Source: Guillardia theta CCMP2712
Lineage: Eukaryota > Protista > Cryptophyta
Direction: 5' to 3'
Assembly (NCBI RefSeq): GCF_000315625.1
Contig: NW_005434662.1
Coordinates: 979,855-1,039,839, forward strand
DNA length: 59,985 nucleotides
Part shown: in pieces, positions 1 through 59,985 of the stretch
Layout: each line of letters begins with the position of its first letter
Position numbering within the stretch: the first letter of the stretch is position 1
Program-made: the position numbers and the translations under genes
The notes under the pieces: generated by a model
What the model was told of the DNA's origin: nothing
The model's input: only the letters and a program-made list of their open reading frames with translations
Databases searched by the model: none

Positions 1-697
1 GCACTCCTCCTCCCTCCCTCCCCTCCCTCCCCTCCCTCCCTCCCTCCCTCCCTCACTGCCTCGCTGCCTCGCTGCCTCCCTTGCTCTCTGTTGCTCTGTT
101 GCTCCCTCGCTCCTGCCTCCTCTCCTCCTCACCGTCTCTGGGTTGTGGGGGTCCAAAATAGGAACTGCGACGCAGGAGTGGAAAAGTCTCTTAGCAGTGT
201 AATATCTGAAACAGGAAGATCAGAAGAGGACGGGGATTAGGGCAATGACGAAGAGGAAGGAGGAGGAGGAGGAGGTAGTGGAGGAGGAGGTAGTGGTGGA
301 AGAGGAGGAGGTAGAGGAGGAGCAGAAGGAGGAGGAGAAGGTAGAGGAGAAGGAGGAGGAGGAGGAGGAGACATTTCACCTCGAATCATGCTCGATTGAA
401 TCAATTTGAGATTCATTGAAGTCGAACGTGTGAGACCTGCTCATGGGTCAACATCTGCACTAGATTCTGCATGCCTTGACTTTTTCTTCTGCCACACAAA
501 TCCTGGAATCCCGTCCCCGTAACCATACACTCTGCAAAGACAAGACGTGAGAAGCTTCAAAGGGAAGCAAATGCAGGGGCAAGTTGATGCTGATGTTGAT
601 GTTTTGATTTGCTGTTGTTTATGATGATGATAGTGATGATGATGATGATGATGATGATAATGATGATGATGATCACGATGATGATGATGATCACGAC

Positions 698-741
<44 letters not shown>

Positions 742-1818
742 TGATCACGATGACGATCATGATGGTGGTGGTGATGATGTTGGTGGTGATGATGTTGGTG
801 GTGATAATGGTGGTGATGTATCAACCTCGATGACCCGCTCTCTGCAAACTCGAGCACTTGCTCTCTGATTCCAGAACTTCTCTGCATGCACACTGTGAGA
901 TTTTACAGGGTAACTTGCAATCGGAACGGACTTTGACGAGCTGGTTGATGATAACGTACTGATTCATGAACGACATGGTGTTGTCTGACAACAAAGTCAG
1001 CCAGTCAGCGGGTCCAAACACGATCAAATTCATATGAGAGCTCACTCAGTCCGTTTTCGTCCCATTTCAACCTGCAAGCGAGCAAAGTTCACTCACTCCA
1101 TCTTGCATCGCCTCCTTCCCACCTCCCATCGCCCCCCCCTCCTCCTCCTCGTCTCTTTCTCGCTCCTCCTCCTCCTCCTCCCCTCTCTCTCCTCCTCTTC
1201 CTCTCTCCACCACCTCCTCTCTCTCTCCTCATCGGACCTGTCGATGTGGATCACAGAGTTGGCATTGTGCACGAAACTCCCGAACGGGTTGGAAGGGAGC
1301 CTTGACAGAGACGTTGATCGCAGTTCCCTCCTTATCAATCCGTCGTCCCCATGGGACTCACTCGCTGCCCCGTTGTCCTCCCTATGACCCTGCACAGAAC
1401 CCGATCATATCCTCCTCCTCCTCTTCTTCCTCTTCCTCCTCCTCCTCCCACCCCCCATTCCCCCACTCCTCCCTCCCCCCCCTCCCCTCCTCTCTCCTCA
1501 CAGCACCATTACCTCTGTCACATGATGATCGTCTGCAAGCGGGACGAGGTCGACTTTGACGTCCGACAGGTCACCCACCCTGGACATCTCGACCTCGGCA
1601 CGTTGCGCGAGTTTTGGCAGGACGTCTGCTGGCTCCAACCTCTGCCCGGTCGACAAGATCTTTGCTATTTCCACATCTTCTCGGGCCCATACCTGCATGC
1701 CCTCTTAAACATCGCATCTCCCCTCGCTTCCTCCCTTCACCTCCCCGTAGGCAAAGCCTGCTATCTTACAACAGTCCTTGAGAAGCGAGCTCATCGGCCC
1801 AAGCTCCTGCTTCTGCAT
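1..1818 (-). CDS. GAF-domain protein (NLP/cyanobacterial-type GAF), multi-exon, 3' end beyond the window
   Basis: Manual splicing of about 8 exons gives LLKDCCKIAGFAYGE|VWAR...VLEFAESGSSR|VYGYGDGIPGFVWQKK...DSR|YYTAKRLFHSCVAVPILDP. This matches the GAF signature (W/F-x-YGEAW...GEGLPGRVW...R...A...S-x-xAVPI). The start codon is uncertain and could lie up to about 1983. Confidence 0.7.
620..817. repeat. (GAT/GAC/GGT)n trinucleotide microsatellite in an intron of the GAF gene
   Basis: Seen directly; the source of the spurious poly-His, poly-Ile and poly-Met ORFs. Confidence 0.9.
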
Positions 1819-2388
1819 CTTCGGTTGTTGGAGGAGATTGCAAGATGTGTGAGTTGCTTCACAATCTAGTGCACATGCTTGCAAGCTGCAGAGTAGAAGT
1901 CATCACCAAACAGCTGAACGCATGCCCAGCGTGTATCAAACCATGTCCTTCTCCAGCATGGGGCTCGTCTCTCATTGGTATCATGGTTCTCTGCTACTTG
2001 TCGTCTACAGCATGATCTCTAGCCCTGACCCCCTATTGTCTCTGTCTCTAACTATCTCCCCCCCTCTCCTCCTCCTCCTCCTCCTCCTCCTCCTCCTCCT
2101 CCTGTTTCCCCCATGCAGGATTCCTCGACTACCCTACCCTACCTTTTGAAACCCCACCCCCCATTTTTTCAGGTTCTACGACTCCATCAAGAAATACCAC
2201 CCTCCGGTAAAATATCCCCCCAATTTACCCCTAGAAGTACCCCTACTCAAACGTTTTTGGTTCATCCCACCCGTCCATCTAAGACATTCGGACCCCGACC
2301 TCTTAAAAAAAAACCGAAACATGCAACCCACCCCCTTGGTTGTGCTTGTTCCCCGACAAAAAGGCTAAGAGAACTTTCGTTCCCCCAC

Positions 2389-2585
<197 letters not shown>

Positions 2586-2824
2586 TGGGCAAGGGCAAGG
2601 GACAGGGGGAAAGAGGCAGGGACGGGATGTGAGAAAACGGATCCAGATGGAGGGCTGGTAGGGGACGAAAGAGGGGAAGCAATGGAGGAGGTAAACGAGA
2701 CCTAAAATCGAAAATTGAACTTTTAACAGTCGCATATCAACATGGAATGGAAGAAAACTTGAAGAATAAAGGAGAGAGAGAGAAAGAATAGAACAGGAGA
2801 ATGACAGTGACGATGCCTTCATCA

Positions 2825-5800
2825 TCACGGAGTCGTCGACTGCACAACAGAGCAGCAGAAAGCAACGAATCGCTTCGCGTAGTCCTTGGGAGGGATGACG
2901 CTGAAGTTGCAACCTCGTTGGATCACGCTCTGCCATTGCGGTGAGTTGAGATGCCGTCAGAAGTTACAGTCTCGATCATGCAGCTGAGACACGGGGGAGA
3001 GGAAGCAGGAGAAGCAGGAGGGGAGCAGGGAGGAAGGAGTTGTCGGGAGGAGATGATACCTTCAGCCAAAACTCTCCCTTCTTCTTCCACCGGAAAGGTA
3101 CCAAAGTGTCGATGATGCCCACAAAAATGACCTGGAGGAGAGAAGGATGAGAGGGTCGGTAGCAGGCGGGGGAGGAGGAGGGGGAGGAGATTGGATGGAG
3201 ATGGAATTGCAAGCGAATTAGCCGACCTTCTGCCATGCGGAAACGCTTGCTGAGCCTGTATCGCCTGAAGTCAAACATCACGTTCAAGTTGGTCAGCGGA
3301 TTCTCAGCGTCTCTCGATCTCTGAGTCGACTGCTTGGCGACATGATAAGTGAAGAGTAGAGTGACAGGAAGTGTAATGGAGAGGACAAAGCAAGCGATCC
3401 AGACGCTCTCGAGGCTGTTCCTCGCTCCCTCACAGAGGTTCTTGTACCACTTGTTGTAGACTAAAGTCAAGCTCTCACAGGAGCCCATGGTCATCATCTC
3501 GCTGATAGTCTTTTGAATGTCTTCATTGTTCGCCAGTGCCATCTTGTCAAATTGGTACCGCTGCTGGCTAGCTGAGAGCTTGACGCTGTCCAACGAGCTT
3601 CTGAGCGACTGAACGTCTTGCTGCATGCTTGAAATCTGCTGCTGAAGCAAGTCAAGATACAGCTTGAACGCTTGTCCTCGCGTGGAGCTGGGGTCGTATC
3701 TAGAGGAGTACCCAAACTCATCTCCTGTCGCCTGCATGTCCATGACNNNNNNNNNNNNNNNNNNNNNNNNNNNNNNNNNNNNNNNNNNNNNNNNNNNNNN
3801 NNNNNNNNNNNNNNNNNNNNNNNNNNNNNNNNNNNNNNNNNNNNNNGAGGACGTAGAGATCAATTTCACCTCCTCGTCGCCTTTCCCTTCTGTTCTTGTG
3901 CTTCCTTCCATCCCTCCGTTGACCTCCTGCGAGGAGTGAGGACAACGACTAGGAGAGAGAAGAAGCAGCGATGGTGCGGAGTGAGAGAAACGTGGGTATG
4001 GAGCAGGACGATGAGAACGATGGAAGGTGAGTTTCAAGCAGAAGAAGAAGAAGAAGAAGAAGATAGGAGGAGATATAGAGAGGGGTAGGCGGAAGAGGAG
4101 GACAAGGAAAAGGACCAAAACGAGGACGAGGATAAGGACGAGGATAAGGACAAATATTCTTGCCTGAAAGATTGAGATGCCTGGCTGAGCTTGCTTGCTC
4201 GCGCTGCTGGCATGCTGGGAATCAGCCTTGTGCTCCTTGGCTTCAGCCTTTTGTTCTCCGTCCTTGCCGCTGCTGCAGTTGTAGGCGAAGTAAGCGAAGT
4301 TGAGGAAGTGAAGCTCGTCCATGAAACCCAACTTGACGCTTCCTCCTTTCTTGGCGTTCAGCTCGCTGCGCATGACGTCGTACAGGCGCTGGAGGTCCTT
4401 GGAGTTCTGAGTGATCCACATTTGCATCTTGCACTTCCTCGCGCTGGACTTGGAGGGGTCGAAGAGGGGAGAGGCCTGCCCCTCATGCCAGCTCCTCCTG
4501 TGAATCCCAATGAGCATGGAGTAGTCGAGCACATTCTGCTGCGCGAGGAAACGAGCATCGCGCTCGATCTGCGTCTTGAGCCTCTCGGAGAGAAGCGAGG
4601 ACACGCGGAGGTGCCGTCCTGTCTCGATGAAGTCGATGTCTCGGTGCACTATGCCAGGCGTCCCCCTCTTCCTTCCCACCGTCCTCTTGAACGTGCTGCC
4701 CTTGAGGTCAAACCGTTCGTGGATGGGCAGGCTGGTGTTGAAGACGTTGGCGAGGACGACCAGGTGGTACCTGATCCCTTCGTGCACTAGGTCGAACTGG
4801 CCGAGGATGCGCATCAGGAGCGTGTTTGGGTTCTCCTTCACGTACTCGTAGTACGCTGGCAGCATCGAACGCATCGCATCCCCTTCCTCCCTGCTCACCG
4901 TCTTCACCATGAACTTCCCGTCGTGGGAGTAGTAGAAGAGACTTCCGCTCCTCCCCTCGCTCACCCTCTCCGCCACGTTTCTCATGTCCCCCAGAAGCAG
5001 CCCCCCGATCACTTGCTTGATCCCCAAGGACGCCAGGAACGCGTCGTCGCTGACCCCGAACGCCTTGCGGATGTCACGGTAGAGCGAGGCCCCGTAGGAG
5101 GTGATTGACGAGTTGCTCCTCATCCTCTGGGGGCCCTTGAGCGAGCGAGGGAGACATTCGTCGTTGTAGCAGGTGCGGAGGAAGCGAGGAATCTCATACG
5201 TTGTCGCCTGCACCTCCGTCTCGTTCGTCTTCTCCTCCGATACGCACCCGAAGCAAGCCAGCAGGCCTCCCAGCAATCCCCTGCTCTTGCCCTCTCCTCC
5301 CTTCCCCGGAGTGTCCGAGCACATCCCATCCACATCCCCCACGATTTGCCCCCCCTCCTCCCCCTCCGCGCCTGCCCCTCCCTCCTCCTCCTCCTGCACC
5401 ACACTCTTCTCCGCCCTTTCTCCCTCCTTCCTCGGCTTCTCCTGCTCAGCCTGCACGGGGGGGGGGGACATGAAGCTCTTGAGCACAACAGTCTTCAACG
5501 TCTCCAGCGGCGACTGGTTGCGAGGAGGCTCAGCCTTGCTAGGGCCAGGCTCGGATACGCTCGCCTCCTCCGTCCTGTTGAGCTGGACCTCGGGCTCGAT
5601 GGCGATCTGGAGCCCGAGCATGAGGGTGAGGATGAAGTCGCACTTCCTCTGCTTCATCATGACGGCCTGTCCCATCCTCAGCGCCACTCCTCCCGTCTTG
5701 AACAAGTTCACGTGCAGCCTCTTTCCTTTCTTCTTGTTCCCCCCGTAGTAGCCCTTCCGGTATGGCTGGTCGACGCCATGAACAAGGCTCATGACGTCAG

Positions 5801-6971
5801 CGCTCCCGAGGCAGCTCATCCGGTACTCATCCCACGACATCATGACCTCGTTCTTCTCATTGGACAAGCGCTGAGACGCTGAATCTTTCCCCGCAGTAGA
5901 GGACGAGGAGGACGAAGACGAGGGCGAGGAAGACGCCCGTGCGCGCTGGAACAGAGAAGCGACGAAGTCTCCCACGTACGGGTTCTTGTGGTCCAGCTCG
6001 AGGCCGGTGAGGGCCCAGAACATGAGGCGGATAAGCGCGAGGACCTCGTTCCTGGTGATGAAACCATCCCAGTCCATGTCGCACAGCTTGAAGCCCCACC
6101 GCAGCCGATCCTCGATCTCGTCCGACGTGATCATCAAGAGCCACTCGACGAACTCCGGGTACCCGATGCTCCCCGTCCTGTCCAGATCGATCGCCTCGAA
6201 CATGAAGTGCAGGAGGCGGTCGAAGGAGTGCCGGCCCCGCAACATCTTCGAGTTCCACATAGTCTCACTACGGTCAGCCCCCATCAGCCGGAGGGCCTCC
6301 GCAAACTCAAGCTTGCTCAGCCTCCCGGTCCCGCTCTTGTGCAGCCGGCAGAACAGCACGAACGCCTCCTCTTCGATCAGCTCGAACCTTTGACCCCACG
6401 TTCGCACCAAGTTTTCACGCTCAGATATGGTAAGCTTCTTGACTTCCTTGGAGATCAACGAAGCGTTTGTAGAGGTAAGATTCTCACCGCCCCCTGCTCT
6501 GTCTGTCACGTTCCCTTGAGGCATCTGATGCTTCCTCCTCCTGAAGAGCATCATGGGGTCTGACAAGAGTAGTTGCCCCAGCTCCTGCATGCTCGTGTGC
6601 TTCCTGAGTGTCGTCTCGTTGCTTCCTGTTGAGATCGACTCGCGAAGGCGGAAGGGAGAAAAGGATCTGTCCTTGGCTGCTGCTCTTCTCATCATCATCT
6701 CATCCTTCCACTCGGCATCGAGCTCGTCCACCCTCGCCTGCATGGACATATTGGTCAAGTTCTTCCCATGCCGGAGGAGCAGCGCCACATTATGGTCCAG
6801 GGTTGCATCTCGATGCTTGAAGACTGGGCGAGACCGAGGAACGGTCATGGAGAAACACCCGCGAGGGTTGAAGATCCCAGAGCATGCGCATGGCATGCAA
6901 AGAACATAGGACAGCAACAGCAGACTGCCAGCCATGGTGCTGTAGCTGCAAAATGCCGCTCTGCCCTCCAT
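2825..6971 (-). CDS. Phosphatidylinositol-4-phosphate 5-kinase with N-terminal NCS/recoverin-like EF-hand domain
   Basis: Kinase motifs GRSGSLFYYSHDGKFMVKTV, ERFDLKGS, LDYSMLIGIH and VGIIDTL. The last exon (2929-2825) reads SVIPPKDYAKRF. EF-hands are DLDRTGSIGYPEF and DMDWDGFITRNEV. The 3' part is multi-exon and the gene spans the assembly gap. Start is ATG 6971 or 6935. Confidence 0.9.
3230..3746 (-). other. Orphan coding segment (prominin/tweety-like C-terminal fragment) inside a PIP5K intron
   Basis: About 170 open codons: a coiled coil, then C-x14-C, then a hydrophobic segment (SCESLTLVYNKWYKNLCEGARNSLESVWIACFVLSITLPVTLLF). It is unrelated to PIP5K and abuts the N gap. Confidence 0.5.
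3747..3846. other. Assembly gap (100 N placeholder)
   Basis: Run of N. Confidence 0.99.
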
Positions 6972-8166
6972 CTTCACCACTGCTCTTCTCGTAACTTATG
7001 GATTAGAAATCTTTCTGTTATGTTCAGGACTGAGTAAGTGACACTCCTGATCGCACTCGTGCTTGATCGGTCCCTAGAGCTTGCTCTTAGAGCATAGCTC
7101 AACCACAGAGGAGAGAATATACACCTAAGATGTCAACAGATTGACTCGGCCAGTGTAAGAGGGAAAAGCTACAGCAGCGTTGTTCTTCCATCCATCAACC
7201 CCTTCTGCCTGCTTTCAGCTGCAGCTTGCAACTCCGCCCCCGCAAGCTTCCTTAGGTCATGGCATCAAACCCATTCCATTGCGATCCATTTCACTCCCTT
7301 CGAATGTCCCACAGCAGTCCTCTCATCAAACACTGCCGTTGTCGCTCAGTCCTCTGCGTCCCTCTTCTTCTCGCCTTTGTGCTCCACCTATCGTCAAGTA
7401 AGTGCTCCTTCTCTTCTCAGTTCAGTGCTCCTTCTCTTCTCTCTCCAGCACTCCTCGTCTCTCCTCCACAGCACTTCTCCTCTCCTCTCCTGCCTTGCAT
7501 GCCTTGCCTCCCCCACTCGACATGCTGGCGGCCGCCGTGTATTGGAATAGATGGGGTGGGGGTGACTACCCTACCACACCAGCTCCAAGTAATTCCTACT
7601 CTAAATGTACCCCCTCTACCCCAATCGTGAAGGTACAAGTGGGTGTATATGGAACCCTATTGTTTCAAGGTCCAGAAGGGGGTACAGGTGCTTTGGAAAA
7701 GGCAGCTACGAGAAATAGGCCAGTGATTAGTAAGACAATTATAGAGGGTGGGGGTAATGACCCCCAGGGTATATTGCCATCTTTGTTTGCCCATAAAGGG
7801 GGGTAATGATCATATTCCACTCATAGAGGGGTGGGGGTCAGAATTCTCAGGGGAGCATGGTTTGCGACTCCAGCAGGGAGCAGGGAGCAGGGCAGACAGG
7901 AAGTGAGACGGAGGAGACGAGGAGAAGGACATGATGGAGGAAGGAACTGAAGGTGAGCAGGACCCAGGGAGGATAGTTTCCGAGGATGAAGAGGGCACCA
8001 GGACCAAGAAAGAGCGACAGGAGAGTACGGAAGAAACGCAGGATCCAATCTAGAACAGCTTGCTCGCTGCCTACCTGAGACAGTGGTTTTCTTGACCTGT
8101 AGATACTGAAGGTTGCGTCATGGTAACAGGAAAAACCAGGAGATGGCGGTGACTGGACGTTAGAAG

Positions 8167-9771
8167 ATGTGCGATGCTGGTGGTGTGGACGGAGTTGAAG
8201 CCAGCTTCGATGCAAAACTGCACCAGCGATACTTCAGGAAGCTCCTGCAAGGTCTGGAAGCTCGCATGATGCCTCCACCTGCTGATGATGGTGCAGGCGC
8301 TCCCGGATCGCTGCAAGGGCTGGACAGCAACCGATGCACCATCGCGTACTTTTGTGTCTCGGGCCTTGACGTGCTCAATGCACTCACGGGGGAAGACAAG
8401 GAGCAAGTTTGCGGGTGGATGATACGGTTGCTCATCGACAATGGTCTGATCGCCTCTGCTTAGGAGGGATGATACTGACAAAGCTTGTCCTGGCAGAGCC
8501 CGGGGGGTTTCGAGGTTCTACTTTCTTCAGATCTGACGCCGACATCTGTAAGCTCTGGGACCTGGGGCATCTTGCCATGTCGTACACGGCTCTTGCCACG
8601 CTTGTCATCTGTGACTACAACATCCAAACCCTCGATCGCAAGGGGATTCAACAGATGGTTCGCAATTGTCAAGGAGAGGATGGGAGTTTCTGTGAGAACT
8701 CAAGTCAAGCACCGCTTCTTGACTCACATGCCAGGTGCACACCACGGCGGGGAGGCTGACCTTAGGTTCTCGTACTGCGCTGCTGCCATCTGCTTCATGC
8801 TGGGCGACTTCTCCTGCATTGATCGCGAGAGGTGACTCGTGCCGGCAGCGCCTTGGAGGCTGATCATAGTGCAGGTCTGCCTCGCACATCCTGTCGTGCC
8901 AAACGTACGAAGGCGGGTTCGGTCTGGCTCCTGGTCTGCTCGTTGCGAGATGAGAGCTGCTGCTGCTGACGCTGCCTTGCTCACCCAAGGTCTGGAAGCC
9001 CACGGGGGATCGACGTACTGTGCTGTTGCCGCACTGAAGCTCATGGGGTACCTCGATACGATGGATGCCTCTCAACGCAACAATGTAGTCCGATGGTGCC
9101 TCAAGAGGATGGTGAGCCAGGCGAATGAAGCTGAACGTGAAGTGTTCATAGGAAGACAAAAGTATTGCTGGGATAGGGGGAGTAGAGAAGCTTGAGGGAG
9201 GTGGAATACGACGATCACCCTGACGATGTTGAAGGTGTCTGAATCCGGAGGCTACCAAGGTAGATGCAACAAAGTCAGCGTGAGTCATGCAGCGTCTATC
9301 TTGGCTGGGTATCAAGGTTCTCAAACAGGATTCGTGCTACTCCTTCTGGATAGGAGCTTCGCTCGACATACTGGGGTCTGCTCATTTCTCCGACTCTTCA
9401 GCAATCCGTAAGACACGATCAGAACGATGCTTTTGATTGATCCGATTTGCATGCAGGAAGGTTTTTGTGCAAGTGCGAAAATAAGACGTTTGGAGGTTTC
9501 AGCAAATTTCCAGGCATGTTTCTATACATTCAAACATTCCTTTCGTTCGTCTAACATCACATCATCTCATGAACTGTTTTACAGAAGCAACTTGCGATCC
9601 CCTGCACACTTACCTCTCTTTGTGTGGCTTTTCGATCGCAGGGGATCAAGGTACTTGTCATGTGCAGCCTGCCCACATGTTGAAGGTCTTGCAGAGCACT
9701 TGTCTCAACTCTATTGCCCCCTAGGCATGTCGCAGAGAGCGTACGAAACCCTTCTACGTCAGCTTGCGTGA
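8167..9771 (+). CDS. PGGT1B: Geranylgeranyltransferase type-I beta subunit
   Basis: Spliced exons read LDSNRCTIAYFCVSGLDVL, GGFRGS, GHLAMSYTALATL, EADLRFSYCAAAIC, SCQTYEGGFG, EAHGGSTYCAVAAL, GYQGRCNK, DSCYSFWIGASL and DPLHTYLSLCG. Confidence 0.92.
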
Positions 9772-11026
9772 AACTTTCGACCAACACTCCAGCCTGCCTT
9801 TCGGATTCAACCATATCACAGGTTTCAACTTTGAACATCTTAGGACGTGTTTGGGAACGATTCCTGGTTGCACTGCTTCTGGCCAACGTATAGAAGAACA
9901 ATTGACGCCTCGTGGAAGCAGTAGCAAAGGGTTAAAGTTTGTGCGGGATTCCTCCACTTGCAAGGAATATCTCACCATGCCGCCATGACTCGCAAGGCTG
10001 GCCCTCCTCTCTGAAAATGATTATGTGCCTCAATGTAATCTGCGAAACATGCAGTGACCGTGTACTGATGCAACAACGTTTGATGGGAATGGCGAAGTTG
10101 CCTTTGAGTCTCAGATTGTTCAAGTTTCGATTTCTCCACCATTTTGTCGGCGCATTGCAGTCTGACAGCATCACCAGAATTATTCCGTCTCTGAATCGGC
10201 GCTAGCCTGGTCAGGTTGCCTTGCAGTTGGTCCCTCTCCAAATCCTTTAAAAGTCCAGAATCACAAAAATGTTGCACGTCGTAATGTTGTAAACTACAAG
10301 AAGAATAGAACTTACCTTGGTTAGAGATTGCCTCGAGCTCAAGACTTGTGCAGTTTTCTGAGGAGGATGATTCACTGCACACACATGGAGGAGCGACAAG
10401 GCTACCTGCATGCTCACATCGTGTGCGCTGAGCAGCTGCTTGAAAGTCAAGCTTGGCTTCTTCAAACCTCCGCCCAGCTCGCTCTTGATTCGAGGAGAAG
10501 CCGAGACTCTTGACATGGGGCTCAATATCGCTTGCAAAGAGGACGACATGCTGGTATGTGATCTCAGACTGGGAAGATTGGTCGCCTGCTTAGATCTGAA
10601 TGGTGTGATGGATCCAGTAGCAATTATGTTGTCACGTCCCAAACCTCCTCGTAACATGTTCTCTCCCGATGATGCCGAAGAAGTGTCAGATCTTGAGGAC
10701 GCAACCGCTGGATCGTTGGTCTTTGGCGTGTCATCTGCTCTCGTTGCACGATTATTCTCACTGACACAAACGATCGCTGGTGAGATCGAAAGGGTTGCAA
10801 GTTTGGTGTGCAGGCGCGGGATAGCATGCGGTCTTGCCAAAGGCTTTCGAGGCGATCCAAGAAAGCTATCGGGGGAACATTCCTCAGGTCTCCTGTGGGA
10901 AGACGAGGGAGGCGAGACTGACAGGGGGAAGTGGAACTCGACAGGTTTTAACGCAGTTGGGAGATTCTGAGGCGATGCCGGCGATGCCGGCGATGCTGAT
11001 GATGCCGGTGAACGCGAGGTATGCAT
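9754..11026 (-). CDS. Hypothetical Ser/Pro-rich protein, multi-exon; 3' end uncertain
   Basis: A 259-aa ATG-initiated ORF followed by further open segments bounded by GT-AG; no domain recognised. Confidence 0.45.
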
Positions 11027-11854
11027 ATCAAGACTTTCGCATTCACCTTCCTTGAAGGAAAGGGGGGGGAGGGGGGAGGGGGGGGGAGTACGAACGAGGA
11101 TACAAGCGAGTTATCACGAAGTTGGGATTTGAAGATGCAGATGAAGAAGCAGGTGTGCGGATTCAGATACGATGGTTGAGATGAGTGGGAAAGGGACCGG
11201 GACTGAGGGAGAGGAGACAGGAGACGGGGTAGGTTGTTGAGAATCGAGGAGACAGCGGAGCGGAGAGAGAAGGGATACAGAACTAGTTGGGGATCGTAGT
11301 AGAACAACCCAGGCAGACAAAATAAATATCCATGGTGGGGTGGGGTCATCAACAAACTTGGTCAGACCCGTGGGTATAGTGTGCAATTTTATCTTCTGGG
11401 TAGGGTGGTTCAATGTTGAGAAATGTTGTGAGGAAATTTCGAAATCTATGATAAATTTTCATTATTGAAACCATTAAATGTGATGAGGACGGGGGTCACT
11501 TTGCCAGAATGTCTTTCATAAGGTGGGTGGGGTGAAAATACAGGGGTAGGGGTGGATATGATCTGGGGAAAAAAATACAATGGGGTGGGCACAGACGAAG
11601 GTCAATCCTCTATCAGACAGATATCTACTGAGGTGGGGTACTAAAAGATGACCAGAGGGGTAGTTTGTCCGAGTTTTTCAAGATATTCGTGGGGTGGGGG
11701 TGACCAAGACTACCGGTATTGCTCCACTATGGTTCAAATCTGTGCGATAAAACTTTTATAAAACACTTGTTCGCATTTGTACGGAGATTTTAAACTGATG
11801 GTACCTTTTTAAAATTATATATCCTGTGTTATATACTGATAAGCCTGTTTCCAA

Positions 11855-12760
11855 CTGGGCCGGGCCCGTTTACTAGGCTAGTACGGTCAGTCCGGGCCGC
11901 CGAGACCGTCAGGCTCCCGTACTCGGGAGCCCCGGCCCACACCGTACTCGAGTCGGACTCTGATCCGATCGGAAACGAGCAGTGACCGGGAGCCCGACTC
12001 CGGGACCGTACCGTGGCAGTTACCGGGGCGGGCCGCCGTACTAGCCGTGCGGGGCGGCCAGCTCCGGGAAGTCCCGGACGGTCCGGTTCGGCGCCGGAAG
12101 TTCCGAAGTTCCGATGATCCGGCGTCACTGTTAGTTACCGTTCCGGGGGGCCGCCCACTCAGTGGGGGGCCCATCATCAGATGATCGCCGCCGACCGGGC
12201 GCGGGGACGGAGTCGGACCCGGGCCGGGAGTCCGCCGGACTCGCGGCGCCCGGCCCGGCGACGGCCCGGTCACCGATCAGGCCCGTCGTGCGGCGATTGA
12301 CTCTGTCGGAAACGTTGACTGAGTTTCGGAATCAATTCAATGTGCAACTTCACTCAGTGACCGGGCAACCCTATGAAGTGACTGAGACGCGGCGCCGCCG
12401 CGGGGGCCGGGCCCGGGGCCACTCCGTCACCCGAGCGGCCCGGGCCCGGCGGGGCCGGCGGGCGGTATCGGACGGTGACGGTGGCGAGTCCAATCCGACT
12501 CTGAGTCTTACTCCGACACTGGCTGAGTCAGGCCCAGGCTGAGCCTCCCCGCCCAGTGACTCCGACGACTAAACCCGGAAGTTGACTGTGAACTTACTGG
12601 GGGGCTGACACCAGGGTGGGCGCACGGTGACAGCGGCTCGGCCCGGAGCCGGCCGCGCCGGCCGGTGAGCGTGACCCGGTGACCGTACAGTACTACTACG
12701 TGTAAGTTGGTGGGCCCGGCGGCGCCGGGCCCGGGGAGTCTTTTTTGGAAAGTTTAGGTC
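11855..12760. promoter_or_regulatory. CCGG/GTGAC/TCAGT-rich CpG-dense island between divergent genes
   Basis: Sharp compositional block of short palindromic words with no credible ORF. Similar blocks at about 30370-30600, 33480-33780, 41450-41565 and 54680-55510. The regulatory role is inferred. Confidence 0.4.
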
Positions 12761-13149
12761 CCAGGCTGCCAGTACACAGCGAAGAGCTAGTAGGCAAACA
12801 ATGATGATGCCGGTAGCTGTAGGCGGGAACTGATGAAAGAGCGAGAGTATGGCGAGAACTGAGAGAGATAGGAGAGTCTTGGTAGTTACAGGATGAAGAT
12901 AATCAAACCATGAGACCAAGGTTGCGAAAGCAAGAGGGAAGTAGTTTTGAAAGACTAAGCCTATTGTTCATCGGATGGCTCCGATGTTAAAAATTCTGTA
13001 ACCAAAATGCTGCGATGAGGTATTTGGGAGATTTGTGCGGAAGAGATAGACAACTGCCAAGTTACATAGCAGTCATACATTCCTCGATCGTGTAGTAGCT
13101 GCATCAAATTGATTTCCCTGATTGAAACTTGCCGCGAAAAAAGTATCAT

Positions 13150-16100
13150 GTTGTCGTACTCGGAAGTTGATTGTTCATGTCTTCCATATCATCTTTATCA
13201 GCTATTGTTCTCACAGCATTCCTGCAGGTGCATGGAAGTGAATGCGACCCTGATACAACTCATTGTGATTGCTGGTTGAACTACACATTGTTTGCAAGTT
13301 TGCCAATCATCATTCTTCGGAGTGATTTGTCAGAAATCGGAGATCAATGATAACATAACGGAAAAATTATATCATGATCCTCAGGACGTTCAAAGGTGGT
13401 GTCATGAAATTGATCTTCTTGCTCGTCTTTGTCTCCTCTTGCCCTCAACGTGCCAGAAGGAGGACGCAAGAATTTTGCTCGCAGGAGAGACCATTGATAC
13501 GTCAAAGGAGCCTTCCATTCTTGATGGTAGGGCTGCTCCTCTTGTGGTAGATAGGTACTCACCTGCACTCAAGATGTGTTGAACCGCGGATTTTCGAGAG
13601 CTCTAGCGAATGAAGACAAAAATCTCCAGCAGTGGTACGTCAAGACCAAACCAGGTGCAACTCTGCGCAATTCTGCTTCTTGCTTGACCGTAAGGAAGGA
13701 ATTTTCAACTTTTCCAAGACTCTGCTGAAGGGTATGATTCAAGCCTACTTACCTCACGATGCACACATAGTTGTAGCCGATAAGGTGAAAGCTTTCCTTG
13801 CACCCCAGCCGCGCTTTGATGAGAGTGCCTGATAGATCAAAGCGCTCACCATTGCTTTACATCCCGACATTCAGTGGGTTGGTCGAAGACACTGGAAGCA
13901 CAAATTACCTAGAGACTTGCAAGACAAAGTCTCAGAGCGTCGATTCTCATTTTTCAATTTTTTTAGATCAGAGCCACGGGATGAGAGGTGAATACCCATC
14001 ATATTGTCTCTGGAACAATGATGAACTTTCAACCTTGCAGGATGGCAATGTTCTATGTCAGTCTTGTGGAGGAAAATGGAATCATAGATTGTTGTAACAA
14101 GTCGCATGCTGTGAATCAGCAAAACTCTACTAGGGCGCATGGATTAGCCCGAAGATGGCAGGCTGAAATAGCAGGTGCGATAAGTGTTGCAAGGTTGAGA
14201 GCTGGTCTTGACCTTCAGCTTTGTATAGCTCAACTTGTTGCCGTGCATGTCTTCGTTGCGAGTCCCAGGAGGATCTCAGTGGCGTGTGCCTACCCGAAGT
14301 CAAGCGAGGTCTTGGAGTGGTTTGCTCAGCAGCCCGAGGTGCTGCACTTCGTCTCAGTCCGGCTCACAAGCTGACCTCACTGGACAGGTCTTGTGGATAG
14401 ACAAGCAACCTGTTTACCTGCCGCAAGGAAAGTATTCCACCCCGCTGCTGTCTGACGGCCTCACGATCAACCTAGCCACTCATGGGCAGTCGTATATCGA
14501 CATCTTGAACCTGACGGGCATCAACGAATACATCGGGATAGCTGATACAGGGATTGATTGGTTGAACTGCTTCTTCTGGGAGCCCTCCGGCACCAGCGAT
14601 CAGGGCTTGCAGCCTCCTTTTCAAGACCTGTCATTCCTGCGCAGGAAAATCGTCACGTATCAGTACATAACGAGCTGTGCGGTGTGCGGGATGTGCCCAG
14701 TAAACATCAGCGCAGATCAGAGAAGCTTCTCGGGGATTCAGAACAAGATATCGGCAGGGGCTCCGATCATCTTCGACATGCCAGCGAGCAGTGGGCTCTC
14801 AAATCAGCCTCCGAGGAATTACGACAGCTCCGGGGCTTCTGTGATGTTCAGCTTCTACGCTTCCACGCGCGGGACTCAGTCGATCCAGAACCCCAGCGCT
14901 GGGACGTATGACGTCCAGGTTGACATACAAGTGTTCATTATCTCACAGGCTGACAAACCCTCCTTTGATCCCCAAAACCCTGACTTCTCCAAGTGTTTGA
15001 ACATTTGTAATCGCAAGGGGGCCCAGCTAAAACAAGTTCCCTATGACACGAGCACAGGACAAGAGTACGAGGCGCTCGGAGCTGCTACTGGAGGCTACAC
15101 CATCGTGGTCGTCAACGTGGGGTCAGGGAATGTGCAGCTGGACGCAACGCTTTACGGAGAGATTCAATTCATGTCGGCACTGAAGCCGTGTGGTGATGGA
15201 GGCGATGACGTCACTGGCCATGGGACGCATGTTGCAGGAGCTGCTGCTGGCAGACCGTACATGTCTCCGACCCCTGATGGTATCGCTCAGCAGAGGGCAG
15301 CGGATCCGTACAAGGGGATAGCGCACAATTCAAAGATACACTTCATGGACTTGATGCAGAACTCTGATCCCAACTGCATCACACCTGGAAAGCCCTGCAA
15401 CAAGGTCAGCAGCATGACTGTGCCCACGGATGTGTACACGCAGCTGTTTCAGAAGCCTTACAACGATGGGGTAAGGATACATCTCGATACCTGGGGATGC
15501 TCCTTCACAAACACAGAGCAGCCCTCAACCTGCAACACCTACTCCACGCATGCTGCAGACATCGACAAGTTCGTGTGGGATCACCCCGACTTCCTGATTG
15601 TTGTAGCAGCCGGAGATGCTGGTGACCTGCAAGCTGAAGGGACGATTCTCTCCCCCGGGACCTGCAAGAACTGCATCACAGTGGGTTCCTCGGAGTCCGC
15701 TTCCCTCTCTTTCACGGAATCCTCCAGGCTGAGGAACCCGCTCGACGACATGTGCTCCGCTTGCTCGTTCCCGAGCTTTTGTAGTCGATCGCCAGTGATC
15801 GGCGGTGTGGCGATCAGCAGCGCTGCCATCTTGCAGACACAGATGGCTACTTTGCCTTCTTGCTGCAATGACACCTTGCACCAGTTCTTCTCTGTGAAGA
15901 ACTTCCGCTTAACGAGGCAGTCGTGGTACTTCATGGTGTTCCCAAACATTTCAACTTCTACACTTACCTTCCTGCAAGAGCAGTTCATCGCTCAAGTTTA
16001 CAACTGGGTTCTGGTCGGAGCGAGTGTGAGAATGGAATTCATCGCTGGCCGAACAACACAGCAGAACATTCCTCGCCTACAAATATTCTTTCTTGACCGA

Positions 16101-18231
16101 CCCAACTTCTTCTCTGCCTTCCAGACATGCCTGCAACCCTGTACAACATTTCCATGCACAGTCTCGGACTCTCAAGCACAAAGCTGCTCGAGGGTCGTCA
16201 GCAATTGTTTAAATAATTGCACCGCCCAACAGAACAATATCACCGAGTGGGTCAAAGCGAAGTCAGTTGACGGCTTCGGCATAGCCGTGTATAACCTGGA
16301 CAATTCGGCGGTGGAGTTGTCTGGTCAAGTTTCCATCCATCAGTATAACTACCCGTGCAACCTGGTGGACTGTTGCGGCAGCTCTGGCACATCCTCGCAG
16401 TATTCCTGCTGCCCTTACTCTTACCCTAGCGAGTTTGGTGACTACAGCGCCTGCCAACAGTGCGGCACGAATCCAACGCCTGGGACGTGCTACGGCCACC
16501 AGCAGAGGAACCTCGCTCCCTGGTCTTCGAGGGGACCAGCGTCCTCCAACTACAACGGAGGGTCGAAGGACTTGCGCATCAAGCCAGACATCGTCGCGCC
16601 TGGGGACTTGATCATCTCCGCCAACAGCAACGCGAACTCGACGCCCTTCCCTTTCTCTCCGGAGAAACCACCTTTCTACGCTCACTGCGGACTTCCGAGT
16701 CAGGTCGACCCCTCGATCACCACCTGCAAGCTCCAAGCCTCCGCACCCTGGTCAAACACAAGTGCTCTCAAGTCCCAGAATGGGACGTCGGTCTCCGCAG
16801 CGCTGATAGCAGGCTCTGCTGCTCTGATCCGACAGTATTTCAAAGAAGGATGGTATCCCCTGGGCATCCAGAACTCGAGCTACGCCAACACCAATCCTTC
16901 TGCCGCCCTCATCAAGGCGATGCTGCTCAACTCCGCCAGGTCTCTCGGAGGATACTTCGACAAGTACACCTACAAGGTCATCTCCTCTCCCTCGTTTCTC
17001 CTCCCGCTGACCCTTCCCTTCCAGTTTCGCAGTCCCTGCAGCCCCAACGCCGTAGGATGCGTCCAGTGGGTCCAGCCTGACCCCTCCGTGTGCACCACCG
17101 ACGTCAACGACCCGACCTGCTACGTCGAGCGAGTCAGCATCCCTCCTGCTCCCAACATGTACGAGGGGTTCGGGCAACCCGCCTTGATCAACGGGCTGTG
17201 GACGAAATACTCCAAGTACTCGACGTACATCACTGAGAGCAGCCTGAATGAGTCCCTCATGACCTCCTATACCTTCTCCATCCTCGGCACCAACCCCGAC
17301 ATTCCCTTCAAGGCCACTCTAGTCTACACAGGTGAGCAGCAGAGCTTGTTTGTCGGCTGTTCTGACCCGCGTCCCAGATCCTCCTGCAAGCCCTGGAGCT
17401 GATGTGGTCCTCGTGAACAATCTCGACTTGATCGTCCAGATAGTGACCATACAGGAGCAATACGATCCCAACATCGGTGTTACCAAAGTCGTCCAGAAGT
17501 TTGAGACCTTGTACGGCAACGATGTCAGCAGCCGAGGGGTGCGGGACAACCTGAACCCTTCGGAGCAAGTCACCGTCTCCAGCACCATCCCAGCTACCAA
17601 CGTGACCGTGATCGTGGTGGGAACGAAGATCTCTTCAGTCCTGAACCCGCAAGGACAGAAGTTCGCTCTCATCGTCAGTGGACTTCTGATGCCCAAATAC
17701 AACGAATGGATACAGAACAAGAAGACCGTTGTCAATGTCACGGGCCCTCTCGTCTCCTCCAACGTCTTCACCTCGTTCAACAACCTCGATGTCTTTCGCA
17801 CAGGCGGCATCAACACCAGGGACCTGGCGATTCGCTTCCCCAAGCTATCGACGTTGACGCATCAGAGGATGGTGAGGGAGGAAGAGAGCTTGCGAGGTCT
17901 TGCGCGTGGGGCTAACGAGGTCGAACAGATCCAAGAAGGAGACGACAACAAGGACGGGATGATCAGCGTTGTCGAATGGCAGTCTGTCTTCCAGCAGCTC
18001 CAGTACCAAGAGCTTGTCTCTCTGACCCGCCTTCTGACTGCTGACGGCAGGACCGGAGGGCTCATGGCGCAGCTCCCTCAAGTCGCAACGACCTTCATAG
18101 ACGCGAGCTTGGCCGGCACCCAGCAAACTCCTTCTCCCTCAACCTCCGGATGCTCTCGAACCCCCGCGGACTCGAAGCTCTTCTACTGGATCTTCTTTTA
18201 CTTGTGTATAATAACAGCAGGAATCTTTTAG
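13150..18231 (+). CDS. Large subtilisin-family (S8, KP-43/TagC-like) serine protease with Cys-rich inserts, an EF-hand and a C-terminal hydrophobic anchor
   Basis: Catalytic motifs IGIADTGID, GHGTHVAG, IKPDIVAPG and GTSVSAALIAG. Also PSAALIKAMLLNSA, TLVYT|DPP...LVNNLDL, prodomain AYLPHDAHIV, EF-hand DDNKDGMISVVEW and C-terminal LFYWIFFYLCIITAGIF. The 5' exons and start are approximate. Confidence 0.88.
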
Positions 18232-18365
18232 CTCATCTTAAAGAAAACTTTTCGATGAGCACAAGAGCGATGCTGATGTATCTTCCTCATCTCTTACTGC
18301 TGTTCTCTCACTTATCTCTTGATGCTTTAACTCACCTGTACCAGCCTCGAGGGATCAAGACTCCA

Positions 18366-18443
18366 TTGCATCATATTCCTTTCATACTCCTTTGCATCAT
18401 ATTCCTTTCATACTCCTTTGCATCATATTCCTTTCAGACTCCT
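18366..18443. repeat. 26-bp tandem repeat x3 (TTGCATCATATTCCTTTCATACTCCT)
   Basis: Seen directly; the third copy has one mismatch. Confidence 0.9.
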
Positions 18444-19294
18444 TTTGGCTGAGCGCATGTCAAGTTGTATGTCCCTGCCCTGCCCTTAGCTCACCTCTCA
18501 TACCTTCTCTCCTTCTGGTCTCCGCCCTCTTCTCCTCTCCTAATCATATCCTCTTTCCTTCACCTCCTCTCCCCTCCTCTCCTCTTCCACCTTCTTCCAC
18601 CCTCCCCTCCCCTCTCCTTTCTACCCCTCCACCCTTCCCCTCGCCTCTCTTTCCTTCTCCTTCTCCTCGCCTCTCTTTCCCTCTCCTCTCCTCTCCTCTC
18701 CTCTCCTCTCCTCTCCTCTCCTCTCCTCCCCCCTCCCCTCCCCTCCCCTCCTCTCTCCTCTCCTCCTCTCTCCTCTCCTCCTCTCCTCCTCTTCTCCGCC
18801 CCCTTCCTGTCCTGTCCTGTCCTCTCTCCTCTCCTCTCCACTTCCCTCCCTCTCGCTACTCGCAGGCCCTGCAGGTCGTTCGAACGGCCTCTTCCTGCTC
18901 CCACCCCACCCCTTCTCATCAACCGAATTTTATCTAAAAAGTACCCCTACTCCCTCTTGAGTCTGGTGGCCTGCAGGTCCCAGACAGGGAGTGGAGCGGT
19001 CAGACCAGAGGGAGGGAGGAAGCGGAACTAGACGAGAGAGAAGGAGAGGAGAGAAGAAGAGTAGGAGGGGATCGGAACAAGACAGGACCGCACAGGAGAG
19101 GAGAGGAGAGGAGAGGAGAGAAGGGGGGAAGAAGGGAGAGGTCACGAGAGCAGTGCAGCAGATCTGAGACGACGACACAGCAAGGGAGAAGAACGAGGCA
19201 CCGCGTAGCAAGAGAGAGAGCGCGCGATGGGACGAGAACTTGAAGGGCTCTGAGGCTGTGCTGAGTTGGGAGAACAACGAAACCTCAGTGTGCC

Positions 19295-20526
19295 ATGATG
19301 CGTCCGATCAGCCTGGCTCCTCCAAACCATGTGTGTATGTGGCGACTGTTCCAGACGGTCAACACCCTTGGTGTCGCCTTCAACGCCATGTCGATGCCCC
19401 TAACAGGATCTCGATCGAAGAGGCAGGCGGCGATGGTGGGTATGCGGCAATTCAGCAGTGGGCCGAAAGCATCTCAGTATGTCTATGTTGTCACGCATGG
19501 GAGAAAACCAGGAGTGTATGAGGTGAGGGCAACTATCTTTTTCTTCTCTGCTTGTCTTGATGTGTAATCATCATCTTCAGACTTGGGCAGAATGTGCCGA
19601 GCAAGTGAACGGGTACAAGTCAGCAGTATACCAGAAGGTCAAACGAACTCAACTTACTCATTTCCAAGAGGGTTGCGTTGAGACGAACAAAGCGGTGGGA
19701 GGGATGCGGGAGCATGGCTTGCTTGAAGTGACAGGTAGCGATGAGCGCTTAGGAGTGATGTCAGATGAGAGTGAAAGCCGAGTTGAGGAAGACGTGAAGA
19801 AACCGAGTAAGACGAGGAAGAAAATGGAGAGCGAGACGGAGGAGGAGCCGACAAGTCTGACGGGAGCAAAAGAATATCGAGTGCTCACAGTCTACGTCGA
19901 TGGTGCCGCTCGTGGCAATCCCGGAGCAGCGAGCTACGGCATCTTGATCAGAAACGACGCGGGGAAGAACGTCATGAAGATAGCGAAGCGTCTAGGAAGC
20001 CAGACCAACAACGTGGCCGAGTGGGAAGGAGCCCTTGCAGGGCTTCAGTCCGCGTTGGAGTTAGGAGCCGAGTGAGGAAGATGGAGAAGAAAGGATGAAA
20101 GGTTCTGACAAGTGCTGGTCAGGGAGGTCCACCTAATGTCGGATTCAAACCTGGTAGTCAATCAGATCTCAGGGCTCTGGAAGGTAAGACTCATTCACGA
20201 AATTGACATGTTCCCTTTCATATGCTGAGCGTTTGATGTGTTTTCTGCTTCTGTTTTAGATTAACGATCCGACTCTCCGTAAGCTGCACTCTGAAGCCAT
20301 CAAAGTGGTCAAGAGATTCTCTCAGTAAGAAGACATTCCCCTCTCTAATTGTGCATCAATTCACAAGCTCATGCTTTGCCCGTCTGTCTTTCAGCTCTGA
20401 CATAGATGCAGCTTCGATGCAACATGGATTCCGCGTGCAAAGAATCAAGTTGCTGACGGTCTTGCTAACAGTGCACTAGACTATGGAGATTCTGTTTGGC
20501 AGTCAAAAGACAATTCCGACTCCTAG
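19295..20526 (+). CDS. RNH1: Ribonuclease H1: hybrid-binding domain plus archaeal/plant-type RNase HI domain, probable mitochondrial presequence
   Basis: HBD reads YVVTHGRKPGVYE|TWAECAEQVNGY. Catalytic motifs are YVDGAARGNPG, TNNVAEWEG, SDSNLVVNQISG and WIPRAKNQVADGLAN. The N-terminus is Arg/Ser-rich and lacks acidic residues. Confidence 0.9.
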
Positions 20527-21935
20527 TCAAAGAAGAAAACAAGACATGTCATGTACACACTGCGGTCTTTTCAGCTTTACAAAATCATACAACGAGGAAG
20601 ATGATCAACACCATTCATCAACCTCACAGACGATTCAGTCAAATTGTTACAGCTTGTACAAAGTCGACCCAACACCTTCTAACCCGCCCCCTGTCCTGGT
20701 GGGCCTTACTCCACTCCCCTCCTCCTGGCTTACAACGCTCTCGTGCCGTTATTGAACCTGGTGGCATAAGCACCAGCCATCCTTGTTATCAAGTCAGTTC
20801 ACTTGAAATCCAACGATGAAGGGGCAAGTTCGAGAAAGAAAGTCGACAAGAAGTCATGGAAGAGCACATTGAAGCAAATGGCGACGGTGATTGTGGGAGG
20901 TTTCAAGTAGTAGATGATCACCTATCAGGAATATCTGCATGAAAGTCCCAGTCCTTGTCGATTCCACCCTGCGAAGTTTGTCAGGCCCAGTTTCAAACAG
21001 AAACAAACTGTTTACCGAAGGGGTATCAGCTGAACAAAGAAATCGGGAAAGATGCATTTTCCAAGAGGGAAAGAACAAAGTCAGAGGTAGTATTAAAGAT
21101 AACAGAGGAATGAGTTGAAATCTCTCGTATCCATTACTATTGAAGAAGGGAATTCATCATCTGTCCTCCTATTCCGATCACTAGAACAGAGAACAGCATG
21201 AAGACCATATTCTATCAAGCCCATTTCTTCGGTCGTTTCGATAAGGATTTCAATCTATAGGCTGATCTCGACACAATCACGTCTTCTCATCTTGCATCCT
21301 TCATTGCCCCTTCCCCTTGCCACATCCTCTCAACACTACTAGGTCACGTCACTTGATATTCCTCCCTGTCACTTCGGAGTAGCGAGGAGAGGTGGAGGAG
21401 TAGAAGAGGAGGAGTGCCAGCAATCACCTCCATGTCCATTCAAGCCATGGCTGAGCTTCAAGGGAACGCCTAGATGATCCATCTTCGCCGCCATGCTGAG
21501 GAATCCCAGGCCTGCCGGCCCAAACAGCATCCCGAACATGCTGCCGACTATTTCTGGAGAAGTGGTACCCAGACGGACCCCTACTTCAGACCTTTGTAAA
21601 AGGGGTAGGGTACCTGTATGGTCCCCAGTCAAGGGGTGGGCTGGAATTATGGTGGCCCATTACATCGGTACTGGTAGTATGGAGTAGGGGTTATCTTGAG
21701 TCAAAAGCAAAGGATTATGGGGGGTAGTACCTTAGATGCTGTCCATTCATGAAGTGCAAAGCGTAAATTGGGGGGTGGGGGGTGGTATGGACAAGGTGGG
21801 GGCAGGGGTGGGGGTGCGCTGGTTGAACATGAGGGGGGATGTGGTCGAAAACGATTCAATTTTGTTTACACGCCTCCAGTGGCGCAACGATCATGCCGGG
21901 TGAGCGAAGAAAGAGAGAGGAATGAGAGAAAGCAA

Positions 21936-22013
21936 GAAGAGAGGGAGCAAGGAGAGAGGGAGCAAGGAGAGAGGGAGCAAGGAGAGAGGGAGCAAGGAGA
22001 GAGGGAGCAAGGA
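21936..22013. repeat. 15-bp tandem repeat (GGAGAGAGGGAGCAA) about x5
   Basis: Seen directly. Confidence 0.85.
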
Positions 22014-22317
22014 GATTGAGGAGCGGGAGGAGGGAAGGAGGAGAGGGAGATTAGGTTGAAGACTGATGACAAGGGAGGGAGAAAGGTAGAGGAAGAAGAT
22101 GAAGAGGGAGTTGGGAGAGCAAGGTAGGAGAGGCAGATGCGGTGAGGCGTGCAAGGGTGTAGCGATGGAGACAGCGGGGGGAAGGTAGCAGCTATGAAGA
22201 AAAGAAAACAAATGGAATCGATTGAAAGAAAGAAAACATGGATAGTTATGAGTCGGTGACTTGAAGATTTATTGCAAAATTCTGAATTGCTATAATCTAG
22301 ACGATTGCGTGAAAGAC

Positions 22318-24180
22318 ATGAGGGAATTGAGCTCTGAAAAACTTTCCCGCGCTGAGAGACTGGAGTTATGGAAGAAGGAGAAGAAGTCAAAAATTGAGTC
22401 CAACAAGGGCGACAGCAAGGCAAGAGTCCTAAAGGACATTCCTGTCAACCATGCGAGAAAAATAGCGCCCAAGGACACGCCTCGCCCTGAGGCGAAGACG
22501 GAGAGGAAAATCCTGCCTGCCTCTTCGTCCAACTTCAAACAGCACCACCAGAGGCTTCAAGTGAACCGGGCGAGGAACGCTCAGGCTCCCGTCACAGCCC
22601 GGACGTCCACACAGAAACGAGTGAAGCCCGCAAACGACATCAAGTCCTCTGTTGAGAAGCTTTACAGCGGTGAGGCTGACATGTAAAGTGTGAAGTGCGT
22701 TGAAGTTTGTGCAGGGATTCGAGATATCCAGGAGACGAAGGCATTGAAGGAGCAGGAATGTGAAAAGAAAGCGAAAGCAGATCCAGCAACGAATGTAGCA
22801 GGACAAGACGCCAGTTTTCAGCAGGCGGAGCCCTCGGATGTAGCAGCCGACACCGAATATTCTCTTCTTGAGTCTGAGACGGCTAAGTCAAGCATGATTG
22901 ATATCCGAGAGAAACAGGGGAGCTTGCAAGATTCCGACGTCGAAGGATGCGGAGGTGACATGGTCCAGCAAGTCGATACAGTGCTGGATTGTGCTGCGAG
23001 AGAGGCGGAAGGAGAGGAGGGAGCTCAGATGGAAGAGGTCAAGGCAGAAGAGGAAGTAGAAGAGGTGAAGGACGAAGATGACGGAGAGGAGTCCGTCGGT
23101 GACCGCTGCTCCTTGTCGCCAGTGGAGCTTCCAGCAGACTCCGAGGGCACAGCTGAGCAGGTCGATCAGGTTGCGGCCACAGGAGAGGATTCTCTGTCTT
23201 CGACTCAAGTCATGAATGCTCCGTCTTCCAGCAAGCAGCGTGCAAGTCCGATCCCTGAGAACCTGGAGGAGGAGGAGGAGGAGGAGGAGGAGAACGTCAG
23301 TCATGATGGAGGAGGCGATGTCGATAAGTTGAAGTTCGCGCTCTACAAGGTCTCGAACAGGCTGGCTAGGTGCACGTCGTTGCTCCAGGAGGCCGTGAAG
23401 GAGAACGCAGAGCTCAAGCATCAGCTGGCCTTGAACGAGGGCTTCAAGATCCGGTATGAGGCCCTGGAGAGCACGGTGAAGGAGATGAAGATGGTGGAGG
23501 AAGCGAAGGAGGCCGCTGCTGCGAGCATGCAGGAGGAGGCAGGAGGAAGCGAGGCGGAGGGAGACTTGAGCAGGAAGAGGGTAGGAGGAAAGCTCAGCCC
23601 TCCCCAGCTGAGCCCCAAGAGAGCCAGGATGGAGGACGGCTCCCCTACCACGAGCTCGGAACGAATCCGTCTTCTGACCGAGAGGATTCTTGCCCAGGAC
23701 AAGGAGATCCAGCAGCTCCGGAAGGCGGTAAAGGGGAAGGAGGGAGCGTTCTCACAGGAGCGGAAGACGCTCATCGAGAGGCTGAGGGTCGTTGATGAGC
23801 AGAGGAGGGAGGCGGAGACTGCGCTGGACGAGAACGACCTCATGTGGCAGCAGCTGTTTAACAACCAGATGGAGCAGCTGAAAAAGAAGGTCCAAGGTAA
23901 CTCGAATATCCTCTCCCCTCTCCCTCTCCTCTTCTCCTCTCCTTTCCTCTCTCTCTCCCTCTCCTCTGATTCATCTCCCCCCTTTGATCTCTTCCCCGAA
24001 GTCTTGCAATTCTCCTTCTGCCTGCTGTTTCTTCTCCAGCACGAGAGCTGACCTTTTCTTTTGTGCCAAGCAGATCAAGACGCAGCCAAGCAGCAGCAAG
24101 ACGCTGTTGACGGCGAGGGAGCGGCGAATGCAGGGGAGGACGGTGAAACCAAGAGTGAGGAGAGTGCGGCGGGTTTGTAA
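22318..24180 (+). CDS. Hypothetical protein: basic N-terminus, acidic middle, C-terminal coiled coil (3 exons)
   Basis: ORFs 22261-22686 and 22690-24051 join through a GT-AG intron at about 22670-22714. The last exon ends SAAGL* at 24180. Heptad-rich segments are present. Confidence 0.7.
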
Positions 24181-24198
24181 CAGTTCAGATTCTCATCG

Positions 24199-25025
24199 TT
24201 AAAGTACATGGATGGTACCCAAGTGGCCTGTCCTGCCCATCCTACGAAATTTCTCTTCCGGCTGCTTCATGACGTGGAACACATCCCCCATGGTCATGAG
24301 CTTGTGCCCAATCGCTGTCAGACTCTCCACGCGCGGCTTGATCCTCCTCTCCAGGCTGTAGGACAGCATCCGGGGGTATCGCATCCAGTCTGTCTGAAGC
24401 ATCAGAACCACGGGGGCAGGGGCAGGGGCGAGGGCAGGGGCAGGGGCAGGGGCAGGGGAGAGCAGAGTGAGGGGCGGGGGCGACCTTGGGGCTCGCTGAT
24501 GTTGCACGTGGTCTTGATGTAGTTGAGAGTTGGCCGCAGGTTCTTGTCGACGCTGTAGCCGAGCATGGCAGGGCAGCGGATGACAAAGTCTCCTATCCTG
24601 TGCCTGGGTACTCCTGCCTCCTCCACCAGAAACTTCACTGTCGGCCTCAGCTTCTTCCCCACGCTGTACCCCAGCAGCTGCGGCTTGTTGCAGATGACCC
24701 GGCAGATGTTGTCGGAAGAAATGTTGAGCTCGTCATGCAGGTAGCGAACTGTGGGGCGCATCTTATTTTCGACGTCGAAGAGGAAGACGTAGGGATAGAT
24801 CGCTGATATGTTGCCTATCTGCGTGGCGTCCAGCCCCAGCCCTTGCAGGAAGAGCAGGGCTGGTCGGAGCTTCCTCTCCACAGAGAGTGTGATGATGTGT
24901 GGGCACTTGATCAGCATCGTGCTAAGTTTGTGCCTCGGCACGTTGACGTCTCTGAGGAGAAAGTTGATCTGTATCAGACGCGCATCAGCATCAATATCAT
25001 CAACACCACCACAACAATCATCATT

Positions 25026-25107
<82 letters not shown>

Positions 25108-25806
25108 GCAGTAGCAGCAGCAGTAGCAGCAGCAGCCAGCAAGTCAAGACCTCACCGTGTAGTTGAGATTGCGCTCAATCTTCAAGGAGAAGATCTGCGG
25201 GCGGCAGGTGAGGATGCGATGCATGCCGCTACTGTTGATTCCCATGACTTGCAGGAAAGTGACAACGTCGTCAAACTGGCGTGAGCACGCCGGGTAGAGG
25301 ATGGTGGGGAACTTCGTGAGCAGCTTTCCAAGGCTGGCAGCGCTAAGACGAAACTCAGTCGACAACCGAGAGAGGATCGGTTCGATGTGATGCTTCAAGG
25401 ACAGCATCTTCAGCTTCGGAGACGATCGGTAGATGACGTTCACTTCGTCGAGCGTCAGATTGCACGACCTCATGAGAAACAGAGTCTTGTCGTCGAACTC
25501 CCTCTCCAACTTTCGCACTCGAGCTTGCAAGAACATAAAGTCGGTACTGCCCATGTCAGGATCCACCAGCCTCTGGCGCCCCTTGCCCGGGCTGTTCTGA
25601 GCCAGCACGTCGCTCGATGTCTCCTCAGAATTGAGTCGCCCCATCTCCAACAATTCTCCTCCCATCCCCATCGGGACCGCATGGAAGTCAGGCATGCAGC
25701 CCTCCCTCAATGCGCTCAAGCACGACTCGGCTACTCGCAGAGTGACGAGGAGGATAAAAATGTAGGATTGGCGTGATGTGAGAGGGAGGAGCGAGGAGGG
25801 CCTCAT
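24199..25806 (-). CDS. mTERF-repeat protein with N-terminal hydrophobic leader (3 exons)
   Basis: Repeated P-x-(I/L)-(L/F)-x-(Y/L)S(V/L)E-x-(K/N)LRP-x-(V/L)-xFL units, e.g. CPHIITLSVERKLRPALLFL, PQLLGYSVGKKLRPTVKFL and YPRMLSYSLERRIKPR. Confidence 0.9.
25010..25140. repeat. (CAT)n(CAG)n intronic microsatellite
   Basis: Seen directly, inside the first mTERF intron. Confidence 0.9.
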
Positions 25807-26177
25807 TGCTCTTGTTCACAGGGCGCAAACTTTCGGATCTCGTACCACATCAGAGCGTCTGCTGGGGCAGAACATGCGCATGACGTGAGGCAGAGACGAG
25901 GAACAGCGAGCCTCTCCTGCAGTCAGCCTGCTGCCATCAGGATCATGGCCATCTCTTCAACTCTCCTCCTCCTCCCTGCGCCTCCTGCTCCTCTCCCCCC
26001 GTCCATCCCACACTGAATTTTGAGATTGGCCCCCCTCTCGTCGCACAAAAAGTGACGGTTATCCGAAGGATCATGTTTAACCGATATTGTAACGGAATCC
26101 AACGGTGCCCAGAAATAGATTATGGTGGCGAAAGAAGAGTTTGTTCCGAATGTTAGCAGTGGAGAGAGCACAGGAAA

Positions 26178-26393
26178 GATGAGATGAGATGAGATGAGAT
26201 GAGATGAGATGAGATGAGATGAGATGAGATGAGATGAGATGAGATGAGATGAGATGAGATGAGATGAGATGAGATGAGGTGAGATGAGGTGAGATGAGGT
26301 GAGATGAGGTGAGATGAGGTGAATTGAGATGAGATGAGATGAGATGAGATGAGATGAGATGAGGTGAGGTGAGATCAGATCAGATCAGATCAG
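26178..26393. repeat. (GATGA)n pentamer array with GAGGT and GATCA variant blocks
   Basis: Seen directly, between divergent genes. Confidence 0.95.
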
Positions 26394-26649
26394 AAGACAG
26401 AACAGGCGAGAGGATGAAAAGAGAAGAGGATGGGGAGAGAGGTGAGCAGGAAAGATAAGAAAAGAAGTAGGGAAGGATTTTCAAAAAAAACCATTCGATT
26501 ATGAAAATTCTACATGTCATCAATGCAGCTCAAAACTTGCGATGGTAGATGAATGAATGATTCGAGGCAAGACGCGTGGTTTCTGCGATGACTGACCTGT
26601 ATGCTCTTAGTTCCAGATGAATTGATCGAAGTGATTCGCCATCAATAGC

Positions 26650-28236
26650 ATGTCTTTGAACGAGGCCTCCAGCTTCGAGCGCGTTGTCCCTCAAGTTCAA
26701 CTTCATCGAAATGACAGGAGCTCTCTCCGGAGGCAGATCAGCTTGGCTGTGGCAGGCGTCATGATATGCCTGACCTTGCCTCTCCTCTTGAGCGGCAGCG
26801 GCAACTACAAGCACAGGAGTAACGAACTCTTATCGTGGAGCAACAGCTTTGATGACGGGACCGGGATCCTCTCCGGGCAGCAGCATGGCGTCACGAGGAC
26901 CATCGTCTCCTGCGATGCTGATGACCCCAGCTGCTCATTCATTGTCTCCCCGGAGGACTACGCACACGGCAAGTGGGTCAGCACCAAGGGAGAGCCGTCG
27001 CATGAGAAATACGTACAGGTAGCTGCTGATGCTCCTCCTTCCTTGCTTCTCATCTCCTCCTCATCCTCCTCCTCCTCATCCTCCTCATCCTCCTCCAGAT
27101 CCGCAAGGATCGCCTGCAACCATCGTCCTATGAGGACGACATCGACCTGGGCCCAGCTGCTGGTGAGTGCGAGGGCTGAGAAGAAATGGTGTGACGGGTA
27201 AGGGCAGGGATTTCACGAAGCGACGTGAACGGGAACTTCATCAAGTGGAAGGGGTTGAGGAACGTCAAGAGCGGAGCAGACTTCCAGAGAGTCCGAGTGC
27301 CTGACAGGGTATCCCTACCACTCTGAAACCTTGCCGATTACTTACCTTGTCGACTCTGATAGGACTCAGACTACGCGGACAAATCCTACGACGATGTTGT
27401 GGGTCTGAGGAAGGAATGGCGCGAGCGATGGAACCCGTCTAACTACAGGAGGGAGCAAGAGTGGGAGAGGACGGAGAATCAAAGACGCGAGCCTGTCCAC
27501 AGCAGATCAACGTGGGGCAGATCAAGGAAGTGGAAGGTGAGGGAGGAGGGAGGACTATCTGTGGGTCTGCTGCTAGTATGACCAGTGAAATGCAGGGGGA
27601 TCGGTTGGAGGACGAGGAGGAGGAAAAGCTGAGGAGGGACCTTGACTCTTTGAAGAGAAACCGAGAGAAGGAGAAGCGTGAGGAGGAGACGATAACTCGC
27701 GACCTGCGAAACTTGAGGTGACTGCCATGGCAGCGCATGTCCCTCCTTCTTATGCCCCCCGCAGGCGCGAAGATGAGAATGAGCAGGATGGTGCAATTCA
27801 GGATGATGAACATAAGGAAGACGAAGGGGGAGATAAGAGCGCAGCGAGCGTTGCAGTGGAGAAGGAGGACAAGAACGAGGCGGAAAATGGGGATAACAAG
27901 GACGAGGACGAGGACAAGAAGGAGGAAGACGAGGAAAACAAGGAGGGAGGGAAGAAGAAGAACAAGGAGGGAGGGAAGAAGAAGAACAAAGAGGGAGGGA
28001 AGAAGGAGAACAAAGAGGGAGGCAACCGCCAGGATGAAGAACACAGACACGAAGGAGATGAGCGCGGGGACGAAGAGGAGAAAGGAAGTGGGAAGGATGA
28101 CGAGTCTAAGCGTGAAGACGACAATACGGAGAAGGAAGGGAGCGGCGGCGGCGGTTTAGAAATGAAGGAGGATGGGAATGCGGGGGAATCTCCCACACCG
28201 CTGTTACCTGGAGCCACATCCACTCCTGAACCTTGA
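26650..28236 (+). CDS. Hypothetical single-pass membrane protein with highly charged C-terminus
   Basis: One N-proximal hydrophobic segment (ISLAVAGVMICLTLPLLL), several short exons bounded by GT-AG, and an E/K/D-rich terminal exon. Confidence 0.6.
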
Positions 28237-28359
28237 GAGGAGGATGGTTGAGTTCGAACGGTAAAAATTCGCGAATGAACGTGTTTACAAACACTGAATT
28301 GTCATATTGCAAACTTGATGACGTGTTGCAAGGAGGGATGGACTATCCTCGTGCTCGCT

Positions 28360-30223
28360 CTAGGAGCCGAAAATCTTCTTCCACATCCAACCGCCAGAGT
28401 GAGCCTGCCAATTGAATGAGGTGGAAGACATATCGCCACTACTCCAGCATCGCAAGCTCATCCTCCCTGACCCTCTCATGCTCGAACCCCTCCCTCTCCT
28501 CACTTTGTAAGCTCCCAACGTGACCGCTCCCGTGCACGTGATTGACGACCCTTGCTTGGGCATGCTGGTATCTGCTGTCAACTCCCACGAGCTCTGCCAT
28601 GGGGTCAGCAGGAGCCCAGCTGGCAAAGACCCTCAGAGTTTCCACCTCGTCGAAGAAGCTTTCAAGCTGGGAGCTACCCGAGAAGCGGATCTCGAGGCCA
28701 TGCAGCTTGGGAAGGAGGTCAAGGTGAGCTTGGGGAGATGGATCAGCTCACCATGATCGAGATGAAGTTAGGATGCTTGTGGAACTTGTAGTTCCCGCAC
28801 CGCAGCCTTTCCTTGACCTCCTGCTCTCCCTTCAACCTCCGCTGCATGTAGCAGATAGCTCGTACCTCCAGGTCCTTTGCCAGCAGCACGATGCACTTCA
28901 TTCCGCTCTCGTCAGAGGGGACCATGCGCATGGCCGGGCCTCGAGGCAGCTTCCAGATGCCATGGGAGGACTGAGGAGGAGGAGGAGGGTCAGGTGGGAG
29001 GAGGACAGTGAAGGCGCCTCACCCGCGCTTGTCTTCCTGCGATGCGATCGAAGAGCAACTCGAAGGAAGCGACCTGAGGCCATGCCGCGCCGTAGACAAC
29101 CTCCTTGAGGAGGAGGGAGGAGGCGATCAACCGGTGGTGGGTGATCTCGTTGAAGCAGCGGAAGAGCAGCTTGCTCGGGAGGACTTCTGGATCCTTGGAC
29201 ATGACAAGGTTCACCTTGTTCAGAAGACCCTTCTTGGAGCCAGGTACAGTCACATCGTAGACGTTGTTGGAGCCGCTGTGCAGCACGAAAGGAATCTCTC
29301 GCTCTGACAACGATCGCTCGGTCGCCTTGCTCCCGATGCTGCAGGAGCTGAACTCAATGTCCTCCAACTTGGCGAAGTTGGGAAACGACCTGAGGATCAG
29401 TCAGAGGTCGAAAAAGCAGGTGGGACAGCGGGATGGGGGACGGAAGGGATAAAGGGAGGGGATAGGAAGAGAGGGGAAGGAGAGAGGGAAAGGAGAGAGG
29501 GAAGGAAGGAGAAGGGAGCACAACTGCAAACCTCATCGTTCGGATTTTCTTCACCCAGTCCTGGTCTATGGTATCCAGTTGAACCTCCACGTCATTGAGA
29601 TAAAAACTGTCTCCCTGCCGACATTTTTTCCCCAGCATGTATTCCATGAAGTTGATCAGGTCCTGCCTCACATCCTCGGATGTGCATCGCACACTGAGCC
29701 TCGATATCCCACTCGCGCATGGCAGCTCGAAGGTTTTCGCCGCCCTTCCCTCCCTGAGCCATTTCACCTCCTTATCTTCAGAACCGTGTCCTCGCTGGGA
29801 GGAAGGGAGGGCTGCAATGAACTGCTGAACCTTGACATTCTCTGCATCATCCTCTTTCATGGACCTGCTGCCTGCCTGATCCCCAACGGCTGGACGTATC
29901 CTTCCCGTCTTCGAAGATCGGCCTTGGACATCGCAAGCGCTCCTTCGAGCTGATACTGTGGAAGAGAGAGTTCTCATGTTCAGGTCATGAAGATGACCTG
30001 GCGCCGGAACAGATTTGTTTGCCACTGATGAAAATCTGCCTGCTCTGCATGATGGTGGGGCAGAGACAGAGCTGGCTGAAGTCGACCATCCTTGTTGCGT
30101 GGGAGCACCGTGAACCGAACAAACTGCCGACGGCAACGAGGTCGCAGGGCAGAAGTGACGAGAGGCCATTGTTCTGCAGCTTCCATGGAACATTCTTGCG
30201 GACGAGCCTGCCATGATCTTCAT
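28360..30223 (-). CDS. Hypothetical protein, probable mitochondrial presequence, possible VOC/glyoxalase-like C-terminal module
   Basis: The 289-aa first ORF splices into SFPNFAKLEDIEF..., MKCIVLLAKDLE..VKERLRCGNYKF and GLEIRFS. The fold call is a weak recall. Confidence 0.6.
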
Positions 30224-30806
30224 CTTGTCTCTTCTCCTTCTCCTTCCCTCGCCTTCTCCTACGCCCCCATCGCCATGCCCTTGAGACCTTGCACTACAGC
30301 ACCCCCACCCCCCCTTTTCCCCTGACCTCTACCCACGTTCCACCGTTATATCAGGACCGCTTGCTAGCATTTGGCCGGGGGTCGCCTGTTCACTCATCCT
30401 TCATCCTTCACTCAGTCATCCGGCGGGCCGCTGGGCCGCGGAGCGTCGGACACTTGCTGGAGGCTGCCGGGCAGGGGGGGCCGGCCCAAGTTGCGCCGGG
30501 GCCCGTGAGCTCACGAGTGGGCCCCCGCGGCTCAGCTGCCAGGTTGCCGGGGCGCCCGGCCCCGATCATCCGCCGCCGGGGTCCGACGGGAGTCGACAGG
30601 AACTTAATTACCAAAACTACAAGCCTTCAAGTTACAGTGACTAAGTTAAACCGTAAATTCAGACGATTAGGGCGCGATTCGCACAGAGTGGAAGGATCCT
30701 AGCTGATTGATCTAACAAATCCGGGGATCCTCCTCGTAAACACAAACAGAAGCTCCTCGGGCAAGACTCTGCGGCCGAGGAGACGAAGGCACGAGCAGCT
30801 GAGCCT

Positions 30807-31278
30807 TCACTTCCAGTTGAGGTATCTCGGATCTCCAAGGATACGTGGGGAGATCAAATGTTTCACCAAGAAACTGCGACAAGGTCGTCAGCCACCAACA
30901 TGAGCATGGCAACAGCAACTGACATGATGGCAAGGGCCACGCAAATGATGCCGACGACGATGTAGGCGATGCCTAGGAAATTGTTCTTGCCTCTGCGGTG
31001 GGAGTCAACGAGGGCAGGCGGCTCGAGAAGTACTCGCTACCCGATCCAGGAGGTCGTGGAGAGGACGAAAGTCTTGGTGCCTCCAAAGTCCTTGACGGGG
31101 AATCTGTTTTGGATGATGAGGCTGTACGTCGCTCCCGGCTTCAGCTTGTTCTGTAAACGTCTCCTGTTATCAACCGTGCTAGGAAGAGGAGGGAGAGAAG
31201 CAGAGATAGGAGGAGAGGTAGGAGGAGAGATAGGAGGAGCGAGAAGATTAGGAGGAGTTTGGGATTATCGCTGTTGTA

Positions 31279-31321
<43 letters not shown>

Positions 31322-32941
31322 TGGTGGTGGTGGTGGAGGAGGAGGAGGAACATACCGCTGGAATCTTGCGATAAAGCTTCTTGAATCTCGGCAGGGCAGC
31401 GACTCTCATCCAAACGATGAAATCCTGGCAGGAAGTGACCCCAGGGGACACGGAAGCCTACTCTCTCCTACCTCATCTGAGACATTGTGCCAGCAAAAGA
31501 AGCTGCCTTGATTTGGCAAACCAGAAGCATCCTTGACTCTGTGCCCGCACCGGTACCCTCCGCAATTGTCGGAAGTAGGACTAAGTGAACAGGTTGTCAG
31601 AGTCTGGTCGCTACTTGCAAGGCTGACACATTTGAATGACAATCACCTGATGGAATCCTTTAAATTAGGATCGAAGCCGGAGAGAGTGAAGTCATTGCCT
31701 CCGATGTACTTGCAGTTCGAAAGGATCCAGTCCCGCTCTGCACCATCGTCATCGAGTCTCTCGCCTTCAAACATCAAAGACGGACTCGGCGCGATGTACT
31801 TCTTGTCCACGTCAGACTTCCAGGCGATTCCTGATGGGTTTGTAGGACATGGGCGCCTGTAGTCGACGATCAGGCAAACTCGAAGGGCATGGAAGGGCTT
31901 CACCCATTGTTGTTGCAAGCTGTGTTGTCAGGGTTCCAATCCACGAAGTCTTTTGTCGCCGCATTCTGAAGGTAGAAGGTGTCGTTGAACATGGACACAG
32001 CGACCTTGATGTGATCAATGGCTGCAAAAGATGGCAAGGGCCATTTACCAGCCCACAAGGGTACATGTACAGTTCTTTGCTCGCGTCCTGAGGGTCTTGA
32101 AACTTATCTGCAAATCCCTGGGGACAAAACATGTCTGAGCTCGCTCCGGAAGACAGGCGCTGTTGACGGCCGGCAAGGTACCTGACACTCTGAAATGGAG
32201 GCCTTTGCTAAATCTGAGGGCTGGGTTTTTGACGAGTCAGGGAAGCCAGGCATGCTGGTACCAGCAAGTTGCTTTGCAGCACGAGACTGCACGTATTTCC
32301 TGCACGAAAGCATCAGAATCAAACGGATTAAGTTGCAGAAAAGGAGCTTGCCGATGGTTCTGATAAAAGTTGGACAATTCGTAATACACATAAACTTCAC
32401 TTGTTGCCCATTTGTCGTTTGAGGGAAGGGTGAAACTGGAAACAGGAGCTCGTCAGTGATGGCGTTGACGTGAAGCAGCGCTTACTTCAGGATGCACTCG
32501 GAATATGATGAAGCATTCCAAGACATGAAGTGATTTTCGCATTTTGCATCATACTGCAGGGACAATTCTTGAACCTTGGGTTGAGATTGTCAAAGGACCA
32601 AACAGAGGGTTTGCGTCTTCTACCTGGTTGGATGCTCCAAGTATTCCGATCGCTATTCCGATGAAAGCGACTCCAACAGCAAAGAAGGAGGAAATGACCC
32701 ACTTGGGAGTGAGAATCGGCTGCCATGCCCTCAGTCGCTGCTGCTTGAAGGCAGTGTCTGCGAGCAATGGTCAACTTGTAGATGCGCTCGAACGAGATGG
32801 TGAGATCGAGAGAGCAGGAGAGGAGAGGAGTGCGAGGACTGGTACAAGAGTAGCCCAGCTCTTCAAAGGGTATGGCATCAAAGGTGGTCCCTGCGGGGTT
32901 CACTCACCAGCTGGTCTTCTGCTGCCTGACGGCGTTGACAT
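30807..32941 (-). CDS. CDC50: CDC50/LEM3/ALIS P4-ATPase flippase beta subunit
   Basis: AFKQQRLRAWQPILTP, FYQNHR..YVQSR, YPCGL, GIAWKSD, DFIVWMRVAALPRFKKLY, STTSWIG..NNFLGIAYIVVG and PRILGDPRYLNWK*. Confidence 0.93.
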
Positions 32942-33839
32942 AGTCCTTATGCTGGAAGACAAATCTGTCCGCGATCTGTCATGACAGTGAGTCCCGATCA
33001 TCTGACACATGGAGCTTGTGGCTCTCCTCAGGAACTCGCTGCAAATTGTCTTTGGGACAGAAAGTCTCAAGGCAGAGCGTTGCAGTCAACCAAACAATCC
33101 CATTCTAGCTCCTGCTCCCGTTCACCCCATCACCAAGTCCTCATCCTCCACCACCGTCTATACCCATCCTCTCCCACTTTCCATTCATCATCAAGACGAC
33201 ATTCCTGTTCCTCCTTGCCTCAAAGTTTCCATCCTTGTCCATTCCTGTCCCCAGCCAATTGCCGTCCTCTTCTTCTCCTCCAACCCCACATGTTGCTGCT
33301 TGACAGCGAGTTACAACGCCATTGTCATTGTCTCCATCTTCTTCCTCCTCCTCTCTCGCTCCGCCTCCGCCTTCCTCCCTCCCTGCCTCACACCATCTCT
33401 CCCCGTACAGCGCCATCGCTGCCTACGGTTATCCGTGAGATTTTACTTCGAAAGTCAGGGCAGGACTTTAGTGGACGGGAGTCTCAGTCGCCGCCGGGCC
33501 GGCCCGGGCTGCCCGCCGGGCCGCCTCAGCCGGGCGGCCCACCCAGGGCGACTCTCGTGGCAGTCTTTCAGAGTCTCCGGCCATAACCGGGGCACTGGCC
33601 CAGGTCAGTGAGTCAGTGAGTCAGTGAGTACGGTCAGGCTGGTTGCGGCCGCCAGCCGCTGACTGAGCCTGTCACGGAGCGGCAAACCGGCCGGTCCCCC
33701 GCCACCCGGACTCCGATGATTTCAGGCGGGGCGGCCCGGCGGCCCGGCGCCGGGCACTTGGAGGGCTAGTCGGGTGGGCCTCATCCCATCTCATATCCTG
33801 CAGACTTCCGCGCGCTCTCGGAGGGGCTCATGGCAAAAT

Positions 33840-34140
33840 GGAAAGAAGCGAAGAAGAGAAGAAGAGAAGACAAGAAGAGAAGAGAAGAGAAGAACACAAG
33901 AACACAAGAAGGGAAGAGAACAGAAGAACAGAAGAACAGAAGAGAAGAACAGAAGAACACAAGAACACGAGAAGGGAAGAAGACAAGACAAGACAAGAAG
34001 AGAAGAACAGAAGAGAAGAGAAGAACAGTAGAGAAGAACAGAAGAAGAGAAGAGAACAGAAGAACAGAACAGAACAGAAGAAGACAAGACAAGACAAGAC
34101 AAGACACGAGAACAGAACAGAACAGAAAGGGGAGGAGAGA
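33840..34140. repeat. Purine-rich degenerate (GAAGA/GAACA/GACAA) array
   Basis: Seen directly; almost T-free on the + strand. Confidence 0.85.
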
Positions 34141-35188
34141 AAAAGATGAGAAGGAAAAGAAGCATGTTGGTGCCAGAAGGAAAAGAAGGAAAGAAATGAC
34201 AGGAGAGAATGTGGAGAGGGATGAGAGGGAGACAGTGCGATGACATCAAAACTCAAAAATACTCGAGGAAGACGGGTAAGATCGAAGGACAAACCATACA
34301 TCGACTCGAGAGGATGGTACTTTGGATATGTTAGACATTGCGGTATGCAGACATACGATAGTTGAGGCGTTTCAAATCTGTGATGCTGCGTTCGATCTTT
34401 AATGCAATTCTTCAGGCCAACATTTCTTCGTATGAGTAACCTTTAGAGATCAAGATGCCAAAGAGATCTGTGGAGAATCTCAGGCTAGAAGGCGAATTGT
34501 ACAGGCCTGTTGCTCACAGGATTCGTGATCCATTAGCGACTGGCGCAATTTTTCGGTGAGCTGAACATGACGTGGCTGTGAATGTATGTTGATCATTTTC
34601 TACGAAAGAGCATCGCCCGAGGCCCTGCGATCGCCGGTACCGAGGCTGCTTCCATCTGCATCTGCATCAGAGCGGCAATTTCATTCTCCTCTGAGCAAAG
34701 CTCAAGGTCCTGTTTGAGTTGGACTGCATCATGTGATTGAAAATGTTCAAATTGTGCAGACCAGAAGCTGCTTCAAGTAACTACAAGGTTCGATGAACTG
34801 TACAGCAAGAGTCCGACCCCCAAGGTCCTCCTTTCAAGATTGTCGGGTCTTGGACCTCAAAGGGACGAGAACAGCACGTTGAGTCCGAGCATCTCAAGGG
34901 TAAGTCTCAGAATTTAATGCAACATGCTCTGATTTCTAAGACGTGTTCCAGGAGAAGGAGATTTCCCGCATTGTTTCGCCCAGAGAAGGTGATTTCTGGT
35001 CATCTGGAAAATGGTTTTCTCAGAGATGGAATTTCTTTTACAGTCGAGAGGCTCAAAATGGACAGCTCGGGCTTTTCGACTCCTCGCAGCCGGTTGAATA
35101 TTGTGAGATTTTGAGATGAGTGTGATGTCTTTTCGATAGAAACAATACTTCAAGGGTTCTGACGCCAACCTCGGCTCAATCTCCTTCC

Positions 35189-37738
35189 ATGATGTCAGAA
35201 GACATGGAAATCATAGACGATAGCACTGAAAGGACTCCCGGAGACATTGAGTTCTTCAGTGTGCAGAAAGGTAATCAACGCTGTCTTCCATGGCAACAAC
35301 TTGACTGGAATGTTGCGTTAGAATCGAACTCGAGGCATGGTAACAAACAAGATTGGATCACTCCGAATGCAGAAGGTCATGGGTACCGGACAAGGCGATC
35401 TCAGGGAGATTCTTTGCTTTCAGAGAGATCAACCCGTGAAAGGCAGGCACACAGCAGTTCAACAAATACAAGCAGCAGTTCAACAAATACAAGAAGCACA
35501 AAGAAGGAAAACACAGTTCAATCCAGTTTCAGGGGAGGCCAGATTACGCGAGAAAATGTCAAGGTCTTGAAGAATTGGATTGTTCGGCTCAAAACAAACT
35601 CGAAAGGAGAGACGGGAGTGATAGTGGAAGGATTCCTCGCTGAGTCTTCGACGGGAATCGCCAACGTCTCTGACAGATCGTTGCAGTGGCGGACAACATT
35701 CATTCATAAACGAGAGTCAGCTCTCCGACTCCGAACAAGCAGTGGGACTGTATACAAACTGCAGGGAGCGATGGCGAAAGAGGCAGCTTCGTCGGATAAC
35801 GACCTCCCACCTGAGATCCTGAAGGAATTCAAAAACGGATTTCCCAAGAAATGGAAGGAGCTGGTCAGGCAGGCTGAAGTCATCATAGCGCTCAACTCTT
35901 TGCCGAAAACCCCAATAACTGAAGCCGAGAAGGAAGCGTTGTCTAAGAAGGGATCGGGTGCGTCGAAGGATCAAACTCCGCGCAGCAAGACTGGCGCCAA
36001 GTCGGAGCAGAAGCAGGAGATGAAAGTGCAGAGCGTCTCTGATCTCAAGTTGTCACGTAGCGGGAGGAAGCTTCAACCTCCCCGGGCCTACTGGCGTCAG
36101 GAGATTCCTGTGTATGAAACGAGTGGAGCAGAGAGAAACCTTGTTGCGGTCCTTCAAGGGTTTGAGGAGACTGTCTCCGTCAGGCCCAAATCTCCTGGCT
36201 CCAGTCGCAAGAGAACGCGTTCTGCTGTAAATGCGCAAGCCTCGAAGAAGGACTCAGCGAAGTCGACGAAGAGCGCAAAGCAGAAAATGGGCGTGAAAGG
36301 AGGAATAAGCAAATCGCAGGGGAAGGTTGGAAGAAAGGATAAGGTGATCAAAACGTCGAAAGCTGATGCTGCAAAGAAGAACTCAACTTCTAGGAGATCT
36401 CAAACCAAGCAAAGCAGAGCCGAGGGGGGCTCGAAGGATGAATCAAAATCAAAATCAAAATCAAAATCAAAATCAAAATCAAAATCAAATGATGAAACGG
36501 ACACGCAGTCATTGCAGGATGATGATGAAATCGACTTGGCGGAGATTGAGGCTCTTCTAGCTGCTGACACGCAAAGACGTGCAGGCGGCGAGGAAGCAGA
36601 CGGCAATGGGAACGAGTTGGATGGGACGGAAGAGGATGCTTGGGACGAAGAAAGCAAGGAGGCTCTCAAGGTAGCCTATCAACAGGTCAAACCTGATGCA
36701 GTGGACTTCTGGGATGAAGTGGCAAAACTTGTCCCAGGGAAGACAGCACAAGAGTGCTGCAACCAATACAACCAAGCGTTTCCCACTCCTAATGTGCTGA
36801 AAAAAAGTAAGGTCACTCGAAAGCGCGCAAGCTCCTCGCTGGAGAAGGAAGAAGGTGGAGCAGTGGGCGAGGGCGAGGGTCAGGGCGAGGGCGAAGGCGA
36901 GGGCGAGGGCGAGAAGGAGCAAGAGGTGAGTCTGGTAGAGGGACCTTGCTCTCTGTTGACTGAGCTGGCAGGAGGTCGATGGTCTTGTCCTCAAGGGGAA
37001 CAAGGGCACCAACCAGCGCAAGCGAGAGCTGCGCAGCCTCTTGACCGAGGCGGACAAGGAGCATGACGATGACATCTTCGACTCGACCCCCTTCAAGAGC
37101 ACGCCCTTCCGACAGCTCAAGAAAGCTGCCACTCTGTGGGCTCCCTCGGACGGCATCGGCGCCCCATCGCCCCTTGCTCCTCCCTCTGTACGAAACACCG
37201 TAAGGAGCAGCAGTCTTCCCAACGGAATGAGCCCAGGTGCTGAATCTCGTACAAGAGGAGGAGGGGGAGTGCGAGGGCAGAGGGAGAGGAGAGAGGTGTG
37301 TGGTCGGTGTCTCATGGGTTGACACAACAGGAGTTCTTCGAACGCCAGGGATTGAAGGGAGGAACGGAATGGATGCGTACATAGACAGGACGAGGTGAGG
37401 GAGAAGGACAGAGCGCGGGTGAGAAGCATATGATGAGCGCAACGAGCAGGGTGAGAGCGAGGACAAGGAACGCTTCCGCACGACCAGCAGCAGCAGCCTC
37501 AACCAAAGTTGCCTCTCCTACTGATGTACTCAGTTCACTTCACCCTCCCTTTCATGATTGCTTGCTGGCAGGGTCGGAAGCCTTTCATCAGCAGCAAGCA
37601 GGCGACGAGGCTGCTGGCAGCTGTAAAAGTGAGGAATACTCCTTGGGGCTCGACAGGCTGATGGTATTGCAGGAGGCGACCACCGACGAGCGAAGAGATT
37701 CGGACGAGGAGAGTGTAGCTTCGGAAGACTTGCACTAG
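35189..37738 (+). CDS. KNL2: KNL2/MIS18BP1 centromere-licensing factor (SANTA + CENP-C motif + SANT); further 5' exons possible from about 34240
   Basis: SANTA: LKNWIV..VIVEG..WRTTFI..LRTSSGTVYKLQG..EFKNGFPKKWKE. CENP-C-like motif: SRSGRKLQPPRAYW. SANT: WDEESKEAL..FWDEVAKLVPGKTAQECCNQY. Tail: GTNQRKRELRSLL..HDDDIFDSTP. Confidence 0.88.
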
Positions 37739-37973
37739 GGAGGAGGCGCAGGAGAGCGAGGGAGGAAGGGAGGGTGACGAGGATAGAAAGGGAGTAAAAG
37801 GCAGTGAGAGGCTTGATATTACATCATGGTGGCTGCAAACGGTCATGGCAGCATTAAAGGTTCAATTCGAACCTCATCTCAACGTTGAATGAAAGTAGGA
37901 GAGTTTTTGCTCGCACGCGTTGATTCACGTCATTCACTGACACGCCATCCCCCTCATGCTCTCTCTGCCTCTC

Positions 37974-38591
37974 TCATGTTTCTTCCTTGGCGTTCTTTGC
38001 CTCCCAATTCTTCTTGTGATAATCCAGTGCTTCTTTCACATAATGCAGATCCTGCTCGAATCGATAGTTGATGATTGGGATGCCCTGTCCTGACTTCAAC
38101 TGTTCCAGAATCTTCGCTTCCACCCTCTTGTACTCCTGCAACAACATGTGGGTCAGAAACTACAGATCGAGCTACCAAGAGAAGCTGATTCGATCTCTAA
38201 CCTCTTGCTCTTCCGCGCGAATCTCCTGATCCACCGCTTTGTACGCCTCCTCCTGCTCCATCCCTTGCTCCATGAGCGCCCGCCACTTCTTGATGAATCT
38301 GAAGTGCCTGGTCAACTTTCCTGTCTTTCTCGCCATTTCGTCCATCATCATGGGTTCGTCTTTGTACCCTGGGTTCCTCCTCTTATAGATCTTGAACAGG
38401 TCCTCGTCGTCAAACACCAACTTCTTGACCTTGGGGAAACGAGTCGGGATGGGAGGGGGCATGCAAATCCTCATTGGCTCGTACCAGGAAGGCTCTGGCA
38501 TCACTTTCCCCTTGAGAAGGTTTTCAACTTTGGCCAGCAGCGCTCGCCCCCCCTGAAATGCCGATCGCCCTCCTGAGCGGTATTTCCCCAT
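37974..38591 (-). CDS. MRPS23: Mitochondrial small-subunit ribosomal protein mS23-like (2 exons)
   Basis: EPSWYEPM..PP, KLVFDDEDLFKIY..NP and FIKKWRALMEQGMEQEEAY resemble the mS23/Rsm25 pattern. Confidence 0.7.
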
Positions 38592-39029
38592 CGCGGAGCG
38601 GCTTGTGCGGCAGGTTTGGATGGTTTGTTCCAAAAAGTCCATCAAATATTCAAATTTCAAAGGACCAAATTAAAACTTGCAGTCTGCGGTTTAGTTTTTG
38701 AAGCACGCCTCAGGATAACAGATAGGAAAGTAGGAGTACAGCTTGATCGAATAGTTGATAAAATATCTTTCAGAATTTGCTGCCTTAACGTGCCGCCAGC
38801 AGATGGCCGAGAAGGCACTGAGTCAAGTTCAGTGTAAAGAGCATGTCGATCATTGTTAAGTTGCATAAGAGAGACTGGGAACATCAGAGTCTTCAAGGAA
38901 AGAATCAATTCACTTTGATAAAGTACTGAAGAATAAAGAAACAATAACTACAAACTAGGTGCACCAGTCACTGGCTGAAAGAAAACTGTGCGTTATCAAC
39001 ATATCACATTCTCATCAGTTATGTCCCAC

Positions 39030-39650
39030 TCAAGGCAGGATGCTGCTAAACTCCGACGCTGAAGTTGCGGGCGTGCTTCCCGCATTCGTCTCCCTAAACT
39101 GAGCAAAGAATTCATGTAGGTTCTGTGTATGGTTGGCGTGTGCCCGGACCGCGTCTCCTTGCCTTCCTTTGCCCGACTCTGACGCATTTTGTCTCTTGTG
39201 AACATGGACAGAAAACTCACAGAAGTCCAATTTCGGGGTCCAGGCGCCCGCGCTCGATGCGATGTCAGCGACGCTGTTGGGCGACCGATCTCCCGGGGAC
39301 TTGTACGAACATTCAAACAGCTCTTCAAAGAAGCACGCCGGGGAACGGCACTCGGGGACTTCCAACTCCAGATTGTCTCGGGCGATTTCGAAGTCCGACA
39401 TCTCCTCGATCCAATGGTCTCTTGTGCTCTGATTGAACATGGAAGCTTGAAGGAATCTCACTTCTTCTCCTGTGTGTGGCAGGTCCAGAAGGGGACAGGT
39501 CCTTTCGGCACCTAGCGACCCGTGTCAACAAACGGCGGTGAAATGGGGGGTGTCAATCTCACCATCTTCGAGTTCCATGGCGAATGCGAGTTCAGACAAT
39601 GATTCCTCATGCTGAGATTCGAAATCCATTGATGATCTTCTATCAAACAT
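39030..39650 (-). CDS. Small acidic hypothetical protein
   Basis: ATG at 39650 and short exons with GTGAG donors; the stop position is ambiguous. Confidence 0.4.
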
Positions 39651-41919
39651 GTCCCTCAGAGTAGAAGGTTGCGACAACTATGTTGTCCGAAGCGAAGCTG
39701 GCCAGGAGACCGTTTGTTGTTCCTTCTGAGATTGGTCAGCAAGGCAAAGCAGTTGCTGTCGGCTTATGTAGCTGCTGTCAGGAGACTCCAATCATACAAA
39801 GTTGGCTGTAGCACAAACTGACGGGGATTCGCTGCAGCTTTCACTGGTGTCGCCGAAATGGTGGCGCAATCGTCGTATGAGAAGGGTACAGATGAGGAAG
39901 AGGAGGCCAAGTGGTCAAAGAAGATGAGATGAGAGAGGATGAGCGGATCTCTGACGAGGAATGACAGAGGACGAGGGCGAACTATAAGAGGAGAGCGAGG
40001 GGGGATGGGAGGACGAACACGGGGGCGTAGCAACTACTTTCTACGTCGAAACAGGAGGAGGTCGGAAGTTTCGCCCCCTTCTTTTCACAGAGCACCTTAG
40101 GGTGGGGTGGTCATTTTCTGTGATGGGTCCGGGTACCACCCCTAGTGGATTGACACTAAGGTTTACCCTCCCAAATTCCCGTATATCACTGAGAAAATGC
40201 TGGGTATCGCAAGGGAAAATCTTTCTGAAGTGGGTAGGGGTCTCTTGAGTTAGGGTGCCGAAGAATTCGAAGGGGTCCTGGTCCAATTCGGGGATTGTGG
40301 GGGTGTTTTAATGATTCCACTAGGGGTAGTAACAGTCCAGCAAGAGGGGTGGGTGCTCTGTTCTTGGTTTCATCTCCTATCCACCCACCCACCCCTACCC
40401 CACATCAACAATTTTGAACCGAACCTTCAAAACTAAATGGAATTCCTTTACTACCCCATCTCTATACCAAAACTACCCCACCTATTGACTGATTCCGAGG
40501 CACCATGGTTGACAGATTGAAGTAGAGGGGTGTATACGAGATACACCGTCACCTTCGTGGCAGTCGTTGTGCGGGCAGGGAGTCGCTATCATGGCCTTTC
40601 AACATACAACATCTCATAAGTGAAGCAATAAGAAATATTACCCTACCTCGAGCCTCTCCGATTCGACTGACACCTGGGTCGTGCCTTGTGCAGACCCAGG
40701 CGTACTCCCAGCCATAAACCCACCCCACCCACCCAATTGACTCTAGGATCAACTTCTCCCCACCCACCCCGTAGGTGCCACATCAGCCTTCTGTCAACCT
40801 GAGTACCCACCGGTCCTACTCCGATACACCTCTACCGTGCCAGCCCCCGTTCGTGCCACGGCATAAAGATCATCTGGTATAAAACTACTTTTAGATTCTT
40901 CCAGAGTTCAGGTACAAATATAAAACTTAATGTGGAGGGATTACAGGGCATATCAGTACCACTCCACGTATCTGACCAGTATGTTGTACAGATTGTAGAC
41001 TAAAAAAAAGAAACTTCTGGTAGTAATTCTTCTCAAAATATTTGTATCCATTTGTACTGTTTCATCTGGCACTGCTGGCAGCCCCCAAATGCCACCCCCA
41101 CCCCCACCCCACCCCGTGTATCAAGCGTACCTCATCACCCTTCCCCAGGCTCCGAAATTCCACCATCCGGTCGTAATTTTTGCTGAAGATCACGTGCATT
41201 GGTTGTAAACTCAAATCTCGTCGCTTCCACTTGAGATACGCCCGCAAGCTGTAGTAATTCCCTGACGAACACGAATAAATATATATGCATACTGAAGAAA
41301 TAATGTTTCGGTTTTTATATAGTATTAATGGATCTGACAGTCAGTAGAACCCCAGCGTTTCACTGAAAAACAACAGACGACCTCCGTATTCTTCAATATG
41401 TTTTTTTTAAAAAACTTACACCTGGCCCCCGAAAAGGCATCGTCTCGTGACCCCTTCGCACTCAGGCTCCCCTCAGTCACCTTGGCTTGATGGGCCCGCC
41501 TCACGAATATCCGTCAGTCACTCGGAATGCCGGCCCCGGTCCCCAGCATCCCCGGCCGGTGACCAGAATGCCCAGCATGCTGGTCACAACAAAGATGTAG
41601 TCTCCTCCTCCTCCTCCTCCTCTCTCCTCTCTCCTCCACCTCCACCTCCTCCACCTCCTCCTCTCTCCTACTCCTACTCCTACTCTTCTCAATACTCTCA
41701 CTCATCATCTTCTCCCTCCTTCTCCTCCTCCACTCACTCCTCTAAAAATCCCAGCCAACGATCTAGCGCCCTCCACGTCCTTTGTTTCTGCTTCTCCTGG
41801 CCCAGCTCCTATCTCTTCCCCGTCCCCCCTCCCATCCTTGCGCTACTCCCTATCCTGCCTCCCATTTCTTGCTGTCGGGGTTCTGGATCCCTCCCCCCTC
41901 GTCTCCAAGTCTGCGGGCC

Positions 41920-43146
41920 ATGGATGTCAGAAAGCTCAACCCCTACGTGCTGCCGTCTGGCGACGTGCGCAGAGGTGAGAACAATCCTTACCCTCCATCC
42001 GACTCGCTCGCGTTGTCTAGCTCTGTGACCATGGTTCCCGTCCTCGGCCCTTCCTTGTGCTGTTTCTTCCCCTCCACTAGCCGCTGATGCCTGTCCAGTG
42101 TACCAGACCAGACTGAACCGGGGAACACGCCTCCCGTCCTCCTGCGCAACCCTGAGACGCCTTTCTTTGACCCCTTCAATCACTACTTCGCAAACTCCAA
42201 TGCGGTGGAGGATAGCTTCGCCGACCCCTCGCTCCCAGGAGGCTGGACCGCCCTGCATGCGGCGGCACAGGCCAAGGAAGCGGGACCGCACGAGGAGAGG
42301 AGGAGGGTGGAAGGCGACCTGGAGGAGATGAGATTCCTGCTGCAGGGTCTCGGACACCATGTTCCTCCCCAACTATCGCACCCCCATGCCGTCTCCCCCA
42401 AGATTGATGTCAACACTGCCACCTCCTCCAGCCGCCTGACGCCGCTCCATGTGGCTGTGATGGCGGGGCATGCGGAAGCCGTCTCCCTCCTCCTCAACAG
42501 CAGCGCCAACATCTTCTTGCAAGACATGCTGGGAAGGACGGCGCTTCACTATGCAAGCGAGCGGGGGTATGAAGGGTGCGCCATGGCGTTGCTCTCAGCG
42601 GAGCAAGGAGCAAGGAAAGGGCGCCTGTGGGTGCGGGTGGAGGATGGGGTAGCAGATGCCAAGAGGATGGCGCCAAACATGACGTTGCTGGTGAGCATCA
42701 GCCACACGCTAGCAGGAGAGAGGCTGCGAACCTTGCAGTATCCTCTGCATACCCGAGGAACAAGTTTTGTCTGGGAGGTGGAGGCGACGTTGGACGACTG
42801 CTGGGAGGAGGGGGAAGTAGTTGTGGAGGTGAGCAGCAAGGATGTGCAAGGGAAGGCCTCTGCTCACTCCTCCTGGTCCTCCCCGTTGATCGAGCTGCGT
42901 CCAGAGCAGGAGGTGAGAGCGGAGCTGCAAGGGGAGGAGGACAAGGGCGCGCGGGTCGTCTCGTCGCTGCTGATGCGGGTGACGTTTGAGAGGTTCGTCA
43001 ACCTGCAAGACAACGAGGGCAACACAGCGCTCATGCTGGCTGCCGCGAACGGCAGGCAGGAGATCGTGCGTCTCCTGCTCTCCCTTGGGTAGCCTCCCTC
43101 CTCCGTTCCCGCCTCCTAACCCAACGTCCCCTCCCTCTGCTCTCTC

Positions 43147-43192
<46 letters not shown>

Positions 43193-43379
43193 TGACTCTT
43201 CCCCTTACTCCCCCTTCGCACGCCCAGCATCATCCCCTCTCCCAGCTCTCCTCCTCCCATTCTCACTTGAGCATCTCCAGGGCTGATCCCAACAAGAAGG
43301 ACGTGTTCCAAATGAGCGCAGGTTTTCTACCTGTCTCTTCCCCCTCTCCTCTTGATCCCGCTTGCGCTCCTGCCTTCTT

Positions 43380-43443
<64 letters not shown>

Positions 43444-44362
43444 CCTCCAGTCTCCCGCTCACCTGAACTTGCAGTGGCTCTAGCGGCTCTTGCCGGCCAT
43501 GCTCAAGTGTGCAAGACGATCGAAGAAGTAGGAGGGGAGTGGTGAAAACAAACTCCTGCAGCGCGACCTCTTCCTCGTCTCGCCCCCTCCCCCCCCCCTC
43601 TTCCTCCCCTTGCTCCTCCGTCCTGTTGTCTGCTGTGTACCCTGCTCTTCCCTCCCTCTGCTCTCATCTTCTCCTCGCCCTCTCTCGACTTCTTCCAGTC
43701 GTCCCTTTGCACTTTTCATTTCCGCTATTTCTCTTGTTGTTGCCGAAACCCATGTACTATACAAAGAAGATGCGCTTTCTAGCATATTGCGATAAATCCT
43801 CGAAAACGAGCCCTGCCTCCTGCCTCCTGCCTCCTGCCTCCTGCCTCCTGCCTCCTGCCTCCTGCCTCCTCCTCTCGTCCCCCCTCATCGTCATCATCTT
43901 TCGTCACCCATGTTTCCCTCTCCTTCTCCTGCGTCTCTCCTTCAGCCTTTCTGCCACCTCCCGCCTTCCCCATGAATCCATCCCCTCTGACGCAAGTGTC
44001 CTCCTTCCATCAACTTTCACTCTCCTCGAGCAGTGGAGCTTGCGTGACTGCCAGCAGCGTCAGCAGCAAGCAGGAGAGGAAGGAGAACCTTTCCTCCTGC
44101 ATCAGGTCGGCGGCAGGCAGAGGGAGAGAGGAAGACGTAGGCGAACGTAGCAGCGACAATGCAGACGATGAGGATGAGGAGGAGGTTAATGAAGCCGAAT
44201 ATCCCAGCATGAGATGCATCTCTGCCGACGAGCTCAGGTTTCTCCCATCGCTCCCTGTCCTCCCTCCTCTCCTCTCCCTCCTCCCTCAACTTCCTCCTCC
44301 CTTCCCTCTCCTTGTCTCCTCACCTTGTGTGTAGGATGTCGTCAAAGACAGACGCGAGGTAG
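41920..44362 (+). CDS. Ankyrin-repeat protein with an inserted C2-like beta domain
   Basis: Ankyrin motifs GWTALHAAA, LTPLHVAVMAGH, GRTALHYASERG, GNTALMLAAANG and GADPNKKD, plus a beta-rich insert (RLWVRVEDG...FVWE...VEV). The first exon phase and last exons are uncertain. Confidence 0.75.
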
Positions 44363-44900
44363 AGTGGCTCCGAGTCGTTCACGGGAACTTGACCCTGCTG
44401 TCTGCGTAAGGGCAGGGAGAAGAGGACGAAGAAGAGAGCGAAGAAAGAGCGGCGGCAGCAACAGGATTGAGGAATGCAAGTAGCAGGGAGGACTGCAAGC
44501 TGGAAAACGAAGCAAGGAGGAGGACGAGGAGGACGAGGACGAGGAGGACGAGGAGGACGAGGAGGACGAGGAGGACGAGGAGGAAGAGGAGGACGAGGAG
44601 GACGAGGAGGACGAGGAGGACGAGGAGGACGAGGAGGACGAGGAGGACGAGGAGGAAGAGGAGGAAGAGGAGGACGAGCTGACGCAACCTCGAACTTGAT
44701 GCTCCAGAACATGAGGCCTCGAGGAGCAAGCGCCTTGGCCTCCATTGCTGCATACGCCCTGTGGATCTATCATGAGTCTTGCAGAACGAAGAGGCAGGAA
44801 CAGGAGCAGAGACATGGGTTGGAGGAGAAGGAGGACGAGGACGAGGACGAGGACGAGAAGGACGAGGACGAGGACGAGAAGGACGAGGACGAGGACGAGA

Positions 44901-44932
<32 letters not shown>

Positions 44933-47442
44933 AAGAACGAGGACGAGGACGAGGACGAGCAAAGGAGGAGGAGGAGGAGGAGGAGGAGGAGGAGGAGCAA
45001 CGGAGAAAAGTCGATTGCCAACTTTTTGATCTGCCCTGCGGTAAGGAACAGAGTCCTGATCGGTCGACCGACTCCAGCCCCTGACAGGAAGGGGTCATGC
45101 ATCCTCAGGCGACGATTGCTCTCACATGCGTTTGCGAGTCCCAGGACCACCTGGACACACGTTAACGAGGACAAGAAGGAAGGGGACGAAGAGGATGAGT
45201 TGCGAGGAGTGTGGGAGGAGATATACAGGGAGCGAGAGGGAAGTTGAGGGAGTAGAAGCAAGAGGAGGAGGAGGAGAGGGGAGGGGAAGGGAAGGAGAAG
45301 GGAGGAGGTGCCGTGCCTGGCTCTTGTTGAGACAAATCTTTCGCTTCCCCATCCACGACAACTGACAGGAGGTGAGGAGTGAAGTGAAGATGATAAAGTA
45401 CCTGACGGTCAGAGGAAAAGTCCACAGTCCATCCATCGACGAACGCATTCATGAGCTGAGGGGGAGGAGGATATTCAGCAAGGAGAGAAAAGGTAGGAAG
45501 GGGCGAGAGGAGGAGGATGAAGAGCGGAAAGCCATGCAAGGGAGTGATAGGAGAAGGAAGGGGAAGGAAGGAGCGAGTGAGTGAGTGAAGGAGTGAGTGA
45601 GTGAGTGAAGGAGGGAGGGAGGGAGGGAGGGAGGGAGGGAGGGAGGGAGGGAGGGAGTTTTACCTCAGTGAAATATTTTGCCGGGTCCGATTTCTTCTGG
45701 TAGATGGCGAAGTTGGCATGACTGTAGGACTCGTAGAGCTGAATGGATATCCAATCGAAGGTCAGTATCTTCTTCTTTGCCATCGCCTGCTCCCTCCGCT
45801 CCAGCTCCCCCTCCTTCCTCCTCCCCGTGACCTCTGACTCCCCGTACACCTCGAGCACGTACGCAAGGGTCTGAGCAGGAGCGTCAAGGTCCCTCGGGTG
45901 AGGGGAAGGTAGTGGCTCACGTTTCTTCCATGGAAGCGAAACCCCGGCTCCAGCCCTTCCCACTCGTTGTACGACTGCAGCAGCGAGCGATTGTAGGCGC
46001 TGGTGGAGGGATCGAGGTAGGACTCCATGGCGGATAGAGAGGCCAGGTATCCATCCTTTTTGGCAAGCTACAGCACGATGGCTGTCAGTCAACTCCTATG
46101 ATACACGGCCTCTTTCTCTTCCCTCTCCCCTCTCCCCTCTCCCCTCTCCCCTCTCCTTCCGCATTCCTACATTCTCCATGTTCCCCTCTCCTCCCTCTCC
46201 TGCTCTTTTCCTCTCTTCCCCTCATCTTCATCCTTTCTTTTGCCCCTCCTCCCCTCGGACCTTCTTTTCCCCTCCTGCGCTCTTTCTTGCCCCCTATCCT
46301 CCCCTCCTCCTCCCCTCCTCCCCTCCCCTCCTCCTCTCGCTCTACCTGTGAAACCTTTCCCATGAGGTCCATCACCTCCACAGTCATCACGTTTGACGGA
46401 CTTTCCTCTGTGTCCGACCCCTCCACATCCCAGTCGATCCCGTCGTAGCCGGCGAAGCCGATCTGCGGCCTAGCCACCTCCTCCTCGTTCCACTTCTTCC
46501 ACACAGCCCATACCTGCTCTACTGTGTCACTGAGAAGATGAAGAAAACGAGGAGGAGGAGGAGGAGGAGGAGGAGGAGGAGGAAGAGGGGGAGGAGGAGG
46601 CAGCTTTCCTTCTCTGCAGAGTTGGAGGTGTCGGGATGGGGCTGATCCCAGCCTCCGACACTGATCATGTGCAAAGTCTTCATCTTCTTCGCTTCGAGCT
46701 CGCTCGCGATCATGGCTGAAACGAGGACAAGTGTTAGTGCGATCGCAACGCCGCAAGGTTCAGCTCCAGTATCTCTGATCTGAAAGAGGTGGGATGATGG
46801 TGAGTTGCGAAGGTGAGTATCGCCATCAAACAGCTCATGAGAACAAAACGCACATACATGATGATTGCAAACAAGAGGGGAAAGAATTTCTACACGATTG
46901 TCGACCTATCGGGTCAAACATTGTGTCTGCTTAGCAATGTGGGCTTCAACTTACCAACACAATTCGGGTCTGGACCTCCCAAGCTGAGGAGAGGTACGTC
47001 ATCTCATCGCATCTTGACTCGAATATCTTACATCATCGGTTCGCCGGAGGTAAAGTTCCGACGGATGTTGATAGAAAACCACATGATCACGTTGCAGCCC
47101 TTTCGTGACAAGTGAGAATGAGCAAGGAGAACTTCACAAGCCCGGTCCGTCACTGACCTGCTTAGCTGCTGTCAAGACTTTAGAGTCGCACTCCTGCCAG
47201 TCTGCATAGCATGCAGAGATGTGTGCCGGCAGCTTCCTTCCGCTCCTCCATCGCGTTCGTCGCACGGTGTAGCTCTTTGTATCGCTGCCAGCCCTGCCTG
47301 CCTCCTGTCTTCCTCTCATCTCCCCCTGCTGCAACTTCGCTCCTCCTCTCTGCCATTCTCCCCTTCCTTCCTCTCCTCTTGCCGCCTGGACTGCCACGAG
47401 CGCGGCGGCCAACGCCATGAGAAACAAGCGTTTCGTCGCCAT
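44320..47442 (-). CDS. Secreted glycoside hydrolase family 18 (chitinase-like), about 12 exons
   Basis: Signal peptide MATKRLFLMALAAALVAVQA, ISVGGW, catalytic YDGIDWDVEG (DxxDxDxE), FDWISIQLYE, VVLGLANAW and RGLMFWSI. Confidence 0.85.
44515..44997. repeat. (GGACGAGGA)n and (GAGGAC)n arrays within two GH18 introns
   Basis: Seen directly; they flank the small GH18 exon AYAAMEAKALAPRGLMFWSIKFE. Confidence 0.85.
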
Positions 47443-48247
47443 TGCGAACAAACTCAATTGTTACTTTATTAATTGAGTAAACTTTAGAGTTACAAAAATC
47501 TCTCAGGAAAGCTACCAGGAACTGTACCAGGAAACCTACAGCAAAGACATGTATGTGAGGGGATGAGGGCGAGAGATGTCATATAGGGGATGAGGGCCAT
47601 GTTAACCTTCGAAAACTGGCGGGTGAAGGCTTGTTGAACATGGTGGGAGGAGAGGGAAGAGAGGAGAGAGGAGAGAGGAGAGAGGAGAGAGGAGAGAGGA
47701 GAGAGGAGAGAAGAGAGAGGAGAGAGGAGAGGGCAGAGAGGATAGAGTATAGAGGAGAGAGGAGAGAAGAGAGGGGAGAGAGGAGAGGGGAGAGATGATA
47801 TGAGAAGAAGTAGGAGCAGGAGGACGAGGACTGCAGGAAGATAACGTGAGGAAGAGCATCGTGAGAGTAAGAGAATTATGTTCTGGGGTTCGGATGGCAA
47901 AAAGTCGAGGGGTTTCAAGTGCGATGTTGATGAGCAGGCAGGATCAGGGACAGGAGGTGCGCAACTCGGTATTATGGTGAAGGAGCCTTCCATTTTAGTC
48001 ACCGCCCTGCTGATGCTCCAGGGCGAGAAGAGAATGTATAGGCTTCTATGAATCAGAATAGATACATCCCCAAGTTCAGTGGAAGTAGCATCAACTCCTA
48101 TCCTTCAAAATGAGTTGTAGATGCTGTTGACAACCGCGGTTTCGAGGTGTAAAGGATGGAAATTGACGAGATTGGCAGGATGGGAGTACAAATTCGATGA
48201 TGTCGGGCGGGCGGGTCTGCAGTTGAAACGATCCCCCACCCGTTATC

Positions 48248-49694
48248 ATGAGTGTCCGACCGCGTGCGGAGACGGCCGTGCGGAGACTTCGATGGAAAAG
48301 CGACTTTGAGAAGAAGTGTCTTGTTTCTAACTTCGAGAGGAGGGGATGGAGAAAGGTAATGGACGACGAGGATGAGTACTGGAATTTGTACTGGGCCAGC
48401 AAAGGAACGCACCTCTCTCCTCTGATGATGAGGTTGGGGGAAGACCAGATGGTGAATCATTATCCCAACCATTATGAGCTCACACGAAAGGATCTGGTTG
48501 TCAAGAACATCAAGAAGTACAGGAAAGAGATGGAGAGGGCGGGGAGGGGGCATGAGGTCGATGACATAGTTCCTGTTACCTTTGTGCTTCCCAACGACTA
48601 TCCTCTGTTTGTTGAAGAGTTCCGGAGGGTGGAGGCCGAACAGGGAAAGTCCACGTGGATCATGAAGCCATGCGCCAAGTGTCAGGGCGTAGGGATCTTC
48701 CTCATCAGCAAGCTGTCTCAGATCAAGAAGTGGGCAGTGAAGAACGGAGAGGCTACCGGGAGAGATCAGTACGTCGTGTCCAGATACATCGACCATCCAC
48801 TGCTGGTCGGTGGAAGGAAGTTTGACCTTCGAATCTACGTGCTCGTCACGAATTACAATCCTTTGCGAGCATACCTGCACTCGCAAGGTTTTGCGAGGTT
48901 CTGTACAGCGAAATATTCGTCATCCCCAACGGACTTAGACAATATCTTGATGCATCTCACGAATGTGGCGGTTCAGAAGCAGGCAGAGGAATACAATGAA
49001 GATCATGGAGGAAAGTGGCATATCAAGAACTTAAGACTGTGGCTGCAGGTCAATCAATCGTGCTGTCAGAGCATGGCAAGATCGGGTTCTCCTCTAGGTA
49101 CTGACAGTGCAACAGGCGATTTATGGACAGGAGCGAACGGAATCTTGTTTCCATCAGATCCGCTCGTTGATATATCACAGCCTCAAGGCTACCCAGAGCA
49201 TCATCATCAATGATAAGCACTGCTTCGAGGTCAGTCAGCCTGCGCTCCTCCCTCTGCTGACTTCGGTTCTCTAGCTGTATGGTTATGACGTCCTCCTTGA
49301 CGCCAATCTCAAGCCATGGCTGATAGAGGTTTGATGGTCACATCGAGCCTCCCGAGGGTAATGGCTCATTAGGTGAATGCGTCTCCTTCACTCTCAGCGA
49401 CTACATCCAACGACTTGACGCTGAAGACTGGTACGGACACGTGTATGCTTATTCTCTCGCTCATCAGTTCTCTCAGGGGTTATCAATGATGTTCTTAACA
49501 TCGTCTTCCCTGATCAGTTTCCTGAAGTGAACAAGAACAATAACAGTACGACTTCTACTACTTCGAAACTCCCTTGGTGACCTGACTTACTGCTAGGAGG
49601 AGACGATTGTTGGCGACAAGGAGGTTTCTTCCCCCTTGTAGATGAGCTCACGGGTGCGCAAGGCTATCAGAGCTTAAGGATGAACTGGCCGTGA
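48248..49694 (+). CDS. TTLL1: Tubulin polyglutamylase TTLL1-like
   Basis: NFERRGW, VNHYPNHYELTRKDL, WIMKPC..QG.GIFL, PLLVGGRKFDLRIYVLV, HLTNVAVQK, HGGKW, HCFE|LYGYDV and PWLIE|VNASPS. Confidence 0.92.
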
Positions 49695-49952
49695 TTGGCT
49701 ACTTTCACTGTCTCGAGTCCTTCAAGACTTCTCTTGCCAGGAATGTCCAGTGGTATATCAAATCAGGGCCATGATGTTAGATAGAACATGTTGGGAACAC
49801 GAATCTCTCAATCCATCTCTCAATCCATCACAATGCACAAACCTATAATGGCATTTTTTTGCTAGTGTGCTCTGCCGCACTTCAGGACAGGTTGGGGTTT
49901 GACGTGATTCCTACTTGAAGCGTGGAGCAGTTTAAACGATATGGTTTTTCAT

Positions 49953-50568
49953 TCACTTGTTGCCGTTGTCAGCCTTCTGTTCATGCGTTTGAGGTTCTGG
50001 CTCTTTCTTCGCTTCCTTGTCTTTCGCTGCTCCTTCTTGCTCGTCATCGTCCTCTTCTTCGTCGTCTTCCTGCTCGTCATCTCCCGCAAGGAATTCTTTA
50101 TAGTGCTCAGGGTGCTCGGCGAAGCACATCTGCATCGCTTTAAAGCTTTCCAAGCAATCCGCCCCTCGTTCCTCCTCTTTGCTGTCAAGAAAGCATCGAT
50201 ACCTGGGTATCACGCAGTCAGCCAAACGCAATCATCCCGCCACATGTGGTGATAAGCAGACGGGACAGCAGGTACACGACAGAGAACATGCTAATGGAGC
50301 AGATGCACATCTTTCGAATTTAAAACATAAACATTCATGCACGGGGAGAGGAGAAGAGACTGAGGATATCCGCGGTAAACCCACAATGCAGAGGGGGGGG
50401 ATTTACGAGGACAGGAAAGGAAACTCACGCAACTACAAACTTGTCGCCGCAGGGCCCCTCCTTCATGTGCTGGATGCAAGGACAATCCAAGGGGTCTCCC
50501 TGGTACTTCTCCGCCTCCGCCATGCCCTCCTCTAAGCTCTTCGGCTCCCCCTCGCCCTGCGCCGCCAT
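49953..50568 (-). CDS. MIA40: Mitochondrial intermembrane-space oxidoreductase Mia40/CHCHD4 (intron 50203-50428)
   Basis: DCPC motif followed by twin CX9C (CGDKFVVAYRC, CLESFKAMQMC), HPEHY and an acidic tail; no N-terminal anchor. Confidence 0.93.
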
Positions 50569-51214
50569 GCTCGCGCCTAGCCTTGGGACAGGGTGTGAAT
50601 GACTTTCAAGGGGGTGGGTGTTTGCAAATGACGGGTGGGTGGTCATTTGGTGGTAGTAAAAGCTGTGGCTGTAGTCTAGTGAGGGTGGGTAGAGGTCAGC
50701 AACGAAAGGTGGTGGTAGGGGTACAAGTGGTCCTCGGGTAGGGTGGGTGGGATTGGGCGCAGTGCGGGGGACGAGGCCCACGAGGAGCCTGATGACGTAA
50801 AAGCTGGTGACGGGGTAGGGGTAGGGGGTAGGGAGTCAGAAGGAGGGGTAGTAATGATAGAAAAAGTGGGGTGGTGGGTATTGCTTTCTAGAAAGACCCC
50901 AATGAGTCCTATAGTCAAATATTCATGTCCATAGTCAAATAAAGTCTCAAACTTTGCCATCATCAGAAACTTTGTCACAAAGTTTGCGGCCTCGTTCTTG
51001 CCAAAACTTGAGGCCTCCCTGAGGTGCTGCGCTGCGATGCTGGAAATCCTGTGCCGCGCGGGGCATGGTCGGCCAGGGAAGAATGCATACGAGCGTAAGT
51101 TTGCATGCTGCCAGTAACAGAGATGATGTACGCTGCTGTTGCGTGATGCCTGATGGGACCTGACTAGGCTGAGACCTTAGTTGTGAAGTTTACAAATGAT
51201 AGCATGAGTAGTTT

Positions 51215-53963
51215 AATGATTGCCATTGGCATGGCCAATGCTTGTGTGAACAAGTCAAACAGTCTCGGAAGAGAGCAGGAGCTTGAAAAAGATAGGATTG
51301 TACCTCGAATGTGCCAAGTACAGATGGTAGCAATCAAACTTCGTAGGAGAGTGCCTGTTAGTTCGCAGCGGCTGAGAAATCATGCGAAGGGTCATCTGAT
51401 CAATTCGCAAGCATGATGACTCTTGTGGAGGGGATTTCATGTGTAGCATCTTTCCTCCTCCTCTCAGACGTACTGATGACGAACATTCAGCATGCCATAC
51501 TGCGAGCTGGTACCTTGACCCCAAGAACGTCCCCGGTGGTGCTGACGAAGGGATCATCGCCCTAAAGCCCCGCCAGAAGCCATCGTGGCGATCGTGATGC
51601 GCCGAAGAAGTTATTCTTTCCTTATAACAGCATTTTCGCTAGAGCTGCTACATGAACATCCTTGCAACAAGAGAGAGACTTCTTGCTCACACGTGTGAAG
51701 GAAGATAACTGTCGACTATCCCCTGTCTTTGAACACCCTCCCCTTCCCCCTTGAACAATGTTTCTTCTTGTTCATTCAAGCTATCAAAGACACGCGACCG
51801 TGGGAACATGTGCTGGAAGATCCCCGCGTATCGCAAGCATGTCCACCATCATGACCTGCTAGCATCCGACTCGTTAGGTCCCATCCCTCCCGCCTCGAAG
51901 AATTCCACCTCGAGCTTCTTTCCTCCTTGATCACGGAAGAGGCCGTTGGGGGAGGAGGAGGAAGTAAAGTACTTCTCCTGCGCTGCTGCCTCCTCTACTG
52001 CCTCTGCCGTGCTCTGTGCTGCGGATTCGAAGATGGTTCCGACGCTGGAGGCTCGGAAGGAATCGAAGAGGAAAGGCTCGTCGCAGGTGGAAGGATGGAG
52101 CGCTTGCTGCGGCGGTTCTTCGGGGGCTGGCTGGAAGTTGGGAGGAGGCTCATTCCTCGGTGGCTCGAGCACGAGGACGCTCTCCTCCATGGAGCCGTCC
52201 GACGATCCGGCATGCCCGTTGACCGCGGCGAACACGTCCTCCGCTCTTCTCCTCACCTCCATCGTTACTCGAGATCCTGCTGGGATCTTTGCCTGCTCGT
52301 TAGCATCCAAAGAAGCGGTGGCGACAGGCACGTACCTGCTGCTGTCCGAGGAGACGTAGAAGCTCTTTGAGCGGCTGGGCCTTCGGGTCGACGAAGAGGC
52401 CCCCATCGTTTGGGAGAAAGGTCTGCCCTGATGTGAGGAGATGTGAGGATGAAGTGTGGAAGACCTTGTGAAGATCCTGAGAGTCTGAAGTGAAGTCAAG
52501 GATGATCCCGTCCAAGGTCGGGTCCCCCTGTGCGAGCTGCAGGAGCTGAAAGAGCTTTAGGATCGAGTGTGCTGGTAGGGTCTCTGTTACCTCTAGCAAG
52601 TTCGCACTGAGAAGAACTGAGGCAGACGAACTGAAGTCCAGCTGCGGGTTGGACAGGATGATGTCTACCAGGCCTAGCTGAGAGGCGGAGGAGGATGGCG
52701 AAGTCTGGAGAAAGTGAGGAAAAACGCCTGAAGGCACAAAACTCAGACCTGCTTCTGCTCCTTGTCCGTGTCGGAATTCCTCGAGCTGAAATGTGTAGAC
52801 AATTCTGTCCGTTCTCTAGACTCCATCCCGCCTACAGCAACGGGGAAGGCAGAGATTCCTGCTTCCCTCCTCCCCTCATCCCTTTCTGCTGTCCTCCTCG
52901 TGCTATCGGTTGACACTGGAGCCTCCGCAGGTGCACTGCTTCTTGCAACCTGGCCGCTCCGTATTGAGTTTCTCTCTACCTGCTGCACCGGTTCATGTGT
53001 AGTGCCCCCCAGCTTGATGGAGAGGAAGGCAAAGAAGACTCCTCCGAAGATGTAAGCCACTGACATGATCAGCTCTGCGAGCTCGCGCGAGCTGGTGTTG
53101 CTCAAGATCCCAGCTGCCAGGCGAAGGCCGAAATAAAGGAATCCGAAGAAGACCGGGTACTCCGTGAAAATCCACTCCCAGCCAAAGGAAGAGAACTTCT
53201 GGTTAGAAAGAAAGAGTTTCCATACCAGCAGGACTAAGTAGCTGAAGCTCAGAAGCATGTCTTGGAAGAGATGGAACGGATCGATGCTGCCTTTGGTCAA
53301 CGTAAGGTTCGCCAGGTCAGACGCCTCTTCTTCTGTGCTCCAACTCGAATTCTTGATCGCGTATAAGGTCTTAGCCGTGTCTATCATCAGGACTGCAGCG
53401 CAGATTGAGCTCAACAGCTGGACGGCTGAGAAGTCTCTGGACTCTGACAGACGTGAATGATTCAGGTTGACGGAGCCTGCCAGGACGAGGAGGAAGAACC
53501 CTTCTATCAGCCTGACGCTGAACCGAACAAGCTGCAAGTCTTGTCCCCAAGTATCCACTGAGAAAGACGCCATGTACAGGGCAAACAAGGCGAAGCTAAT
53601 CAGCGACAGAGAGGGCAGCGAGAACCAAAGACAGGCAGAGCATCGGTCCGATCGAGCGCAATGCTGATTTTTCTTCTGCTCTACAAATTGCTGCTCCAGC
53701 AAAGAGAGCATTCTCTCCATCTCATTCATCTTCTCTTGATGGCCAGAAAACTTGTCCACGAGAATTTCGAGGGTGCTCTGCGTTTGCTCGAAGACAGACT
53801 CCAGGCTCTGGACGCGCTGGTTGACCTCCCATGCAGCCATCGCCATGCTCTGATGGTCATCCTGCAAGTCCAGAGGAGCTGAGACGTTGACTGAGCTTGA
53901 CAGCATCTGCTCCGACGTGGCTGCCCTGTGTTGAGGGCTCAATGGATTCGACGACCCACTCAT
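51215..53963 (-). CDS. Hypothetical protein: coiled coil, about 6 TM segments, long disordered multi-exon tail
   Basis: The 406-aa first exon has six hydrophobic stretches. Downstream open exons are bounded by GT-AG; the 3' end is approximate. Confidence 0.6.
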
Positions 53964-55584
53964 TCCTCCTTGAGCTCCCTGAATGGATGGCGTCAGGAGC
54001 GATCAGGCAAGAACCGCCTCCAAGTCCCGGGGCGTGAGAAAAGAAGAACTCCTCTGCCTTCTTCCCGCTTCACAGTCTACCATACTCGATACTTCCTATC
54101 CTTCACTCGCATACATACGCTCCGACCGTTTCATCTTGGTAGCTTCTGGTCTGCCTCTCTCTAACTTTGTCATCCCCTCCTTTCTATCATTCCAGTCAGT
54201 CTACTGCTGTCGCACCCCTCTTGTATTACATGAAGATTATTCAGCCATACGAGGTCTCCAGTTCTCCCCTGATACTCGTTTTCTGATATTCTTTCTCCTG
54301 CTCTTCCTCTACAGAACGAGTTTCACACGCATCCTGCCCATCGATCACACCCTCTCCGCTTCCTCTTCTCCTTGCCTCGCCGCGTCATGTCTCTCCTCCC
54401 TCCTCTCCATCTTCCTCCCTCCTCCCGCATGGTCGCGTGTAGCATGTTATTCCTTCGGTTCATCTAAGTTGTCATTTTCTTCATCACCCGGCAACTACCA
54501 ACCCCCTCCTTTGCATACCTTCCCACTTACATACCCCTGATATTACTGTTCAAAGCACCCGTACTAATAGGAAAAAGAAGTACCCACCCGTGGAGTTTGA
54601 CCACCCCTAGAGTTCAAACCCCCTGATACGTTTGACTCCCGAGTAGCGCCTGAGCTTCAAATTGAACCTCATCCCTCCTCTGACCGAGCTGCGGCGACCC
54701 GGTCACTGGGGTGACGGTGACCGGCCCGGTGACCGGCCGCCGCACCGTGCGCCGCGGCAGCCGCCCCGGGCCGGCCCGGCCCTGGGCCGGGCCAGACGGT
54801 CACGGTCACTGTCCGAGTCACACGGTCACCCCCCGAGTCGGAGGCTACACCGTCGGGGGTGTAGAACTGATTACTCAAAGTGATACTATATTCGAATTGA
54901 CGGGGGGGGGGGGCGCCTCTGAGTCTGCCGGGCGGCCGGGTCGTGCAATCATAGTAAAGGAAGTACTACTGACTTGATATTAGATAAATCCCCCCCCCCC
55001 CCTCTCAGGCTTCTCCGACCGGGCCGCACGGTGACGCACGTTTGCAAAAGGAGTATCGTTTAGGTTTATGCTAGAAAATCCAAGGTTTATGGTAATTAAA
55101 GCAGCCTAAGTGCCATGATCGGATGGCAGTTCAATTTGAAAGTTCAAGGGGTTCTGCAGGGGGTTGTGATCATGCCATCCGAAAGGGCCGGGCCCGGTAT
55201 CACAACACAGTGAAAAGGCGTCCGACTGCCGGCGACCCCACACTCGGATCCTGGACCGACCGGCCCCGGATGCCGCTGTGCAAGGCATTAGTTTGCAAGA
55301 GTCGGATCACCCAGTGAGACCGTCTTGCGAGGCCGAGGCGAATGGACCATCCAGCGCTGCCGTTTCCCGAAGTTGCAACTGACACGGTCACTGAGTGACC
55401 GACAGTTGTTCCGAAGTTCGCCGAGCGATGCCTCGGAGGCGGGCCGCCGGCTCGGGCATTTCCGGGTTTTTTTCATGCCCGGCCGCACCGGGCACTGATA
55501 ACGCGGCGACACGTCAATCAGGAGCTTTCAGGGGCAGGTTCAGCAAGGGATTCACATAGAAACATGTCTAACTAGAAGTTAAAG

Positions 55585-57016
55585 TCACGAGGCAGCAGTT
55601 CGTCGACTGCGGATCACCAGGTAGGCGGTAAGAAGCGCTGCCGCAGCGCAGACTCCAACGAGGCTCAGGCTGGTCGCGGAAGGAAATGAAGTCTCGGGTG
55701 CCGGCCTAGCTTGCGGTTCTGTATCCTCAGAGGTTGGAGCAGACTTGCTTTTTGTCTTCTTTCGCTTCTTCTTCTTCTTCTTCGCTTCGGCGGAGGACGG
55801 CACCTGTTCCTCTGTCTCCTTCACCTCCTCCACCTCCTCCGGATTTGCGACTTTCGGAGCAGGCGCCACACTCTTCGCCTGCTCGTTCTTTACACGCCGG
55901 GACTGTTGGCTGCCTTGCCTGCTCCCCCTCTTCAAGTTTGACACCAGCTCGCGCGTGTTGAGCGCCGAGGCCTCTGGCATGCTGGTTGACAGGGCGTTGT
56001 CCGGCAGATCAGCCAGCCAGTCAGGCAACGGGTCGATCACCATCTTGTCTGCGTGCTCAGCGAACCTTTCCTTCCAAAGGAGAGGGACGTTGTACATATC
56101 TCGAAGTTGCAGCAGCATCTGGCGCTGAACTACGGTGTCGTACTCCAAGGTGATGGCTTCGGTGAACAGCTCACGTGCCTCCACGAAGTCCATTCGAGAC
56201 TTCCCAGCGTCACCCTGCACCACAGCTCGCGACTGCAGGGCGAGCGACAGGATGGTCAGCGCCTCGGTGCTTCGCTCGATCTCGAGACAATTTCTCAGCC
56301 GGGTTATCGCCTGCTCCACCAACTGTGTCGAGTTACCCACGTCATACTGTGAGAGCTCAAGCAGGGAACGCGCGTACGACTTGAGCAGGTTCGGGTCCTC
56401 GGGGCTCTTCTTCAGCTTCAGCTCTAGCGCAGCGTGCTGCTCCTGCACCATCTGCACGTACTCCTGCAACTGCTCCTCCTGAGTCTTCCCCTGCATCCGC
56501 TTTGCTGTTTCTTGCACATTCGCTCGCTCCTCGTACGCATTCTCCGGTGTCGCGATGACGCCAATGTGCGGGTATCGCTTTGCCCCCTTGCTGAAGCACA
56601 GCTTGCACTTGGAGAAGTACTGCTCAGCCTGCTTGTCGTCCTCCTCGTACAGGAAGTTGATGTAAAAGACACTGCCAAGCTGAAAGCAACAGTAAGCAAG
56701 CATGCAAGCGCCCGTGCACAGCTAGATCACAGCTCACCTGAAATATTGCATAGTCTCCGTTAGAGGTCATCGCATCCGGGTTGATCTTCATCGCCTTGTT
56801 GAGCTTGTCCCTCGACTCGCGCAGCATCTCCTTCTTCCTCTTTATGTCGCCCTCTGCCATTGCAAGATACGTGAGGGTACAACCCCATTCTACCAGCGCC
56901 GAATCGTTGTCGGGATCCCTCTTGTGTGCAGCCTTGCAGTAATCCACCTTTGACTTGAGAACGTTGATGTATTCCTCCTCTCCCTCCTGCATCCTTGTGC
57001 CCAATTGAGCGTTCAT
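55585..57016 (-). CDS. TOM20: Plant-type Tom20-like TPR receptor with two tandem domains and a C-terminal anchor (intron 56680-56737; 457 aa)
   Basis: Domain 1: DPDNDSALVEWGCTLTYLA..LRESRDKLNKAMKINP..AIFQLG. Domain 2: SPEDPNLLKSYARSLLELSQY..VEQAITRL. Then a poly-Lys stretch and TM LSLVGVCAAAALLTAYLVI followed by RSRR. Confidence 0.72.
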
Positions 57017-58321
57017 GTTGTCGCGCTTGTCGATTCACACGACTCTCTTATCTCATCCAACCAGTACTGCAAGCAGGTGTGAGGGAAACAACAAGGAAAC
57101 CCTTCCAACCCTTCCTCCTCTCTCTTTCTGGCGACGTAACAGCGCACTTCTACAAAACACATCTTGTTCGACAAAGTGAAACTTGCAAAACTTGTAAAAC
57201 TCAGAAACCTGGAACCTCCTCTCGACACACTCTTGTATTCACTCTTCTTCCTCGTTCTCTCATCACGGCTCGTTCTGCATCTTCATTCTCTCCTCCTCCT
57301 CTTCTTCCTCCTCTTCCTCCTCTTCGTTGCGTCCGCATTGCCTGCGATCAATGTCCCCGCATGCAGCTATAAGGACAACACCCTCTCCAACAGTTTTTTT
57401 TTATATACTACCCCACCACCTTTTGACCTCAAAAAGAATTGAAAAATAGGGGTACTTATAATCTCCTCCCTTAAATTTTTTTGAAAGCACAGTTGAACAG
57501 CGGGGATGAGGGCCTTGCATACTCAATGACCAGGGGGTTAGGGTACCTACCCCTACTTACTTTTTAAGCTTCGTACCCCCCTTGTGGACGGATACAAAGG
57601 GGTACAACGCTACTGGTGTTCTGTGTATAGTCTACTGTGGGTAGTAATGAAAGGGGGGTACGTTTCGTGGGGGTGGTGATGTCCTTCTTCAACCGTAGGG
57701 TGGGGTAGTGGCAACTTGAACCAACTGACGGCGAGTGAAATGCAGTGGTGGAGAAGAGGAAAGGAGAAGATGCTGATGCTGATGATGACGATGGCGAACA
57801 AAATGGAGGGAAATTTATGATTTACAATGTCTAGGATGATAATAGTAGTGATGATACGGCTGTGGATGATGTGTGTTGAAGAAAGACCATGGAAGAGGAA
57901 GAGGAAGTGGACTAAAAGAGAGAGGAGTGAAGTGAAGGGATGCAGACTGTGGAGCGAGGGGGATTTGTGAGGATGACACCGAAGAAAGTGATAAGTGAAG
58001 AAAGTTTCACGCAATGAACATGGGAAGAGAGAAGAATCAGACGTAGCACTGCGGGAACGTGAGTTCCCCCATGTTGAGAGGTCAACGGGTTGTGTTGGGC
58101 GCAGGTTGATGTGAAGGGGCGGTATGAGGAAGGCAAGGCACGAGTAATACGAGGCAGACGCGAGGAAAGTGGGAGACGCCGCCATGGAGTGATCTGGTAC
58201 AAGAGAGTTCGATACCTGCACAAGAGTCGATTCATTCGAGATATGTATAAGTGATCGATGCCATTGTGACTGGTTGGCTCGCAGGTTTTCCTAGCGGCGT
58301 CACTGGCAGGTTCCTGCAAAC

Positions 58322-59985
58322 ATGCAGATCTTCATTCGTAACTTGCATGGCGTTTCGCTCCCCCTCCGAGTCTGTGAGGACGACAGCATCGCGCGGGTGA
58401 AGCAGCAGCTAGAAGAGCGTGAAGAGGTATCGTGGGATGAACAGAGGCTGGTGTACAACGGATACGAACTAGAGGACGAGACCCTACTGAGCGAACTTGA
58501 GCTCGTGCCCGGCTGTACCCTCAGTCTGCACGCGTCGCTCAGAGGAGGTATGCCGAAGAAGAAGGGAGGGAAGAAGGGAGGAAAGAAGGGAGGGAAGGAG
58601 GGGAAGGGAGAGAAGGGAGCGGCGGAGGACGACGGGCTGGAGGGACAAAGCGTGGAGGAGCTGAAGGGTCAGATCCATGACATGAAGGATGGGCTGAGGA
58701 AGGAGATGGAGGAGCGAAACTACTTCCAGCTGGAGCGAGACAAGATCAACACTTTCTGGGAGATTACCAAGAAGGAGCTGGAGGAGAAGAAAGCGGAGCT
58801 GAGGAACAAGGATAGGGAAATGGAGGAGATGGAGGAGAGACATCAGGTGGAGATCAAAGTGTACAAGCAGAAGGTGAAGCACTTGCTGTACGAGCACCAG
58901 AACAGCATCACTCAGCTGAAGACGGACCTGGAGATGGCGACGAAGCTGCTGCAGGACGAGCACAGAAACAGGGAGAAGGAGCTGAAAGACGACAAGAGGA
59001 GCCTGAAGCTCGAGCTGAAGGAGCTCGAGCTTGCGCATGAAGACTTTGTGCGGAACTTGAAGGAGTCGCACGACAAGCAGATCACGCACCTCCGGTCAGA
59101 GTTCGAGCAGCAGGCGAAGGAGCTGCAGGGGAAGTACGAGAAGAAGATGAAGAATCTGCGAGAAGAGCTGGTGATGATGATGATGATGATGGGGAGGAGG
59201 AGGAACTGACAACTTGTTGCAGGAGGGGAGGAGGAAACTAGAGATTCATGAGGTGGAGGAGAGGAAGAATTTTCATATCAACGAGCTGATGAAGAAGCAT
59301 GAGAAAGCATTCGGGTAAGGGATGAAGAAGAGAGTGGAGGGAGAAGAATAATGATGGCTTTTGTTGTCCTCCTTCTCATTTTCGCACCATTCTTCTCTTT
59401 TCCATCCCTTGTCCTTGTCATTATTCGTCTTTGTTGAGAGATGCAGAGTTTGAGCAGGAAGGAGAAGTGAAGAACGATTGTTTCAATCCTGATCGACTTT
59501 TCTCCTCAGCGAGATCAAGAATTATTACAATGACATCACGCACAACAATCTGGATCTTATCAAGTCTCTCAAGGAGGAAGTTGCAGACATGAAGAAGAAG
59601 GAAGCCACAAACGAGAAGCTCATGTGACATGCTGTGTTCACAACCTTTCGTCTGCGATGACTCTGTTGTCCCCCAAGGTTTGAGATCGCACAGGAGAACA
59701 AGAGATTGTCCGAGCCACTCACAAGAGCTCTCAAGGAGGTGAGGGAGATGTGATGTGATGTGATGTGATGTGATGTGATGTGATGTGATGTGATGTGATG
59801 TGATGTGATGTGACGTGATGTGATGTGATGTGCAGTATGCACTCTCGACAGATCTGATGACAACACTTCAGGTTGAGCTTCTTCGTCACGAGTTGTCAAA
59901 CTACGACAAGGACAAACTTTCTCTCCAGGTGAGTCTGATGGCAGAAGACTTATATCCTCCCTCCTCACTTCTCCTTCCTCCCTCC
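58322..59985 (+). CDS. GAS8: Ubiquitin-like domain fused to dynein regulatory complex subunit DRC4/GAS8; continues past the window
   Basis: Residues 1-76 are MQIF...QRLVYNG..LRGG. They are followed by MPKKK.., [42 protein letters not shown] and, in a later exon, [23 protein letters not shown]. Confidence 0.92.
59746..59831. repeat. (GATGT)n intronic pentamer microsatellite
   Basis: Seen directly. Confidence 0.95.

What the first reader, a model, noticed from the sequence alone, without database searches (positions are those of the whole stretch)
55585..57016. Tandem-duplicated plant-type Tom20 outside green plants
Seen: two consecutive helical units of about 110 aa. Each aligns by eye to the plant Tom20 pattern NP.DADNLTRWGG.LLELSQF..I.EAI.K.EEAL.I.P; unit 1 keeps the WG and unit 2 keeps LLELSQ. 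They are followed by a KKKKK linker and a C-terminal tail anchor. Known: plant Tom20 is C-anchored, single-domain and convergent with the N-anchored opisthokont Tom20. Inference: a bivalent presequence receptor. If the host is a cryptophyte, this bears on how old the plant-type receptor is and on Cryptista-Archaeplastida affinity.
Basis: partly seen in the sequence, partly recalled or inferred. Interest (0 to 1): 0.7.

Follow-up and report, generated by a model that had tools for sequence, protein, structure and literature searches.

The report
Double plant-type Tom20 paralogue in cryptophyte
This gene of the cryptophyte alga Guillardia theta encodes a tail-anchored membrane protein carrying two copies of the receptor domain that plant mitochondria use to recognise imported proteins; papers call this receptor green-plant-specific, yet the alga also has an ordinary single-domain copy and a second double-domain copy.

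Summary
The window is Guillardia theta CCMP2712. A two-exon gene on the minus strand (57016-56738, 56679-55585; 58-nt GT-AG intron) encodes the 457-aa protein GUITHDRAFT_134813.

- **Domains:** both halves pass Pfam's cut-off for TOM20_plant (36.3 and 43.4 bits against 20.6), while generic TPR families stay at E > 0.02.
- **Solved structures:** Arabidopsis Tom20-3 (1ZU2) is the best PDB relative of each half by profile, and of the second half by fold (Z 13.5).
- **Rest of the protein:** a disordered, charged linker with a K/R run, then one C-terminal membrane helix and a short basic tail.

The interpretation needs correcting. This is not the alga's only Tom20-like gene.
- A canonical 197-aa single-domain Tom20 (95.9 bits) lies on another scaffold and occurs in seven cryptophyte genera. 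One glaucophyte transcriptome also has it.
- A second double-domain paralogue (GUITHDRAFT_93355) exists. Double-domain proteins also occur in Hanusia and Rhodomonas.
- First units form one clade (100/98), so the duplication predates these genera.

The papers I found say plant-type Tom20 is confined to green plants. A role as a bivalent mitochondrial receptor is plausible but untested. Pfam's model also hits bacterial TPR arrays, so the score alone proves less than it seems. The scan's index showed no earlier find of this on other DNA.

The parts
56738..57016 (-). CDS exon 1 (residues 1-93), starting at the ATG at 57016
   Evidence: ORF list and sequence. The N-terminus is identical to P0001.
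56680..56737 (-). 58-nt phase-0 intron, GTGAGC...TTTCAG, inside unit 1
   Evidence: Sequence. The 457-aa database and MMETSP protein joins exon 1 to exon 2 exactly here.
55585..56679 (-). CDS exon 2 (residues 94-457) plus the TGA stop at 55587-55585
   Evidence: 100% identity and coverage to P0001.
56569..56938 (-). Unit 1: plant-type Tom20 domain, residues 27-130 (spans the intron)
   Evidence: Pfam PF06552 at 36.3 bits, E 6e-9, profile positions 14-111. The unit-1 family profile hits 1ZU2 at E 8.9e-12. hhalign against canonical Tom20 gives E 1.6e-23. pLDDT is about 80-96.
56449..56568 (-). Conserved connector between the units (residues 131-170). It corresponds to the helix after the TPR region ('APELH' region) of canonical Tom20.
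   Evidence: Nearly invariant A141, R145, G157, K158, E162 and E166 across the double-domain proteins. hhalign aligns it to the canonical helix after the TPR region.
56128..56448 (-). Unit 2: plant-type Tom20 domain, residues 171-277
   Evidence: Pfam PF06552 at 43.4 bits, E 4e-11. phmmer to 1ZU2 gives E 1e-4. The profile hits 1ZU2 at E 1.2e-7. Structural match to 1ZU2: Z 13.5, rmsd 3.0 A, 145 of 158 residues, model range 147-301.
55672..56043 (-). Long charged linker (residues 306-429), predicted disordered over 329-429
   Evidence: pLDDT 23-50; composition rich in K, E, A, S and P.
55996..56034 (-). Conserved short motif D-P-L-P-D-W-L-A-D-L-P-D-N (residues 309-321)
   Evidence: Kept in the Hanusia orthologue P0002 and in the metagenomic orthologue P0062. 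Function unknown.
55744..55782 (-). Polybasic run, residues 393-405 (K6-R-K2-T-K-S-K)
   Evidence: Sequence. Kept in P0002 and P0062.
55612..55668 (-). C-terminal transmembrane tail anchor, residues 431-449
   Evidence: Best 19-residue Kyte-Doolittle window 2.34; the next best elsewhere is 0.93. AlphaFold2 helix 430-456.
55588..55611 (-). Short basic C-terminal tail R-S-R-R-T-A-A-S (residues 450-457)
   Evidence: Similar basic tails occur in both G. theta paralogues and their orthologues.

Best explanation
SHOWN: GUITHDRAFT_134813 is a 457-aa tail-anchored protein. Its predicted cytosolic part consists of two diverged plant-type Tom20 (PF06552) domains in tandem. After them come a roughly 125-residue linker, mostly disordered, with a polybasic patch, and one C-terminal membrane helix. 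It belongs to a double-domain paralogue family found so far only in cryptophytes and in unattributed environmental sequences. The family has two sub-types, 134813-like and 93355-like. It coexists with a canonical single-domain plant-type Tom20 in the same genome. The head-to-tail duplication of the receptor domain predates the split of the two sub-types and of Guillardia/Hanusia from Rhodomonas.

INFERRED: like its canonical relative, the protein sits in the mitochondrial outer membrane with both domains in the cytosol. There it would act as an additional preprotein receptor feeding the TOM channel. Two non-identical binding modules on a long flexible tether would give either higher avidity or a second substrate class alongside the canonical Tom20. 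The polybasic patch and the conserved LPDWLA-LP motif are candidate membrane-contact or partner-contact elements.
For: Domain identity:
- Pfam scores both halves above the cut-off and generic TPR families below it.
- Profile-profile comparison to canonical Tom20 gives E 1.6e-23 (unit 1) and 3.7e-19 (unit 2), in register over 134-144 columns.
- Both units match canonical Tom20 better than they match bacterial TPR units: hhalign scores 139 against 92, and 106 against 60.
- 1ZU2 is the top PDB hit for both unit profiles. It is also the top structural match among 48,161 representative chains, for unit 2.

Topology:
- A single C-terminal hydrophobic helix with a basic tail.
- In the sister paralogue P0003, unit 2 plus the anchor aligns colinearly with a whole canonical Tom20, HMM positions 13-186.

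Family:
- Three loci in the genome, and a canonical 197-aa Tom20.
- Double-domain orthologues in Hanusia, Rhodomonas and metagenomes.
- Unit-1 clade supported at 100/98; one origin of unit 2 is not rejected (p-AU 0.43); all cryptophyte sequences group at 86/82.

Expression: the identical 457-aa sequence is listed from MMETSP.
Against: - There are no localisation, binding or complex data for any cryptophyte Tom20-like protein.
- The canonical Tom20 of the same genome could cover the presequence-receptor role, leaving this paralogue free for another job or another membrane.
- The conserved membrane-proximal motif of canonical Tom20 (Y/F-D-x-x-G-W-x-I-L) is absent here.
- A membrane helix of mean hydropathy 2.3 with a +3 tail does not distinguish mitochondrial from peroxisomal or ER targeting. 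This rests on my own knowledge of tail-anchor rules in other organisms.
- Pfam TOM20_plant is not exclusive. Long bacterial TPR arrays hit it 5-6 times, and the canonical domain aligns with them at E 1e-23 to 1e-26.
Confidence: 0.55

Rival explanations
1. Neofunctionalised paralogue on another membrane. The duplicated Tom20-type domains were kept as a protein-binding scaffold. The protein would be anchored in the ER/outermost plastid membrane or in peroxisomes, or would serve a mitochondrial job other than import, such as tethering, quality control or chaperone docking.
For: - A canonical Tom20 already exists in the genome.
- This paralogue has lost the canonical membrane-proximal motif and gained a long linker with its own conserved motif and a polybasic run.
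- Both units are highly diverged: about 20-26% identity to canonical Tom20 and long branches.
Against: - Both units keep full-length, in-register similarity to the receptor domain.
- In the 93355 sub-type, unit 2 plus the anchor is colinear with a complete Tom20.
- Basic residues upstream of the anchor also occur in green-plant Tom20 sequences.
- No alternative targeting signal was seen.
Confidence: 0.3
2. The two units are generic TPR modules that resemble plant Tom20 only because the Pfam model is permissive. On this view the protein is an unrelated tail-anchored TPR protein.
For: - Bacterial TPR arrays score 115-156 bits on PF06552.
- Per-unit scores of those arrays on a canonical-Tom20 HMM (25-64 bits) overlap those of this protein (46-56 bits).
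- Whole-model Foldseek returns only generic TPR superhelices.
Against: - Generic TPR Pfam families do not reach significance on this protein, whereas they do strongly on the bacterial arrays.
- Both unit profiles hit 1ZU2 first, with a wide gap to single-repeat TPR matches.
- Both units are closer to canonical Tom20 than to bacterial units.
- The units share the tail-anchor topology and the helix after the TPR region.
- They group with the cryptophyte canonical Tom20 in the tree.
Confidence: 0.04
3. Gene-model artefact: two neighbouring Tom20 genes, or a mis-join, read as one protein.
For: The only splice evidence I have is a database model plus its listing from a transcriptome. Read-level checks could not be run.
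Against: - Exon 2 alone is one uninterrupted ORF holding the end of unit 1, all of unit 2, the linker and the anchor.
- The same architecture occurs in Hanusia and Rhodomonas transcriptome proteins and in the intron-poor paralogue locus L002.
Confidence: 0.01

Closest known systems
Plant Tom20 (Arabidopsis Tom20-3, PDB 1ZU2; Pfam PF06552 TOM20_plant)
   Same: - The same domain family in both halves.
- The same C-terminal tail-anchor topology.
- Best sequence and structural relative among solved structures.
- Basic residues precede the anchor in both.
   Different: - Two receptor domains instead of one, and 457 aa instead of about 200.
- A linker of about 125 residues, mostly disordered, before the anchor.
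- It lacks the conserved Y/F-D-x-x-G-W membrane-proximal motif.
- Only about 23% identity.
- It occurs in a cryptophyte, not a green plant.
Canonical cryptophyte Tom20 (G. theta G000:C3:1187104-1187697; Hanusia P0193; Baffinella KAJ1491924.1, which NCBI names a 'plant-specific ... TOM20-domain-containing protein')
   Same: - Same genome, same domain and same tail anchor.
- Groups with both units in the tree.
   Different: - Single domain, 197 aa, 95.9 bits on Pfam.
- Aligns end to end with green-algal and glaucophyte Tom20, including the APELH helix and the G-W membrane motif.
- It is the likely true orthologue of plant Tom20; the window's gene is a derived paralogue.
GUITHDRAFT_93355 (P0003) and its Hanusia and Rhodomonas relatives
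   Same: - The same double-domain, tail-anchored architecture.
- Shared unit-1 clade (100/98) and a conserved connector between the units.
   Different: - Shorter linker, no polybasic run and no LPDWLA-LP motif.
- Unit 1 is closer to canonical Tom20 (81 bits against 46 bits on the canonical HMM).
- About 23% identity to the window protein.
Tail-anchored multi-TPR import receptors of other lineages (trypanosome ATOM69, Trichomonas Tom36), with yeast Tom70 as the functional analogue
   Same: A larger outer-membrane receptor with several TPR-like motifs. ATOM69 and Tom36 are also C-terminally anchored (PMC8017667). This is what the protein may work like.
   Different: - No sequence relationship was shown and there is no CS/Hsp20 domain.
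- I saw no obvious carboxylate-clamp pattern by eye in unit 1.
- The analogy is functional only and untested.

Membership tests
Plant-type Tom20 (PF06552 TOM20_plant) | Receptor domain matches the family model above its curated cut-off | tested here: met
   Unit 1 scores 36.3 bits, unit 2 scores 43.4 bits and the whole protein 68.3 bits, against a cut-off of 20.6. Caveat: the model also fires on bacterial TPR arrays.
Plant-type Tom20 (PF06552 TOM20_plant) | Closest solved structure is plant Tom20, by both sequence and fold | tested here: met
   1ZU2 is the top hit for the unit-1 profile (E 8.9e-12) and the unit-2 profile (E 1.2e-7). VIA-align gives Z 13.5, rmsd 3.0 A and 145 of 158 residues for unit 2. 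The fold of unit 1 against 1ZU2 was not reported separately.
Plant-type Tom20 (PF06552 TOM20_plant) | Single C-terminal transmembrane anchor with the receptor domain on the N-terminal (cytosolic) side | tested here: met
   In silico only: hydropathy window 431-449 with an 8-residue tail; AlphaFold2 helix 430-456.
Plant-type Tom20 (PF06552 TOM20_plant) | One receptor domain; total length about 180-210 aa | tested here: not met
   Two domains and 457 aa. Canonical members in the same search are 181-214 aa with one domain.
Plant-type Tom20 (PF06552 TOM20_plant) | Conserved membrane-proximal motif (aromatic-D-x-x-G-W-x-I-L) at the start of the anchor | tested here: not met
   Present in cryptophyte, glaucophyte and green canonical sequences. 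Absent from P0001, P0002 and P0062.
Plant-type Tom20 (PF06552 TOM20_plant) | Mitochondrial outer-membrane location and association with Tom40/TOM | not testable with these tools
   No proteomic or localisation data were found for cryptophytes in the papers searched.
Plant-type Tom20 (PF06552 TOM20_plant) | Binds mitochondrial presequences | not testable with these tools
   Needs recombinant domains and peptides. No complex prediction was attempted.
Generic TPR repeat proteins (Pfam TPR_1, TPR_2, TPR_11 and others) | Significant match to canonical 34-residue TPR models | tested here: not met
   The best is TPR_2 at E 0.024-0.036, 15 bits against a cut-off of 27. Bacterial arrays that also hit PF06552 score 89-142 bits on TPR_11.
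Opisthokont Tom20 (PF02064 MAS20) | N-terminal anchor and MAS20 domain | tested here: not met
   The anchor is C-terminal. No MAS20 match was found anywhere in the genome. The control genomes are prokaryotes and none rang, so genome-wide absence is not shown.

The most novel reading that the evidence does not exclude
Cryptophytes run a multi-receptor TOM built entirely from plant-type Tom20 modules. A canonical Tom20 would serve presequences. Two tail-anchored double-domain paralogues would take over the role that Tom70, ATOM69 or OM64 play elsewhere, handling hydrophobic, internal-signal or chaperone-delivered precursors. On this reading the plant-type receptor is not a green-plant invention. 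It would date at least to the common ancestor of glaucophytes, green plants and cryptophytes, giving a discrete cell-biological character for an Archaeplastida + Cryptista grouping, with loss in at least some red algae.
Probability: 0.2. Interest if true: 0.8.

Novelty: new variant of a known kind. Interest (0 to 1): 0.6.

Why it matters
Reviews and surveys treat presequence receptors as lineage-specific inventions. They state that plant-type Tom20 is present only in green plants (PMC3095331, PMC5455965, PMC6115763). Here a cryptophyte genome carries three members of that family. The canonical form recurs in seven cryptophyte genera and in a glaucophyte transcriptome. That moves the origin of the receptor, or a transfer of it, well outside green plants.

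It also gives a concrete character for the debated link between Cryptista and Archaeplastida, provided red algae and plastid-less Cryptista are surveyed.

The double-domain paralogues are a natural experiment in receptor valency. They are two diverged Tom20 modules on one tether, and I found no paper describing them. They are candidates for the so far unknown second import receptor of a complex alga.

Tried and rejected
- **Spliced model:** I searched it exon by exon by reference. The joined protein was used only as the database entry P0001 returned.
- **Word search with unit 2 alone** (P0001:150-300) found nothing. This is a limit of the method's sensitivity, not evidence of absence.
- **Whole-model Foldseek** on the two-domain single-sequence model gave only generic TPR superhelices with TM 0.2-0.3. 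The exhaustive VIA-align search on the alignment-based model was informative instead.
- **Direct BLASTP of unit 1 against unit 2** gave only a weak, out-of-register match.
- **Tom70 (TIGR00990) in the genome:** 41 generic TPR matches, none near the cut-off. An exon-by-exon search cannot reach that cut-off, so this is inconclusive.
- **MAS20:** no match, but the controls did not ring.
- **Tom22 (PF04281):** one sub-threshold match at 24.1 bits, not followed.
- **ESM Atlas feature search:** scores around 0.9 to mixed TPR and TOM20_plant clusters; uninformative.
I therefore cannot say whether that gene is annotated.
- **Gene neighbourhood:** a tubulin-tyrosine-ligase family gene and a ubiquitin-DRC4 gene; no functional link.
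- **Complex prediction** was not attempted, because I claim no specific protein pair.

Full report
**What is in the window**

The window is scaffold C12 (979855-1039839) of Guillardia theta CCMP2712, a cryptophyte alga. On the minus strand an ATG at 57016 opens a 93-codon exon that ends at 56738. A 58-nt intron follows (56737-56680, GTGAGC...TTTCAG, phase 0). A second exon runs from 56679 to the TGA at 55587-55585.

I searched the two exons separately by reference and did not join them myself. The word search with exon 2 returned the database protein P0001. This is GUITHDRAFT_134813, 457 aa, 100% identical over 100% of exon 2, and its N-terminus is exon 1 as read. The same sequence is listed from NCBI, JGI, UniRef, EukProt and the MMETSP transcriptome source. 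All later work on the 'spliced' protein uses that stored entry.

**Check of the observation**

Pfam gives TOM20_plant (PF06552) as the only significant family.
- The whole protein scores 68.3 bits with two stretches.
- Residues 1-150 alone score 36.3 bits (E 6e-9, residues 27-130, profile 14-111).
- Residues 150-300 alone score 43.4 bits (E 4e-11, profile 7-115).
- The curated cut-off is 20.6.
- The best generic TPR model reaches only about 15 bits, E 0.02-0.04.

The two units are old copies. Direct BLASTP finds only a weak, out-of-register match. Profiles of the two unit families align in register over 128 columns (E 2e-9).

Each unit family aligns better to canonical Tom20 than to the other unit. 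Unit 1 gives E 1.6e-23 over 144 columns, including the helix that follows the TPR region. Unit 2 gives E 3.7e-19 over 134 columns.

Against all PDB sequences, Arabidopsis Tom20-3 (1ZU2) is the top hit of P0001 (E 1e-4), of the unit-1 profile (E 8.9e-12) and of the unit-2 profile (E 1.2e-7). Next come single-repeat matches to designed consensus TPRs.

An AlphaFold2 model built on twelve relatives has pLDDT of about 80-96 in both units, about 25-50 from residue 329 to 429, and a terminal helix 430-456. When the model was aligned to 48,161 representative PDB chains, the best match was 1ZU2: Z 13.5, rmsd 3.0 A, 145 of 158 residues, 23% identity, model residues 147-301. Unit 1 matched three-TPR domains such as Arabidopsis OM64 (Z 11.6).

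The tail anchor is clear. The best 19-residue hydropathy window is 431-449 (2.34), nothing else exceeds 0.93, and eight residues with net charge +3 follow it. The K/R run is residues 393-405.

**What changes the picture**

A six-frame scan of the whole genome with PF06552 finds three loci.

- **Canonical Tom20.** The strongest locus (95.5 bits; 95.9 on the ORF) is an intron-free 197-aa ORF on scaffold C3 (1187104-1187697). It is a textbook plant-type Tom20. It has one domain covering profile positions 15-182, the A-P-E-L-H helix, and a C-terminal anchor that starts with the Y-D-x-x-G-W-x-I-L motif. It aligns end to end with sequences from Netrium (streptophyte), Tetraselmis (chlorophyte) and a Cyanoptyche (glaucophyte) cluster.
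- **Canonical orthologues.** These turned up in Hanusia, Geminigera, Rhodomonas, Proteomonas, Chroomonas and Baffinella. NCBI already names the Baffinella protein a 'plant-specific mitochondrial import receptor subunit TOM20-domain-containing protein'.
- **Second double-domain gene.** The third locus, on scaffold C18, encodes GUITHDRAFT_93355 (P0003, 366 aa). It is also a double-domain, tail-anchored protein.

So the window's gene is not the cryptophyte Tom20. It is one of two derived paralogues.

**The double-domain family**

The exhaustive profile search and the cluster look-ups give two groups.
- 134813-type: Hanusia P0002, metagenomic P0062 with the same polybasic run and basic tail, and P0084/P0189.
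- 93355-type: Hanusia P0152, Rhodomonas salina P0031, and P0005, P0129 and many marine fragments such as P0042.

All share a conserved connector between the units, with nearly invariant A141, R145, G157, K158, E162 and E166. The 134813-type also shares an L-P-D-W-L-A-x-L-P motif.

On a canonical-Tom20 HMM, the second unit plus the anchor of P0003 aligns colinearly with an entire Tom20, positions 13-186. The architecture therefore reads as an extra N-terminal receptor domain placed in front of a complete Tom20.

In a domain tree of 44 units:
- all first units form one clade (100/98);
- the second units fall in two groups, one of them with the cryptophyte canonical Tom20;
- all cryptophyte sequences group together (86/82), apart from a green clade (80/81);
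- the glaucophyte sequence is unresolved.

A single origin of the second units is not rejected (p-AU 0.43). The simplest reading is one head-to-tail duplication of the cytosolic domain in the cryptophyte lineage. It would have happened before Guillardia/Hanusia and Rhodomonas diverged, and a gene duplication into the two sub-types followed. The domain is short and several branches are long, so the deeper nodes are only indicative.

**A caveat on the family model**

The same search returned hundreds of long bacterial TPR proteins. Examples are P0004 with a ParA-like domain and P0008 with a SIR2_2 domain. They hit PF06552 five or six times for 115-156 bits. Their units align with the canonical Tom20 domain at E 1e-23 to 1e-26.

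A PF06552 score is therefore not proof of Tom20 ancestry on its own. The case for this protein rests on the following together:
- generic TPR signal is absent here but strong in the bacterial proteins;
- both units lie closer to canonical Tom20 than to the bacterial units (hhalign scores 139 against 92 and 106 against 60);
- the tail anchor and the helix after the TPR region are shared;
- the units group with the cryptophyte canonical gene in the tree.

**How it probably works**

What is shown is the anatomy: two non-identical Tom20-type modules, a long flexible charged tether with a basic patch, and a tail anchor with a basic end. I infer that the protein sits in the mitochondrial outer membrane with both modules in the cytosol, and that it acts as an additional preprotein receptor beside the canonical Tom20. 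I put this at about 0.55.

The main rival, at about 0.3, is a paralogue that has moved to another membrane or another job. Three points support that rival. A canonical receptor already exists. The membrane-proximal motif of Tom20 is lost. The anchor's hydropathy and charge do not by themselves separate mitochondrial from peroxisomal or ER targeting (this last point is my own knowledge from other organisms).

Whether G. theta has a Tom70 could not be settled. A weak Tom22-like locus exists.

**Comparison with the literature**

- Carrie et al. [quoted passage not shown]
- Fukasawa et al. [quoted passage not shown]
- The Ectocarpus survey found neither type in stramenopiles (PMC3097184).
- A 2024 study reports no TOM20 in the red alga Cyanidioschyzon (PMC11298712).
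- Searches pairing Tom20 with Guillardia, cryptophyte, Cyanophora or glaucophyte found no paper reporting a cryptophyte or glaucophyte plant-type Tom20, or a double-domain form.

The library does not hold most subscription journals, so an earlier mention cannot be excluded. Automatic annotation (Pfam hits on P0001, the Baffinella product name) already carries the domain call.

**Evolutionary reading**

Presence in green plants, a glaucophyte transcriptome (MMETSP data, so contamination should be excluded) and many cryptophytes fits inheritance from a common ancestor of Archaeplastida and Cryptista, with loss in at least one red alga. It fits equally an early transfer into cryptophytes. The tree does not nest cryptophytes inside the sampled green algae, but it lacks the resolution and the taxa to decide. 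Missing are red algae, Goniomonas, Palpitomonas, katablepharids and haptophytes.

**Verdict**

The gene is a new variant (double-domain, long-tethered) of a known receptor family, in a lineage where the papers I found say the family does not occur. The more basic point, a canonical plant-type Tom20 across cryptophytes, lies outside this window. Interest 0.6.

Noticed in passing
L001:1420-2013 (+) = G000:C3:1187104-1187697: Canonical single-domain, tail-anchored plant-type Tom20 of G. theta: 197 aa, PF06552 95.9 bits, intron-free. Orthologues occur in seven cryptophyte genera and in a Cyanoptyche (glaucophyte) transcriptome cluster. The name search returned no NCBI G. theta entry for it, so it may lack a gene model; I could not verify this.
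   Followed up: partly
L002:847-1944 (-) plus upstream exon(s) = G000:C18, about 469167-470400: Second double-domain, tail-anchored Tom20-like paralogue, GUITHDRAFT_93355 (P0003, 366 aa). Its unit 1 is closer to canonical Tom20 (81 bits), and its unit 2 plus anchor is colinear with a whole Tom20.
   Followed up: partly
Proteins P0004, P0006, P0008, P0095, P0132, P0136, P0143 (metagenomic, bacterial-type): Long bacterial TPR arrays, some fused to ParA-like or SIR2_2 domains. They consist of repeated units of about 90-110 aa that hit Pfam TOM20_plant 5-6 times (115-156 bits) and align with the canonical Tom20 domain at hhalign E 1e-23 to 1e-26. They may be bacterial kin of the plant-type Tom20 module. 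They also show that PF06552 is not plant-specific.
   Followed up: partly
window 55996-56034 (-), residues 309-321: Short motif D-P-L-P-D-W-L-A-D-L-P-D-N at the start of the charged linker. It is conserved in the Hanusia orthologue and in a distant metagenomic orthologue (P0062). Function unknown.
   Followed up: no
window 58322-59209 (+): The divergently oriented neighbour starts with a ubiquitin-family domain (62.9 bits). By my reading of the sequence, a coiled-coil that looks like DRC4/GAS8 follows. Another agent of this scan has already followed this up (s1-430508).
   Followed up: partly
window 48248-49213 (+): ORF with a tubulin-tyrosine ligase family domain (PF03133, 219.8 bits). Together with the DRC4 gene, this stretch holds several flagellar or cytoskeletal genes.
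   Followed up: no
L009:6001-6660 (marine metagenome contig, ENA ERZ27235048): A 219-aa canonical Tom20 (P0212/P0207) on compact contigs with eukaryote-type genes and uninterrupted gene calls. In the tree it is sister to the other green-lineage sequences, so it is probably from a picoplanktonic green alga.
   Followed up: no

Follow-up and report, generated by a model that had tools for sequence, protein, structure and literature searches.

A degenerate ubiquitin-like leader encoded head-to-tail with the ciliary protein DRC4 in Guillardia theta and other protists

Natural ubiquitin fusions are textbook knowledge for two ribosomal proteins (the ubiquitin-eL40 and ubiquitin-eS31 precursors) and for FUBI-eS30 (FAU), with a few lineage-specific oddities otherwise, and eukaryotic cells efficiently cut a linear ubiquitin-X fusion except where X is proline. 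FUBI itself is a fast-evolving, degenerate ubiquitin-like domain (UBL) that ends in Gly-Gly on a very basic protein, has no chain-building lysine, and presumably works in cis and is taken off by a protease. Among algae, the lineage-specific fusions described include ubiquitin-actin, -P1/P2, -NiSOD and -HMG box (Sibbald et al. 2019, PMC6332867). The flagellar N-DRC subunit DRC4 (GAS8, PF2, trypanin) has a Lys-rich N-terminus oriented to the polyglutamylated B-tubule (Kubo and Oda 2017, PMC5555654; Walton 2023, PMC10266980), and motility drops both when the charge of this N-terminus is raised and when it is lowered (PMC5555654). Chlamydomonas DRC4 carrying an N-terminal BCCP tag still rescued motility, and the N-DRC purified from Chlamydomonas brought along a “ubiquitin-like protein” (PMC4294676).

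The locus described here, at the end of a window of 59,985 nucleotides of the Guillardia theta genome, comprises the 5′ portion of a cryptophyte DRC4/GAS8 gene, the first exon of which encodes a degenerate ubiquitin head-to-tail with DRC4. Like the ubiquitin-eL40 and ubiquitin-eS31 genes, it is a single ORF with Gly-Gly set directly on a basic partner, and three further lineages (G2, G4, G5) have canonical ubiquitin joined to DRC4; however, the ribosomal fusions are universal and their ubiquitin nearly invariant, whereas the window leader is down to 38% identity and cannot contribute to the pool of ubiquitin. With the fusions of Sibbald et al. (PMC6332867) it shares a single N-terminal ubiquitin on a non-ribosomal partner, found in cryptophytes and other algae and patchy in eukaryotes, but DRC4/GAS8 is not among the partners listed there for Guillardia theta or Bigelowiella natans; the strong degeneracy of the DRC4 leader is probably why ubiquitin-based screens miss it. 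The resemblance to FUBI-eS30 extends to the degenerate leader, its Gly-Gly end, the missing chain-building lysines and the basic N-terminus of the partner, the differences being that DRC4 is an axonemal coiled-coil protein rather than a ribosomal one and that this leader arose inside cryptophytes. By analogy, the DRC4 leader may work like FUBI while not being FUBI. The DRC4 body is ordinary and highly conserved: the Lys-rich tail is present at its N-terminus, and full-length relatives have the PF13851 domain complete. DRC4 of model organisms, however, starts with Met-Pro or Met-Ala and has no leader. As the original prediction supposed, no published description of a ubiquitin-DRC4 fusion was found in a literature search, most subscription journals lying outside its reach.

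The fused reading frame and its two parts

All features lie on the + strand of the window. The ORF at 58322-59209 opens at its first in-frame ATG and cannot begin further upstream because of an in-frame TAG at 58292-58294, 30 nt 5′ of the start codon. Codons 1-76 (58322-58549, MQIF...LRGG) lead directly into Met-Pro-Lys-Lys at 58550 with neither stop nor intron between, exactly as the original prediction had read them, and the Gly76/Met77 junction (GGT ATG, 58547-58552) is the putative deubiquitinase cleavage site. The predicted basic N-terminus of DRC4 is there as well, in the form of a Lys/Gly-rich disordered tail (58550-58624) whose first 25 residues have a net charge of +8, and the remainder of exon 1 (58625-59170) encodes the conserved coiled-coil N-terminal region of DRC4 (EDDGLEG...REEL; 89-100% identity across cryptophytes). 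Intron 1 (59171-59222, GT..AG, 52 nt, with a (TGA)n run at its start), intron 2 (59317-59510, GT..AG), intron 3 (59624-59677, GT..AG, 54 nt) and intron 4 (59739-59871, containing a (GATGT)17 microsatellite at 59747-59832) separate exon 1 from exons 2 (59223-59316), 3 (59511-59623, ending in EKLM), 4 (59678-59738) and 5 (59872-59928), which were placed by alignment to Teleaulax DRC4. The gene runs past the window end (59985), and the window holds its 5′ part only.

Judged by sequence similarity, the downstream portion is DRC4/GAS8, the partner originally named: in exon 1 it is 64-80% identical to named DRC4/GAS8 proteins, and exons 2-5 align with their Teleaulax counterpart. A Pfam search of exon 1 alone gave no match in the DRC4 portion, of which the window holds the N-terminal part only; full-length relatives match PF13851 (GAS) over profile positions 1-200 (185-286 bits).

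The leader is a ubiquitin-family domain with a predicted beta-grasp fold of ubiquitin topology. It matches Pfam PF00240 over profile positions 1-72 (63.2-63.6 bits, E 2e-17; curated cut-off 25.4 bits), and aligns without gaps to ubiquitin over residues 1-76, with 29 of the 76 identical (38%). Its AlphaFold2 model (mean pLDDT 90.3) has strands at 2-6, 12-16, 41-45 and 66-71 and a helix at 23-33, in ubiquitin order, and the PDB structures closest to this model are all ubiquitin (TM 0.90-0.94, rmsd 1.0-2.0 Å). The best named matches are ubiquitin and ISG15, tied at about 47 bits; an assignment to FUBI was rejected, the leader being no nearer to FUBI than to either of these and the partner being DRC4, not eS30.

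The residue counts of the original prediction all check out: K27 is the only lysine, positions 48 and 63 are Tyr and Pro, and 15 Asp/Glu stand against 7 Lys/Arg, for a net charge of -8. Surface residues of ubiquitin are changed too (I44 to Val, V70 to His, R72 to Ser). Across the family, K29 and K63 are missing from all leaders and K48 from all cryptophyte ones, residue 72 is S, C, D or R in cryptophyte leaders, and each leader has 0-5 lysines vs. 7 in ubiquitin. This is no simple composition effect, since the adjoining tail in the same exon retains 8-15 lysines. Neither the E1-recognition residue 72 nor the acceptor lysines that characterize conjugatable modifiers such as ubiquitin and NEDD8 are kept, and with the chain-building lysines and Arg72 gone from the window leader, the freed UBL is unlikely to act as a conjugated modifier.

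Transcripts, constraint and distribution

In relatives, both parts lie on one mature mRNA (L010; MMETSP/EukProt transcripts). The mRNA contig L010, from a Rhodomonas-like species and one of 18 contigs of its kind, encodes the UBL and a complete DRC4 within a single ORF of 551 residues, does not contain the 188-nt intron seen in the genomic contig L006, and has a stop two codons 5′ of the UBL ATG. This mature mRNA begins about 85 nt 5′ of the UBL ATG and is unspliced at the UBL/DRC4 junction. The donor-like GT at the window junction, which the original prediction had flagged as a possible route to refutation, can be dismissed as a splice donor: it is not used in the relative's mRNA, and it is not conserved, the junction codons of relatives being GGC ATG, GGG ATG and GGA GCG. 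All sampled words of the UBL exon of the window are present in nine runs, classed as RNA by guess.

Evolutionarily, the leader changes fast and is nonetheless constrained. Pairwise identity among cryptophytes is 26-55% for the UBLs vs. 89-99% for DRC4, and the strength of the leader match ranges from 108 bits down to under the Pfam threshold. Synonymous sites are saturated across the 11 fusion-bearing cryptophyte lineages. Between the window and the relative L009, the UBL has 6 non-synonymous and 9 synonymous changes and no indels (omega 0.19, Fisher p 0.0015), whereas the DNA upstream of it is 84% identical with 29 gaps; omega for DRC4 is 0. The UBL is thus under purifying selection, one of the outcomes on which the original prediction had staked itself.

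Gly-Gly ends the leader in every fusion seen, Leu73 is conserved in 20 of the 23 aligned UBLs, and the residue right after Gly-Gly is M, A or G, never Pro; together, these comparative data point to selection for cutting after Gly-Gly, as had been proposed. The accompanying argument from retention of Met after Gly-Gly stands in part: Met is kept in the window gene and Pro is avoided everywhere, but two cryptophyte lineages (P0121, P0133) and all haptophyte-type fusions have Ala or Gly instead. The absence of Met there is a stronger argument for a translation start at the UBL.

The fusion was sought in related species and found in 11 of 11 plastid-bearing cryptophyte lineages, with complete fusion transcripts from Teleaulax amphioxeia and Rhodomonas abbreviata (MMETSP/EukProt), as well as in a large clade grouping with haptophytes, nearly all members of which retain the leader. 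In the three lineages G2, G4 and G5, the canonical ubiquitin sits at the same place, and a search of 50%-identity representatives, which collapses most DRC4, recovered two new ubiquitin-DRC4 lineages (P0390, P0447). Six further candidates with N-terminal offsets (P0365, P0419, P0433, P0467, P0472, P0391) were rejected as intron read-through or unrelated extensions, with no ubiquitin domain. Overall, the same junction is kept in >30 other sequences, which places the fusion far beyond chance.

Unfused DRC4 usually starts with Met-Pro (Met-Ala or Met-Gly in green algae), and the Chlamydomonas, animal, pavlovophyte and glaucophyte proteins, as well as those of Goniomonas and Palpitomonas, have a Met-Pro or Met-Ala start and no UBL leader. 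Cryptophytes with the fusion group together as a single clade in the DRC4 tree (100/99-100), adjoining the UBL-less Goniomonas; the cryptophyte leader originated inside cryptophytes and not in the eukaryotic ancestor. The same tree rejects a grouping of all fusion-bearing DRC4 in a single clade (delta lnL 122, p-AU 2e-59; 5 changes), and with it the idea that the fused genes arose only once. The fusion is seen in at least five DRC4 lineages, either through repeated hits on the same partner or through retention. Such repeated capture of one partner suggests a benefit specific to DRC4.

Proposed processing of the precursor and rival readings

Taken together, the sequence data suggest that DRC4 is probably synthesized as a precursor of the ubiquitin type, to be cut before use. 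The gene has what is expected of a fusion precursor (an N-terminal ubiquitin fold ending in Gly-Gly, no linker, one ORF), and the residue after Gly-Gly is compatible with deubiquitinase cleavage in every fusion. Translation would start at the ATG at 58322 and the 76-residue leader would fold as a ubiquitin beta-grasp; a deubiquitinase-type protease would then cut between 58549 and 58550, as in the ubiquitin-eL40, ubiquitin-eS31 and FUBI-eS30 precursors, releasing DRC4 with its Lys-rich tail, which in the axoneme would be directed to the neighbouring doublet and its polyglutamylated B-tubule. Most probably, the leader works in cis, where it could aid the production or solubility of a protein that starts with a long, basic and disordered stretch, or define precisely where this protein begins; partial neutralisation of the tail may be a further effect in cryptophytes. 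The acidic mask of the original prediction would fit cryptophytes only, the UBLs of which have net charges of -1 to -8; as a general mechanism it was rejected, haptophyte-type leaders being about neutral and the canonical ubiquitin fused to DRC4 having a net charge of 0. With the ubiquitin surfaces read by many deubiquitinases only partly kept, and positions 73-74 variable in haptophyte-type leaders (LEGG, LQGG, VVGG, LLGG), general deubiquitinases may be unable to cut, and the step may call for a specialised enzyme. As a whole, we consider removal of the leader after Gly76 by a deubiquitinase-type enzyme the best explanation and a reasonably probable one.

Alternatively, the UBL could be kept as a permanent ubiquitin-fold domain located at the N-DRC linker tip, with a possible role in partner binding or in adjusting the B-tubule contact, a reading we think unlikely. 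Permanent UBL domains normally lose Gly-Gly, yet these leaders keep it, with Pro avoided after it, although they are otherwise only 26-55% identical, and where the leader is canonical ubiquitin, as in three lineages, ordinary deubiquitinases would remove it. The degenerate deubiquitinase-recognition residues speak for retention, as does the lysine pattern: an uncut fusion that had to persist would be expected to lose K29 and K48, thereby escaping the ubiquitin-fusion-degradation pathway, and all leaders lack K29 and K63, the cryptophyte ones K48 as well. The rescue of motility by N-terminally tagged DRC4 makes a retained 8.5-kDa domain structurally conceivable, and the “ubiquitin-like protein” of the Chlamydomonas N-DRC (PMC4294676) fits with it; however, a -8 domain would shift the charge of an N-terminus at which shifts either way lower motility (PMC5555654), and no ubiquitin fold was found among the components reported in the N-DRC cryo-EM publications consulted, including PMC10266980. 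It is tempting to see the fusions as “Rosetta stones” for that co-purifying protein, with a ubiquitin fold, uncut or cut and then held non-covalently, at the DRC4 tip beside the polyglutamylated B-tubule; we regard this as distinctly unlikely, but a ubiquitin-fold subunit would then be part of the machinery that limits doublet sliding.

Cleavage might also occur with no benefit from the leader, a chance ubiquitin copy having been made harmless by cutting and locked in by loss of the internal Met. Fusion of ubiquitin to many unrelated partners in algae (PMC6332867) and the fast decay of the leader are in line with such a neutral ratchet, which also predicts selection on fold and Gly-Gly because failed cutting would be harmful. 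It accounts poorly for the same partner in at least five DRC4 lineages that do not form a single clade, for retention by every sampled cryptophyte lineage with a plastid and by almost the whole haptophyte-type clade, and for the consistently acidic cryptophyte leaders, and we give it only a small chance of being right. That the window species makes its working DRC4 from a shorter transcript or by initiating internally at Met77 (58550), with the UBL form as a minor or regulatory isoform, would agree with the Met77 of the window gene, but lineages with Ala or Gly at position 77 must start at the UBL, the relative's mRNA extends 5′ of the UBL ATG, the UBL is under purifying selection and its sampled words all occur in the nine runs guessed to be RNA, making this very improbable. 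An assembly or reading artefact joining two separate genes is hardly credible, being refuted by the recurrence of this junction in metagenome, genome and transcriptome assemblies made independently in many studies.

Implications for cilia and ubiquitin biology

A core structural protein of motile cilia is thus made behind a ubiquitin or ubiquitin-like leader in several protist lineages. At its extreme N-terminus, DRC4 has the Lys-rich tail that forms the bridge to polyglutamylated tubulin, and the production, transport or exact N-terminal chemistry of this tail may therefore profit from a leader. Degenerate leaders of this kind slip past ubiquitin-based screens and automated gene calls. For ubiquitin biology, the fusions line up as a natural series, with canonical ubiquitin at one end and, at the other, a barely recognisable leader of which just the fold and Gly-Gly are left; for cilia biology, they provide a concrete, testable candidate for a processing step in N-DRC assembly.

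Structure of the leader and its DRC4 partner

The start codon at 58322 is the first in-frame ATG downstream of a TAG at 58292, and opens a mechanically called ORF (58322-59209, + strand). Its first 76 codons (58322-58549, + strand) encode the ubiquitin-like leader (MQIF...LRGG), directly followed by Met (codon 58550), Pro-Lys-Lys and a Lys/Gly-rich tail, past which the frame enters coiled-coil sequence up to a GT donor at 59171. Translation bore out every count of the original prediction, i.e., exactly 76 codons, a single Lys (position 27) with Tyr48 and Pro63, 15 acidic vs. 7 basic residues, and passage in one frame into the Met of DRC4 (58549/58550). Aligning Teleaulax DRC4 to the DNA placed exons 2 to 5 at 59223-59316, 59511-59623, 59678-59738 and 59872-59928 (all + strand), with GT..AG introns throughout, and the gene extends past the window end. 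The mechanical ORF counts 295 residues because retention of intron 1 would read VMMMMMM and then a stop (59207-59209); a (TGA)6.7 run (59172-59191) begins one base into this intron. Intron 4 holds a (GATGT)17 microsatellite (59747-59832), and a purine-rich stretch (GA/GGA/GAT-rich, 57700-58000) lies upstream, between the DRC4 gene and a Tom20-like gene on the other strand (55585-57016).

The leader scored 63 bits against Pfam PF00240 (E 2e-17, cut-off 25.4), its residues 1-76 aligning to ubiquitin 1-76 with zero gaps and 29/76 identities. An AlphaFold2 model based on an alignment of 16 leaders (mean pLDDT 90.3) has the strand/helix order of ubiquitin and a floppy tail at 72-76, and the best 50 PDB matches by Foldseek were all ubiquitin or engineered ubiquitin variants (TM 0.87-0.94). 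Since ISG15 and ubiquitin score equally by sequence, the leader cannot be classed specifically as FUBI or NEDD8. As for the partner, this is DRC4: exon 1 shares 64-80% of its residues with named DRC4/GAS8 proteins (animals, green algae, Goniomonas, Palpitomonas, Rhodelphis), and full-length relatives contain the entire PF13851 domain.

In a relative, leader and DRC4 lie on one mRNA. This transcript (L010, one of 18 Logan contigs, ~1.8 kb, sequencing adapters at both ends) is a 99.9% match to genomic contig L006, minus a 188-nt intron, and carries leader and complete DRC4 in one 551-residue ORF, with a stop two codons upstream of the leader ATG and a 5' UTR of ~85 nt. For the window itself, indirect evidence comes from nine sequencing runs (type guessed to be RNA) that contain all sampled words of 58322-58554; across 58100-59400, which adds promoter and introns, runs reaching at least half of the words contain 0.58-0.88 of them. 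The donor-like AG/GTATG at ~58548, named originally as a possible splice site, is not conserved in relatives, which carry GGC ATG, GGG ATG or GGA GCG at the window's GGT/ATG.

Distribution of the fusion

Searches retrieved eleven distinct cryptophyte-type leaders, all with an identical point of fusion to DRC4: the window, its 97% relative L009, the database proteins P0121 (abundant in metagenomes, 45 blocks, one 139-kb contig), P0129, P0127, P0006, P0132, P0135 and P0136 (Rhodomonas salina-like), the P0131 cluster of Teleaulax amphioxeia (EukProt and MMETSP transcripts, NCBI entry), and P0133 from Rhodomonas abbreviata (MMETSP, complete). The fusion is thus present in related species, where its absence, combined with a lack of purifying selection on the leader, would have told against the original prediction. 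For P0121 (L002:4001-4981), the gene caller adds 25 in-frame codons ahead of the MQLF start; other lineages have nothing comparable, and this 5' extension is probably UTR. Among the sequences compared, DRC4 carried no leader in Goniomonas avonlea, one Goniomonas-like sequence, Palpitomonas, Rhodelphis and two glaucophytes. In DRC4 trees built with leader columns excluded, the fusion-bearing cryptophytes formed one clade (support 100/99-100) adjoining Goniomonas.

Outside cryptophytes, a large group (G3; P0138-P0153 and P0155, with 5'-cut members P0020, P0023, P0028, P0030, P0031, P0040 and P0086 still starting ...LRLRGG/APK) has degenerate, charge-neutral leaders and the junction GG/Ala-(Pro)-Lys-Lys. 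It forms a clade (support 100/98-99) with the pavlovophytes Diacronema lutheri and Pavlovales sp. CCMP2436, whose DRC4 has no leader, and this grouping most likely makes its members other haptophytes, as placed by tree rather than by named sequences. Canonical or near-canonical ubiquitin precedes DRC4 in three further protist lineages, G2 (P0134, P0137, P0142), G4 (P0447, P0508) and G5 (P0390, P0511), with junctions GG/MPKK, GG/AKK, GG/GPKK and GG/GKKK; the G2 gene of P0134 (L013:1754-3469), on a genomic contig, contains no introns and has a GC3 of 0.97. A single clade of all fusion-bearing DRC4 was rejected (AU test, delta lnL 122, p 2e-59), the grouping having been defined after a first tree was seen and G4 and G5 being long branches. 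Fusion state changed five times on the DRC4 tree, with gains indistinguishable from losses. Leader Pfam scores range from 108 bits down to sub-threshold, forming a degeneration series.

Like the original prediction, which knew of no described UBL-DRC4 fusion, we found none in the full-text literature searched, and DRC4/GAS8 is not a partner in the catalogue of ubiquitin fusions of Guillardia theta and Bigelowiella natans (Sibbald et al., 2019; PMC6332867). The fusion sequences are already public, automatically named “ubiquitin,” “hypothetical protein” or “growth arrest-specific protein 8.”

Constraint on the leader and residues at the junction

Synonymous sites are saturated between cryptophyte lineages, whose leaders are 26-55% identical to one another (vs. 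89-99% for the adjoining 110 DRC4 residues). Between the window and L009, the leader shows 6 non-synonymous and 9 synonymous differences without indels (dN 0.035, dS 0.188, omega 0.19, Fisher p 0.0015), the DRC4 part 15 differences (15/15 synonymous), and the upstream DNA 84% identity with 29 gap openings. Constraint thus acts on the leader, though far more weakly than on DRC4, and the purifying selection asked about originally was detected. Gly75-Gly76 is present in every leader sequence and Leu73 in 20/23, and Gly47, Lys27, Arg42, Leu50 and the hydrophobic core are also kept. Position 72, which E1 enzymes read, is Ser in the window leader and variable between lineages. K29 and K63 are missing from all leaders and K48 from all cryptophyte leaders, K6, K11 and K33 are mostly Arg, and 0-5 Lys remain per leader (vs. 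7 in ubiquitin); this is not a composition effect, because 8-15 Lys persist in the tail, a few codons further on.

Past Gly-Gly, the retained Met proposed originally holds in nine cryptophyte lineages and fails in P0121 (Ala) and P0133 (Gly), where DRC4 lacks a separate start codon. Where it has no leader, DRC4 usually starts Met-Pro-(Pro)-Lys-Lys, or Met-Ala or Met-Gly in green algae, and in no fusion does Pro directly follow Gly-Gly: it has either been lost or is still set off by a spacer residue. Cleavage of ubiquitin-Pro bonds is poor, and this avoidance agrees with selection for cutting, as had been argued.

Proposed processing of the fusion and its alternatives

As the best reading, we infer a ubiquitin-type precursor that would be cut past Gly76 as are Ub-eL40, Ub-eS31 and FUBI-eS30, together with an enzyme doing so and a benefit from it. 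Alternatively, the leader might be kept as a permanent ubiquitin-fold domain of DRC4, to which the Lys loss and the degenerate recognition surface of the leaders would both point, as would the tolerance of N-terminal tags on DRC4 and the “ubiquitin-like protein” co-purified with the Chlamydomonas N-DRC (PMC4294676). The latter was identified by MS/MS and not discussed further there (Oda et al., 2015), and the later structures checked do not contain it; it may be linked to ubiquitin/UBL-DRC4 fusions. The leader might also be cut yet functionless, locked in once the internal Met was lost, or, in the window species, be bypassed by internal initiation at Met77.

At its amino terminus, DRC4 is rich in Lys and sits on the surface of the B-tubule, and motility drops whether the positive charge at this end is raised or lowered (PMC5555654); flexible Lys-rich regions of DRC2, DRC4 and DRC11 face the neighboring doublet in a cryo-EM structure (PMC10266980). 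The charge mask suggested originally suits cryptophytes, with leaders of net charge -1 to -8 (in the window, -8 vs. +8 in the first 25 tail residues), but not the fusions elsewhere, whose leaders are neutral. It is plausible that the leader helps make the DRC4 tail, keeps this tail out of trouble, or sets the N-terminus.
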